DNA of 64,000 bases from Glycera tridactyla (taxonomy: Eukaryota). The notes under the pieces were generated by a model. It ran no database searches, was not told the DNA's origin, and saw nothing but the letters and a program-made list of their open reading frames with translations. Below are positions 1 through 64,000 of this stretch, one piece after another. The stretch lies in assembly GCA_965644265.1 (NCBI GenBank), contig OZ286463.1, positions 17,112,001 to 17,176,000 on the forward strand, read 5' to 3'. Made by a program: the position numbers and the translations under genes. Each line of letters starts with the position of its first letter. The stretch's first letter is position 1.

Positions 1-513
1 GGGCATTTCACACACTTTGTCCAGTGTTGGCCCCTGTTCAAGGGAATTAGGGCCACAATGCCCCCTAAATCAGCAAGAGGGTTGCACTTATTCCTTGTTG
101 AGTGCACCCATTTTGAGATATCTCTTGGGGAAATGCCCCTTTTTCTCAATTTTATGGGGGCAAATACCCCCAATTCAGGAAATCTTGGATGCAACCTTGT
201 TCATGTCAGAGTATATTTCATCCTGTCATTCTGAAGAAAGTTGCAAATCTGTAAAGGGCGAGGTATATCTGGTCGAGTGTGCTAATGAACGAGACAGTTT
301 CCGAGTTACGTCAGGTCGATTTATTGTGCCATCAGTTTGAGGGTGTCATAGTGTGGGAAGGAAACACCTGCACGTGTCCACCGAGAGTGCTTCTTACATG
401 AAGCCGTTGTAATGACCTTTAAATATTGTATGCATTAGTTTATTTGCTTTTCATCTTAAGGCCGCGATAAGAATCGGATGGCTTGGTGTCTCCCACATGG
501 AATATAGTGAAGC

Positions 514-920
514 TAAAGTGACTCATTCAGAGAGATGATAACAGAACACATTTCAGAATTTGGCCTATTTGGTTTTCTTCGGCTAGCAATGTGGTTAGCC
601 AAAATTTTTCTCAAAAGTGACTCATTTGGAGAGATGATAACAGAACACATGTGACATTACAGAATTTGGCCTATTTGGTTTTCTTCGGCTAGCAATGTGG
701 TTAGCCAAAATTTTACTAAAAAGTGACTCATTTAGAGAGATGATAACAGAACACATTTCAGAATTTGGCCGATTTGGTTTTCTTCGGCTAGCAATGTGGT
801 TAGCCAAATTTTACTCAAAAGTGACTCATTTGGAGAGATGATAACAGAACACATGTGTCATTACAGAATTTGGCCTATTTGGTTTTCTTCGGCTAGCAAT
901 GTGGTTAGCGAAAATTTTAC
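514..920. repeat. Tandem array, 4 units of about 98-107 bp alternating short and long
   Basis: Unit aaagtgactcatt.gagagatgataacagaacacat[ttcag or gtg.cattacag]aatttggcc.atttggttttcttcggctagcaatgtggttagc. Confidence 0.95.
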
Positions 921-1479
921 TTGCCCGAGAAAATGTTGGCTTGGGGCGCAGTATAGAAAAACATTTTTCCATTCTAAGGCGACCCTCTCTCCTCAAGTCC
1001 TATATTGATAAAAAAAAAAGTAATTTGACCTTTAGGGACACGCTTCTATGATGAACTTTGAGATACTCAGGGATGTTTATCCTGGAAGTTGAATCCAACT
1101 TTGCCCAGGGCTGGTGGATTTTTAAGGTGTTTGGGCGGTGACAGATCCAGAAATATAGGAAAGCAGTTGGGGGTACCAAACATGGCTAGCGGAAGGGAGG
1201 GGGTTGATAGAAAAATTCTCAAAAGACTATGGTCAGGCTTAAAATGGAGAGGGCACGGACCCAATATGCCACGCTCTGGATCCATCCCTGGTGGGTAGAT
1301 TTTAATTTTAAAGTCCTGATTGACAGGTGGAAAATGATGATGATTGCAATGATCTTATCACTGGGGCTGGCCAGACTTTGAAGGGGGCAGATGGGGTTTA
1401 AAATCCACCTGCCCACTGGACTAGTAGATTAAAGTCTGTCTCCTTGAGATGTGAGGTTGAGTCACACTAGGAGTATACG

Positions 1480-2720
1480 ATGCATCCACATATATCTTAT
1501 TCAGTTCGGAGGTTAGTCAAATTTAGGTAGGGTCACATCATGACGGCCTTGTTTGTCTTGGCAACATGAGTGGGCTGTTGGGTAAAAGAAAGGCAGGTAG
1601 TTTATTCATGGTCTAATAACTGGTTTCAATACAGGTGACCCAGTAACATTTGGAGAGACAGCAGTTATAGCAAGATGTGTGATGCACCCTATGTACATGT
1701 GTATTGTAGGATTTAAGTTTGTAAGAGGAAGCTCTGTGCTCTATATTGCCTTACTGAGGCAGATGGGAGACATACATCGAGTGGTGAGTTAGGTGCAGAC
1801 ACATTGCTATCAGGCTTGAGTGTTAGCTTCAAGCCAGTTACATAGTCAGATATGCCATCATTAGATTCAGTTTGTTCATGTTGAGTAGGTAAGGGTGTGT
1901 CTGAACTGTCAGCTACTTCCACTTTCAGGTTCCCCAACATCTTGTGTTCAGGGTTTGGGAGAGAGATGTCTGCAGGGGAGGTTTCATTACCCAGGAACAC
2001 ACAGCATACATAACCTTAGGGTTGATACATGCCTTTAAACATCAAACAAACAAACTTAGGTGCAGACTCTCTGGTTCTCGAGTGAATAGTATTGTTCACA
2101 AAAGTGAGCAGGGCTCCACTTTCGATGGATGACCAAATGGACAGGGTTTACCCTTTGATAGAACACCTACACCATTACCTGAATCTATATGATCTGTGCT
2201 TCATATAGGAGGCACATTTGTGTAGAGGTAGCTGAGGGAAACCTCTGAACTTCACCAGTCGAACCGGTACTGTAGTTGGATTTATCCATCCCTGGATGAT
2301 ATATTATTCTGAAACATTGCTGAATCATCTCGCATTTGGCTGAATAGAAATACATCACTCAAGCTAAATTGGCCAGAGAATGAGAACTTGATGGCAGCTC
2401 AGAATGGCAGTGTCAAGAGAAAATTGACGGTTCCAGTTACGAGTGAGACAAAGTCTCTCCTCCAGTCCTTGCATTGATGGAAGAGAGTCCAGGGGCCGCA
2501 GCGAAGTAGCTCTGTTACTGTGACGTCTACGAGTTCAATGAATCACCTCATGCAACTGTCATCTGTGGGCTGGATGATAAAGAAGATTCTCATGACATGC
2601 GCCATTTATGATTCCCCTTACCCGTATTTCCACTCAACTGCAGCACATCACTACAGTCTATTCAGTGAGTCAAGACCTCAAGATGCCAGCCTTTATGGAC
2701 AACTTTAACAAATGCTACTT
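1480..2720 (-). pseudogene. Decayed tyrosine-recombinase relic (Ngaro/DIRS-like), interrupted by the SINE
   Basis: Stop-ridden translation gives SMQGLEERLCLTRNWNRQFSLDTAIL, NNTIHSRTRESAPNSPL and TCT*GASH, in the order of YR motifs. Judged by eye only. Confidence 0.33.
1801..2055 (+). mobile_element. SINE-like retroposon with a (CAAA)n tail and 12-bp target-site duplication
   Basis: TTAGGTGCAGAC at 1789-1800 and 2056-2067 flanks a body ending in a hairpin-like stretch, then ttaaac and (caaa)n. The body recurs elsewhere in the window. Confidence 0.8.
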
Positions 2721-3056
2721 CTTTGGGTGATCAGCCAAATATGTTGATATCACCCTGCGTTTGCGGCAAGTGCGTCAGCCGTATCCCCACTATTTCACAT
2801 ACAAATATTTGCTGATAATGCCGGCATATTCGTTGCTGATAATGCCGGCATATTCGCAATTTTTTTCTGATCAAATGATGGTGTAATCCTCTTCAAAAGC
2901 TGAAAAAGCCAGGTTCGATAAATGCCGGAAGACCTATACAATACATTCATGCCAAAAAAGCTCAGATCAGATGAAAAATGGCGAATTTATCGTGTGAAAT
3001 GTACCTGCCACATTTGGATTTGACAGAGTGTAGTGTAGAGATTTCACTGATCAAAG

Positions 3057-3238
3057 TACAGTAAAACCTGTCTTGGGAGACCGCCCCAAATGCCAACAAA
3101 AAGTGGTCTCTCAAGACAGGTGGTCTCTCATTGGAGGTATATTTGACTATGTCAAATAGAGAAGAGCCGATAAAGAGTGGTCTCCCATTAGAGGGTGGTC
3201 TCCCAAAAGAGGGGTCTCCCAAGACAGGTTTCACTGTA
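3057..3238. mobile_element. MITE, Tc1/mariner-pogo type (TA target)
   Basis: TIRs TA-CAGTAAAACCTGTCTTGGGAGACC / GGTCTCCCAAGACAGGTTTCACTG-TA with internal GGTGGTCTC repeats. Confidence 0.85.
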
Positions 3239-4217
3239 TTTTTCCCTTAATTTAGAGTGAGAATTGAGACATTTTCATGATGATTTGACCACTCTTCTAC
3301 TGGCCTTGGTCAGGTGATGGATATTGCCGAGGAGATATCATCTCAATTTTAGTTCCAAAGTAAGGGAAAAATACTTCGATCATGGATCATCTTGGAACCA
3401 GGAACAACATTTCTCTGTAGGAGGGATCGGCAGGATTGGAATTTTGATATGATGATAACCAGAGAGATATGTCAAAAGGATATTCCAAGCTCATATATGT
3501 CAACCATTGAGATCTTGGAATAATGACTTTACTCATTAGATTTTTCTTACCATTCTCTTGCAAATACAGACCTTGCTACTAATTGAATCTAGTGCCATTA
3601 CAGTGGAACCCGATTGAGAGACCCCATCCTATGGGACACCTCTTTCTTGGTCCAGACTTTGTGTCTGACATACTGTATAATGCCAAATATACGCACAGTG
3701 CACAAAGGCATTGTAAAGTCCCGTGTGCGTCTATTTGGAACCGAATTCGACCAGGTGAAGACTGACAGACCTTTTGTATTTATCACGAAATATATAATTA
3801 TTCGGGGTTGACATGAGTTCCACTGGTCATCGCAGGTGCTGTGGACGACTTAGAATTACCGGGTGTGCGTTCAAATGGGCATGGGCATGCATACGGCAAT
3901 ATACGGTAGTCAAATATACCTCTGACAAGAGGCCACCTCTTTTGAGAGACAACATTTTGATGTCATTTATTCTCTAGTCACAAGTTTAATTGTACTATTT
4001 TTGTTCATCAGAGGATGACATCTATGCGTCTCACATTATTCCATTAGATTCTTTGCCCTTCCTACCATCTATATATATAATGGGTTATATGGCCGAAGTA
4101 ATATAGCACAAAATATTTGATGGGCTGACCTTGGTCAAGGTAATAACATTGTCCAGACCTGATGGCTGCGGGATAAAACTGCCAGCTCCTGATGCTGGGT
4201 ATATATACACACATATA

Positions 4218-4220
<3 letters not shown>

Positions 4221-4261
<41 letters not shown>
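4221..4261. repeat. (TA)n microsatellite
   Basis: About 20 TA units. Confidence 0.95.
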
Positions 4262-4265
<4 letters not shown>

Positions 4266-5009
4266 TGGAAGCCCTATGTACACTCAGCGCAATATATATG
4301 AGCTGCGGCGGTTTGACGTCACTCATTTTGATGGATGCCATTCAGCTTTCCGTGTAGGCTGCAAATTACTGAGTCTGGTTAGCAAAAAAATGACAGTCAT
4401 TGCTGATATTTGAACAGACATACTTGCTAATTGTAGAGATGAAAATTGCGAAAATTATCCATACTTCATCTGAGGTACATATGTGAAAAAATGATAGTGG
4501 CTATACAATTTTATTTTTCAAAAGATGCTTGTCTTTTGTCAGGTATACTATTTAATCATGAAATCCTGATCTAATTTTCGATAAAAGATTTCAGGCCTGG
4601 AAAATTCCAGGGCTAGCCATCTCAATCTTGTTATACATACTCTTCTAGGCTAAGGCAAGATACCTTTATTCTTGAATTTCAAAGTCACTGAGTGCAAAAA
4701 ATTCAAAACTGTTTCCCGGCAATAACTTAAAAAGTTTCAGGACTAGCCTTTTCAAACTTGGTTTTCAGACTCTCCTAGGCTTTCAAGGTCATTGAGTGTG
4801 AAAGAGTAATTGGTATTAAACATGCACTCAGTGGGGCATTTGCACTCACTGACTGCATCAGGTTTTTGTCAAGAGAATTTCTCTTTTTTTTAGCTTCTAC
4901 ATTTTCTTGATTATCAACACTGATGCTATTTTGACTGGGTCTCACAAAATCTCATGTTGTTTCTTGTGGTTTCTGCTTTCAGGTAGGGAGTGAGTGAGGC
5001 GGGTTCGCC

Positions 5010-5223
5010 ATGCCGGTACTCAGCATGGATACCTTGCTGCGGCTACGGCGAGCGGCGGCGGACGATGAGTCGGCCACGGAGGCTGGACCCGTGGAATCCG
5101 ACGTCACAGTGGGAGGAGAAGCAGAAGCAGGAGCAGCGTTGGGAACGAGTGAAACCCCTGAGGGAGAAAGCACGATGAACAAGGTTGGCGATGCCATCAT
5201 GCACGAACTTGAGAAGTTGCCGA
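5010..5223 (+). CDS. Syt1: Syt1 first coding exon (luminal domain, MPVLSMDTLLRLRRAAA...HELEKLP)
   Basis: Acceptor ttctgctttcag ends at 4982, so a non-coding exon lies further upstream (not located). ATG at 5010. Phase-1 donor A|GTAAGT at 5223/5224 is in frame with both TM exons. Confidence 0.88.
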
Positions 5224-6627
5224 GTAAGTACACGTTTTGAGTTCACGAAATTACCTCGATTTCAAAGAATTCAGTTCACAAATCCTGCAGGAGTTGGTGA
5301 TATCTAGGCAAAACATTAAACAAGAAAGCAGCCAGTTGCAAGAAAAATTGTGGATATACACATGCTGACAGAGTAGATCAGGGAGACTAAGCTGATTATG
5401 GTGAGCCTATATCATTTCAGCATTTAAATCCTTTTCGAGGGAATACATCGAACCCTTTTCATGTTGAGATGAACATGGTAATGGGCTCTGTGAGAAGTGG
5501 GAAGACTAGACAGTAGCAGATGCACTATTCCCCCTCACTTTCAAATTGACACAAACCTTATTGATTTCCTTGCCTCTGATTTGAAGTAGCCCCCTGCTTT
5601 GAAATTGACACAAACCTTGTTGATTTCTCCAACTTGAGGCGCTGCCTTGGGCAGCCACTCAACCAGAACCTCTTCAGAAGGTCCTTCTCTGTACATTTCA
5701 TGAAAGTCAATCACTGACCACTTTGCTTCCCTCTAAACATCTGCCAATTCAACTCTGACTATGTAAACCACATGCTGGATATAGTTCAAAACAACAACTG
5801 CTATCTTCCAGAAGGCTCAAATATGGAAGAATGTTGGCAAATGGCGTTTTGTCTGAGCTACCTTATTGGTGACTATGTTGTCATTTTCACTCGACTCCTG
5901 TCGGGTAGGTTGAATCCAAGATGGCAGCCTTTTTGAAATTGGCAATTTATTATTCTTGATTACAGACACTCATCACTTACTAGCAACAGTGATCACGAAA
6001 TCATGATTTGCTCATATAATGCCCACCTGAGCGGTGTTCATAGGGCTCAACACTAAGATTTTTGGTGCACTTGCCTGAACACAAATTTTACTTGCCCGGG
6101 TAATAGGGCAACCCTTGATATCAAGCTCTGATTCATGTAGATTTTCAAGAATGTGATTAGATGGCTTCTTGCAATGACATTCAGATGACCCTGAGGAAGC
6201 CTATTGTGATGATGTATCATTTCGAGGCATTGATCAAATTCTGGATGTAAAACCGAAGCACTGGTTTGAAAACAAATGGCCAGCATTCATGAGCTATGAC
6301 TGAGCATGGAACAGGTCATTATAATTCAAATTCAGAAGGCTTTATATTCGCCGTATCACTAGTTTTAATATAGGCACTATACAGAAAATAAAGCATCTAT
6401 TCATATACAGTGCATTTAGACGTATTTCCTTCAATGTCTCTGGCCCTAACACAATTTAACCACAGTGAAAACATGGCTCATGGACGACTTTTCGTCACAG
6501 TGGTCAGATCATTTTCACAACATAAACTATAAATTCAGCAATGTGATAAACAACTGCTTGATTCTTTCACTAGAGGATGAAATTCCTACCTCTTCACACT
6601 CCTATGATTCATGCTTCACATCGAAAC

Positions 6628-6736
6628 AGTATTCAGAAGTGAATAGGTTCGAAATTGTAGGTTTTGGAAGAGTATTCAGAAGTGAATAGGCTCGAAATTG
6701 TAGGTTTTGGAAGAGTATTCAGAAGGGAATAGACTC
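6628..6736. repeat. 43-bp tandem repeat, about 2.5 copies
   Basis: agtattcagaagtgaatagg.tcgaaattgtaggttttggaag. Confidence 0.9.
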
Positions 6737-6847
6737 ATAGTTGGACTTCCTTCAAGTGAACACAATTGTTGGCTGGTGACGGTTTTCATCATTGATGTGT
6801 TTTGATAATCATCGTTGTGTGCTTGTTGTGTTACCTTCCATTTCTAG

Positions 6848-7008
6848 TACCACTCTGGGGAATCATCGCCATTGGAGTGGTCATTCTGCTCTTGTTCCTC
6901 ATCTGCTGCATTTGCATCTGCAAGAAATGCTGCAAAAAGAAGAAGTGGAAAGAAAAAGTCAAGAAGGGAGTTGACGTCAAAGGTCTCAAGTTAGGGGACA
7001 AGGGCGGG
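6848..7008 (+). CDS. Syt1: Syt1 transmembrane exon A (alternative): IPLWGIIAIGVVILLLFLICCICICKKCCKKKKWKEKVKKGVDVKGLKLGDKGG
   Basis: Acceptor ccttccatttctag, open frame, hydrophobic helix plus Cys cluster plus polybasic stretch. Phase-0 donor GG|GTAGGT. 161 nt; clearly paralogous to exon B. Confidence 0.8.
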
Positions 7009-7106
7009 GTAGGTTCGAACCAGTGAGGTGTTACACGTCTTTTCTACTCTCCGTTTTAAACTTTGCCATTTTTATCTTGGCTATTTTTATTTTCCTTTAT
7101 CTTTAG

Positions 7107-7279
7107 TACCGATGTGGGCAATTGTCATGATAGCCATTGTGGCCATCCTGCTCGTACTCTGCTGTTGCTTTTGCATCTGCAAGAAACTGTGCAAAAAGAA
7201 GAAATGGAAGGACAAGGTCAAGAAGGGCGCTGTTGACCTTAAGAGCGTCAAGTTGGGAGGCCAGGCTTTCAAGGAAAAG
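7107..7279 (+). CDS. Syt1: Syt1 transmembrane exon B (alternative): IPMWAIVMIAIVAILLVLCCCFCICKKLCKKKKWKDKVKKGAVDLKSVKLGGQAFKEK
   Basis: Acceptor ttcctttatctttag, donor AAG|GTAGGA, 173 nt. Ends in the canonical invertebrate Syt1 GAVDLKSV..G..FKEK motif that precedes VQP. Confidence 0.93.
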
Positions 7280-7649
7280 GTAGGAGGATCCTAGGTGTGC
7301 TTTGTCGCCCTTATCCAGTCAACCAGAAATCACCTCAAATCAGCCATGATCGAGATAAAAATGAAACAGAAAACCATTGAGAAAGAACACAAAATGATTA
7401 TAAAGATAAGATACGTTGTTTTTTTACTTTCATAGAACCATTGTGCAGAATTTGAGAATCCTGCTGTTATCGGAGCAAAATATCACTTTTACAATCTCAA
7501 TAAGATATTTACCAAGAGGTATCGCATTTTATTCAAACCAGGTGGTGTATTCAATCATCAAAATGCAGACTTAATCATATAACTGACAAATAGTGTGTTC
7601 AAGGTTCATTAAGTGATCCAACAAGAATTGACCATCTTACACTATCTTG

Positions 7650-8680
7650 ATCATTGTCAACTGTCAACTTACTCGTCTAATTGACTATTAACAAACTTTC
7701 CTGAGCATCATTCGCTCATGAGTACAATGAGCATATCTCTACTGACAACTTTCTTGTCGAATTTCTGCCATCTCACCGTAAATTCTGGTTAAAACAGCAC
7801 AAATCATATGCTGTTATGTTAACAACAAACTCCTTTACACCTTTGTGAAGATGGCATGTTACTGAGAAACTTGGCTGAAAACTTCAAACACAGAAATGCC
7901 ATCCACTATGATTCTGGAGTAGCACCTACTCTTTCAGGCCAAAATTCTTGCATTTTACAGGTAATGTCTCTCTTGAAAATGAAGATTTTTCTATTCCATT
8001 GCAAATAATGGCTATGTTACTGCTTGAAATGGGCACTGCTACTATTTTCATCCTTCAGAGGTTGTCATCTATCCGAACAGCAGATCTGTCATGATACCAG
8101 GCTTTAATTTCAATAAATCTGACTAAAAACAGCACTGATGATTATCATTCACTTATGACATGAACTCTGACAATGGCTGAATTTGGACTGATTCATGGAT
8201 GGCTTGTGAGCCTTTGCTCACAGACCTCTGTATGCTTGCCAGAGTGTGAAGAAGCATGAGTGTGAGAGTAAGCCTATTTGCTGTTAGCCAAGTCATTTTG
8301 AAATCATGCTCGCCGGACCACCATGATATTGTTGCTCTCTGTGTAGTTCATCTGAGATATCCTGATTTTATTTCTTGTGCTCAGTCATGTCCGTGTTCCA
8401 GTGTCGTGCCTACACCAAGTGTTTATTCATGGCATCCTGCATCTGTTTGTGATTGCACAGTTGTTTTCCAAGTGCATTTGTACAACACTGCATCTCCTGT
8501 TATCACTTATGTCAGTTTCAAAGAGGGAACGGGCCGAGAAATCGGTTCAAAGTTTCACTTCTTCAGCAGACCTTTTCGTTGGAACTCTGATCAGTCTTTT
8601 CAGCTCAACCACTGTTGGTACGTCAACCTTTGGCCAATTTGATGGCATCTGTTAGGTTTCCTTTGCAGCACTTCACCATT
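7650..8680 (-). pseudogene. Decayed LINE RT relic (L2/CR1-like)
   Basis: NFEPISRPVPSLKL (like NYRPISLLP), QMHLENN and RHDTGT (like RHSTET), with frameshifts. Confidence 0.33.
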
Positions 8681-9399
8681 TAGCATTTGACATTTCCCTG
8701 TATATAAGGAGGAAGAAAGATGGCTAAATGATATTGTATCCTCTCTTAAAGATGTCAAGGTTCACACTGTCTGCTATTAGGAGTTGTTGCTATCGGAATC
8801 TAGTCGCACCATGATTTGGGGGTGTTTTCACTTGTCCTCGATGTGCAAGTAGTATGTGTGTATGTGCACATGAAGTCAGTTGCGGCACCTTGTTCGTCTT
8901 TTACTGCTTCTTTCTTATATGGCTTACTAACATAACACTGCCTCTTGTGACTTGTGTCTTATGTTTCTATATTGGGCATTTTCCCCTCATTGACATAGGT
9001 TGGTCATCCCACTTTTGTCACTGTTTACATCATTGGGTTTAGAATGTAGTTATTTCTTCAAGATTGTATGAAAGTTGTCCTTTGCTCCATATGAAGAAAT
9101 TTATGTCTCGAGTACATGAGATCATATCAGAAGATGGAACACACATTTGTAGCTTGTAGGCTTAGTCTCAGAGAACTTACTTGTCAAACCGAATATAATA
9201 AAAGAAAACGTCTGTTTGATCATTTTCATGAAGAGTGTATGCTGTTCATTTGAGCTTGCGAAAACATGTGGACATAATTTGTATGTTTAGGAAAAAGGTC
9301 ATGGGTAAGAAATATGTCTATTCTACATGATCTGAATATTGATAGTGGAAGATGTGCAATCATGTGTAGCTCGAATTCGTTCAAGTACAGTCAAGCTTC

Positions 9400-10250
9400 T
9401 TGACAACAATCATGAGTTTCTCTTAAACTGCTGGAGACTTTACCCAAAGCCCACAGTTAACAACATTCATGAGCTTCTGCTAGACTTTTGGGAAGTTTAA
9501 AACCACAAACAGAGTTAAACAGCATTCATGAGATTCTATTAAGCTTCTGGGAAGTTTGAAAGTAAAAGCACTGGGTTGACAGCATTCATGATCTTCTTTC
9601 AATCTTTGGGAACTTTGGAACCCAAAACAGAGATAAATAGCATTCATGAGCTTCTCTCAAACTTCTGGTAAGTTTATAAATCAAAACGCAGAATTTTTAA
9701 GACCACCATCTCACAAGATACAAACTTAAGAACATTCATGGGCTCCTTCTAAGCTCTTTGAAAGTTAAAAACCCAAAACAGAAAATTAAATAGCTTTCAT
9801 GAGCTTCTGCTAAGTTTCTGGAAAAGTTAAAACTCAAAGCATGGAGTTAACAACATTTGTTAGCTGCTCTAAAGCTTTGGGAAGTTTGGAACTCAAGCAC
9901 AGTGTTAACAAAAATTGTGTGTTCTCTCAATCCTCTGGGAAGTCTATCACCGAAAGCACAAAGTTAACAACATCCAAGAGCTCCTCCTTACTTTTTTGGA
10001 AGTTTAAAACCCCAAACAGAGCATTGAACAGCATTCATGAGCTTCTGTTTAGCTTCTGAAGAGTTTGAAACCCAAAACAGAGAGTTAAACAGCATTGTTG
10101 AGTTTCTCTCAATCTTCTGGGAAGCTTAAAACCCAACAGCATACATAAGCTTCTCTTACGCTTGTGGAAGATAAGAAAGCAAAGCATGGAGTTAGCTGCA
10201 TTCGTGAAATTTTCTTGACCTTTTGGGAAATTTACAGCTCAAAGCACAGG
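9400..10250. repeat. Degenerate minisatellite of about 60-65 bp, roughly a dozen units
   Basis: Recurrent agttaaacagcattcatgagcttct...ttctgggaagtttgaaacccaaaac. Confidence 0.85.
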
Positions 10251-10299
10251 ATTGGTGTAACAGCTCAAGAGGTGAAATGAAGGCCCTGATTCTAACTTT

Positions 10300-11900
10300 A
10301 TTGATTCTTAGAATGTCATCTGACTTGGATTTTGTCACAGTGCTTGAGGTTAGGGAGCAAAGAGTACCTTCATTCGTGGTATCGGGGATCAACTGCTATT
10401 ATTGAAGAATCTTTTTCTCTTCAGTTATTGGTCCTATCTCAGGAATTGGTTCCCTTGTGATGATATCAATGGCACGAGTACCTCGTTTTCTATCATTATC
10501 TGAGATCATTTCCATGTCAGTCATTATTTGAAATGCAAACTACAAACATGAATCCCCTCTTGGCCAAGGTCATCCAAGGTTGAGGTAAATTGTCCATGGT
10601 GCATTATCTCAAACAGGTTGCAAATTTCCTCATTCCACTTGTTCGTCTCTTCATCCATCATGACCCAGTGTCCTCAATTTTGGTCCCAGCTCTGTCTCTC
10701 ATTGGTTCCCATAGGTCAGCTCCTTTTTCTAGTTAATGTTTTCAATTGATTCAGGCGACAACTTCAGTTGCAGCAAGTTTTCGCCGGTAAGATTGGCTCT
10801 GAAAGCCATCATCCTACACTGTGAGTAACATTAGCTCAAATTATTCAAAGGTAACTACATATTTCATCCATTCCAAGACTTTTGCTCACCTTTCTTTCTT
10901 CAATCATTTTGAATTTCTCAAAGAAAAGTTACCAAAAACTCTTGATGCCTAGCTGTGCAAGAAAACAAGGTACTTCTTGAAATTCCTCTGCATGACTTTT
11001 TATACTGCTTTTAGGTTTCCCTTTTGCAAGTTTTGTCTCCACTCACTCATAAACAAAATGAAGCACCTAAAAGTCTATCTGTCATTGATGTATGATTATA
11101 TGATCCCTGCGATTCCATTCAGGTTTCAATGAAAATGCACAAGAAATAATAGGTCGAACTGAGAAATTGTTTGATTGCACCATTGCAGTGCAACTTTGAC
11201 AGACGCTTTTTTAGTGTGTTCATCTTCTTTGGTTCTCTTTGTTCTTTGTCTGTGTTGTTTTATTCGTGACAATTTTTGGGCTATTTTTGTGAGTCTGGAT
11301 GTATTCTGCATGGTGGTCTGGAGAGGCAGCAATGGTGAAGGAGAACACTGACTTGCATGTGGTTTGTGGGGAAAAAATGGGAACGGATATTTTTGGTGTG
11401 TGGTGAACTTTTGTAACTTGTCTCTTTGAACCTAAGATCAGTGAGGTCGAACTTAGGGAACATTTCATAATCTTGTTTTTATAGGGACAGAGTAAGTGAA
11501 AACAGTACTCTGACTTTTCAATTGTCATGTGCAAAACTGCTTCATTGACTAGACATTGGCAAGAAAATATATGAAAGCTACATTTCTTCTTGATTCTATT
11601 TCTCTTGATTTTTGAAATGCTTTTGATGAAACATGAACTTGCGAGGTTTGCCAGGAATCTAGGATACAAATAATGTTGCAGTGCATGACATTTCTTCTCA
11701 CAAAATAAGAATATTACATTGCCATGATACACATTCACTGAAACAAACTTGGATTTTGCCTCAATGGACAATTTTTTCCTGAAAATATTTTTGAATCAAA
11801 TTTGGCAACTCGTCGAACTGCAAAACACTCCCAACTTGGATGTGTGGAGATGATAAATTATTACTATTTTGTAAACCCTCAGTCGGAGTAAAATCTTGAT
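10300..11900 (-). pseudogene. Possible decayed RTE-type LINE
   Basis: Fragments resembling endonuclease (SPDHH) and C-terminal (KLRTLGH) motifs. Weak. Confidence 0.22.
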
Positions 11901-13108
11901 CAAGCTAGGTCCCGAGATGAAATATTCATGCTTTTTTTTGAAACCTCAATCAGGGTTGCACTTGGATGAAGTAAAACCTGAATTTAGTTTGGAGGTATAC
12001 ATTTTTGTTTTGTGAGTCAGGGTAGTAACTAGATGCAATCTGTAATCAACATCAGCAAGGCGTGTTGTGTCGAGTATATTGTTGTCTCGGACAGTACCAA
12101 GCGCATCTGGTGGCTGGTTTGGATGGGATTCGATATTTCAAATGTAACATTACTCAAGGCTCTATGCTATGTCCTGCTCTATTTTCTTCACCATGCTCCA
12201 GCCTATGATTTTATGGAGGAGGGTGGGTGGAAATGTGGAGGGGGGCAGGAGGAAATTCCAGTCCACCTGCCCAAAGAACGTGGAAAGGAAATGGTTAATG
12301 TAGAGCCCTGTTACTGCCGGCAGTTTTGTACTCATGTAGCCTGGACACTCAAATCAGATGAAAAACATTGGCGTCCAATTTTAATTTCAGCTCTTGATAC
12401 GTGAATGGAAAAGCATATAATGACTACCCATTGAATGTCCCAGTCACACTTTTTGTATTCATTCAAAGATAGATTAATAAGCAAAATGTCTAAATAAAGA
12501 GGAATGAATTTTGATGTCGCTGGTGTACCGCTGATTTGACCTCATAATGTTATCGTCCGTCTAACAGCAGCTGTTCCCCCTCAAGTCTCATAATCAATTT
12601 CATCAATAGCTATGTTACTGAGACGTGGCTCTCATATTGTGTTGATGTAAACACAGGCTGTGATTGCATCAGAAATTTGACTGATGTCATGACTAAGTAG
12701 AAAGCATACTAATGCAGTATTAATGCAGTAATTTTCATCAATCGATACTCAATGTTTTATCTATTGAATGCAGCGCAATTTGGCAACAACATTCTTTCCA
12801 TAGGATTTCAAAATCCAGAAAGAAGGTCTAGGTGGGAGAAGTTCACTATTTGTGGGATATTGTTGCCATCATGGATGACGCCACTGGGGTCACAACAAGC
12901 GTGGGCCAAACTCTGAATTGTCATTTGTGATGAATTCTTGAATAATTTATACTGCATAGTCATTTTCATGACTGTTTACTATTTCTTTGAATGAATACAA
13001 AAATCTGAATCCATACTTTTATTACACCGACTTGCAGTTATAATCACTACACAACTCTACTTTCTTGATCACATTTCTGCAGTTTTTGCTTGATAATTTT
13101 AATAATCT

Positions 13109-13275
13109 NNNNNNNNNNNNNNNNNNNNNNNNNNNNNNNNNNNNNNNNNNNNNNNNNNNNNNNNNNNNNNNNNNNNNNNNNNNNNNNNNNNNNNNNNNNN
13201 NNNNNNNNNNNNNNNNNNNNNNNNNNNNNNNNNNNNNNNNNNNNNNNNNNNNNNNNNNNNNNNNNNNNNNNNNNN
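13109..13275. other. Assembly gap (167 N)
   Basis: Run of N. Confidence 1.
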
Positions 13276-15051
13276 TACATAGTGTGCACATTTCTGCATG
13301 TTTATCGACAGGACTTTAAATATCCTCTAGCCATAATTCCCATTTTGCACCATCTTGGTACCACCGATATCCTGCACTCTCGACATAATAAACTACCTAG
13401 AATGTATCTAGTTTGCAAGCCGAAGCCAGTGTTTCCTAAATGATGGGTAAAGTAATATCAAATTTATGTGATGGTTTGACTCTTATTGTTCAACAGTTTG
13501 GTGAGAAGTTTGATTTCAGCTTTTTATTTTTGACATTTCACTTAGATAGTTATCCCCCCACTTTATCCCAAAAATTTACTACATTTATCTAGAATTATTG
13601 ATTGCATGAGCATTTAATTGGTGAAATTTTTGTTCAAAATGACAGGATTGCATGAGACATTTCTCTGGAATAAGAAATAAAAATGATGAGAGATTGGGCA
13701 GATATTTCCATCAAAAGTGAACATCAGGGTTTAACATTTCCCTATTAGCATTTTTTCTCCTTGCTTATTTGATTATAGACTTCTTTGATGGTTAATCATT
13801 GACTTTTATCCTATGAAATGTGGATCAAAATAACTATAGTGTGTCCAATGTGAGCAATTGAAAATGGACCATATACATCAGTAAGCAGCGGACAAGTATT
13901 GGCATTGAATCATATCACTCAATACATAAATATATCAGTCATTTAGGGAAGTATTTTACTTTTAGCTAGGATCAAAGCTGTCAAAAGATTTATCAGTAGG
14001 TCAAAAATATGTAGCCAAAAGCATGAAGATGAAAGTTCTTGAGTCACACCGGAAAAGGGATTATTGTGCCATACTTAAGACTTGATGATGTAGGGAGTTG
14101 TTCTAGCCAAGGGTACTCATTTCATCCTGATATACATGCACATTTATTTCTTGACAAGGCAATGTTCATGTGATGCTGTAACACATCAATTGCCCTCACA
14201 TCCAAATGAGTCCACCTGGTATGTCATAATTGAGGACTCATAATGTCGAGAAAAATGAAAATTTCAAACCAATTTATTGTAGGTGATAAATAACATTGCA
14301 AAAGCAGGTTGTCCTGAACTATATGAGATGTATCATGTCAGATTTGAGTGTGGTCATATGCAAATGTTAGTTAACCCAATTGTGAGTGAAGGATCTCCAT
14401 TAGACCTCGGCATATGTCAGTGCTCCCTTTGAAGAGGATTGTCATTCGACTTTGGCTAGGGATGTATGATGTGGCAAAATGAAAAATGTCCTTGCTGTTA
14501 TGTGACCAGAGAAAATTTGAATGATCAAGTTCGAGATCCCTTTTCATATTCCAGAATGCACATAATCGTCCTCTGTGATTTTGCTTGTTGCCTGAAAACA
14601 GGAGCCTTATTGCTTAGCAACAAACATTATCCCACCTCCATTTGCCATATTTGGAAGTGGCCATGAGCCTCAGTCTGAGATTTTGGCATCACAAGAAATG
14701 TACTCAAAAATGTTGATCACAACAAAGCAGACTTTTCTACGCCCAGTCTAAGGTCACAAAGCTCCATGAAGTGGCCCGTATACTATTAGAATTGAGATAC
14801 CACGCTAATAATAAGTGTGTGACATTTAAACTTGGATGGCTAGATTGGTGCATTGCTATTCGGTCATCATGCGTATAGTTGCAGGCTGTCAAGCGATTGG
14901 ACTGCTAAATGAAAATAACTTGATGGTTTAAATAATAAAGGAGCAATTTTTATTCTCTTTTCTTGTTCATATACTAATACATGTGTATGATACTAATATA
15001 TAGGTATACAGTACGACATTATGTTCAATGTTTGATCGATATGTTGTCGAA

Positions 15052-15150
15052 AAGAGAGATGGAGTGGGGGAGAGAGAGAGAGTCAGAGAGAGTCAAGAGA
15101 CAGACAGACAAACAGACAACAGGCAGAGAGATAGTGAGAAAGAGAGAAAG
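15052..15150. repeat. (GA)n/(GACA)n purine-rich tract upstream of the VQ exon
   Basis: gagagagagagagtcagagagagtcaagagacagacagacaaacagac. Confidence 0.85.
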
Positions 15151-15232
15151 AGAATGAGAGAACCCACTATGACCGTGCCGATTTTCGCATGTACCATGAT
15201 CACAATGAACGAGCCGATGCTGAACTTTGCAG

Positions 15233-15358
15233 GTGCAGCCTGAACTGGACGATCTAGAGCCCAATATGGAGGACAATGAAGATGCTGAAAGTGTCAAGTC
15301 AGAGGTCAAACTTGGCAAGCTCCAGTTCTCATTGGACTACGATTTTCAGAAAGGAGAG
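15233..15358 (+). CDS. Syt1: Syt1 linker/C2A-start exon: VQPELDDLEPNMEDNEDAESVKSEVKLGKLQFSLDYDFQKGE
   Basis: Acceptor tgaactttgcag, donor GAG|GTGAGT, 126 nt, phase 0-0. Missed by the ORF track on the + strand. Confidence 0.95.
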
Positions 15359-15551
15359 GTGAGTCGATCTTCCCTTACTTCATGATTTTTGCTTTACTGT
15401 GTACGAGGACAGCGCCTACTTGTGTACCGGGTCATGGTGCATGTTTTCATGCTGATTTTGCATCAAAAAATCGTGAAAATAAGGATTCCACTGGATATCT
15501 TGTACACTCCTCTGGCCGTGGTACATGATATCCGTTTATTTTACATTGTAG

Positions 15552-15719
15552 TTGACAGTTGGAGTCATCCAAGCTGCAGATCTGCCAGGAATGGACATGT
15601 CTGGAACGTCTGACCCCTACGTCAAAGTCTACCTGATGCCAGATAAGAAGAAAAAGTTTGAGACGAAAGTGCATCGCAAGACGCTGAACCCAGTCTTCAA
15701 TGAAACTTTCATGTTTAAG
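15552..15719 (+). CDS. Syt1: Syt1 C2A exon: [56 protein letters not shown]
   Basis: tag| acceptor, AAG|GTAATG donor, 168 nt, canonical C2A loop-1 aspartates. Confidence 0.98.
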
Positions 15720-16667
15720 GTAATGACATTTTATTTGCTGCAGAAGTTTTCACAATGATTGAGCTGTGGTGGACACTACAGGATTGAGTACACATGTTCT
15801 TGTCTCCCTTTGCAAAATAGATAATATTGGTCGAGTTTGACATGGAACACACCTGTAACTGTCTTGGGTGCTTTATTTGATCGTGAATGCTTTTTTAGGG
15901 TGCCAAAGTGGGAACCACTACAATTACATCCACTATATATACTTAAATCTCCACAGCTGTAGAAGCCTGTTTCCAAAATATGCCTGAGTAATAGGTGCAT
16001 TATTTTAGTAACAGCAGGTATTCCTTTTAGCATTTGCATAGTAACATACATGCGTAGTAACATACATGTACATGTATTCTCATTTCTCACCTGGGGAAAC
16101 TGCTACTTTTACCACTTCTACCTCTTCCCATTGTTGTTCTTTGGTGCCATATGTAGTATATACTCATTGCATTAATATAGAATTTTCCTGCAGATAGGGA
16201 ACCCAATATTAATAATACAATGAGTGGATACTTCATGTATGTCCCAGGAATAACAATATGGAGAGGTGGGACATAAAGCAGGTCAATTGGGATTTTTGAG
16301 AAACCATCCAGATGCTTTTTGTTTGATATTGAGGTCCATATTCATTCGAGGAAATATTATACAGGGATGTGATTCTTCAGTGGATCCACAGATTTTTTTT
16401 TTATCTCAAATGGAGCCATCCATGTATCTGACAGAAAAGATTACTGATTATTGTGGCTTTCATATTGAGAAAATCGAGCCAGAATAAGTAGAGATGGCGT
16501 ATGTATGGAGTAATAGTAGCTATCATTTAGCAGTTGTTGAGTTTCTCGGTGCTGCAAATATCGATGAAAATGCCCCTGGTCAGGTTTTCAGGGTTTTTGG
16601 TTGTTAGCTAATCGTGTCCCTGAATATACCATGGAGACATTGCAAAAGTACCGTTTCTCTTCTGCAG

Positions 16668-16844
16668 AATGTACCATATGCTGAACTGGGAACGAAAACA
16701 TTGACATTTGCAATCTACGATTTTGACCGCTTCTCCAAACACGACCAAATCGGCTTGGTGCAAGTACCAATGAACTCGGTGGATCTTGGGCGAGTTGTTG
16801 AGGAATGGCGAGATCTGACCAGTCCAGAAGCGGACAATGAAAAG
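16668..16844 (+). CDS. Syt1: Syt1 C2A exon: [59 protein letters not shown]
   Basis: tttctcttctgcag| acceptor, AAG|GTGAGT donor, 177 nt, [10 protein letters not shown] calcium-binding loop. Confidence 0.98.
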
Positions 16845-19800
16845 GTGAGTGTCATTATGGAATGAGTCAAATAACTGGCAGAGGCAAGGATAACTTTATA
16901 AATAGGACAGAAAAGGATAACATTTCAGTTCGTTTCAGGTAGTTAATATGGAGTTAAACTGGTGGCAGACAGTTCTAGCTAAATTTCAAAATAGCACTGA
17001 TCTTTCCCTTTACTGAAGGTTTAGTAAAGAATTCTAATGCTGATAACTCATGTCATTATAACTAATAACTGCATAATTGTTTGTGACCATCACCTCATGT
17101 GGTGTTGAGAAATATCCGCGTCATTGAATTCTGGGTACTGACTACCATATTCTCTCAAAAGCCAGCGTCATCATGCACCAAATTTTTCAAAAAACTTACA
17201 ACTGGAAGCAAGAGATTCCCTATTAGTCATACCAGATCAATTGAAAGATGAAGAAAAACATTTTAAAAACTTTTGGGAGCCTGGAATGATAAATCATGGT
17301 AATATTTTTGGGAATCTCTGAGAACCTACAGCAAACTTTTCGAATTCAATTTCTCAAGATCAATGCAGATGTTTGGATGGTACTTTCTTAGCTTGGTAGG
17401 CTTTGATAATGTTACGAGCTCAATCGATTAAATTCACATCTTGGAATTTCATCACAATATCATCTGCAAGTTTGTGAAGTCTGTAATATTAGGACCCTCT
17501 GTCTCGAGTGAACACTTTCCAATTCTTGCGAGTCTTACTCTTATCATTAGACATTTTACTCTCTGAATAGAACCCTAGAACATTTTTCATATCTTTCATA
17601 GTATTGTTATATTAGCATAGGTTTTTTTATCATGGTTTCCAACTCTCAGTATTTCAATATGCTCTTTAAAAGAACTGTAAATTGAATGAATCTATTTCAG
17701 GTTTTCTTTCAGGAGACAGGCCTTGTTGTCACTTCGTATTTCAGACGAGGTGCACCAGACATGGTGCTGTTGTGTGGTCCTTTATCATTGGTCATGTGCG
17801 TCACTTCTTATTGTTGATTTTCCTGCCATGGTCATGTCAGATTGCCTGGTTATTCAGTGGCATCGTCTCTGTTCTTAACATTTCTCTCTTTTCTTGTGAA
17901 AATTGGCCATGAAGTTTCTAGTATGAACTAGTGTCAATTTTGTATCTCCCAAAGATGTCTGGCAAAAACCTCCACCTTGTCAATTACACATTATACATGT
18001 GAGGAGGGACCTCCTTAGTATTACATGTATCCCAATGATAATGCAGATCTAATTCATCCATGTGTATGATGGTGCACGATGATAAAGCGGTCTACATAAA
18101 ATCACCTTCAGTCATTGCTTAAAGTTGTTGTTGTGATCAGCTGGTCTTCATATAAGAGTGGTCTCATGGATAGGTTTGATTGTATGGATCTGATGCCTTT
18201 TTAGGAAATTGTAGAAATTTATCGAATGATCACAATGATGATGGCGTGAGTGTGCATCTGAGAGTGGCCATGTATGTATGTAGATGTATGTGAATGCATG
18301 CATGGCATTATGAATCTATTAAGAAGTCATCAGTCCATCTCTTCATTTTGGTACTTCTCCAAATAATTTGCTTCTTTAGAACTTGATACAATGATACAAG
18401 GGAGGCCTGTGTTTTACATTAGTTTCCATGAACTACGCACATTTTTGAAATCACTTCATCCACATTCATGTCAAAATATATCATCTGTCCAATCTGACCA
18501 TTATCTCCATTCTTACCTATAAATAAGATTGGATAATTCATGCATAAGTAAATCTCATTTCATGATGATTCCAACCAGGAAATTTGATGGGTAAATTTAG
18601 TTAGATGGACAATAACAGGGGATGGGTTCTTGCATTTATCATATACATCTTGTAAGAATTCTGTTTCAATGCTATCAAAAGTTCTGTTTGGAGGAGAAGT
18701 CTTGAATGATCTCAACCATCACATGGACGTGATAATATAGCATTCATTCCACTGAATTAAATCTCAACTAATGATCCAAAACCAACTATCTTCACTCATC
18801 TTGGTGTGTTGGATACTCATCTACCAGGAATTTCCAGTATTTGCATGAAACAATTTGAATTGTCCCATGCTGTGTTTGACCAAATGTATATCGGCATATA
18901 ACGGCATATAATAGGTTTATCAGTGAATAGTCTGTATGGTATGAGATAGAAAATGCATTTTGAACTGGTGACAGTGCTAAGGAAGATTGTTTCCTCTGTA
19001 TACATGAATATGTATATTTTAGTCAAAAGTTCTGAATGTTCGGAAGTCTGCATATTATCGATGAATCTCGACTGATCACGATTTGTTTCCAGATACCGCA
19101 TGTCTTGTTCTCTGATACTCTTTAAAACCTTTTCTCTTCCTGCACATATCGTCTTGGCAGGCAAATATAGTTGAGGCGAATTTGCAATGATCGTATTTGT
19201 ATGCCAAGAAGCCTTTCACAATCACATCACCTTTTTTGGAATAAGGAATATTTTGATTCGTTCTGTACCAATTTTGGTACATCACTTAGATTTTTCGTCA
19301 TCTGGTGAAAATTCCAGCCTAAGAGTTGTTCCATTTCTGCATTCATCAAAATGTCATTTCTGGCTGTGATTGTTATTCTTACTCGTCCTCCAAAGGTATA
19401 GTACCTATTGCCATGTATTTCAGTTTGCCCCATCAACTGTCTGAAGTTCTCATATTTAAGCATATGCTATTGTCAGTTTTGAAAAGAGTGAATTTGCTGT
19501 GGTTAGATGTTCCAATTTTATTATTGAAATAGGACCATAACATTTTTATATAATGCTCATCACCTTCTTTACATACTGACTTGATTGTATTTTATCAATC
19601 ACAATGAACTCTCTTTCTTCACCTTCAAAATTCAGTTTATCTGAGCACACTTCTGAGTACCCAGGTTTTTGTTGATGTTTTTTGTTGCCCTTTACAGTTT
19701 CTCAGACATTTTGAGATATAGTATAAATGACACATGACTTATCAAATAACAGTAGTATTGGGGATAATGAGTGGTGAAATTTTAGCATAAAATAACAGTA

Positions 19801-22449
19801 GTATGGGGGATGATGTATGGTGAGAATTCTGGCATAGTATACCTAACACACAGTGGTTTCAATATGCATCAAAATCAGTCAAATACTCACCATCCAGGGA
19901 TTGGGTTTGTGATCTTGATACAGGACAGACATGTGCCCATCTACAATTTTGTCAACAATTTTGTTCACTGCTAAATGATTATTTTGATCCTATTTCGCAC
20001 ACATTTTGTTTGTATTGAAAAACATGTACTGCACAAGCAAGTCTTGTGCATGTCACACATTGTCATGAAACTCTAGAGGTATTTTTTGATTCCATGCCGT
20101 GATGTGTGTTTTTTCTCTCAATGGTAAGTACAATGACCACAAGATGGTGTCATGTTGCCATGACGCCACACCAACTCCCCTGTCTGCCATCTCAGTGACC
20201 TTGCAAATCTGACCCTGTCCCCCTCACACTAACCCTTGCCCTCTCCTTAACTCACTGAAGTGCTATAGTCTGTTTCAAACAGACACTGCTCAGTTTCACA
20301 CAAATAACTACCCTCCGGCTGATTGTTTCATCCATAAAGAAATTGAACTTGGAAACAAAGTGATTTCAAGAGTGAACCTATCATATACATTGTACCTTTG
20401 AAATAAATCATGCAGTTTGGAAACACTCACCTCATCATTGAGGGGATTCAGTTATTTCGGAATTTTGATGACGATGGATGAAACACACTTTTCGGAGTTG
20501 ATTATTTGTGTACTCGGAACAGTTGTCTACATGAGAGAGTGTACTTAGTAGACTGGTACAGAGTGAACCAATGTAGTAAGTGGTCCAGGCTCAATATAAT
20601 CTCTCCCAATATTCTGCTTGAACTCCGGAGGTTGTCACGCAATGAAGGGCTACATATAAATATTCTCCGCAGGGAACAAAACAAAGATGAAGACATAACA
20701 GTGACCTGACTTTTAATCTTCCTCTTATTTGTTTTTCTGATTATGTTTCTTCAGATTATATCATTTTTTGTTACGTTTTGAAGCATACCTTCATTTTGTT
20801 TTTAAATTTGCTGACATTGACTGCACACAATATATTTAAATCAATTGCTGTGCAAGGCAGCAGGATCACTGCTGAATAATCATATTGCATCCCGGTTGAC
20901 TTCCGAATTCAAGTTGAGTTTGTGGGGGGGGGGGGGGGGGGGGGGGGGCTCAAATGTACATCTGATAGGCAGATTGATTAGTAATAGAAATGTACTAACT
21001 ACACTATGGCTGGGAAGTAGTCAAACTAACAGTTGCACCACACCGCCCCTGATGTATGTTGTTTAGCAATCTGGATCTAGTCATTGATGTATAGCTCATT
21101 ATAGAGGGTATCAGTCTACAATCCATCAATATGATGCAAAACAGCTTTTCAAGTCGGATTATCTGCAATAAGTTCCTGTGGTGGACTTCTCCACACTCAT
21201 ATTTATAATCATCATGAAAAGATTGTTTCAATAGGGCGATAAATTGTATTTTTATTGAGTCCTCTTGTAATTGAATGATGTTCTGTCACAGGCGGTATAT
21301 ATAACCAAAATATGATGTTTTCATATGTACCTATGAACTACATATTTCTGTGTCAACTTCTCGCTAAGAGTTTACAATGACAAAGGTGTAGCTCTTTGGA
21401 CCTATTATTACTGCTAGTGATGATTGGCAGCAGGTAGCAAGGCAGTTGAACATAGGTGACCTAAGCATTATTGCTACAGAAGATTAGTCATTTATTGATT
21501 CCACTATCGCAAGAGAAATGAAAAACAATTCTGAAAGTAGCCTTCCTAATTCACTATACTGACTGCTATCCATGCTTGCTACAGCCACTGGTATATTTTG
21601 TATATGGTTGGTCTGCTATATCAATATCGAGCTATTGGCATTTGCTGACCAACTCAACCTGAATCATTTGGAAGGTATATTGATTTGTATCATTATTTTA
21701 TATGCATTGTATAATTCTGCAGTGAGTTGAAAAGATAGAACAAAGAAGAATTTACTTTGGAAAATGTTTCTGAGATGGGCTCAGAAAGATGAGCTGAAAC
21801 TGGGCAAGGATCATTTATTCCATAGTGGAAAATCATGGAATCACCAACCAACAGTCCGAAAGTGATGAACATGACAGATGGGTCTAGTCATTCCTGAATA
21901 ACTGAATAACTGAATATTGCATTCAATGTGTTTCAAGGTTCCAACTAATTGGAACCGCTTGATCTGATACAATTGAAGAACAATTATTGGTAGAAAATGT
22001 TAGATTTGAATTCTGAAATTAGTCCTGTAAAGCACCATGAGATATTCTGGTGATTGCTCATGCCTTGTCACTATTTAATTACTAAGCATATCATATATTC
22101 CCAGAGCATGCAGTATGAGCTTATCTATGGTGATATGTAGTCAGAAAGATTGGGTTCACCAAGATATTTCAGAATCTTCTGGAGCTAATGAAATCCCACA
22201 CTTGTAGCTTAGGTCATTTATACAAATATATCTGTCAGTATGAGATCAGTGCTATGGCAATCGCTATGTAAATCGCTTGTAGATCAATGGATGGGACACA
22301 TATATACCAGTGCATATATATATATGATGCTTGCAGGGTAATTTCCATGATACACATAGTAGCGATAGCTTTTGCTAGTATTTGCACACAGCTCTCTGCA
22401 GCAGACTGAGACCAAAACACATAGGACTCCTTCAGGGATGGAGTCATCT

Positions 22450-23100
22450 ACTAAAGTGGGGATCCTTGGAAGAAGTAGTGCCAAGGACAGACAATGTATT
22501 CACCTTTCACTGCGTAATTCTTTAGACATTGCAAGCTGATGTCACGATTCTCGAGTATACTAAGTTATTGATTGATCTTGTTGGCAAAATCATTCGCAGA
22601 AATATGGAATCGATGTCATCAGAACTCAAATCAGGGTTGGCTCATATATTCAAATGGCAAATCCAGCCTTTTGTATGGAGGAAGCCATACAGCCACTGTG
22701 AGGATGAATGACTACTGGCTCGCGTCCAACAAAAACAGACTCCACTCTGTACGAGACCACTCTGTACACCTATGTATTGATACACCAGTATTGGTGGTGG
22801 CAATGGTGAGGAAGGAAGCAATGTCACAAACCAATTATGAAGGATGATAGATCAGTTAGGCCAACCGATGATCAATTCTGACACTGTGACTGATTGCCAA
22901 CGCTTGCGATTGAATCCTGTGACTATTCCAAAGATCTTTAAATTGTGATAGGACACGATTCTATCGAGATGTTAAAGGGTCAGATATGAAAGCTTTGAAA
23001 GACTTCTTTAGATTATCTGCTAGGTGGCGATTTGTTTCTAATGCTGGTGTCCATATTCATGCTGAACTTGAGACAACTTTATGCTCAACAAGGGAATGTC
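22450..23100 (-). pseudogene. Decayed CR1-like LINE RT relic
   Basis: QHEYG, LKIFGIVTG...RWQSVTV and YQYIGV in RT order, heavily degraded. Confidence 0.33.
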
Positions 23101-24969
23101 TTCATGAAGTTTGAGTGGACAGACATTTTTCTGGATAACTTAATTCCCTCTATTGTTCATGAGATAAATGTGGATTTTTTATTCATATTTTATTAGGAAA
23201 ATGTCTTCTTCCATAGATCTCTGATTTATGTGGCAATTTTTGTGATTATTCAGGATTTATTGTTATTGGCAATATATGGAAGAAATTGTGTGGTCTTGAA
23301 GAGACCAAGATACCTATACAGGCATCTGACAGTGCCCCTAGTCTGCATGTCAATTTTACTGAATGAAACTATGTAATTCCTGTGGTCGTTCAAGTAAGAA
23401 ATGATCGAGATGCTTTATCAGGATCAGTCCCATAGGTATCATGTGTTTAGTGAAGGAAAAGATGAAAGCAATGAGAGTTGTGACATATAACCAGGTTCAT
23501 TTCAATATTTCCATAACTGGATAATGGCAACAGGATATTTGATTGCTAGCTTAATTGGAATAAGGTTTTCAAAGGCCTGACTTTGTAACTGTTGAGATGA
23601 GGACCAGTAAATCTGTCAAACATGTTTATGTGTTTGATGGGGAGAAGGTTTTAAGATGTAAGTTTCAGTAAAGATTATGATGTATATAAAAATAGCACTG
23701 TAATACTGTCAGATTGATGCCCAGCTGAGATAGTGTTTATATCTTATGTGGTCAGTGGGTATCCTAGCAAACCATTCCCATTGCCTGGAATATAAGCCTA
23801 CAACCTCGGTGCAACCTGTCCCAGCCATGAGATGAGTCAATTGTTAACTTCCCGACATGATACGGATTTAGTTGTCCCATAAATGTCAATCAGTTAGGTT
23901 CACTTATCTGTGCAAATGATGAGTAATAGCAAGTATTAGAGTCCATATGTTTACCCTAGAAGCAGTACACAAATTTAGAGTAGTTTGGTATTGTAAACCA
24001 GTCATCGCTGAATATGTAGTTGTGATATATATCTATATGTATCGATGGGTGCATGAACTTGAAACTGATGTAATGATGTACCAATGCAACCTATCAAGTG
24101 CATCGACAGATTAGCAAGTGTAGCAGGCTGTATACATTGTGTGCCAATATCGAGTCTGTTTCTGTGGCTATAACATAATTTGTAGCTTACTCTGGTGAAA
24201 TGTAAATGTACTTGCATCTTTTGAGAAAGAAAAGAAGCCTTGATCTGAGATTGCCATGTAAAATCTGTTAATGAACAAAGAATGATAATACCGGTGGCCA
24301 GGGCAGTTTTTCCTATGGAGCTTTTGTAGAGCTTGATGTGGACTAATTGGAAAATAGTTTGGAAGCTAAACAGCATCCAGAAAGCAAACACAAAACTGTC
24401 TGTACCTGTTGTCCTTGAAGTCCTGATATTCATGAGAACTCAGCAGAATGGCTATTGAAGTTCAGTGCAAGCCAATAGCACATCATCCACACAGTAGTTT
24501 TCATGTAAATACATCACGCCAAACTGATTTATGGAATATATTGAATTGTGTGTTTGTTATGGCCATGCGATTTTCATAATTGTCACACACTATAGAACAA
24601 TGTTTGAATGCCATACAGAGACTAATTGAAATTGTTCTTGAGAAGTACTTATCAGAGAGATGTTTTCGTGAGCAAAAGTGATTCAAGTTATCCAGAAAAT
24701 AATTCTGTCTCCTATGTGATAGAATACTCGAGCAATGTGTCTGGGGGTGTCTTCTCCCAGAGCTAGTCATATTAAATGACCTTCCATATTGAAATCCAGT
24801 AGTGATTACCTGATCTTGATACACACACATGAACGCACACACGCACACACACTTGTGAATGTGAAGTTATCATGAAGATACCATTTTCAAAATGAAAGGG
24901 ATATTATGTATCCAAGACTCAGTAGGGATACATTCCATGCAAAACAAAAGCCCCTTTCAAAATTAGTAT

Positions 24970-25730
24970 TCTGTATTTTTATTGCAAGGGTAATAGACAT
25001 TTGTATTTGTGCTGTTAGCCTGCTCAGTATAAAGTCTGTACACAGATAGAATTGTGATGAAAACAATTAATTGCTCATCAACATATTGTAAGAGAGCATA
25101 CTTTAGTCAAAGCCATGATGTGGAAGCTGCAGTGTAGTAATCAATTTTAGACTGAGGAACACTTCCCCAAAGCCAGCTTTCTGTATAGTGCCATTTTCAA
25201 TTAGTTCATCTGGATGAGGAAGCCATGCTGTAGATGCTGCAGTTTAGTAATCGATTTTAAACAACTGGATACTTTCCCAAAGCCATATTATGCTGCAAGG
25301 GTGACAGACATGTGTAATGGTGTTCTCACACTGCAAAAGAAAAGTCTGTATGCAGATCTTGAAATTGTAAGGGAGAAAAATGCTCATCGCGCATATTTTG
25401 TGAGAGCATATTTCAGTGAAAGCCATTAAGTAATGCTGCAGTTTAGTGATCAATTTTAAACTACTGAATACTTCGCAACTCCATATTTCATCACAAGGGT
25501 AAAAGGGACTGTATTTGTTTTGTGAACTGGCTCAATATAAAGCCTGTCCACAGATCTTTAAATTGTTATGGAAACAATCTGTTGCTCTTCACACATGTTT
25601 TGAGAGAGCCTACTTCAGTGAGAGCTGTAGTGTAGGTACTGCAGTTTAGTCATCCATTTTAGACTAATGAATACTTCCCCAAAGTCACCTTACTGGATAG
25701 TGCGATATTTTGATTAGCTCACTGGATGTG
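24970..25730. repeat. Old tandem duplication of about 200 bp, several degenerate copies
   Basis: Recurrent gctgcagtttagt.atc.attttaaac..ctg.atactt.cccaaag and gagagcata.ttcagtg motifs. Confidence 0.7.
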
Positions 25731-25896
25731 GATCTACACTGTCAATCAGTGGGTCTGCTCAGAATATATATTGAGAGCACTTTATCATTCTCGATTGAAT
25801 TGGATGGTGTGATATGAAGACCTCCAATCATTCACATGGCTCATTGATTACTCACACCTGGCAAGAACATTTTGTACATGAATTGTAATCCAATAC

Positions 25897-25909
25897 ACAC
25901 ACATGCACG

Positions 25910-25963
<54 letters not shown>
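25897..25963. repeat. (CA)n microsatellite
   Basis: Long CA run with cgca interruptions. Confidence 0.95.
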
Positions 25964-25966
<3 letters not shown>

Positions 25967-25999
25967 CTTGTTCATAAACATGAAGTTATTGAAGGTGGG

Positions 26000-27150
26000 T
26001 ATCATCCAGTTGTAGTGGAGGAAATATGAGAATCCAGCCTTTTGTGGTGCATTGAAACCATACACTTCGGACTTATGACTGCTGGTATCACTGTGCTGTC
26101 ATTTGCTCACCAGGCTGGTGTCATTGAAAAAAGGGGACGACTTTTCACCCTTTTGAGGAGTAGCATTTCAGGGGGTCAAGAAAATGTATTCATGCTTGGT
26201 GCAATGTTGATGTATTTCCTCAAAGGTAGCACCACACCTGCCTGCATGCTGAACTCTGCAGAAGAATAAGTAATTGTGGGGAAGTCTTAAGGTTCATCAG
26301 GGAAACATCAGGTCAAATTCAAACACAATCAAGTTCGAATCTTTAGAATGAGACCTGAGGCTCAGCCAAGCTTGATGGACCTCTTTCTAATGTGATCAGT
26401 GGTTCCATGAGCAGCCAGTAGATCCAGAGGGCACTCAGAATCGCAGAGGATGCATTTGTGGAGTAGTGCTCCCGTGTCTCAAATTTAAAAGGTGGCAAAT
26501 GCTCCCAAATCAAGAAATCCTGGATGCAACCCTGCAATACCATAAAATGAATGGAGGCGACACAAGAAAACCCGTTTGTCTGATGAGCCGACAGCAACTA
26601 TACACCAAAAATGAAGCCAAATCATGAGGAAAATATGACACTCTATTCCCGATCACCTGTGCCAAATGGAGAGCAGCAGGGCATCAATTGCTGTATCACC
26701 ATCCTTATTGAAGACTTGGCCTTCATTGTGTTGTAGGGAAGTGAGATTATTTCTCTAATCTCATGAATCTCAACATCATAATCATAGATGGTAACAAATT
26801 GTGGATGCTTGACAGGATTCAGCTGCCTCTAAATTTTTTAGGAAATTGCCGATCCTATGCATACATGTTATTGCCACCAGCTGCATGCATTTCTGTAAAA
26901 TTGTCATCAACTTGTCAATCCAGGTGGCAAAACTATTGCAGACTTAAGGACGTGATAGTGGTGGGACAGGCGGAGATGTGCTTGCAAGTCTGTCTGCAGA
27001 TCTCCCGCAAATATTGGTCAGCTGAACCAGGCCCTGGTCCACCCATGGATATCCCATTCATTTTAACAGTATTCTAAGGTGTAAGCTGGTGCTTCAGTCA
27101 GCAATATTTCTCCGAATCCTATATAGCCTCCATAAATTACACCTGATCCA
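26000..27150 (-). pseudogene. Decayed RT/RNase H relic, probably Ngaro/DIRS-like
   Basis: SFATWIDKLMTIL...HRIGNFL (like HYLDDFL), IISLPYNTMKAK and HYSTNASSAI (like LFTDAS), in the expected order. Confidence 0.33.
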
Positions 27151-28349
27151 CCCTATTCCCACCATCTGTAGTGTATTGCTGCCTGTCATCAATCGCCATA
27201 AAAGTGAAAAGGATGGATGGTTATGATTCATTTAGTTAGAAGAGATGATCATGTTCTTCAGTCAGTATGGAGGGTATGAGGAATGATGATATCGTTTAGA
27301 TTTAGCATCAGTTATTATCAATGCAGATGCAATGAGTGCACCTTGTAGACTTGATTCCGGGTGAAGCAAACATATGTCCTTGTCAGCTCCCGGGAAGTGA
27401 CAAATAATCAATGTTTTGGATATATTCCTTGTCAGGTCAGGGGATTGTTTCCAATGGATCTTCATAGTAATGAAGTACCTTTCAGTAGTGAGATGGTCTT
27501 CATTGAAAGTTAGGTCAGTCAGGCCGTAGGACGGCACCTGTTTTGAGTTTTAGTGTTCTGTGCATTCAGTTTGTTGGGAGTGAAAGCAACTGTCAGTGAT
27601 GGAAATGCCATGCTCACATGATGTTTGCACCTTCCCCTGCTTTCAATCGTTGTCCTGTTTATCGTCTGGAATAAAAGAATGTGAATGCATTATTATGTGT
27701 AGTGAATGCATCATTTCAGATGGTGGGCTGGTTGGAAAAGTTAGCATGTTCCCTTATTCATGTGTGACATCAGTGACTTGTAGCAGCGGTACTAATATTA
27801 GTGGTCAGAATTGTTCATCAGAGAAATGGTAGATGGTCAGCGTTAGTATGTACCAGTCATGCTAGCAGTGATTCATACTAAAGTAGTGATCGTAGGCAGG
27901 ACAAGGGTTAAGTTATTCGGGAATCTTTCAACCCCTGTCAAATTATACCATAGTCTAATGAAAAAAGTCAATTCGCCTGTCTGCTTGGGTGGAGCATGGT
28001 GAACAGCATAAGAACATTGTCACCATCTCAGATTCTTCGTTTTGCCAAATTTACTCTTCACATTTGAGCAACTGATGTTCAATAAATCAATATGTATGAG
28101 TCTGCTGGAAATGAGCAAACTTGTAGATGAAGACTGGCCTTTTAGCCATCATGATGTACTTTTATCATGGTTCAACTTATAGCTAGACAAGCTGACTTTT
28201 CTTTTAGATGATCATGGTAAAATATGATAGGGTATACTGTGCTTCTCACCCTTCGGTTGATGATTATTGTGGATGATGCACAGTGCTCTTGTTTGATGGT
28301 ATGGTACCAACCTCATGACAAGGGGGTTGCTTAAGATGTCGTCCTGTCT

Positions 28350-29300
28350 GTGTAAATATCCGTATATTGAATAAGATCAGCTAGGTTGTGAATGGATATT
28401 CACATAGATCTAATCTGACATACACCCTGTATTTGTGGCACAGCATTGCTTCAATGTTGCCATCACATTTGATAGATGTGACCGTATAGTATTGCTTATA
28501 GTTGGCTTGTAGGTGAGCAAAAAAAAAAAAGAGATGATTTTGAGTGTAATTGCTCTGTAAGAAATATGAACCTTGAAATAGGAATCCCGTGCCATTGTGC
28601 TTGCTTTTGTCACATCAGATGTACGTTGATATATCTCATGCACTTTCTGTCCAATGGGCCAGATATGTATTGATAACCCACTGATAACATCCAATAAACC
28701 AGCCTGCAAGTCTCTTTTTATCGAAATCATGATTTGAGGGCTATTTGTGCTATGAGTAAGAAGAGAGCAGCTATCGTAATTGGAATGAAACCTCAGTCTG
28801 ATTGTAATAAATAACAATGAAGCATATGACCTTCTTGGGCAGTATTTATATTGAATGCATATCTTCTCTGACAAGAGATGAATATTTGTGTGATTTGGTC
28901 CATCCAATGGAGTGTGCAAGGATGATATATTTTCTGTACGAAAGTAACTAATTGGCACGGAATAACTTTGATGTGACTCAAAAAGCCTTCACAACCGGTA
29001 ATTCCAGCTTAATGGGTGAATTCCCAAAGTCTGCTCAGTTGAACATGGCCTTGTATGCAATTTCAGGGGCACCATAATTGTTAGTATTGTTAGCACACAT
29101 AAATGATTATTGATGCTGTGATTCGTGGTCACTCGGTATGTAGCTCTGTATCTGATCATCCTAATCGTATGCTATGGTAATGCTAAGAATAGTAGTGGAT
29201 GTATACATTCGATCCTGAATACAATGATGGTATTTTCCGATTGCTGCAGCGCAGGTGATACTATTGCTTAACAATATAAACTCTGACTGACTTATTGCAC
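28350..29300 (-). pseudogene. Decayed L2/CR1-type LINE RT C-terminus
   Basis: D*DDQIQSY (like YADDTQLY), LFITIRLRFHSNYDSCSLL (like FITSRLDYCNSLL) and DSYFKVHISYRAI. Confidence 0.45.
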
Positions 29301-32300
29301 CTCTGTACGATGCACAGTGATGTTTTTGTGTTTAATGTGGAAAAAGTGGTATCTCAGTGTGACATAAGCCATTGGCAGTCATGTCAGAAGGTAGTGAAAG
29401 AATAAGAGTTATATCCACCAGCAGTGTAGGCTTGCATATAGTCCCTTCAAACTATGTTTTAGTGCATCATCAGTATGTAGCTCAGACATATAAATGGTAT
29501 CCTTCTTCTTGACATATCTTGTGTTTATGATTTGGTTGTTACATAAAATTAATGTGAAGAATATATTCATTGTCGACATGGCAATGGATGTCTATAATTC
29601 AGAAGAGGTTGATGATAAAATTGCAGTCGATGGAGTGGTTACCACATCTATTTCAACAAAAATGTTATTGTAGATGTATTTATATTATTATAAAAGATCA
29701 ACTCATGGTTTGACCCCCTATTAGATCTCTTTATAAAAATTGGATTATTAGGATGGTATCAAATATAATATACAAGAATATGAGTCCATAGAAATGGAGT
29801 GTCGGTTGGTCAAATTTCATGTATATGTGTCTATATGGGATGAGGAGTGCAGTTCTCTGTATTGTGCTGACTTCGGTTAATTCTCAGATTTCTCCAGTGA
29901 CTTAGTTATCTTCATGAGAAATAACCTTGGTAATTAGAGTAGGGGTTCTTTCAATCAAACGAAAAGGTTTTGATGATGGAGCAACATCTTCATTTGACGA
30001 TGGTACCAGGATGATGACTTATATTTAATGGCCTTCAATGCCATATGTGTACTTCTACATAAATGTGACTGTTATCATGGTGGTGCATAATAGACCCTAC
30101 CAAAAATGGAGCTGTCTTGTTCCCCCCTCTCTGCTGTGAATGAATTGGACTGATTGATGATGTTTTGTTCAAATGGTAGTATTGATTAATCCATTATTTT
30201 CAGGGTTTTGATAGCTCCCACTAATTCCTTTGACATCTGAAATGAACCCAAATCACCTTACCTTTGAAGTAATTGGTAGCATATTCTTCCCTCTGTTGTT
30301 GACCTTATTGACATCAGTCAGCCCAAACTCAAGCCCCCTCCACCCATCCTCTCTTACTATGCTATCTTTCACTTTTGACAGAAATTCTCAAGTTTGGCGT
30401 GAACTGAATTATGGTTTTCCTCATTCTTTGCATTTCAGTTTTTCCATATTCGAGTGATTTCATCCTACCATCATTCTTGAGTGATTTTACCCTTTTCTCA
30501 GCCCTAATGAATTTATCGATAAAAAACATGTCATGGCAACCGGCATATCATTGTCTATCAACATATTAGATGCAAGAAACATTATAGATCTGATAGATTC
30601 ATCTACCATATGACACTTTGTTTAGCAATTTCAAATTCAAAGTTTGCTCAAGGTGTCCAAGCTCCAACTCATCCAATTTCTTGTGGAGTGATTGAAATCA
30701 ATCGAAGATTAAATATGGATAATTGATCATTCATATTTCCCTGCGCCTTTAGGGAGTTGTAGAAGTTAGATTGATTTCAATCAAGAATCTTGCAGTAGAA
30801 ATTTCGCATGTACTGTATTTCAAAATAGGGAAAATGTACTGGTACTCCCTTTGCCATCAACAGATTAAGCCGTACAATCATGCTGAGTTGCTATGGCAGT
30901 AGGGTGTCATGGGATGTATTCGCATACTTTCGACTGGTGTTGAGTTTGCTTCCATTTATCTTCCAAGTTCTTCTGCTCCATCCAGATACAGCAGTGCCCA
31001 AACAACGACAAATATGCATGGTTTGCGAGTGTGGCATGCATGAGCCAGTGTTTGTGATTGCATTAAACAAAATGTGCTCTTTTATTTAGGAACATAAAGC
31101 CAGAACAATACTCAAAATCTTTGAGACATTTTATCAATTTCAGAGGCTTTATTATCGTCTTCTGTTTGAGAAAATATTTGATATTATAATTGGACTCAGA
31201 TACTCCCAAGAGTTACAATGGTTAATATATAGTATGTATTAGATATATTGAATATCTCGTATCATATGATACACAAACTGTATTCTGTGAAAGAAAATAA
31301 AAGTATTTCAATCTCAATCAATCTCAGTCTCAAGAGTGACAATGGAAATTCTATGATAGGAGAAAATATGTTAATAGGATTATCAGGGCATGGATATGGT
31401 CTTCCATGTATGGAATAGTTTGAGATGCTAAGTGGAAGTTGAACATGGATTTGTAATTTTTCATCAAACAGACTATGATATATTCCCTCTTGAAATGACA
31501 GGATGAGTTACGAAGTAGATTGGCTAACATTTACTGTAGCTGTATCACTTATTGTATTCCATGTTTTTGGCAAAAGATGAGGTAAAATATTATCATATTC
31601 ATGATACATACATGAAGGAAAATTGATAGAGGGATGAGATGAATGCTAGCTCGTGTTGATGACAATTAATATGCTGCAGTTGCCATATATGACCTCTATG
31701 ACAGAGGAAGCGAATAAAACTACATGGCTGTATCACACAGTCCTGCTAGGACTCTGTACATTACTTTTCAATACTTGTCAACCATTGGACATCGTTGTAT
31801 GGCTTAGAAATTTATATATCGATCCGCAGGAGGTTCAGTTCCCCATCCCAGTAGTGAATGCTTTGGAATGGGAATGGAAATCACTTCAACCTTCAAACAA
31901 TACTTGATCAGGATTTCGAAATCATCAACAAATGCTTGTCAAACTATATATGATGTAAATATGCTTCATCTATGGCATAAATCACTAGGGAGGGGATGCT
32001 GATTGTAACATGCGTGACTAGTTACTAATGAGGTGGTGGCTTGCTTCTTTTATTTTTGTTTGATTGAGTCATAGATGTGACAACCCATGTTTTACATCAT
32101 TTGGTTGATAAATTGTCCTGCATCCATTACAAGAAGCCCTTGATATGAACATTTTAAGTTCTACATTAGCATGGTTTCTGGAGTGTGGCTTGTTTCTGTT
32201 CCTGGTTTGATTGCGGAATTCTGATGATTTAATATCACCGATTCAGAAGTAGAGAAGTGAATCGGTACAGTTATAGAATGTATATTTTTGTACTGAATCA

Positions 32301-34035
32301 CCAGTAAAACAATTTAGCACGCCCACTGCTGTATGTAAAACAGTTGCTCTCACTTTCACCAGATGACATGGTATCTAAAGTATGATGAGTTCTGGGCTAC
32401 TCTTGCTGCTACTGTGTAGCCTGGGTGCTTTTCAAATAACGTCGATTCACTAAAAGCTAACGGCAGCCTGAGTGATATTGCTTATATTCACTGAGACAAT
32501 TTATCTTTCTCAGTGTGCATAGATGGAAGAACCAGTGAATATTTCATTGGATATTTACATGGTTCTCTGACTTTGTAGGGTTATGAAATTATTGATGATC
32601 TTGGATGCAGAATTCAAGGCTGATGATACATTGCATATTTCATCCACATATCGGCATGATCCAGTGTAATGATTTATAAACCATTTAATTATACATTATC
32701 GGGAAATATAATGATAATAGACTTGCATCACTGGAGGTGATGAATGTCTTTCTTGTAAATTTGTTCAATTCAATTTTGGGCCAAAAGAACAACCATTCAT
32801 GCCATCTCATTTTACTTGAGGTATGTGTCATTCCTTATAGTCAGCCCCGCTTATAGTGACATATTCTGGAGCCAATAACAGTCAATAAGTGAGAGACTTG
32901 GTCATGTCTGCCAAGACTTGGACACTAAGTAACTACTTCTGTACATTCCAGCCACAACTAATTCGAAAATAACTTCCTTCAAATCAATCAATGATGACCC
33001 ATTCCGATTCATGAAAATCATGTGGTGATACATAAATCACTGAGAATTTTTTCCTTCTTTGAGAGGCAAAATCTGAACTTGACAGTCGTAATCTATTCTC
33101 CTGATATTCTTGTATTATACCAATGTATTCACAGTACTTCATCACTTCTTTAGTGGATCGAATGATATGGACAAAATATTCGCTTATGGCTGGATATGAT
33201 GAAGTTACTGTGGTGCAAACAGTCATATGATCCATGCAGTCCTTTCAACAGTTTTGTGAAAAGTTCAAATTCGTCAACAGTCCATATATAAATTTGAATA
33301 TATATTCTTCATCGTAGAGTCCGTGGTGTTAGTCATCTATCACTTGTATGATGACAACATGCTTCACCAGATAGCAGTCACAGCGATTCTCTTGCTAACT
33401 CGTTATCGGCTCCAAATACATGTAGAGTTGCGTCCTCCATACATCCCAGCATTCCACTTCTAACATGGCTGCTGAACTACATCCTTTTATAAACACTGAT
33501 GTGATTATTGACCTAGGTGAGCAGTGGTGAGGAGAACCTGCTTTGTCATGTTTGAACTAGTCATCAGTTTCTAACCTTGTCTATCCGGAACACTAGGATT
33601 TGTGTCCACACACTCAGCTTTTAGTGCAGATGTAACATCATTAAAATCTATGTATTCAATGACAAGCTCTCAGATGGTGGCATCGTTGATCATTTCCTTA
33701 GATGATATTCATCTTTGATTAGACATGTCCTGGTATGAGTATTTCTTGTATATCATCGTTGTGTATACATTCTGGCAAGCAATTCTTGAATTTCACATTG
33801 GAATTGTTGTGTATCTGTGCATATATACCAGTTAATATTCAGCTGACAAGTTTCACCCAGTTAACTTTTCTGTGAGACTGAATAAAAAGGAAAAAAAGGA
33901 AAAATACTAATTGTATAAAAAATGAAAATATTCTGTGACTCTTGTTCAGAGCTAGATTTTTAAAATGAAATTGTACATCTGACAGTAAAGCTGAGTGTGA
34001 GCACACATTTTGGTGACATACTAACACTAGCTTGA

Positions 34036-34203
<168 letters not shown>

Positions 34204-35444
34204 TAGTACATCAGACATCTTCAACTATTGAATACATAATATAACTTAAAAAATTTGAATCACATCGCTACTTTCTCTGAAACGTCTAGTTTATTTACAT
34301 AACTGCTTTTCCTGCTTAATCATTATCAATTGAATTTAGAAAAATCACTAGCCATCTTTGCCTAATCATGTGATATATTGGAAGTTATATGGAAATTTGT
34401 TATAAATCAATTCACTATCTGAGGCATACACAAACATCTCAGTATCAATTTTGTATCATCAGTATCAGTATAAATAATGGTGTGTAATTTTTCTAGATGG
34501 TATTACTGATATATTACTGTATTTTGAGGTATTGTTCATGTATTGAATATATTGACTGTGTTTGTGATGCCTCTTAACGCAACTACTCTTTATGAAACAT
34601 GTTTACCAGAGATTTCTTGGAGTGAATGTTCTTATGATGAGAATAGATAATTGGGTATGGTACGGTCAAGCGCCTTCTGTATGAATGGACTTTTTCTCCC
34701 ATTACCAGTGTCGATATAAATCAATCAAGGGGGGGGGGGGAACATGAACTCAATTGAGGCCTCATTGGGAACACTGATCTTGATATTATTGCAAGTATTC
34801 CCCCAGTCCTCGCAGGAAAAGGTGATGTCACTTATACACTCCCAAAAGCATGAAATTCAGCAGGGTATTCAACTGCAGTCATTGATCAATTAAGGTCTAA
34901 ATTATTGGATCACTTGAATCCAATTTCCTTTGTTACAAATGAGTTTCTTTGTTTTTGGGTGATTCGTATTAGGAGGGATAATCAGTTTATATCACAACGA
35001 TGAATAAACCTAATGATATATTGGAATTTATACTAGCATTATGAAACCATCCAACTGCACCTTGTGTATAATCTTGGCACTAGTAGAATTTCCTTGGAAT
35101 GTCTTCCATGTTGTCTTTCACATAATTTCGATAGGCTCTTCAGTTGAGCTAAGAGAAAACGTTCGCCAAATCGCCCACCAAATATTCTTTATCATAAGTG
35201 TGTCAGAAAGGAATGAGGACACTGTTTGGCCATTGTTGGCTGCAACTGGATACCCTACAGATGTGTCACACAAGTACGCAGCTCGTGCAAATGACACATG
35301 GAGTAATCATACCAATTTTCTCATCAGCAAATTTGATATCTACATGTATCATTTTGCAGAGATTATCAGATTTCTTTAGCAACACACATCTTAAAGTTGG
35401 AAGATACAGTGAACTTACATTTTCTTTCCATTCATACTCCTAAA

Positions 35445-35868
35445 TCATATATCAAATGATGCTTGACATTCATCTAAATCATATATCAAATGATGCTCAT
35501 GACATTCATCTAAATCATATATCAAATGATGCTCATGACATTCATCTATATCATATATCAAATGATGCTTATGACATTCATCTATATCATATATCAAATG
35601 ATGCTTATGACATTCATCTATACCATATATCAAATGATGCTTGACATTCATCTAAATCATATATCAAATGATGCTCATGACATTCATCTAAATCATATAT
35701 CAAATGATGCTCATGACATTCATCTAAATCATATATCAAATGATGCTCATGACATTCATCTATATCATATATCAAATGATGCTTATGACATTCATCTATA
35801 TCATATATCAAATGATGCTTATGACATTCATCTATATCATATATCAAATGATGCTTATGACATTCATC
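35445..35868. repeat. 36-bp minisatellite, about 12 copies
   Basis: atcatatatcaaatgatgct(c/t)atgacattcatcta(a/t), with two 35-bp variant units. Confidence 0.95.
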
Positions 35869-36558
35869 GCCAACAGCACATTTAATTTTCAGTTTAATTT
35901 TCAAGTACCACTTGAATATGTACATGATTCATCCATGTCAGTGATGTTAGATTCATTATCACTGGTTATTAACAGTTTCCAAAGGAACATAATTCTCAGG
36001 AAAATAATTTTTATCATGATGATGTCAATATAATGTCAGATTCATGTATGATTCATAGTAAATTTGGTTAAAAGTAGACCTTCTAAGTCCCATGATGCAT
36101 TACTCAAGTCCCATAATGCATTACTCAATTACACAAAAGAAATGGAGAGGTAGGTTACCAGCATAATTATGATCATACAGATGTATGAAAATTGTTTTTT
36201 TATGGAAGTGTACTCAAGTACTAAGGCATTGAATAATTTCACCCAGACACAAAATCAAAGATACACTTATCTATATTAAAAGAGCAAGATCATTGATTCA
36301 ATTCACTTTATATATGTGAGATTGGAAAAGCTTAGAACAAGCATAGAATGAGGCATATCTGTATCAGGTGAAAGTTAGCCTCTCTGGAACAGATTTGAGT
36401 TTCATAAGCTGAATGTGATTTATTTCTGAAAATTTTCTGAATCATGTTTTTTCAGTTCTGTTTTTATGTTAATCAATTAAGCGATACTTGCAATGTATAA
36501 ATGAATTCATATGTGATGTTTAGACATGTATGATAACCACTCGCAGGTGATAGGAAAG

Positions 36559-38040
36559 TTTTTTTATACCCCGCTTTTGGAAAAGCGGGGTGTTATGGTT
36601 TCACCTCCGGCGTCCGTCCGTACGTACCTACGTACGTACGTACGTACGTATGTCCGTCCGTCCGTCCGTCCGTCCGTCCGTCCGTCCGTCCGTCCGCTCA
36701 CATTTCATGCAATAACTTTGGATTGGCTGGTCCAATTTTCTTAAAACTTGATAACTGTGATCTATGTAGAAATCCTATTCCAGAATTTGATTTTTGTACC
36801 CGAAGGTCAAAGGTCAAGGTCACAGGAGCTATTTATAGATTTCCTTATTTTACACTCTAACTCAAGCTAGCCTCAATGGATATGCACCAAACTCACACAA
36901 AGTAATGACCTAATGGTGGGCCACCTCCCTTTCGATGCATGTAACCCTAGGTCAAAGGTCAAGGTCATAGGAGCTATTTATAGATTTTCTTCTTTCACAC
37001 TCCAACTCGAGCTAGCCTCAATGGATATGCACCAGACTTACATAAAGTAATCACCCATTGGTGGGCTACCTCCCTTTTGATGCATGTGACCCCAGGTCAA
37101 AGGTCAAGGTCATAGGAGCTATTTATAGATTTTCCCATTTTACACACTAACTCAAGCTAACATTAATGGATATATACCAAACTTACAGAAAGTGATCACC
37201 CAATGGTGGGCCACCTCCCTTTCGATGTATGTGACCCTAGGTCAAAGGTCAAGGTCACAGGAGCTATTTATATATTTTCTTATTTTACACTCTAACTCAA
37301 GCTAGCCTTGATGGATATGCACCAAACTCACACAAAGTAATGACCCAATGGTGGGCCACCTCCCTTTCGATGCATGTGACCCTAGGTCAAAGGTCAAGGT
37401 CACAGGAGCTATTTATAGATTTTCTTATTTCACACTCTAACTCAAGCTAGCCTTGATGGATATGCACCAGACTTACATAAAGTAATCACCCATTGCTAAC
37501 TCAAGTTAGCATGGATGGAGATGCACCAAACCTACACAAATTAATCACCCTGTAGTGGGCCACCTCCCTTTCGATGTAAGTGACCCTAGGTCAAAGGTCT
37601 AGGTCACAGGAGCTATTTATAGATTTTCTTTTTTCACACTATAACACAAGCTAGCTTTGATGGATATTGACCAAATTTACACAGCTCAGTGATCCAATGA
37701 TGGGACATCTCCCTTTCGATGTAGGTGACCCTAGGTCAAAGGTCAAGGTCACAGGAGCTATTTATAGATTTTCTCATTTTACACTCCAGCTCAGGCTTGC
37801 ATTGATCGATATGCACCAAACATACACAAAGTAATGACCTTCTTTCGATACATGTGACCCTAGGTCAAATGTCAAGGTCACCGGAGCTATTTTTGATATC
37901 CGGATCTCACACAAAAACTCAGGCTAGCATTGTTGGATAAAGATCAAACTGATCTGGGATGATCGAGCAATGTTGCAACATCTCCCTTTCAATGCATGTG
38001 ACCCTAAGTCAAAGGTCAAGGTGAAGGTTACAGGTGCTAC
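36559..38040 (+). mobile_element. Non-autonomous Helentron-type (HINE/DINE-1-like) element with a central tandem array of about 145 bp
   Basis: T-run, then TATACCCC start with an 11-bp hairpin ACCCCGCTTTT-GG-AAAAGCGGGGT (36568-36591). Then (TACG)n and (GTCC)n microsatellites, then about 9 units each containing GGTCAAAGGTCAAGGTCA. The 3' end is degenerate or interrupted. Confidence 0.8.
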
Positions 38041-38236
38041 TACAGTCGAACCTGTCTATAAAGACCGCCTTCGGTCGCATCAAAAAGCGGTCTTTATGGG
38101 CAGTTGGTCTTTATAGAGAGGTCATTTACTGTTGAAAATACTACCACGGTCACAGCTCAGGTGGTCTCTATAGATAGGTGGTCTTTACAGATAGGTGGTC
38201 TTTATAGAGGTGGTCTTTAGAGCAGGTTTGACTGTA
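38041..38236. mobile_element. MITE of the same superfamily, inserted into a HINE repeat unit
   Basis: TA-CAGTCGAACCTG ... CAGGTTTGACTG-TA. The flanks rejoin into a degenerate HINE unit (ggtgctac...ttagattttcacattctacac). Confidence 0.85.
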
Positions 38237-38540
38237 TTAGATTTTCACATTCTACACAGTGATCCAGTGACTTATTACATAGCCAACCAAACATCTCACT
38301 GAACTTTTCTGATATGGGTAACCCACTTTGCTCCCATGTACGATATGGGTGACCCACCGTGCTACCGTGCGCGGGGTATCTTGCCTCTCTGTGGCCTTGT
38401 TATTACTTACATAGCTTCATGATGTTTAGGTATAGAAAGCAATTGCTGAATAGATTGATAGGTTGCTGTCTCCTGGGGTTCGATTGTTGCAAGTATCATG
38501 TATGTTGTAAAATACTGATCTTCCCTTATATTCTGCACAG

Positions 38541-38674
38541 ATCCCTACGTCAAAATAGCTCTTTATCAGGGGACCAAGCGACTGAAGAAGAAGAAAACGA
38601 CGATAAAGAAGCGTACCCTGAATCCTTACTACAATGAATCCTTTACCTTTGAATGTCCATTTGAACAGATTCAG
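38541..38674 (+). CDS. Syt1: Syt1 C2B alternative exon A: [45 protein letters not shown]
   Basis: cttcccttatattctgcacag| acceptor, CAG|GTAGCA donor, 134 nt, phase 1-0, intact frame. Confidence 0.9.
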
Positions 38675-39464
38675 GTAGCACTGACTTCTCCTGACATCCT
38701 TAAGCTTCTACTAACAATTCTGGTACTAGTGGTTGATGCTGAAGTGAGGGATGGGGAAAGGTTGCCTGGGATACCAATTGTGAAATGCATTGCTATGGAA
38801 CGCAAAAATATCAACATTCCTTCACGCCTCTGCTTAGCACCCAATCGATGACTGAAATTGTTCCTCAACTAGAAGAAATATCCGTTCTCTACAGCACAGT
38901 GTTACAGGAACACTGTTTGGATATCCCTGTCTGGTGTATTCACATTTCAGTATTAAAGTATATGAATATCATTTAGAGGTGCAAGACTGGGATTTGGTGT
39001 TTTAGTGTTACCTAAGACAAACACTACAACACCCTGTGATCGGCAGAGTATCACTTTGCAATTCATCCATAAAATCAAAAAATATTCTATGGTATGCCTT
39101 GAATCTTCAGAAAAATGTTGCCATATCATACACATATCTAGTTACAGCATGTGTTCTTTTGGATATATTTGCATAGCATATTGGCATGACATGAAAGTCA
39201 GATGCTGGTGTATTTTCAGGATTTCGACTGACAGCTACACATAGAAAATATGAATTATCTGGCATACCTGGCATGAAAGAAGTCATAGAGAAAACAAGAA
39301 AGTTGATATTTTTGCCTGGTTACATGTAGATGTTGGCTGCAGTGGTTGAACATGAATGGAGAGTTTTCACTATTTGGCTGCTGTGACCTGGACCTTTGAC
39401 GATGAGGAATATTTGTGATGTTGGAGATTATTGAGCATTTGTACAAAAATAACTAATTACAACA

Positions 39465-39570
39465 TAGAGTAAAACCTGCTACAGTGAAATCCTGTCTACA
39501 GTGAAATCCTGTCTACAGTGAAAAGAAAAATCTGGCCCGTGATTTTTCACTATAGACAGGTTTTACTCTA
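39465..39570. mobile_element. 106-bp MITE between the two C2B exons
   Basis: Perfect TIR TAGAGTAAAACCTG / CAGGTTTTACTCTA with internal ctacagtgaaa repeats. Confidence 0.8.
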
Positions 39571-40446
39571 TATTATTTCTTGAAAATAATCCCTAACAAA
39601 ATTGTTCATGCAAAATTCAACACTTGCCAACATGGTGCATGTTTCTTTTCTATATATTGGGATCCTTGTGCTTTACAATGCATGGAAATGCAACATAACT
39701 CGCAGGCTTCCAACAGAATTCAGCCGGTTAACCACTTTCATAACAAATGTCTGGATAGGGTCTGATGCCAAAGTTTACTGCTCACTTGGCAAAATGACCA
39801 GACACAGATTTTATTTGCCTGTGGTCATTATTTGAGCCCTAGAGTCAAGCTTTGCTTATTTTGTATACCAAAGATCCTCAATAGGGATGCGTCTTACAAT
39901 GAAAAGCTCTTCAGAAATTTGACCAAGTGACTTGGAATATTTTGGGTGAAATGGCTTGGATTGCTGTATTGGAAATCTGTGAGACTATTTTTTCTGTTGC
40001 ACTTGTGTATTTGGGTGGCAGCATATGGGAAGGTTACTAATAACAATTAGTGCTCTTCTCAAAGAGATGTGGGTGATGTCACAAGAAGAATTGAATAGTA
40101 ATCGGTAAATTTCAAATTCAGCAACAAAATATTTTTTTTTTAAATTTGGAAAAAAAATTGAAAAAAAGTAAATATGACATATCATATGGTCGCTGAAGCA
40201 CATTTTGGAAGTTATTTTTGGATTATACAAAATCTGATTCATCCAAAGAATATTCAGCTCTATTGTGACTTTTTCTTTCCCCCTACAGTTTTGGGATATA
40301 TTTCTGTAGTGATGAATCCGTGGTGGTTGGATCAGTTGCCTTGTCAGTGGACCTACACGCTCGCATACTCATACAGATGTTAATCATTGATGACTCTAAC
40401 CAGCTTTGCTCTCTGTCTTTCTCTCCCTTCTGCCTGCTCCTCTCAG

Positions 40447-40580
40447 ATCCCTATGTTAAGCTTTCTTTGATGCTTAATGGCAAGCGTATTAAGAAGAAGA
40501 AGACTACAATCAAGAAGTGCACACTGAATCCTTACTATAACGAGTCATTCTCGTTTGAGGTTCCGTTTGAACAGATCCAG
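40447..40580 (+). CDS. Syt1: Syt1 C2B alternative exon B: [45 protein letters not shown]
   Basis: Long polypyrimidine tract ending ctctcag|, CAG|GTACTG donor, 134 nt, phase 1-0, same length as exon A. Confidence 0.95.
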
Positions 40581-43489
40581 GTACTGTATTTTGGCGCTGC
40601 CCGCATGGCAGTGCAGAAGTTTGACCTTTCTTCACCTGATTGTGCACCAGTTTGCCTGTAGCTAGCACTAAGCAGCGATTGTTGTTGCCATTTAACAGTA
40701 GTTGTCGATATCCAGTAGATTTTTTTATGTCATACCCAGTTTTCTTCCCCTCCTGTCACAGCCTTTTATACCTATCCCCTTCCATTCAAATGTTGTTATC
40801 ATGACAGCAGCTTGTGGCACGGAGCTTCCGTATATTAGGAAAAATTCCCCCATCTCACCCAACATCCTCATGATATTCACATTTCTATCATATTTTTGCA
40901 TAACATTGGTCAAGGATGAATGAACTTCTACTAATCAGAAGTAAAATTAAGAAATCTAACAATTGATTTTTCCTTTTTTCCATCATTGAGTTTTATCCGT
41001 GTCGATACCAGCTCAATTGATATCATGTGAACATGAAATGATGACATTTGAAACAGAAAAGAGAGAAGCCTTCAAGTGAATCCCATGATTTTAAATTAAA
41101 TATATCATTGTAGAATTTGACTGAAGCTCTTTTTTTGTATCATCAGCGGTCACAATCCAGAGATCTAACAGCCAGATAAAAATGTTGATTGATGCATCGA
41201 AAATGCTTATGTAGATTGTGTGATGATGAAGTGGTGAGACTTGATATGGATATCAAGAATTCTGAATGAATTTAATAATTTCTCATTTGATATGCTAGAT
41301 TTTATATCCCTTACTTCTGTTACTGACTGATGAATAATCACATTTCATTTTTAATTTCGTAGTTCACTTTTAAATTAGTCATGTTTAGAAACTGAATCTT
41401 GCAGAGATTGATTAGTACCTTTGATACATATTCCTTTACTTTCTCTGCATTTAGTTATGCCTATTCTTTTCTAGAATATTCATATGGACACATCCATGCA
41501 CAGACAGATGCACACATATATCAACACATGTACACGAACACATGCATGTGCACAAACATGGACATTGCTCTATGAAACAGCAACTCCATGATATTAAGCC
41601 AATTCTTATTTTATGCTTCATAAGTGGTTTACTTAGATATTTGCTCAGTGCACACACAGTCTGTTGCTTGAATTTTTTCTTGCACTTTTCTTTGTTCATT
41701 TAAGTATATTGTATATTGTATTCTCACATGCGTACAACAAACAAGATTGCCGTGCCCTCTGTATCCCCTGGAAACATGGGCCATTTCTGGCTTTATTTCT
41801 GCAAGAATTAGCATGTGGTTTGCCAATTCGTGCCTCAAATGGTCCATACATGGCGGCTGGTTTACATGCCATTTATGGTTTGCCTGCAGTCTTCCTGAAG
41901 TGGGCCATTCGGCAAGCTGAAGCACCATCCACCGACTGCCTGTGAAAGCATTAACAATACATTTTCTCTTGCTGCAAAATTCCATGACTACACATGCACC
42001 AATGTCATCCATCTGGAACCAGAAAACGGAGCTGATTTAGGACTAGTGTTATTTATCAATTATAGAGGATAGTGTTCTGCATATATGCTAAACAAAAGTG
42101 AAAGATCACAGTGATCTACATCAACTTTCTATAAACCATCTACTTGAAGAGTTGGATTCTCACCAGCCTTTATCAGATTATATTTAATATATCGTCGAAG
42201 TGAACTTCTACCTATGAACTATACTAGAATAGTATCTGTAGGTATTTTTATTGGCTTTATTGTCATCTTTCAAGAAAGCCCTTTCTCACCACTGTGTCCT
42301 CTAATTCATGGACAAGCAGTTTGAGCATCAACAATATCGTATTATTACAAATGCATCTGCCATGCAATATCGGGAGATTACTAGTCGATCTTGATGAGTT
42401 TTTTCCATTTGTTGTCTTGGTTGCCGCTGTCCAGACCAATAATCTCATACTTCTTCTCTTCTTTCTTCATTCTATCTCCTGACCGTAATGATCTGGAACA
42501 GAAAATTTGTTAATGCATTCAGTACTGATTTTACCAATACCCTCAAAATTGGTCTGAAATAGATCTCATACATTTCTTAATTCAAATGATCTGGGCCTCT
42601 ACAAGAAAAGTATGTGACCAATGGTTATTGGGCTGAGTGTCATTGTGAGAAGGGTAGGATTTGCTCTTTATCAAAACGCACTTCTCACCTTTAGTCAACT
42701 TGCCAAAGCTGCCTTTGTATCAAGGGATAATGCAAAGCAGTCAGGAGATATTCATGTATTTTGTTCATTGTTGATTATGACCTTGACCCCTGAATTAAGA
42801 TAAAAGTCTATCTATTGTCTATAGATTAAAGATGGTCATGTAATTCTCTCGTTCACCTGCCTGACTCAGGATATTTCTGAGATCAAGTACAGTTAAATAG
42901 ATGCATGTATCTACCATCTTCGTACTGTATTGCCAAGATGCTCCAGGTGACACTCGTGTCAATGACGTTTTGAGAATTAATTTCTAATAATCAGAAAATA
43001 CCATTTTCCATGGAACAACCAAATTTATCCCCTCATTTTAAAATGTAGTTTGTACTAGTTTTATTAGTTTGTACAATCAGCAATCATCTTTGTCATTGTT
43101 GATAAATCTGTTGTCAGTTGCTGTTGTTTTCGCTGTGCTGATCTTGAAAACATTTGTTGAAATTCATCATTCAGTTAATTAATTACATGAGATCCATGGA
43201 GTCTATATAACTTTTCCATAGATTTAAATCATTCAAAGATATTTTTGAACATTCAACTCTTAATCCACTTTGATATCATTCCACAAATAAGACTATCATG
43301 AGTATGATAACGATGACGATAATGATAATTATGATAATACTGAATGATAGTATGTATATATTTTTACTTACTCATAATCATACTCTTCATTCTGATAATT
43401 TCACTCAAAATGGTCCTTGAGAGGATTTGAGTTCAATGAAGATCATTTTAGTAATTCTGCTCAAAATGGTCATGATAATGACACTATTA

Positions 43490-43949
43490 CAGTCTTCGGA
43501 TTTAGCCACTCTCACAATTCCCGGTGAGAGTGAATTTGGTTTCGGGAGAGTGAAAAGACCAACCTCACTCTCCCAATGGGAGAGTGTAAATTCTTTGGTT
43601 GATCGGAAACTTTTTGTGAAGACAGTAAAACACAGTCTGGACCCCTACAAAACCTATTCCCTGTAAGATGACTTTGAATATACCTGCACAAGTTTGATTC
43701 TGAAGAATGGACCTGAGCAAAGATTTGTTGGTTTTACTTCAACTAAGATAGTCAGTCACATGATGGATAAGTTATCATGATGACTCATTTGCTCACACAT
43801 ATATCTTGCTCTCAGAATAGCCTACTTTGAGCTTTTTTCTTGCACTTTTTGAACAACTTCTGGAGAGTGAAATCATTTTTGGGAGAGTGATTTTTCCAAT
43901 CTGCTCTCCCGATTGGGAGAGTGGCTGAAAAGGTTTTTTCTGGAGACTG
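43490..43949. mobile_element. 460-bp CAG-ended MITE with near-perfect 6-bp target duplication CTATTA/CTACTA
   Basis: TIR CAGTCTTCGGA / TCTGGAGACTG with subterminal ggagagtga repeats. Confidence 0.6.
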
Positions 43950-44263
43950 CTACTACTGCCATGTTTAGGAATGATTAATATTGATTTAAGGAACATTACG
44001 CACATTGTGTTATTTATCCTGTCGGTTGTCGGCAGGTGAATATTCAAGTGTCAATGATTGGTTCAAATCGAAAGCAACATATTAAAAGTCAGATTGCATA
44101 GAATTTTCAGTTTTCTTGGTAAATTCTCAAACATGGTTCAATGTTATCAGAGGAAATACCTTTCTTTTCAAGTATTTATTGATTTTTTTGAAAGAACTGG
44201 TTGAACCAGTTGCATTTAGATGTATTTCATTCTAATTTGTTTTCTTGATTTCTCCCTTTACAG

Positions 44264-44449
44264 AAAGTGACCGCCATCGTCACGGTGGTTGACTACGATC
44301 GTATCGGAACATCTGAACCCATCGGACGTGTTGTTTTGGGTTGTAACGCCACTGGAACTGAGTTGCGTCACTGGAGCGACATGTTAGCCAACCCCCGACG
44401 CCCTGTTGCCCAATGGCACACTCTACAAGAGATGCCCGAGAAGAACTAG
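44264..44449 (+). CDS. Syt1: Syt1 last coding exon: [61 protein letters not shown]
   Basis: ttctccctttacag| acceptor, DYDRIG loop, WHTL motif, TAG stop at 44447-44449. Confidence 0.98.
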
Positions 44450-46865
44450 ATCTGACCACCAGCTGGCGCTTTATCCACCAACATGCATGATGCTATGTGT
44501 GGAGGTGTGGCTACCGCCAACCCAAGGGTACAACACCACTTGCTACATCAGTAATAGTCATTTTCAAGTCGCTTTGGTCTTCATACATCACCTGTTTCCG
44601 TGCAGATCACTCTCGAAAAACTGGGCGTTATCGATATAGTTGTATGGTGTATTCTACGTCAACTAGAGATGAGACAATCGAAGTGAAACATTCATATATT
44701 TCTGTCTTTATCACGCCCACATGTGATCTGATGTTACTAAATATAGTCAATCGGTAGTGGAATCAACTACCGTGGAAATATGGGAATGTATGGTTGCCAT
44801 TGCTGCGGGACTATGACTAATATATATGACTATGAACATGGAGAAAAAAGGACCAGATCCAACACCTTTTGTTGTGCTCGTATCCCCCCGTCAGTCGGAC
44901 TCACCAGTGTTGGCAACTGACCGTCATATTCCAATACATGGCCATTGTAAGTGTTTGGATTCAAAGCAAGTGGCACACTATATATATATACACCTATACA
45001 TATACATATATAATTATATGTTTGTTCCGTCATATATATATACGTTATACCCTTCAATTAACCTCATACATGTGATAATTGATAGAAAATGATCAACCAT
45101 CCATGGATTGTAGTAAACCCCCGACGGTTGGCAGGTCCCACGAAACCCGTTTTTATCATAATCATGCCTCTTAACGTGAAATGATCGAGATGAAATTTCA
45201 CCAGGATCCACACATTGTGCTCACTGTGTTACTTTACATAGTCACCACCGATTTTACGAATTATGTTAGTTGGTATGGGAGACAGATGGCGTTCTCATGA
45301 TGAAATTGGGTACTGGCAGCAGGTGAACTGTTATATAAATATATATGTTAATATAAGCACAGGGGGCGGGGCATATCATGCATAATATATACATATGTAT
45401 GTATGTATATATGGTAGTTGAATGAGGGATACCTGCAGTGCCCTTCTTGCATATATTGTGATCATGCTTTGAAAGATAAATTCTGCAGAGCCACGAGCAT
45501 GTCTATTTCATGCATTGTGCGTTCTCGCTGTTGGCGTTGTAAGCTTGAAAGCATGCATAGGTATATTAGGGAAGGTCTCAAATGCTAGCATTTCCGTCAC
45601 CCCCGGGCTGATTCTCGAGTGCACTGGTCATTTCGCCACCCTTATTTTTTGCATTGATCCATTTGTTGCCATGCTTTGCAATGATGAATATGCCTCATTC
45701 ATCTTAAAATCAGGCCGATAGCTCACTTGACTAAGCCAGCGACAGTCAAATAAAACACATATATCCTTGAGAGTTGCCATGAAAAGTAAATAAGTGGCCT
45801 ATATATAGATGAATGGTTCGATCGGTGATCGATATACTGTATTCATCCACGTACCACGTGCCTGTGATGTTGAAGATACTGCAAAACAGGAAACGGTAGA
45901 TAGGTGGGAAGTACGAGTATATTTCCGGAGGCATGTGCCGAGAAATGGCGGTGTAGTTGGGATCGGAGTGTGGTGGTGGCCGTCATGCTAGCTTTTCACT
46001 GTGGTGTATCGTATTGTTGCTCACCGGGGGAATTATTAGACTGTGACGAGATTGTATGTGTATGACTAGAGTGTAGACCCATCAGTAGGGATATAGACCT
46101 AAGGAGAGAAATGTGCACCCACATTCTGAGAGTCTTGAATCTCATCTATTTAAAAATAATGATACATGAAGACGAAAAAAATGAGCAAGTTTCTGATGAA
46201 TTGAAATAATAAATCGTAGTGACATTCATCTCTTCTTGAGTTGTTAGACATCCGTGAATTGAAATGAAGAATGTACATAGTGCGTGATGTGCCAGTGAGA
46301 AAATACTGTACTGCACGTAGTCTGCTATGTTTGGATATGAATGACGAAGATTCGTTGATAATTCGCCGGGTGGTTTGTTCAAATCTCACAATGACGAATC
46401 AATGAACTTTATCATCCATCTCCAGCTTGCTGAAAATGGCTGCATTCGAATCAGTTTCGTTACACTTCCTTAGAATGCTGTCGAATAACCTCGTATGAAA
46501 TTTCTTGATTGCTGATGCAGATACCATATTTCAGTGATAGTTGCATATCAAAGACTAGCTCTTTCAACCGGGCGATACATTGTTATTGAATGAATATCGT
46601 TGGCTGTAAGGTCAGTACTGAAATGTCTAATGGAGAACAACACTTTTGATTCTTCACATTAGTCTTTATTCTGCCAGTAATGTTTCTGCACCTGTGACTA
46701 CAACAATAGACCAGTAAGATTGTACTATATCCAAAGGGAGGGACCACATTGCCGAAAACCGATTACGTCGTATACACTATTGTTACTGACTAATATACTC
46801 AATGTATATTTGAACTTTGCTCGTTTTAGTTTTACTAGTCTCTAAGAGAAGTTTGTGCTAATAAA
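44450..46865 (+). other. Syt1: Probable long Syt1 3' UTR with candidate AATAAA signals at 45749, 46208 and 46860
   Basis: No convincing ORF or obvious transposon. Contains AT/TA-rich tracts and three AATAAA hexamers. The real 3' end cannot be fixed from sequence alone. Confidence 0.45.
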
Positions 46866-48281
46866 TGTTGAAGTGCAGACAGGATCTAAAGACTGGTAAA
46901 GGGTATCAAGGGCGAAGTTCGAAGGACGTTGAGTATTGTGGTCAGTTCGCAATAGCCAAGGCCCATGCATGCGCCTCTCTATGTCTTTATCGGATATATT
47001 TATCTTGATTGAACGTGATACCAGCTTTATGGACAGCTTTTAGTCTGAAACACATTCCTTTGTCTTCTCTTGCATTCCATTATAACAGTGTATATTTCAT
47101 TTTCTGATTGAAGAAAAAAATAATGCATTTATAGTTTTGACAATATTTACACTATTTTTGCAAAACATTTGATAGATTGTTTATAGAAATATTTTCTTCC
47201 AAAAACCAGAAACTAGTTCACTATTTTCTAGAAATCATGACGGAAACATTTCAAAGTCTTATTATTTTTTTTCTTCACTTTAAGCTTCAGCTCTTTGTTC
47301 CATGGTTTTCAAGCTTCATGGTTACCAGTATATATAGATCCCATTGAATATCTTGCTAACCCCCTCCCAAGCATTTTCGAAACAATTTTCTTCTTTTCAC
47401 ACTCCTCTTACCATAGGTTTCCCACGATATAGTAAAATTACTTTCAATTTTGTACACTTGAAAAATTTGTGTATTATTACCAGTTTTTCTTTCCTTCCGG
47501 TGTGTATCACGAACTTCATGGAGATTGTTGGTGTATTTGAGGGTGATTTGGCTCAGGGTATCACACGCTGTAGACATCAATCAACCAACCACTGAAGGTT
47601 AATCAGCAGGCCTGGTATCACGCTCAGACCAATTGTGTTCTATATATGAGTATTGTATTGAATGTATTTTGACCCATATCCTGCGGAAACCTCATTCTGG
47701 ATATTCAAATTTCGCGACATCTCTCGACGGGAATTTCAGGAGTCAAGTGCAGTATTTCATCGATATTTGCCATACAGTACTATTTCTTTATTTGCATGTG
47801 GCCAGAAATATAAATTTGCTGCATCGTCTACATTTCTGCCCCTTTGTTTTCTGGTTACATCAGCATTGACTCATGCAGGATATGAGCTGAAATCTCACCT
47901 ATTGTTGCGTGTGGTGTGTGCAATCTGTAAATAGACAATCCATAAAAAGTTTTCAGGAAAATCGCGGTGTTTGGCATTATCATGTGAATCTCAGCTGGAT
48001 TACAGCGGTGTGTTTCACCTCTCCACTCCCAACTAGAGAGTGGCTCCACAAACTGAATGCATTGTATCATGATGTCAAATAGGATTAGCTAGTATGAATG
48101 TACTCGAAACTCTGTAGAAGACTTACCTTTGTTTTCCTTGGTCATTGCTTCAGTAACTTGTAGCCCTTCACCTTTATCCAATTCTGAATGTTGAAGTGCG
48201 CCGCTCACTATCGCGTAACATGCAATGCCAGTATTCACCCTGTACCCAGATAGTATATCAGACGTAATTGCAACTTAGGGT

Positions 48282-48589
48282 TTTAAAAAATCTCTGACTA
48301 GTACTGGTTTTCGATAGCCTCGCCATTCATGCATGCTGATTGGTCGATCAGGATGTCTCTTGAATGGTGATTGGTTGAAGTCAGACGCTTGACTTCCTAG
48401 CCATACCATCCACTCTTGCTATTGGCTAAACGAGACTCTATTGACATAGGGACAGCACCAATAGGGTTAGTGATGGCAGTCACATGACCCTCCATGGACT
48501 TGCCCACCTGACTGCAGTAGGGCACTGATAGAGTGGGACCTCACCAATACTGGCCTTAGCAAATCACCAGTTTTCTTTAACCCTTTGAA
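48282..48589. promoter_or_regulatory. TATA-less promoter with five CCAAT boxes
   Basis: - strand: GACCAATCAG (core 48339-48343), AACCAATCAC (48370-48374), AGCCAATAG (48421-48425). + strand: CCAAT at 48458 and 48544. Also GTCACATGAC at 48479-48488, and TTTAAA (48282) and TTTGAA (48584) on either flank. Confidence 0.7.
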
Positions 48590-50794
48590 AGTGGTTTAGA
48601 CTAATAGTGCTTTAGGGTGACACTTTTCAATTTTGTTGTCATGACAGCTATATTTCTAGATCTGAATTTCATCCCGGATAGACGTGCTCAAATTTCACCC
48701 ACGGGGACAACTTGTATCAGTGTAACAAGGCATGAATTTCTTCTGTGTGCACAGATATGTTTCCTGCTCTTTGTAGTTGCTTGTAGCCGCACGGCTTTAC
48801 AAGATGGTAGATCCAAGTATTCGTCACGGTACGAATACAAATTCTTTCCTAGCTTTCTCTTTCTTCAACAGTGTTGTTGTTGACCGCACTTGGATAGGTG
48901 GTATCTCCTCAACCAGATATAATTTGCCAAAAAAATAAACTCATAGTTGTAAAAGATCACATATGCTCAAAAACATGAATATTGTGGGATAAATTAGATT
49001 CTCTACCCAGTTCTTAGCTGCAGTCTTTACCTGTGCAAAAAAATCTTTTGCCTTTGCTTTTAGTGACCGCACCCGGTTTGTTGACCACTAGGAAACTCTT
49101 TTCAGAATCTCTGAATCTGAGCCTTGTTCTATATAGCATGTTATTGTTTTAAATATGTGAGATAGATTTATCATCGTGATAGATTCTGTGATTTGTTGTT
49201 ATAACACTGTGGCCTGGTTGCCACTTTTGACAGTCTACGTAACCTGCAGATTATATCTTATCAGTTTTCAACAAACGTTCGCAAAGAACTTCGTTTCGAA
49301 ATTGCCGCATTTGATGTATAATAGAATTTGATATTCATTGAAATATCATTAGATATCTAATCAGTGATGATTTGGAGCTTTTTCATGATCGTAATATCTC
49401 TTTGCATCAGAATTTCATTTTCCAGAATGAAGTTATGTATAGAATGGCAAATTCTACTACGATGAACGTGTGTTGAATACAGTATATTCATCCTGTTAGT
49501 TCTGTATTATAGGGAAATTGTTCTGTTTTTGAGGCTGCGAGGGGTATGGTGTCCATTTCTGGTATTGGCAAATGCCAGATTTCATGGTGTAATTGTAAAG
49601 TTTGCTTGACCATATCAGCACACACGAATACGCGAATCGCTGATCGGGTCAAGTTGGCTTATGGTTAGATTTGTTGAGTAAACGTTGGTGGGTACAGGGT
49701 GACTGCTGGTGTTGATATCCGCCCTATTGCAGCTCATGTGTGGCTTTGTCTTACATCGGGCACCTACAAAAAAACAAACAAAGATGGCTGCCCCACTGGT
49801 TGCCATGGTGACGGCGTTAGTAGGACAAGTAGAGTTCACATCAAGGTCACAATCCACTGGTCCCTCCTACTGGTGTTGTTGGTCCGAATCATTGCTGTAC
49901 AATGCATCAAATTCAAGAACGAATGATGGCATGAGCACGATATGGCGCAGAACCATATAGATAGGTTTTCACTGATTTACAGTACAGTTTGTACTGCTGT
50001 TGAAATTTCTTGTTTTGTATGGCCATGATTGTCCATGTCAATAAAGTTTCGTTCTAGTCAGAAGCAAGAATTATGAGTTGTGTTGTTCATTTTTACTTCA
50101 TTCCATGTTCAGGGTTTGTGATGTCTGCAGGGTAGAGAACATCTAGCTTCCATTGTCCAGTCGCATACATAATCCTCGGGGTTAATAAATTCTGTTAAAT
50201 GTCAATCAATCAAGCATTACACCAGATCCATGCTTTTTATCCCATTCATGCAAATCTTAATCAGGTAGTTTTTTTTATCAGTCAATCCATCTGGGCAATT
50301 CATGCTCACTGCAGCATCCAAGTAATATTAAGACTGATAAGTTGCAATACCCTCTCTCCAGAACTTTTTTGTAGCCATGATCCCAAAATGTTCCCCAAGG
50401 GGGGGGGGGGGGGGCATTTCACACATGCTGATGAGCGCAGGCACCTTTTTGAGACAATTAGGGGCCATGATGCCTTCTTAATCAGCAAGTGGGTCGCACT
50501 AACTCCATGTGTGGAAATCCTGGATGCAGCCCATCCTATCTGTGTCATTTCTGTTATATCTGACTGTGTAATGTCTAGTTCTCTTGACAGTGATGCAACT
50601 CAATTGATTAGTGGGTTGGTTGATTTCTCGTTGAACATTTGGTAGGTAGCATCTTGGTTATCAGGATTGGCATGCATCAACACTACAGATTGTATATGCA
50701 CAGTACTAGTGATCATGGAAGCAGCATACTCTGTCCTGTGAAGGCATCACTCTCACAAACCCTGATCGCATGATGGGAACCAGATAATAATTTT

Positions 50795-51059
50795 GGGTTT
50801 GGTTGAGGTTTGATGGCATGTATCGAACTAGAGGATATGCCGCATGCTCCTGGCCAATGGAAGCTAGATGTTCTCTTCTGCAGCCATCATTCTTACAAAC
50901 CCTGAAGACATGATGGTTGGGAATCTGAAGGGTTGTCAAGTGGGAGTAGCTAACAGTTCAGGCACACCTCTACCTAACATGAACATTGTGAACCTTAACA
51001 TGGCATATCTAACTATGTGTTTGGCAGGAGGCTGACACTCCAGCCTGAAAGCAATGCTT
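50795..51059 (-). mobile_element. Copy of the same SINE-like family (fragments also at about 50108-50185 and 50710-50780)
   Basis: Shares acaaaccctgaa..catgat..gggaa.ctgaa.ggttgtcaagtgg.agtagct.acagttcag.cacacctctacct with the other copies. Confidence 0.7.
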
Positions 51060-52151
51060 TTATTTTAAGCTAGACAATGCAAGAAAAAGTATTAAAGAAC
51101 TGTCAACTTCAAACCATCACACTTCCTAGCTGACCTAGCCACAACAAATACCTGAGACCATTTCTCTGAAGAGATAGAGCTTATAGAACAGATGTGCAGA
51201 AAAAAAAGACCTATTGATAGTGGAAATTTTATAGAAGATGCCTGAAGGCAGGGGATCGAGAACATTGAAAATATGTTTCCATTTAACCCTCCACTCCAAA
51301 AGGAATTGAGAAGAGAAGTGATGATTCTACACCTAGTTCACAGGAAGAGTGAATGAGAAATGTGAGATACATGAACAAAGTCCCTTCTTGCATCGCCCCA
51401 GAATCAAAAGGTGTCTTGCCAGACCTAAACTGTGCAAAATGTTTGAGATGGAGTAAAGTTAATGTCAGGAAATAGTTTCACCTTTTTGCACGCATGGTGG
51501 CTGCCCCCAAATCAATAGGTTTCTTGCCAGATCTTGCAGATTCTTTGCATCAAGGATAAAACTTATCAGTCATTGTCTGGAAACGGTTTTGACATTTTTG
51601 CAAGCAGTAACTTTCAGATTCAAAGATGGCTACCCCAAATCAAAACCTGAGGATTTCAATTAGATGACCCTTAGTCTTCATTTAAGTTGTTTGGAAGATA
51701 AACAGTACCCATCCATCTGAATCAGGGTTGAGTTGAAAACAATGTCCTTTGATGATTACACCATGATGTATGAGCTGATGGGAACTATAAACAGCTTGTA
51801 TCAACCATTGGTTGACACGAGTCAGTATCAACCACTTGCTCTGTGCCGCGAGCCGGACTACTCCTGTGAATGGGACTCAAGTCATGACGTCACAGGTCAA
51901 CTGGCAGCACCGCGGGTTCGATAGATGACAGCGTTCATTCACAAAGTCACAGTCCCTGGCTAATGGCTGGCACCAATACAGCTAGGGGTCTACGAAACTT
52001 CTGTCGGGAGTACTGAACCTCATTTTCCATCCCAAGACATCAACTGTCATGAACTACATCATCCTGTTTGTGGTATCCAAGTGATCATGAGATGAATCCA
52101 ATTAGTATTTAGAATTAGAATTTTTAACCGACCAACATTCATCCTAATCCT

Positions 52152-52303
52152 CAGGGTAAGAAGACATCATGAAAATCCACCTGCCCCCTGGAAAATCCAC
52201 CTGCCCTGCCTATATGAGCAAGTCATTTATGATTATTTTCTACCTGCCCACCAGGAAAATCCACCTGCCCCGGGCAGGTGGGCAGCTATCTCTTCTCGCC
52301 CTG
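52152..52303. mobile_element. 152-bp CAGGG-ended MITE with 6-bp target duplication AATCCT
   Basis: TIR CAGGGTAAGAAGA / TCTTCTCGCCCTG, internal aaaatccacctgccc repeats (also seen near 1400), AATCCT on both flanks. Confidence 0.7.
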
Positions 52304-52852
52304 AATCCTGACAGAAACAATGGAGATAAACTTTCTACCATCAAATAGTTAAACAACTCGTGACTTGCCAAGTTCATCAGAGGAATGATGTTTGCATCAT
52401 TCATCGGCCTACATAACCAGTGTATTCAGAAGCAAAAAGAATCAACAGTGAAATAAAAGAGATAGAAACCAGCAAGTATATTAAATATACATTATTTATT
52501 CAGGTAATAAGCATTTATGATCACAAAACATAATGTTACAAAATGGACATGTTCATACACGGGACAGTATGCTGACCATCCCAAATATGCAACATGAATA
52601 TTCCTCAAAAACTCTCTCCTTTTGCAAATACTGGGAGAACTTCAGCTGCCACTTGACAAAGATGTATCGATGATGTCAAAGTATTGAAGGAATTGGATAT
52701 AGGGAAAGCCACTTGGATAGAGATTGAAAATCACATATGACATCATTTGTATCAATTAGGATGTCCCCTGCTTGAAAAAATTATGTATTGTAATTCCACA
52801 TCCATCAAATTTTCATATCAGGCCTGACCCAAAATAATATGGTTGGTCGGTT

Positions 52853-53140
52853 GGTTTGTTTTTTGGGTGTTTGGGATTTAACGGCATGTATCAACCCAAA
52901 GGATTATGATATGCCGTGTATTCCTACTCAATGACAGCTATATGTTCTGTCCCTTGCAAGCATCACTTACACAAACCCTGAACACAAGATGATGGGAAAC
53001 CTGAAAGGTTGTCAAGTGAAAGTAGATGACAGTTCAGACACACCTCTACCTACTCAACATGAACAAACTGAATCTGATCATGGCATATCCAACCATGTGA
53101 CGGTCTGGAAGCTGACAATCAAACCTGATAGCAATGCTTT
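52853..53140 (-). mobile_element. Copy of the same SINE-like family
   Basis: Same body. On its own strand it ends cggcatat...atgccgttaaa followed by an AAAC-rich tail. Confidence 0.75.
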
Positions 53141-53351
53141 CTTTCGAGCAAAGCGCAGCACTTGAAATTGAGGGGGGTCATACCTGACAACATGTAGATA
53201 ACAGTAAGATTGGGCAGTAGAAGCCACAATTGGGGAACGGGATTATGTCAAATATACAGAAGATGTTGCGTTTCAGAATGAAGCTACCAATTAAATACAA
53301 TTCGGAGTTCAGGAGTATTCAGATCTCAGAGGTGAAGAATTTGCATATAAT

Positions 53352-53566
53352 TAGGGTTCTACATTGGCCAAAATATTTAGGGGCCACTCGGCTCCTAATT
53401 TGCAATTTTTGGAAGCCAGTGCAAAATATTGGTAGCCAGTCAATACGTTACAAATTACAAGCTCTCAAAATTTTATGAGTGACTGGCTCCCAACTTCTGA
53501 AATATGGTAGCCAGAGGGTGAATTTGGTAGCCATTGGCTACCCACAGGTAGCAATGTAGAGTCCTG
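53352..53566. mobile_element. MITE with 15-bp imperfect TIR
   Basis: TAGGGTTCTACATTG / CAATGTAGAGTCCTG with internal tggtagcca repeats. Target duplication is degenerate. Confidence 0.55.
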
Positions 53567-53644
53567 TGAAATATTCTGGGTGTCGGGGGCGGGGGGGGGG
53601 GGGGGGGGGGAATTAACACTCAGCCCCTCCCCACTTTTTTCAAT

Positions 53645-53843
53645 TTTGTTTTGTTTGTTTGTTTGAGGCTTAACGGCATGTATCAACCCACAGGATTATT
53701 TATGCCGTGTGTTCCTGGTTGATGAAAGCAAGATGTTCTCTCCCCTGCAGACATCACTCTCACAAACCCTGAACACAAGATGATGGGGAACCTGAAAGGT
53801 TGTCAAGTGGAAGTAGCTGACAGTTCAAACACACCTCTACCTA
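53645..53843 (-). mobile_element. Copy of the same SINE-like family (5'-truncated)
   Basis: Same body, cggcat/atgccg hairpin and (AAAC)n tail. Confidence 0.75.
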
Positions 53844-54396
53844 ATCTGCCACTTTTTTTTCAAATAGAATAGTTCTATATGTACAGTATAATCTGTATGC
53901 AGCAACTGCCCTCGGGAAATGAAAAAGTGGTTGATTAAGACAGATGATTGCTTAATACAGGTTCCACTGTATATGAAATTCTGCTTGAGTAAATTAATGT
54001 GTCAGGAGATGTACTGACATTTCCCAATTGAGTATGCATGCATACATATTTGTAAATGATGTACACGTGATTGGGATTACATGGCATTATACTGAATATA
54101 AGAGTACTTTGGATGCAGCTCTATTATCACATCATGCGGAGCATGAACTCTCGATCCTAATGAATTTCAGACTGATTCATCCAGTCATCAAAGTTACCAC
54201 AGCACTGGAAATCAGCAGATCCTGCAGTAAAGGGATTTCTACAGGACAGTTATGTTTATTGGGACCCAATAATTCAAAACTGTGTCCACCATAGGAAGCT
54301 CAATTCTGAAAAAAATCAGAACAGTAGGGGGACACCACTTCATTTGTCCTCTCCCATAATTACCTATACAAGTCCATGCTACTGCAAATCAAGAAC

Positions 54397-54402
54397 TTTA
54401 TT
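54397..54402 (-). terminator. Candidate Nup205 polyadenylation signal (AATAAA on - strand)
   Basis: AATAAA about 460 nt after the stop codon. Another candidate lies at 52495-52500. Confidence 0.4.
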
Positions 54403-54860
54403 GGACATCATTTTTTTGACACTTACTGATGAAATACTGCGATCCTAAAGGCGTTTATGTATTGATCTCATGTCATACTCTCCTCCCTCTGTGTCTCACT
54501 CCCCAATTCAGTTTGAACACAAAAACGGATGGACCTGTCTTGAATGCTCAAATGTAAGAGAAATGAACTTTCCCAACAGTCATTCTGAGATCTTGGTCCC
54601 ACTCAACACTGAAGGTTTGAGGTCAGGGAAGTGTGTTATTTCTGTGCAGATAGAATTAGGTGCATTCATGCAGTTAAACAATCCTTCCTCGTTCCCTATA
54701 CAAAAACACCAATTTCTAGTATCACAAACAGGTACACATTTCCTCAAGATGTACAAAATGTGGGAACATCATAATATGATGTCAAAGTTCTGTCGATCGA
54801 TATCTATGAAGATAATACTTCAAAAAGTCCATTTGATATGACGATGGCCAGCTGTTAATT

Positions 54861-54953
54861 TCACGCCGGAGCTGTGTGAAGTTTGAGTAATCGTTTAAGT
54901 CTGCGTATCAGTGCTCCCATGAATCCATATCGGCTGTTACTCTGTACATAGCA
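54861..54953 (-). CDS. Nup205: Nup205 last coding exon: CYVQSNSRYGFMGALIRRLKRLLKLHTAPA*
   Basis: ttttatcttgtttcag| acceptor, TGA at 54863-54861. The SRY.F..AL.RR..LL motif resembles the Nup205 C-terminus. Confidence 0.9.
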   Translation of the reverse strand, partial: CYVQSNSRYGFMGALIRRLKRLLKLHTAPA

Positions 54954-55101
54954 CTGAAACAAGATAAAAAGATAAATTCAACATTCACTGAGACATATAC
55001 ATACTAAATACTGATGATTAAAGTACCAGTGCAAAACTAGAGCTTTGTCACAGAGGTGACTAAAAATACCCCCGCCGCCACTTTGACACAGATTGTACGC
55101 A

Positions 55102-55567
55102 CATGGTTCATACAAGGTTCTTACGAAAAAATCCCAGAGTTTTTCCAGAACATTTCCAGTACACCATGAAGAATTTCCAGAACACACACAACCAATAAAT
55201 TTATGGTTTTCGAAATGAATGCCTCATAATTAATGGTGATTTTATATGTGCAGCATCAGCCACGAGAGGTAGTACGTCTGAACCACTTGGTTTTCTGAAA
55301 TTCTCCATTATGATGGTGATCACGATTTTTCATGTGCACATCTTGGTGGTCATTCTTAGATCTATCAGAACTATTGATGTCAATCAGCAAAAATGAGTGA
55401 AATTACTAGATTTTTGCTCATCTCCAGAACATAGGTATGAGTTCCAGAGTGCAAATCTCAAAATTCCAGTATTTTTCCAGAACAATAAAGTGAAAAACAT
55501 GTTTTCCAGAACATTTCCAGTATAGGAAATGATTTCCAGAACATTTCCAGAGTCTGTGCGAACCCTG
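55102..55567. mobile_element. 466-bp CAG-ended MITE with 6-bp target duplication TACGCA
   Basis: Imperfect TIRs CATGGTTCATACAAG / CTGTGCGAACCCTG, subterminal ttccagaacatttccag repeats, TACGCA at 55096-55101 and 55568-55573. Confidence 0.7.
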
Positions 55568-56019
55568 TACGCAATATGGCCAAGGGACAGCAAACCTGTC
55601 ACACCAAAAAGTGAGGTGGATTTCATAGAGGTCATTTACTGTTGAGATTATCACAGTCGCAGCTGTGGTAGCTCAGGTGGCCTTTATAGGCTGGTGGTCT
55701 TTATAGAAAGGTGGTCTCTTGGGCAGGTTTGACTGTGTATGTGGGGGGAGGGGGTTGAGGGAGCAAAGGAATAAATGGGGTCATTTATAGAAGAGCAACA
55801 ATGTCTATTACGGAGAACGTTACATAACCATGAAAGGAAAGCCAAGGGCAGTGTGAGAGGCCTTACCCCATACAAACAATTAATGAGCCTTGATGATTTC
55901 TGGCTGCCTCAAATTCCAAACTTACAGATACAACCAAACACACAAATACAAAAAATCCTATTTTTTCTCAAATTACTCTGGAATGAGTGGATCAATCTGC
56001 ACGGAAATTGTGTCTTGCA

Positions 56020-56194
56020 CATCTACACTTCATGGTGATGACATATGCCAAGTATCAATCCAATAGCTTGAGAAATGTGGGAGTAGTTCACGGGACAAAC
56101 TTTTGCGGACAGACCAACCGACCGACCGACCGACCAACAGAATGACTTCAGTATACCCCCTTCCAAACTTTGTTTGGGCGGGGATATAATAAAA
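56020..56194 (-). mobile_element. Second HINE/DINE-like 5' end (truncated)
   Basis: - strand reads ttttattatatccccgcccaaacaaagtttggaagggggtatac (hairpin) followed by a (GGTC)n microsatellite, the same layout as the 36559 element. Confidence 0.7.
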
Positions 56195-56783
56195 GTGTTT
56201 TGGGGCTTTTTCCCGGTGTCTTGGATAAAGACCAAGATGATGACATAGCAATTCTAACCTGCAGAGTTGCATCTAGAAATTTGGAAACATGGCAGGCCAT
56301 GACATGAGGCTCTTCGGCCAGTTGTTCATGTGGGTGGGTGACAGCAAAGCTCTGCTTTTCTTCCCAGGAAACTTAGTTGTACGTGTTCAATATGAGTTAT
56401 AGTCCATGAAGAAAACTGCAGTTGTCCAGAGGTGAACTAGGACATAAACCTTATTTGTCCCCCATGTATTTCTGCTTCTGTTGAACAATGGGACAACCCT
56501 GAATGTCATACCCTGAACATGACGTCCTCACTAAATATTTACAATAGCAAACAAAATCGCTATTTCAGAGTCACAAGAGCAGTTCTGTTTGTCTTACAAA
56601 TGAATAGGTATACTAATCGAAGAGCCTTAAGATGAGAAATCATAGCAGCTATATGTGTGTCCATAATGAGTTGAAGAGTAGCCCAGGGTCGGTGCCTTGT
56701 GATTTGAGGGCACTTGAAATATTGAAAAAACAGGAGGCTTTTACCAGAGAAACCCAAGATGTCATATCATGAATCCAACTCAC

Positions 56784-56950
56784 CTGATCAATTTCATGTA
56801 GTTTTTTGAATAGTGACTCATTAATTGTAGCGATAGCATCTACTTTCAGTTGTTCTAATTCGTCTCTGCTGATGGAGGATTGTGCAATGTCCGACATATT
56901 CTGACTTTCATCCATGTAGCTGTCACGACTGAACTGCCCCGTCGACACCT
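56784..56950 (-). CDS. Nup205: Nup205 exon: EVSTGQFSRDSYMDESQNMSDIAQSSISRDELEQLKVDAIATINESLFKKLHEIDQ
   Basis: tttatttcttcag| acceptor, CAG|GTGAGT donor, 167 nt. Confidence 0.92.
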
Positions 56951-57397
56951 CTGAAGAAATAAAACAGCAAACGACAACTTATTTACAAATAATACCGCTT
57001 TCCTGCTGCAAACTGTCCAAAAGAATAACCCATGTAGGGAGTTTGGTATTACAGTGAAACCTGTAAAGAGACAGATCACTTCTAAAGGGCACCCTGAGTG
57101 GTGACTGACATTTTGTCTGGGGTAAACGACTGCTACAAATGCCATTTGTCTACAAGGACCACTTTCTGTAGCAACCAAGGTAGGTCTTTGTAGACAGGTT
57201 GGACTTCAATTTTATTTCAATTCCTGTCTCACGCAACCACCCCTCAGATATTTTCATAGAACTACGTCTGAGCCATAATTCAAACAATCATCGAATTTGA
57301 AATGCTTGAAAAGGGGGTGGTCTTGTCAGTCTAGAAGAGAAATGTGGAAATAATTCAGGAACTTCAGCCACATTTCAAGATCGCATAATTTCCTTAC

Positions 57398-57532
57398 CAT
57401 AGAGACGCCTCATCTGTTGCTGTTTCTTGGTGTGCAGCTTCATCAGGGACATCCCGGACTCCGACGGTACGCAGTGCATGAGATAATAGTCCAAGTGTCG
57501 CCATAAGATAAATAGGCAGTTTTCAATAACAT
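57398..57532 (-). CDS. Nup205: Nup205 exon: YVIENCLFILWRHLDYYLMHCVPSESGMSLMKLHTKKQQQMRRLY
   Basis: cag| acceptor, G|GTAAGG donor, 135 nt, conserved IE.CLFILWRHL.YY motif. Confidence 0.93.
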
Positions 57533-57599
57533 CTGGGCCTTGTTAAGGAAACAGCTTTCAAATTTCAGAATTCAGGAGTACAAATATGTTAGAAAGGTA

Positions 57600-57900
57600 C
57601 AAACTATAACATGATAAAGATCTTATTATTATTACATTCATCCAGGAACTCACTTTGAAGATTGAAACATTTGGATGCAATCCTAAGACCGGCTGAAGAA
57701 CAAAAACTCTGAGCACCAGCCTGGTGGCACTCTTCACCAAGATTTTGTGGATCAAAAAACTCAATGAACTGCTGACTAATGTCTACTTTAAATAATGCTA
57801 TATCTCCTTTAATTATGATCCGATTTTCATGATCTAAAAGCCAAAATAATCGGCATTGAAAACTGCTATCTGTCATATGTATCACTTGCTGCATTCATAA
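57600..57900 (-). pseudogene. Short RTE-like RT relic in a Nup205 intron
   Basis: KGDIALF...NLGEECHQAG...GLRI resembles YADDI.L...L.EES...GL.IN. Confidence 0.3.
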
Positions 57901-58303
57901 TGAATTGACCAATGAAACACATGAAAACCAGTTTTATATCCATCCTCACTTGTGACCAATGTAAATCAAACCTGCCAACAAAAGGAAGCTGACACGTAAC
58001 ACAAATAAGATGGCAGGCATGTCAAATCATATTCTCCCTCTATCTATGCGTGTATTTTGCGGAATGTTCGGCGAATATCGATGTTAATGCAGCGAAAGAT
58101 CAGCGGGCGATATTAGGAGTATTTGGTATGTATATGTGTGTTCGCAACTGGGCCCAGTTGATCGAACCTCCGACAAGCGACCACCTGTCTTGAGCAAACA
58201 CTTTTTCGTGCATTCTAAGGTGGTCGCTCGTGACAGGTTTTACTGTACAACCAACAGTGATCAATATAAGACAGCATAAGCTAGATAAACCACTCAAGGA
58301 TAC

Positions 58304-58418
58304 AGGCTAGATGGCGTAACTGTTGGGTCTTGTTGCTGATCTCCGCAACCAATTTTTGTTCAGCGAGCTGATGCCGCTTTTGACTGACGATCTTTTCCTG
58401 GCCCATCACACCACACAA
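58304..58418 (-). CDS. Nup205: Nup205 exon: LCGVMGQEKIVSQKRHQLAEQKLVAEISNKTQQLRHLA
   Basis: atttctttgcag| acceptor, phase-1 donor T|GTATCC, 115 nt. Confidence 0.88.
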
Positions 58419-58926
58419 CTGCAAAGAAATCAAATAAGCATTGATAATTCAGGGATTGATCCGCAATTTTCCATATACCTACAGTGAAATCTGCAACAAG
58501 AGAACACCCTATATCATTACAAGGGTTCCATCACTTGCATCACTACAGATCCTGATTTGATTGGATAGAATGGAAACAAGTACGCTGCAAAAATCAAACA
58601 TGTCAATGACCTCAACAAGATTTTCTGACTTATCCACTCAATACTCTCAACATTATCTGTTTTGAAATCTCCAGCAACTTCCAAACTTCTATTTTCTTCC
58701 AATTCTTTCAAATATTTTAAACATTAGCATCAATGTATTATCAAAACACATCTGTCTAGCCAAAATCTTGTCATAAATAATCATAACTGTCAATCAAATT
58801 ATTGTACAGTGAGCAATTTTGCAATTTCCTGTGCTTTTTATTTACAGAAAATGAGACTTTCCAATTGATGGAAAATCATTATTTTTCATGACTCATACAG
58901 ACCATATCATTGATTATCATCATCAA

Positions 58927-59044
58927 TACAGTGAAATCTGTGACAAGAGACCACTTTTTCAGGGCAGATTTTCTATTTATCATAGTCAAATATACCTCTG
59001 AAGAGAGAATACCTCTATTGGGACTAATCACAGGTTTCACTGTG
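58927..59044. mobile_element. Degenerate TA-MITE; further partial copies near 3598, 18110-18183, 53882-53971, 55589-55737, 57050-57206, 58150-58248 and 58478
   Basis: TACAGTGAAATCTG ... CAGGTTTCACTG termini similar to the 3057 copy. Confidence 0.6.
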
Positions 59045-59079
59045 ATATTATTATCCAATATATTTGCGGATTAACTCAC

Positions 59080-59246
59080 CTCTTTCAGTTCGTCGGTGGT
59101 GAGTGAAGGTATGGAATCAAGTTTGCGCAGCAGCTGCTTGTGTGTGTCGAATGCTGTCAGAAACAGCGTCGTCACTTGCCGCAGCATGAAGACTATGATA
59201 CCCAAGTTGGGTGGCTGCATGGCCGCCATATTCACTGCCTGGAAAC
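59080..59246 (-). CDS. Nup205: Nup205 exon: GFQAVNMAAMQPPNLGIIVFMLRQVTTLFLTAFDTHKQLLRKLDSIPSLTTDELKE
   Basis: ttgtag| acceptor, GAG|GTGAGT donor, 167 nt. Confidence 0.92.
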
Positions 59247-59657
59247 CTACAATCCAACACAAACATGTACGAATGTAATAAACAGTGATGTCAATGAGAT
59301 GAAGCTAAATATTCGGAAATATGGAAACATTTTCAAAACTACCCCCCACATATCATCAAAAGTATTTGTTCTGAAATTACCAACCAGATTTTAGCAATTT
59401 CTGAAAGTAATATTTTTCACCCGATTTTTGGATTTCTGAAAATTCGTGGAAAATTGGCACCACTGAATATATGACATGTTGACAGTGGGTGTGAAACAGA
59501 TGTTTCATTACACAAGTAATCAAAATGCTTGTCCAGTAAAGCTAATGGTATTTGCCAATCTTTGTAGAACACTTAACTGCAGTCTCATAAACTGTCCTTG
59601 GTTGGCGCATCCATAATATTTTCATAGCATTTTTTTCAAAGATATTGTACAACTTAC

Positions 59658-59738
59658 CATCGCTACCTGAGAGATCACGGCTGTTTGCTTCCAACAAACT
59701 TGCGTTGAATAATAAACGGGAATATTGTGCATTGGTAG
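59658..59738 (-). CDS. Nup205: Nup205 exon: ATNAQYSRLLFNASLLEANSRDLSGSD
   Basis: gctgttgcag| acceptor, G|GTAAGT donor, 81 nt, phase 1-1. Confidence 0.85.
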
Positions 59739-60366
59739 CTGCAACAGCAATACAAATCAAATTACAAGTAAATTTTGCATTCTGTGAATCACTTCTCGTT
59801 ATTCTCTTAAATGGCTCCACATCTATCTAAGAGATGATGCTGCCATGCTGGCATATATTTGTCATGTATAAAAACCATTGACCCTAATTTCTATCATTTA
59901 CTAATAAGATCCTCCAGCATGGGCCGATAAACTCTCATAGCTGTTTACTGGAAATGCGGTCGTCTGAAAGACGACCTTTCAGGTAAGTCCTGTCTCCAAC
60001 TTCCCAATTTAATCCCTAATAATTTGCACACTTCTTCTCTCAGTATGGGACACATTTTTTAATATCAGAATATCACCACACAATACAAATACAAAGAGGA
60101 GTATGCAGGTCCGATGTAATATCATATGTCAATTTGAGCATATCTGATCAATAGAGTTGTTAAACATCCAAAACTCCTGGAACTGATTCTGAACTGTTGC
60201 TCATCAAAACATTCAAATACTTTCATATAATTCTTTTCTTTTCTAATGTCAGTTACCGAGTGTGCCTTTACGAATGCAGTTTCTCCCAGTTCCATCCAAA
60301 TCAGGGCTTGGCTTGTAGAAACCCACAATAACTTTTAACAGGAATTCAATTGAATTCATAACTCAC

Positions 60367-60621
60367 CTGATTTTGATACAAGTGCCCGACAGAATGACGT
60401 CACATTTGCGGCCACCTGTTCTACTGTAAGCTGGATCTGGGCTTGTGTGTTGGTATCCTCGCTAGAAGCACCTTCTGCCAGTAAGTTTTTGATCTGCGCC
60501 TGTAACCTGTCCGAGAAGCAGTACCGCGGTAGTAACGCAATCATCTGCCTCTGAATGCGACCAACGTGGCCTCGGAACTCCAGTCCAGCGACATCTCCGA
60601 GAACCAGGCTGTCCTCCCCAT
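60367..60621 (-). CDS. Nup205: Nup205 exon: DGEDSLVLGDVAGLEFRGHVGRIQRQMIALLPRYCFSDRL...VAANVTSFCRALVSKS
   Basis: ttctcattcag| acceptor, CAG|GTGAGT donor, 255 nt, phase 1-1. Confidence 0.92.
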
Positions 60622-61464
60622 CTGAATGAGAAAGTGAAGGATAACTTGAAATCAGCAGCTAACAATGTTTCTCCTTTTTCTTGGATGCCGACATTGATGA
60701 CTAATCTTAGTAATGATGGCCACATTTGCAATGATAGAATGAGAGGATCCCAAATTTCTTGGAGTAATGTTATAAGTAAAACGCCTGATTACGCCAAATT
60801 CATGCTTGGCATCTCAGCTTTTGGAACTCATAACCCATTTTGGACAACGTGAAATAGGGATTGAACCTTGTATGCAAGCATCGCAAGCCTAGTTGCCTTC
60901 GAAATTTAAATATTCTGGGCCCCAAACAAAAATCTAATTGTGCACTTTTTTGCATGGGATTTGGGAAAGCACACAACAATCCAATTATGAAGTCCCCTTG
61001 TTTCCACGTCATTCACATATTTTGGGCTCAGGATTTCCAACATTGGGCCATTCGCTCTCCTGAATTTGAGAAAAGGCGACATCCTCAATGCCCTCCATCT
61101 GGATGCAACCCTGGCAGTGCACTTTGGTAGGCAAGAATATGTATTGAAAGAGCTTCAGTGACAATGACAATGACAAACTCGTTAATTTGGTGAAAAACAG
61201 CAACATTTACATGGATTACAGTACAATAAGAATATTTCAAGCGTTCAGACCCTCAGGACTGTTTATTCTGCTGCGACCGTTCCTGCTGGTGTGAATTTTG
61301 GAATGTTCCAATAGTTGGTGAGTCTCTAATACTCCAAGCAGTATCCATGAAATATTCAATGACCGTACCCGTCCTAAAAGATGGCTGGGGATGACTGGAT
61401 CCCAAATAATCCTCATCTCTGTAATATAAGGCAGCCATTCATGAGTGTGAAACCTGAATCTTAC

Positions 61465-61597
61465 CATCGATAGCTGCCCTGCTGATGACGTCAGTTGTGA
61501 GCGCCAATTCTTGTAAGGCGGGAAGGAAGAGTGTACTATTGCGATCTCGCAATATCATGATGAATACATCGCTGTGACTCACGACAAACTGCAGAAC
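61465..61597 (-). CDS. Nup205: Nup205 exon: VLQFVVSHSDVFIMILRDRNSTLFLPALQELALTTDVISRAAID
   Basis: tttctctttccag| acceptor, G|GTAAGA donor, 133 nt. Confidence 0.93.
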
Positions 61598-61960
61598 CTG
61601 GAAAGAGAAACAAGTGGGGGTGATTTCACAGTCACTATCACTTTCCATACACACAGATGGCTTTTGATATCTCAGTTGGCATGCACTGGGTTTTGGGGAT
61701 GAAGATTCTTGTTTCTGTATATCGCATGTCAGACAGTAGATCTATGTTTTGTGTTGAAAAAGAATTATGACTGGGAAACATGCAGTTCTAATACACGAGG
61801 GAAGGGTCCTTCCGTTGCCATGAATGTAGAAGTGATAGAAATGTTCAATTATTGATATGCATGATAAATTACCGAATGTGCCCCAAGTGGCCGAAGGCAT
61901 TTTGTACAGATTCATATTCTCTTCACTTTTGAATAGAGTGAAGTGAACTCCTAGGCTTAC

Positions 61961-62090
61961 CTGATGTGTTGCGGTCTTATTTTCTACACCGAGAGATGTC
62001 AGAACAGCCAGACACAACTTCAGAACTGGAAAGAGTAACTGACGATATCGCTGCATCACACTTGGAATGAAACTCGACATCTCCTCTGGT
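61961..62090 (-). CDS. Nup205: Nup205 exon: PEEMSSFIPSVMQRYRQLLFPVLKLCLAVLTSLGVENKTATHQ
   Basis: ttctttgtag| acceptor, CAG|GTAAGC donor, 130 nt. Confidence 0.92.
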
Positions 62091-62514
62091 CTACAAAGAA
62101 AAAAAAATCCAACAGTTGAGGATTACAATTAAGATATCTTCGAAATATGTGCAAAAATCCAGCTATGTCTGATTATAAGCTCAACGGATGGTGCGGCATT
62201 CAAGAGCAAAACAGAGCTAATTTCGCCTCAAAAAGTCATCAGTTTCAAAGAACCACAAATGGTGCCATCTTTTTTGTGAACAACTACTTATTCCTAGGAG
62301 TAGAGATGAAGAACCTCAAACTTGGGAACCCTAGATTTATCAACCATCATGATGTTTGACAGGCCTGATCTTAGAATGATGTTAGCCGAACTCTTGACCA
62401 GCACTTGAATGAATCTTCATTTTATTATTCACTGAAAGAGAGATGAATTCAGTTAGTATGATGAACTACGGTGGAAAAATCTCCGATATATTTCAGAGGA
62501 AAACACCACATGAA

Positions 62515-64000
62515 AAATGGTTTGTTAAACGAGACTTACCTTAGTAAGGTGTAAGTTTGACGTACAACATTTGGGAAAACAGCTACGAGAGTTTATAGGA
62601 GAGAGGGCGCCACAATCGACACGTATATTCGTCACATTTTACAGCTGCGAATTCTAACTATTTTGAGAGTTTATAGGCATTATATATATATAATGGGTGG
62701 GCCCAGTGGTGGGCCTATAAACTCTCGTAGCTGTTTTCCCAAATGTTGTACGTCAAACTTACACCTTACTAAGGTAAGTCTCGTTTAACAAACCAACATT
62801 TGTGAAAACGCTACTCCGTTTCTAGGAGATTTCAAAGCATATTCATAGTTAGAATGAGCTCACCTATTATATAGGTATCCAACTCTTTTGCATCGCAGAT
62901 TTTTGTTCTAATCACCTCACGTGTTAGAACTTTTGGTATCCATATCCATATCAATCCTGTTACTTCATGAGTATAAGGATAATTTCCATCATCGATTGTG
63001 AAACAACATGGATGATTTCCCTATACAATATAGGGATGCGACGATAGTTCATTGTGCCTTTGCACGATATATTTACATCAGAATAGTCCATATCTATTTA
63101 TGGCGAATTTCTGTGGGCCTCAATACTGCTGAGGCAAATTCATCGTGCTGATGAATTGGTTTGTGATAATGTCTCGCAAATGTGGACTCATTTGACCATC
63201 CTGCAGCCTTCATTATCGAAGATATTGGCAGGGACATGGCAGCTTTGCTTGTTGAGGCCGATCGCGTACTGTGTGCAGTGTAGATCTCTACATCTATACC
63301 TGCTTCTTTCATCATGCTCTTTATCCATCTCTTTATGGTATCCCTGGTGGCAGGTCCATAAGGTTTGACAGTGATCAGAAAAAGTCTTTCGCTTGTAGTT
63401 CTGACATAATTACTGCGACGGATATATTCTCGTAGGCAGGTCAATACACATAAGCTTTCCTCATAAAATTTAGGAAAGTGAACAGTCAAAGGTACTCCTT
63501 TCTTTTTACACTTGAGTCTATCCATAACCACAAAACATGCACAATCTTCTGATAATTTCATGGTATTCAGATTAAGCAGATGTAGAGTTTGTGAGCGTTG
63601 CCCTGTTACTAGGGCAGCTAACATTGCAAGTTTATGTGTCAGCATTCTGAGAGGTAGCTCTGTATTGCGTGGTAAATTCCGTATGTAGGCTAGGACTACA
63701 TCTGGATCCCATACTTCTGTATGTGTTTTAGAAGGTGCTTGTCCTTCTGCTATACCCTTCATTAGTCTATCCAGGAGGAAGGAATGAGGAGTAAAGTTCA
63801 AGTTAAAAGAAATAACGTTCATAACTGCGGCCTTGGCCGTATTGATAGTGCTATATGATAGTCCCCTATCTTTGAGATGCATGATGAATTCAGCTAATTC
63901 TCTGTCCATAGGAAGACTGGGATTGTAATTCCGTCTCTCTGCAAAACTTTGCCACTGGCGAATGTAGCATGAGTATTGGGTTCGAGTTCCAATACTCCAT
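62515..64000 (-). mobile_element. DIRS1-like YR retrotransposon, 3' portion (YR ORF, internal complementary region and right terminal repeat), inside a Nup205 intron
   Basis: YR ORF followed by a perfect 81-bp inverted repeat (62519-62599 versus 62714-62794) containing ttaaacgagacttacc...ggtaagtctcgtttaa. This ICR/terminal architecture is typical of DIRS1-like elements. Confidence 0.88.
63094..64000 (-). CDS. Tyrosine recombinase ORF of a DIRS1-like retrotransposon (5'-truncated by the window edge)
   Basis: Uninterrupted frame from the window end (WSIGTRTQYSCYIRQWQSF...) through VWDPDVVL, LVTGQRSQTL, CVLTCLREYI, AHSTRSAS, AAGWSNESTFARHY. The R-H-R-W-Y catalytic residues are present. Confidence 0.93.
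   Translation of the reverse strand, partial: WSIGTRTQYSCYIRQWQSFAERRNYNPSLPMDRELAEFIMHLKDRGLSYSTINTAKAAVMNVISFNLNFTPHSFLLDRLMKGIAEGQAPSKTHTEVWDPDVVLAYIRNLPRNTELPLRMLTHKLAMLAALVTGQRSQTLHLLNLNTMKLSEDCACFVVMDRLKCKKKGVPLTVHFPKFYEESLCVLTCLREYIRRSNYVRTTSERLFLITVKPYGPATRDTIKRWIKSMMKEAGIDVEIYTAHSTRSASTSKAAMSLPISSIMKAAGWSNESTFARHYHKPIHQHDEFASAVLRPTEIRHK

What the first reader, a model, noticed from the sequence alone, without database searches (positions are those of the whole stretch)
6848..7279. Synaptotagmin-1 has two tandem, swappable transmembrane exons
Seen in sequence: two paralogous exons 98 nt apart each encode a full TM helix, Cys cluster and polybasic juxtamembrane segment. Both start in phase 1 and end in phase 0, and both have intact AG/GT sites. 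Joining A to B reads TAC CGA TGT GGG CAA TTG TCA TGA (early stop), so they can only be used one at a time. Exon A differs functionally: an extra Cys (KKCC versus KKLC), a juxtamembrane segment 4 aa shorter, KGLK instead of KSVK (no Ser), and loss of the FKEK motif. Established: this region carries Syt1 palmitoylation, oligomerisation and lipid contacts. Inference: membrane-anchor switching of the fast Ca2+ sensor. I know mutually exclusive C2B exons from other invertebrates but am not aware of a TM-exon pair; novelty is unverified without a search.
Basis: partly seen in the sequence, partly recalled or inferred. Interest (0 to 1): 0.82.

Follow-up and report, generated by a model that had tools for sequence, protein, structure and literature searches.

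The report
Two swappable membrane-anchor exons in synaptotagmin-1
A probable annelid worm's gene for the fast calcium sensor of neurotransmitter release has two alternative, both-transcribed versions of the exon for its membrane anchor, used one at a time, a splice switch I found described for no other synaptotagmin-1 gene.

Summary
Exon A (6848-7008, 161 nt) and exon B (7107-7279, 173 nt) lie 98 nt apart in a complete synaptotagmin-1 gene. They are 62-66% identical in protein, share intron phases and have AG/GT sites. Both lengths are 2 mod 3, so using both or neither breaks the frame.

Transcript contigs from four samples of one study join the first coding exon to A and to B at the predicted sites, at comparable depth. 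An 832-nt scaffold from a close relative holds both exons in tandem, with mostly silent changes. A is therefore not a dead duplicate.

B is the canonical, bilaterian-wide form and A is the derived copy. Two named annelids (Lamellibrachia, Paralvinella), a nemertean (Lineus), two unnamed contigs and about 120 Syt1 proteins show one TM exon only. The pair looks lineage-restricted. A 46-genome synaptotagmin survey and my paper searches describe no such pair.

- Both exons have six Cys; one is relocated, not added.
- A joins 15239, not 15233, so it skips the known 'VQ' insert, while B keeps it.

This apparent coupling rests on contigs only. The functional difference (palmitoylation pattern, helix surface, distal linker) is inferred. 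Earlier notes on this window already flagged the C2B pair, not this one.

The parts
4983..5223 (+). First coding exon of Syt1. The ATG is at 5010 and the exon encodes the lumenal N-terminus. It ends in phase 1 with donor GTAAGT at 5224.
   Evidence: Contigs cover 4977-5223 and then run 4 more letters (TACC), which are shared by A and B, before the graph branches.
6803..6847 (+). Intron block upstream of exon A, UG-rich then pyrimidine-rich, ending in the acceptor AG. It is conserved in the relative while the intron further upstream is not alignable.
   Evidence: Alignment A2.
6848..7008 (+). Exon A, the derived TM / Cys-cluster / polybasic exon. It is 161 nt (53 full codons) and its tail ends in KGLKLGDKGG.
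   Evidence: A 216-nt contig covers it with 0 mismatches in all 4 runs, with joint 5223>6848 (GT..AG). It is intact in L004 at 160-318 with 7 silent and 3 replacement changes.
7009..7106 (+). Intron of 98 nt between A and B. Its first 20 nt and last roughly 60 nt (a long pyrimidine tract) are conserved in the relative. No unusual fold was found.
   Evidence: z = +1.29.
7107..7279 (+). Exon B, the canonical TM / Cys-cluster / polybasic exon. It is 173 nt (57 full codons) and its tail reads AVDLKSVKLGGQAFKEK.
   Evidence: A 234-nt contig covers it in all 4 runs, with joint 5223>7107. It is 98% identical in L004. It resembles the single TM exon of other bilaterians.
15233..15238 (+). GTGCAG between two tandem acceptor AGs. 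This is the 'VQ' wobble insert. It is present after exon B and absent after exon A in the contigs.
   Evidence: sequence; the loose end after 7008 starts CCTGAACTGG, which is position 15239. The B contig aligns to 7281 and carries 33 more letters (GT + GCAG + 29). PMC2668829 describes the VQ wobble site.
15239..15358 (+). Rest of the linker exon, shared by both isoforms, leading into C2A.
15552..16844 (+). C2A exons at 15552-15719 and 16668-16844.
   Evidence: Pfam C2 hits with E 1.7e-20 and 2.3e-07. tblastn against annelid Syt1.
38541..40580 (+). Second mutually exclusive pair in the same gene, the C2B exons at 38541-38674 and 40447-40580. This is the already known kind; it is listed for context only.
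   Evidence: The same pair is seen in Lamellibrachia and Paralvinella.

Best explanation
An old tandem duplication of the exon for the Syt1 membrane anchor created a mutually exclusive pair. The exon encodes the TM helix, the palmoylated-type Cys cluster and the lysine-rich juxtamembrane start. Shown: the spliceosome joins the first coding exon to either A or B. Each choice gives a complete Syt1 protein, and both choices are made at comparable levels in four samples. Shown from sequence: taking both or neither shifts the frame, so such products are truncated. Inferred: those products are removed by nonsense-mediated decay. B is the ancestral form. A is a diverged copy that keeps helix length, six Cys and the KKKKWK.KVKKG core. 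It changes 11 of the first 28 aligned residues (helix, Cys cluster and the residue after KK). It moves one Cys from the membrane side to the cytosolic side of KK. It replaces the conserved ..KSV..[YF]KEK tail with a shorter Gly-rich one. In the contigs, A is joined to the distal acceptor (no VQ) and B to the proximal one (with VQ), so the two isoforms differ over a continuous stretch from helix to linker. Inferred function: the isoforms differ in palmitoylation pattern, helix packing and linker behaviour. That would affect vesicle sorting or self-association of the Ca2+ sensor in different neurons or states.
For: Anatomy and frame.
Transcripts: joints 5223>6848 have contig depth 72/23/56/30 and joints 5223>7107 have depth 26/34/47/72, both with GT..AG ends, in runs X1-X4. 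The intron bins 6444-6811 and 7548-7731 have zero depth, so these are spliced RNA. The exon-1 contig ends with the 4 letters common to A and B, so no retained path skips both.
Selection: between A and B, pS is 0.70, pN is 0.23 and dN/dS is about 0.14. Against relative L004, A has 7 silent and 3 replacement changes (binomial P 0.001) and B has 4 silent and 1 replacement (P 0.008). Splice sites and flanking intron blocks are conserved while distant intron is unalignable.
B is canonical: it matches the single TM exon of annelids, molluscs, nemerteans, a hemichordate and a sea urchin far better than A does.
Coupling: the contig geometry is 26+161+29 letters for A and 26+173+35 letters for B, identical in all four runs, and the printed loose end after 7008 confirms it.
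Relevance of the region: the juxtamembrane lysine cluster governs Syt1 self-association and phase separation (PMC8694047, PMC10766989).
Against: All RNA evidence is from one study and from assembled contigs, which drop minor variants. Low-level A+B inclusion, A with VQ or B without VQ cannot be excluded. Depth is only a rough measure. The runs are labelled RNA only as a guess, although the GT..AG joints argue for RNA. There is no protein-level or functional data. The basic core thought to drive oligomerisation is nearly the same in A and B (net charge about +10 against +11), so the linker effect may be small. The pair was found only in this species and one close relative. This genome seems rich in duplicated exon arrays generally (earlier notes), so some pairs could be near-neutral.
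Confidence: 0.82

Rival explanations
1. Exon A is a dead or decaying duplicate, and its inclusion is splicing noise.
For: A is the more diverged copy and lacks the tail motif conserved across bilaterians. No A-type isoform was found in protein databases.
Against: The frame and splice sites are intact. A-containing contig depth equals or exceeds that of B in two of four runs. Silent changes are in excess against the relative (P 0.001). dN/dS is about 0.14 against B. Intron blocks around A are conserved.
Confidence: 0.03
2. Both exons are used, but the proteins are functionally equivalent. On this view the duplication persists through regulatory subfunctionalisation: each copy has its own splicing control in different cells or stages, and there is no anchor 'switch' in the biochemical sense.
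For: Helix length, Cys number and the lysine core are the same in both. The A:B depth ratio varies about 7-fold between samples (2.8 to 0.41), which is compatible with regulation. The blocks upstream of each exon are conserved but different.
Against: The A peptide itself is under purifying selection, even though it is 38% different from B. The conserved ..KSV..[YF]KEK tail is specifically lost. The VQ choice also differs between the isoforms. Together these point to a protein-level difference.
Confidence: 0.13
3. The apparent A/no-VQ and B/with-VQ coupling is an artefact of contig cleaning. On this view all four combinations exist and the acceptor choice is independent of the TM exon.
For: Logan contigs pop small bubbles and keep the deeper path. 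A 6-nt indel is exactly such a bubble, and the tool warns that contigs show presence, not absence.
Against: Independent choice would make the same acceptor the major one behind both exons. Instead, opposite paths were kept behind A and B in all four runs.
Confidence: 0.3
4. Mutual exclusion is enforced mechanically rather than by frame and decay. The cause would be steric hindrance in the 98-nt intron (alpha-tropomyosin type) or competing RNA pairing (Dscam type).
For: The intron between A and B is short. It has a long conserved pyrimidine tract of about 45 nt upstream of B, as in exons with distant branch points. No A>B joint was among those listed.
Against: An intron of 98 nt leaves 60-76 nt between the A donor and plausible UUUAU branch sites, which is above the usual minimum (my reading). 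The fold of the region is no better than shuffles (z +1.29). Only the inter-exon intron was folded, so the test is partial.
Confidence: 0.25

Closest known systems
Syt1 C2B mutually exclusive exons (Aplysia; C. elegans snt-1; also present in this window)
   Same: It is the same gene and the same device: a tandem duplicated exon with one copy used per mRNA. The pair is present here at 38541-38674 and 40447-40580, and in Lamellibrachia and Paralvinella. It is reviewed in PMC2823689 and PMC2668829.
   Different: That pair recodes the centre of the C2B domain and is widespread. The pair studied here recodes the TM helix, Cys cluster and linker start, and was found only in this lineage.
Syt1 'VQ' wobble splicing at a tandem acceptor (Aplysia SytI / SytIVQ; insects, squid)
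   Same: The identical site and letters (GTGCAG) occur here at 15233-15238. Both forms are seen in the contigs.
   Different: In the literature it is treated as an independent choice. Here it appears linked to which TM exon lies upstream. That link is an inference from contigs.
SNAP-25 exon 5a/5b
   Same: It is an ancient duplicated exon pair in a core exocytosis protein. The exons are mutually exclusive and differ by a few residues, including the arrangement of the palmitoylated Cys cluster (PMC2581893, PMC3104942).
   Different: SNAP-25 has no TM helix. That pair is a vertebrate feature and its isoforms have tested phenotypes. The pair here is untested.
Alternative splicing of the synaptotagmin-7 juxtamembrane linker
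   Same: Splicing changes the linker between TM and C2A and thereby changes oligomerisation or condensate behaviour (PMC13598225).
   Different: Syt7 uses cassette exons that lengthen the linker. The TM helix and Cys cluster are not exchanged.
TM-exon skipping in synaptotagmins (mammalian Syt5, 6, 8, 9 and others; Ciona Syt16)
   Same: Alternative splicing acts on the TM-encoding exon (PMC2823689).
   Different: Skipping removes the anchor. Here, skipping would break the frame, and one anchor is replaced by another.
Lineus longissimus Syt1 isoform X3 (NCBI model)
   Same: It replaces the same conserved distal tail (..AVDLKSVQLLGNSYKEK) with another short peptide.
   Different: It uses an inner donor plus a 57-nt mini-exon. 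The TM helix and Cys cluster stay the same, and the exon is not duplicated.

Membership tests
Synaptotagmin-1 orthologue | N-terminal single TM helix followed by a Cys cluster and a lysine-rich linker | tested here: met
   Both exon A and exon B encode it.
Synaptotagmin-1 orthologue | Tandem C2A and C2B domains | tested here: met
   The C2A exons hit Pfam C2 (E 1.7e-20 and 2.3e-07). The C2B exons align at 77-100% identity to annelid Syt1.
Synaptotagmin-1 orthologue | Best similarity is to proteins named synaptotagmin-1, over the full length | tested here: met
   The assembled ORFs are 76-81% identical over about 430 aa to Syt1 of Platynereis and other lophotrochozoans. Paralogue trees were not built.
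Synaptotagmin-1 orthologue | Family-typical splice features: VQ tandem acceptor and C2B exon pair | tested here: met
Mutually exclusive exon pair from tandem exon duplication | Adjacent, homologous exons with the same phases and own splice sites | tested here: met
Mutually exclusive exon pair from tandem exon duplication | Transcripts contain one or the other | tested here: met
   Joints 5223>6848 and 5223>7107 occur in 4 of 4 runs, and each exon contig runs on into the linker exon.
Mutually exclusive exon pair from tandem exon duplication | Transcripts with both or neither exon are absent or unproductive | tested here: inconclusive
   Both or neither gives premature stops. No such path was kept in the contig graph, but contigs cannot show absence and 3 joints were not printed.
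Mutually exclusive exon pair from tandem exon duplication | Both copies maintained by selection | tested here: met
   The counts are small and come from one relative.
Steric-hindrance type of mutual exclusion (alpha-tropomyosin exons 2/3) | Donor-to-branch-point distance too short for splicing | tested here: inconclusive
   The intron is 98 nt and the branch point is unknown. Likely sites leave 60-76 nt.
Competing-RNA-structure type (Dscam docking/selector) | Conserved complementary intron elements | tested here: inconclusive
   The inter-exon intron fold is not better than shuffles. Other introns were not searched, and only two sequences are available for covariation.
Palmitoyl-cluster-rearranging exon pair (works like SNAP-25 5a/5b) | The isoforms differ in palmitoylation or membrane targeting | not testable with these tools
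   Only the moved Cys position is shown.

The most novel reading that the evidence does not exclude
The TM-exon choice and the 6-nt 'VQ' tandem-acceptor choice, about 8 kb downstream, are coordinated within single transcripts: A goes without VQ and B goes with VQ. The gene would then make two co-adapted anchor-plus-linker modules rather than four free combinations. This would be a natural case of long-range coupling between a mutually exclusive exon and a wobble acceptor. It would also suggest that the VQ dipeptide, which changes synaptic plasticity in Aplysia, works together with the conserved ..KSV..[YF]KEK tail that only B carries.
Probability: 0.45. Interest if true: 0.7.

Novelty: new variant of a known kind. 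Interest (0 to 1): 0.55.

Why it matters
Syt1 is the main fast Ca2+ sensor for transmitter release. Its TM domain, palmitoylated Cys cluster and juxtamembrane linker have recently been tied to sorting, self-association and phase separation. They have been studied almost only with artificial mutants.

Here nature provides two versions of exactly this module in one gene, both expressed and both kept by selection. That offers a ready-made comparison of what the anchor contributes. It also shows that the distal linker tail is a repeated target of isoform evolution, reached by different routes in this worm and in Lineus. If the link to the VQ acceptor is real, it is also a compact system for studying coordinated splice choices.

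The limits are clear. The organism is a non-model annelid, the pair is lineage-restricted, and function is untested.

Tried and rejected
1. Word search with the exon-A open frame found no candidates. Word search with the TM region of transcript P0183 found only itself and one other protein. No A-type protein is in the database.
2. A metagenome scan with the A/B profile gave 600 pattern hits, none confirmed.
3. Genomic look-ups for Capitella and Owenia Syt1 were not on record.
4. An exon tree grouped A with P0032/P0080 (support 94/80, only 59 columns). I rejected this as orthology. In contig L001 that exon is the only TM exon and is followed after 1.2 kb by the linker exon of a more divergent Syt gene. 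This looks like convergence or long-branch attraction.
5. P0183 scored as A-like, but its nearest genomic relative (L007) has a single TM exon, so it is probably that species' only form.
6. P0002, a gene model with two TM stretches, has two copies that are 100% identical in protein, 9 kb apart (1.6 kb of surrounding DNA is 95% identical). The second copy lies just past a 500-N gap among repeats. I treated it as an assembly or very recent duplication, not an exon pair.
7. The fold of the inter-exon intron was unremarkable.
8. Pfam hits of the TM exons (EphA2_TM, Comm and others) were below cut-off and reflect generic TM composition.

Full report
**What is there.**
The window carries a complete synaptotagmin-1 gene on the + strand.
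- The first coding exon has its ATG at 5010 and ends at 5223 in phase 1.
- The linker exon is 15233/15239-15358.
- The C2A exons are 15552-15719 and 16668-16844, and hit Pfam C2.
- A C2B exon lies at 34081-34198.
- A duplicated C2B exon pair lies at 38541-38674 and 40447-40580.
- The last exon ends at 44449.

Between the first coding exon and the linker exon lie exon A (6848-7008, 161 nt) and exon B (7107-7279, 173 nt), 98 nt apart. Both follow a pyrimidine tract and AG, precede GTAGG, begin in phase 1 and end in phase 0.

Their peptides are 62-66% identical. In the 64-kb window each matches only the other (E 1e-21; next best hit E above 0.01). Both lengths are 2 mod 3. Including both gives a stop after seven codons of B, and skipping both also gives stops. 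With A or B alone the whole gene reads open: 431 aa with B and VQ, 425 aa with A and no VQ. These ORFs are 76-81% identical to annelid and other lophotrochozoan Syt1.

**Are both used?**
Four runs (one study, four samples, coded organism) held about 17-18% of the words of 4900-7400, which is roughly the exonic share. Laid on 3500-9000, their contigs show joints 5223>6848 and 5223>7107, both bounded by GT..AG, in all four runs.
- Contig depths for A are 72/23/56/30.
- Contig depths for B are 26/34/47/72.
- The intron bins 6444-6811 and 7548-7731 have zero depth.

The material is therefore spliced RNA, and both exons are used at similar levels. The A:B ratio ranges from about 2.8 to 0.41. Depth of contigs is only a rough guide. 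The contig for the first coding exon runs 4 letters (TACC) past 5223. These letters are common to A and B, so no retained path skips both.

The A contig is 216 letters in every run: 26 from exon 1, 161 from A, and 29 more. The printed loose end after 7008 begins CCTGAACTGG, which is position 15239.

The B contig is 234 letters in every run: 26, then 173, then 35. It aligns two letters past 7279 (GT). This fits GTGCAG followed by the same 29 letters.

So A is joined to the distal AG and B to the proximal AG of the tandem acceptor. The six letters GTGCAG encode the 'VQ' insert. That insert is known from Aplysia SytI and is conserved as wobble splicing in insects and molluscs (PMC2668829). Contigs keep the major path of small bubbles, so this shows opposite preferences, not strict coupling.

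**Is A maintained?**
Between A and B, silent sites are saturated (pS 0.70) while pN is 0.23, giving dN/dS of about 0.14. The flanking introns share no similarity. The duplication is therefore old.

An 832-nt metagenome scaffold (L004) from a close relative is 92% identical over 495 nt. It holds both exons in the same order with the same splice sites.
- A has 7 silent and 3 conservative replacement changes (binomial P 0.001 against neutral expectation).
- B has 4 silent and 1 replacement change (P 0.008).
- Distant intron is unalignable.
- About 45 nt upstream of A, the first 20 nt after the A donor, and about 60 nt upstream of B are conserved.

This rules out a dead duplicate.

**Which copy is ancestral, and how widespread is the pair?**
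A profile of A and B searched against 1.84 billion representative proteins, followed by a word search with a full-length annelid Syt1, gave about 120 Syt1 proteins. They come from annelids, molluscs, nemerteans, a phoronid, hemichordates and echinoderms.

All carry a B-like exon ending in ..AVDLKSVQ.LG.[SA]YKEK. No species had two isoforms that differ in the TM exon. B is therefore canonical and A is derived.

Genomic loci show a single TM exon between exon 1 and the linker exon in these cases:
- Lamellibrachia satsuma
- Paralvinella palmiformis
- Lineus longissimus

The unnamed annelid-like contig L007 holds a single TM exon, with none in the 10 kb upstream of it and none before the linker exon; its exon 1 was not found. 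L001 likewise shows a single TM exon, with no second copy in the 3.6 kb upstream or before the linker exon.

The C2B pair is present in Lamellibrachia and Paralvinella. Both A and B share the lineage-specific core KKKKWK.KVKKG. This fits a duplication inside this lineage, or later exchange between the copies. The pair is thus lineage-restricted as far as I could see. The genome's exact taxon is not known to me; earlier notes call it a probable annelid.

**What differs between the isoforms.**
- Helix length is equal.
- 11 of the first 28 aligned residues (helix, Cys cluster and the residue after KK) differ. For example, WGIIAIGVV in A corresponds to WAIVMIAIV in B.
- Each has six Cys, but one is moved from the membrane-side start of the cluster (B) to just after KK (A).
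- The lysine core is the same, and net charge is similar.
- A lacks the Ser and the [YF]KEK motif of the conserved tail.
- A is 4 residues shorter, or 6 with the missing VQ.

**How it most likely works.**
- Shown: either/or splicing from exon 1 occurs, both products are complete ORFs, and both copies are under selection.
- Inferred: double or zero inclusion is removed by nonsense-mediated decay. A mechanical block is possible but not needed, because the intron is 98 nt and the fold is not special (z +1.29).
- Inferred: the different conserved intron blocks upstream of A (UG-rich) and B (long pyrimidine tract) are the handles for cell-specific factors.
- Inferred, from work on the Syt1 juxtamembrane lysine cluster and linker (PMC8694047, PMC10766989) and on Syt7 linker splicing (PMC13598225): the isoforms differ in palmitoylation pattern, helix packing and linker behaviour, and so in sorting or self-association.

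**Comparison with what is known.**
Craxton's survey of 46 metazoan genomes lists three alternatively coded regions of invertebrate Syt1: the TM-C2A linker, the C2A-C2B linker and the centre of C2B. It lists mutually exclusive exons only for C2 domains, and it lists TM-exon skipping in other synaptotagmins (PMC2823689). My five searches on synaptotagmin splicing found no description of a duplicated TM exon in Syt1.

The nearest analogue in logic is SNAP-25 exon 5a/5b, which rearranges a palmitoylated Cys cluster (PMC2581893). From my own knowledge, not checked here, syntaxin genes such as C. elegans unc-64 also swap C-terminal anchors by alternative exons.

I file this as a new variant of a known kind. 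The gene and the device are known; the domain affected and the apparent link to the VQ acceptor are not.

**Verdict.**
The functional switch is plausible but untested.

Interest is moderate. It is a natural two-allele-like experiment on the least understood part of a heavily studied protein. However, it occurs in a non-model worm whose genome seems generally rich in duplicated exon arrays.

Noticed in passing
window 15233-15238: This is the tandem acceptor encoding the known 'VQ' insert of Syt1. In the contigs it is skipped after exon A and kept after exon B, in all four runs.
   Followed up: partly
window 38541-38674 and 40447-40580: A second mutually exclusive pair in the same gene recodes the centre of C2B. 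The same pair is present in Lamellibrachia (L006 22339 / 23663) and Paralvinella (L008 20621 / 21897).
   Followed up: partly
window 3868-4051: RNA contig depth is 2,000-2,700 in all four runs, with dozens of different flanks at 3907-3950. This is a short dispersed repeat present in many transcripts, about 1 kb upstream of the first coding exon. Smaller peaks lie at 4604-4787 and 7916-8099.
   Followed up: no
window 7012-7021: GGTTCGAACC, a perfect 10-nt palindrome, lies right after the exon A donor. It sits inside the 20 nt that are identical in the relative L004.
   Followed up: no
L009 7532 and 8830-8886 (Lineus longissimus): NCBI isoform X3 replaces the conserved distal juxtamembrane tail through an inner donor plus a 57-nt mini-exon. 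This is a different genomic route to changing the same segment that exon A changes.
   Followed up: partly
L003 (metatranscriptome contig, protein P0004): This transcript from a fairly close relative shares the KWKDK core. It goes straight from ..GGVDLK to VQPDL, so it lacks the 12-residue conserved tail. It may be a third way to a tail-less Syt1.
   Followed up: no
L010 8514-8693 and 17526-17705: A gene model (P0002) from another animal has two copies of the Syt TM exon that are 100% identical in protein, 9 kb apart; the surrounding 1.6 kb of DNA is 95% identical. The second copy lies just past a 500-N gap, among repeats. It is probably an assembly or very recent duplication.
   Followed up: partly
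window 13109-13275: A run of 167 N lies inside the long intron between exon B and the linker exon.
   Followed up: no
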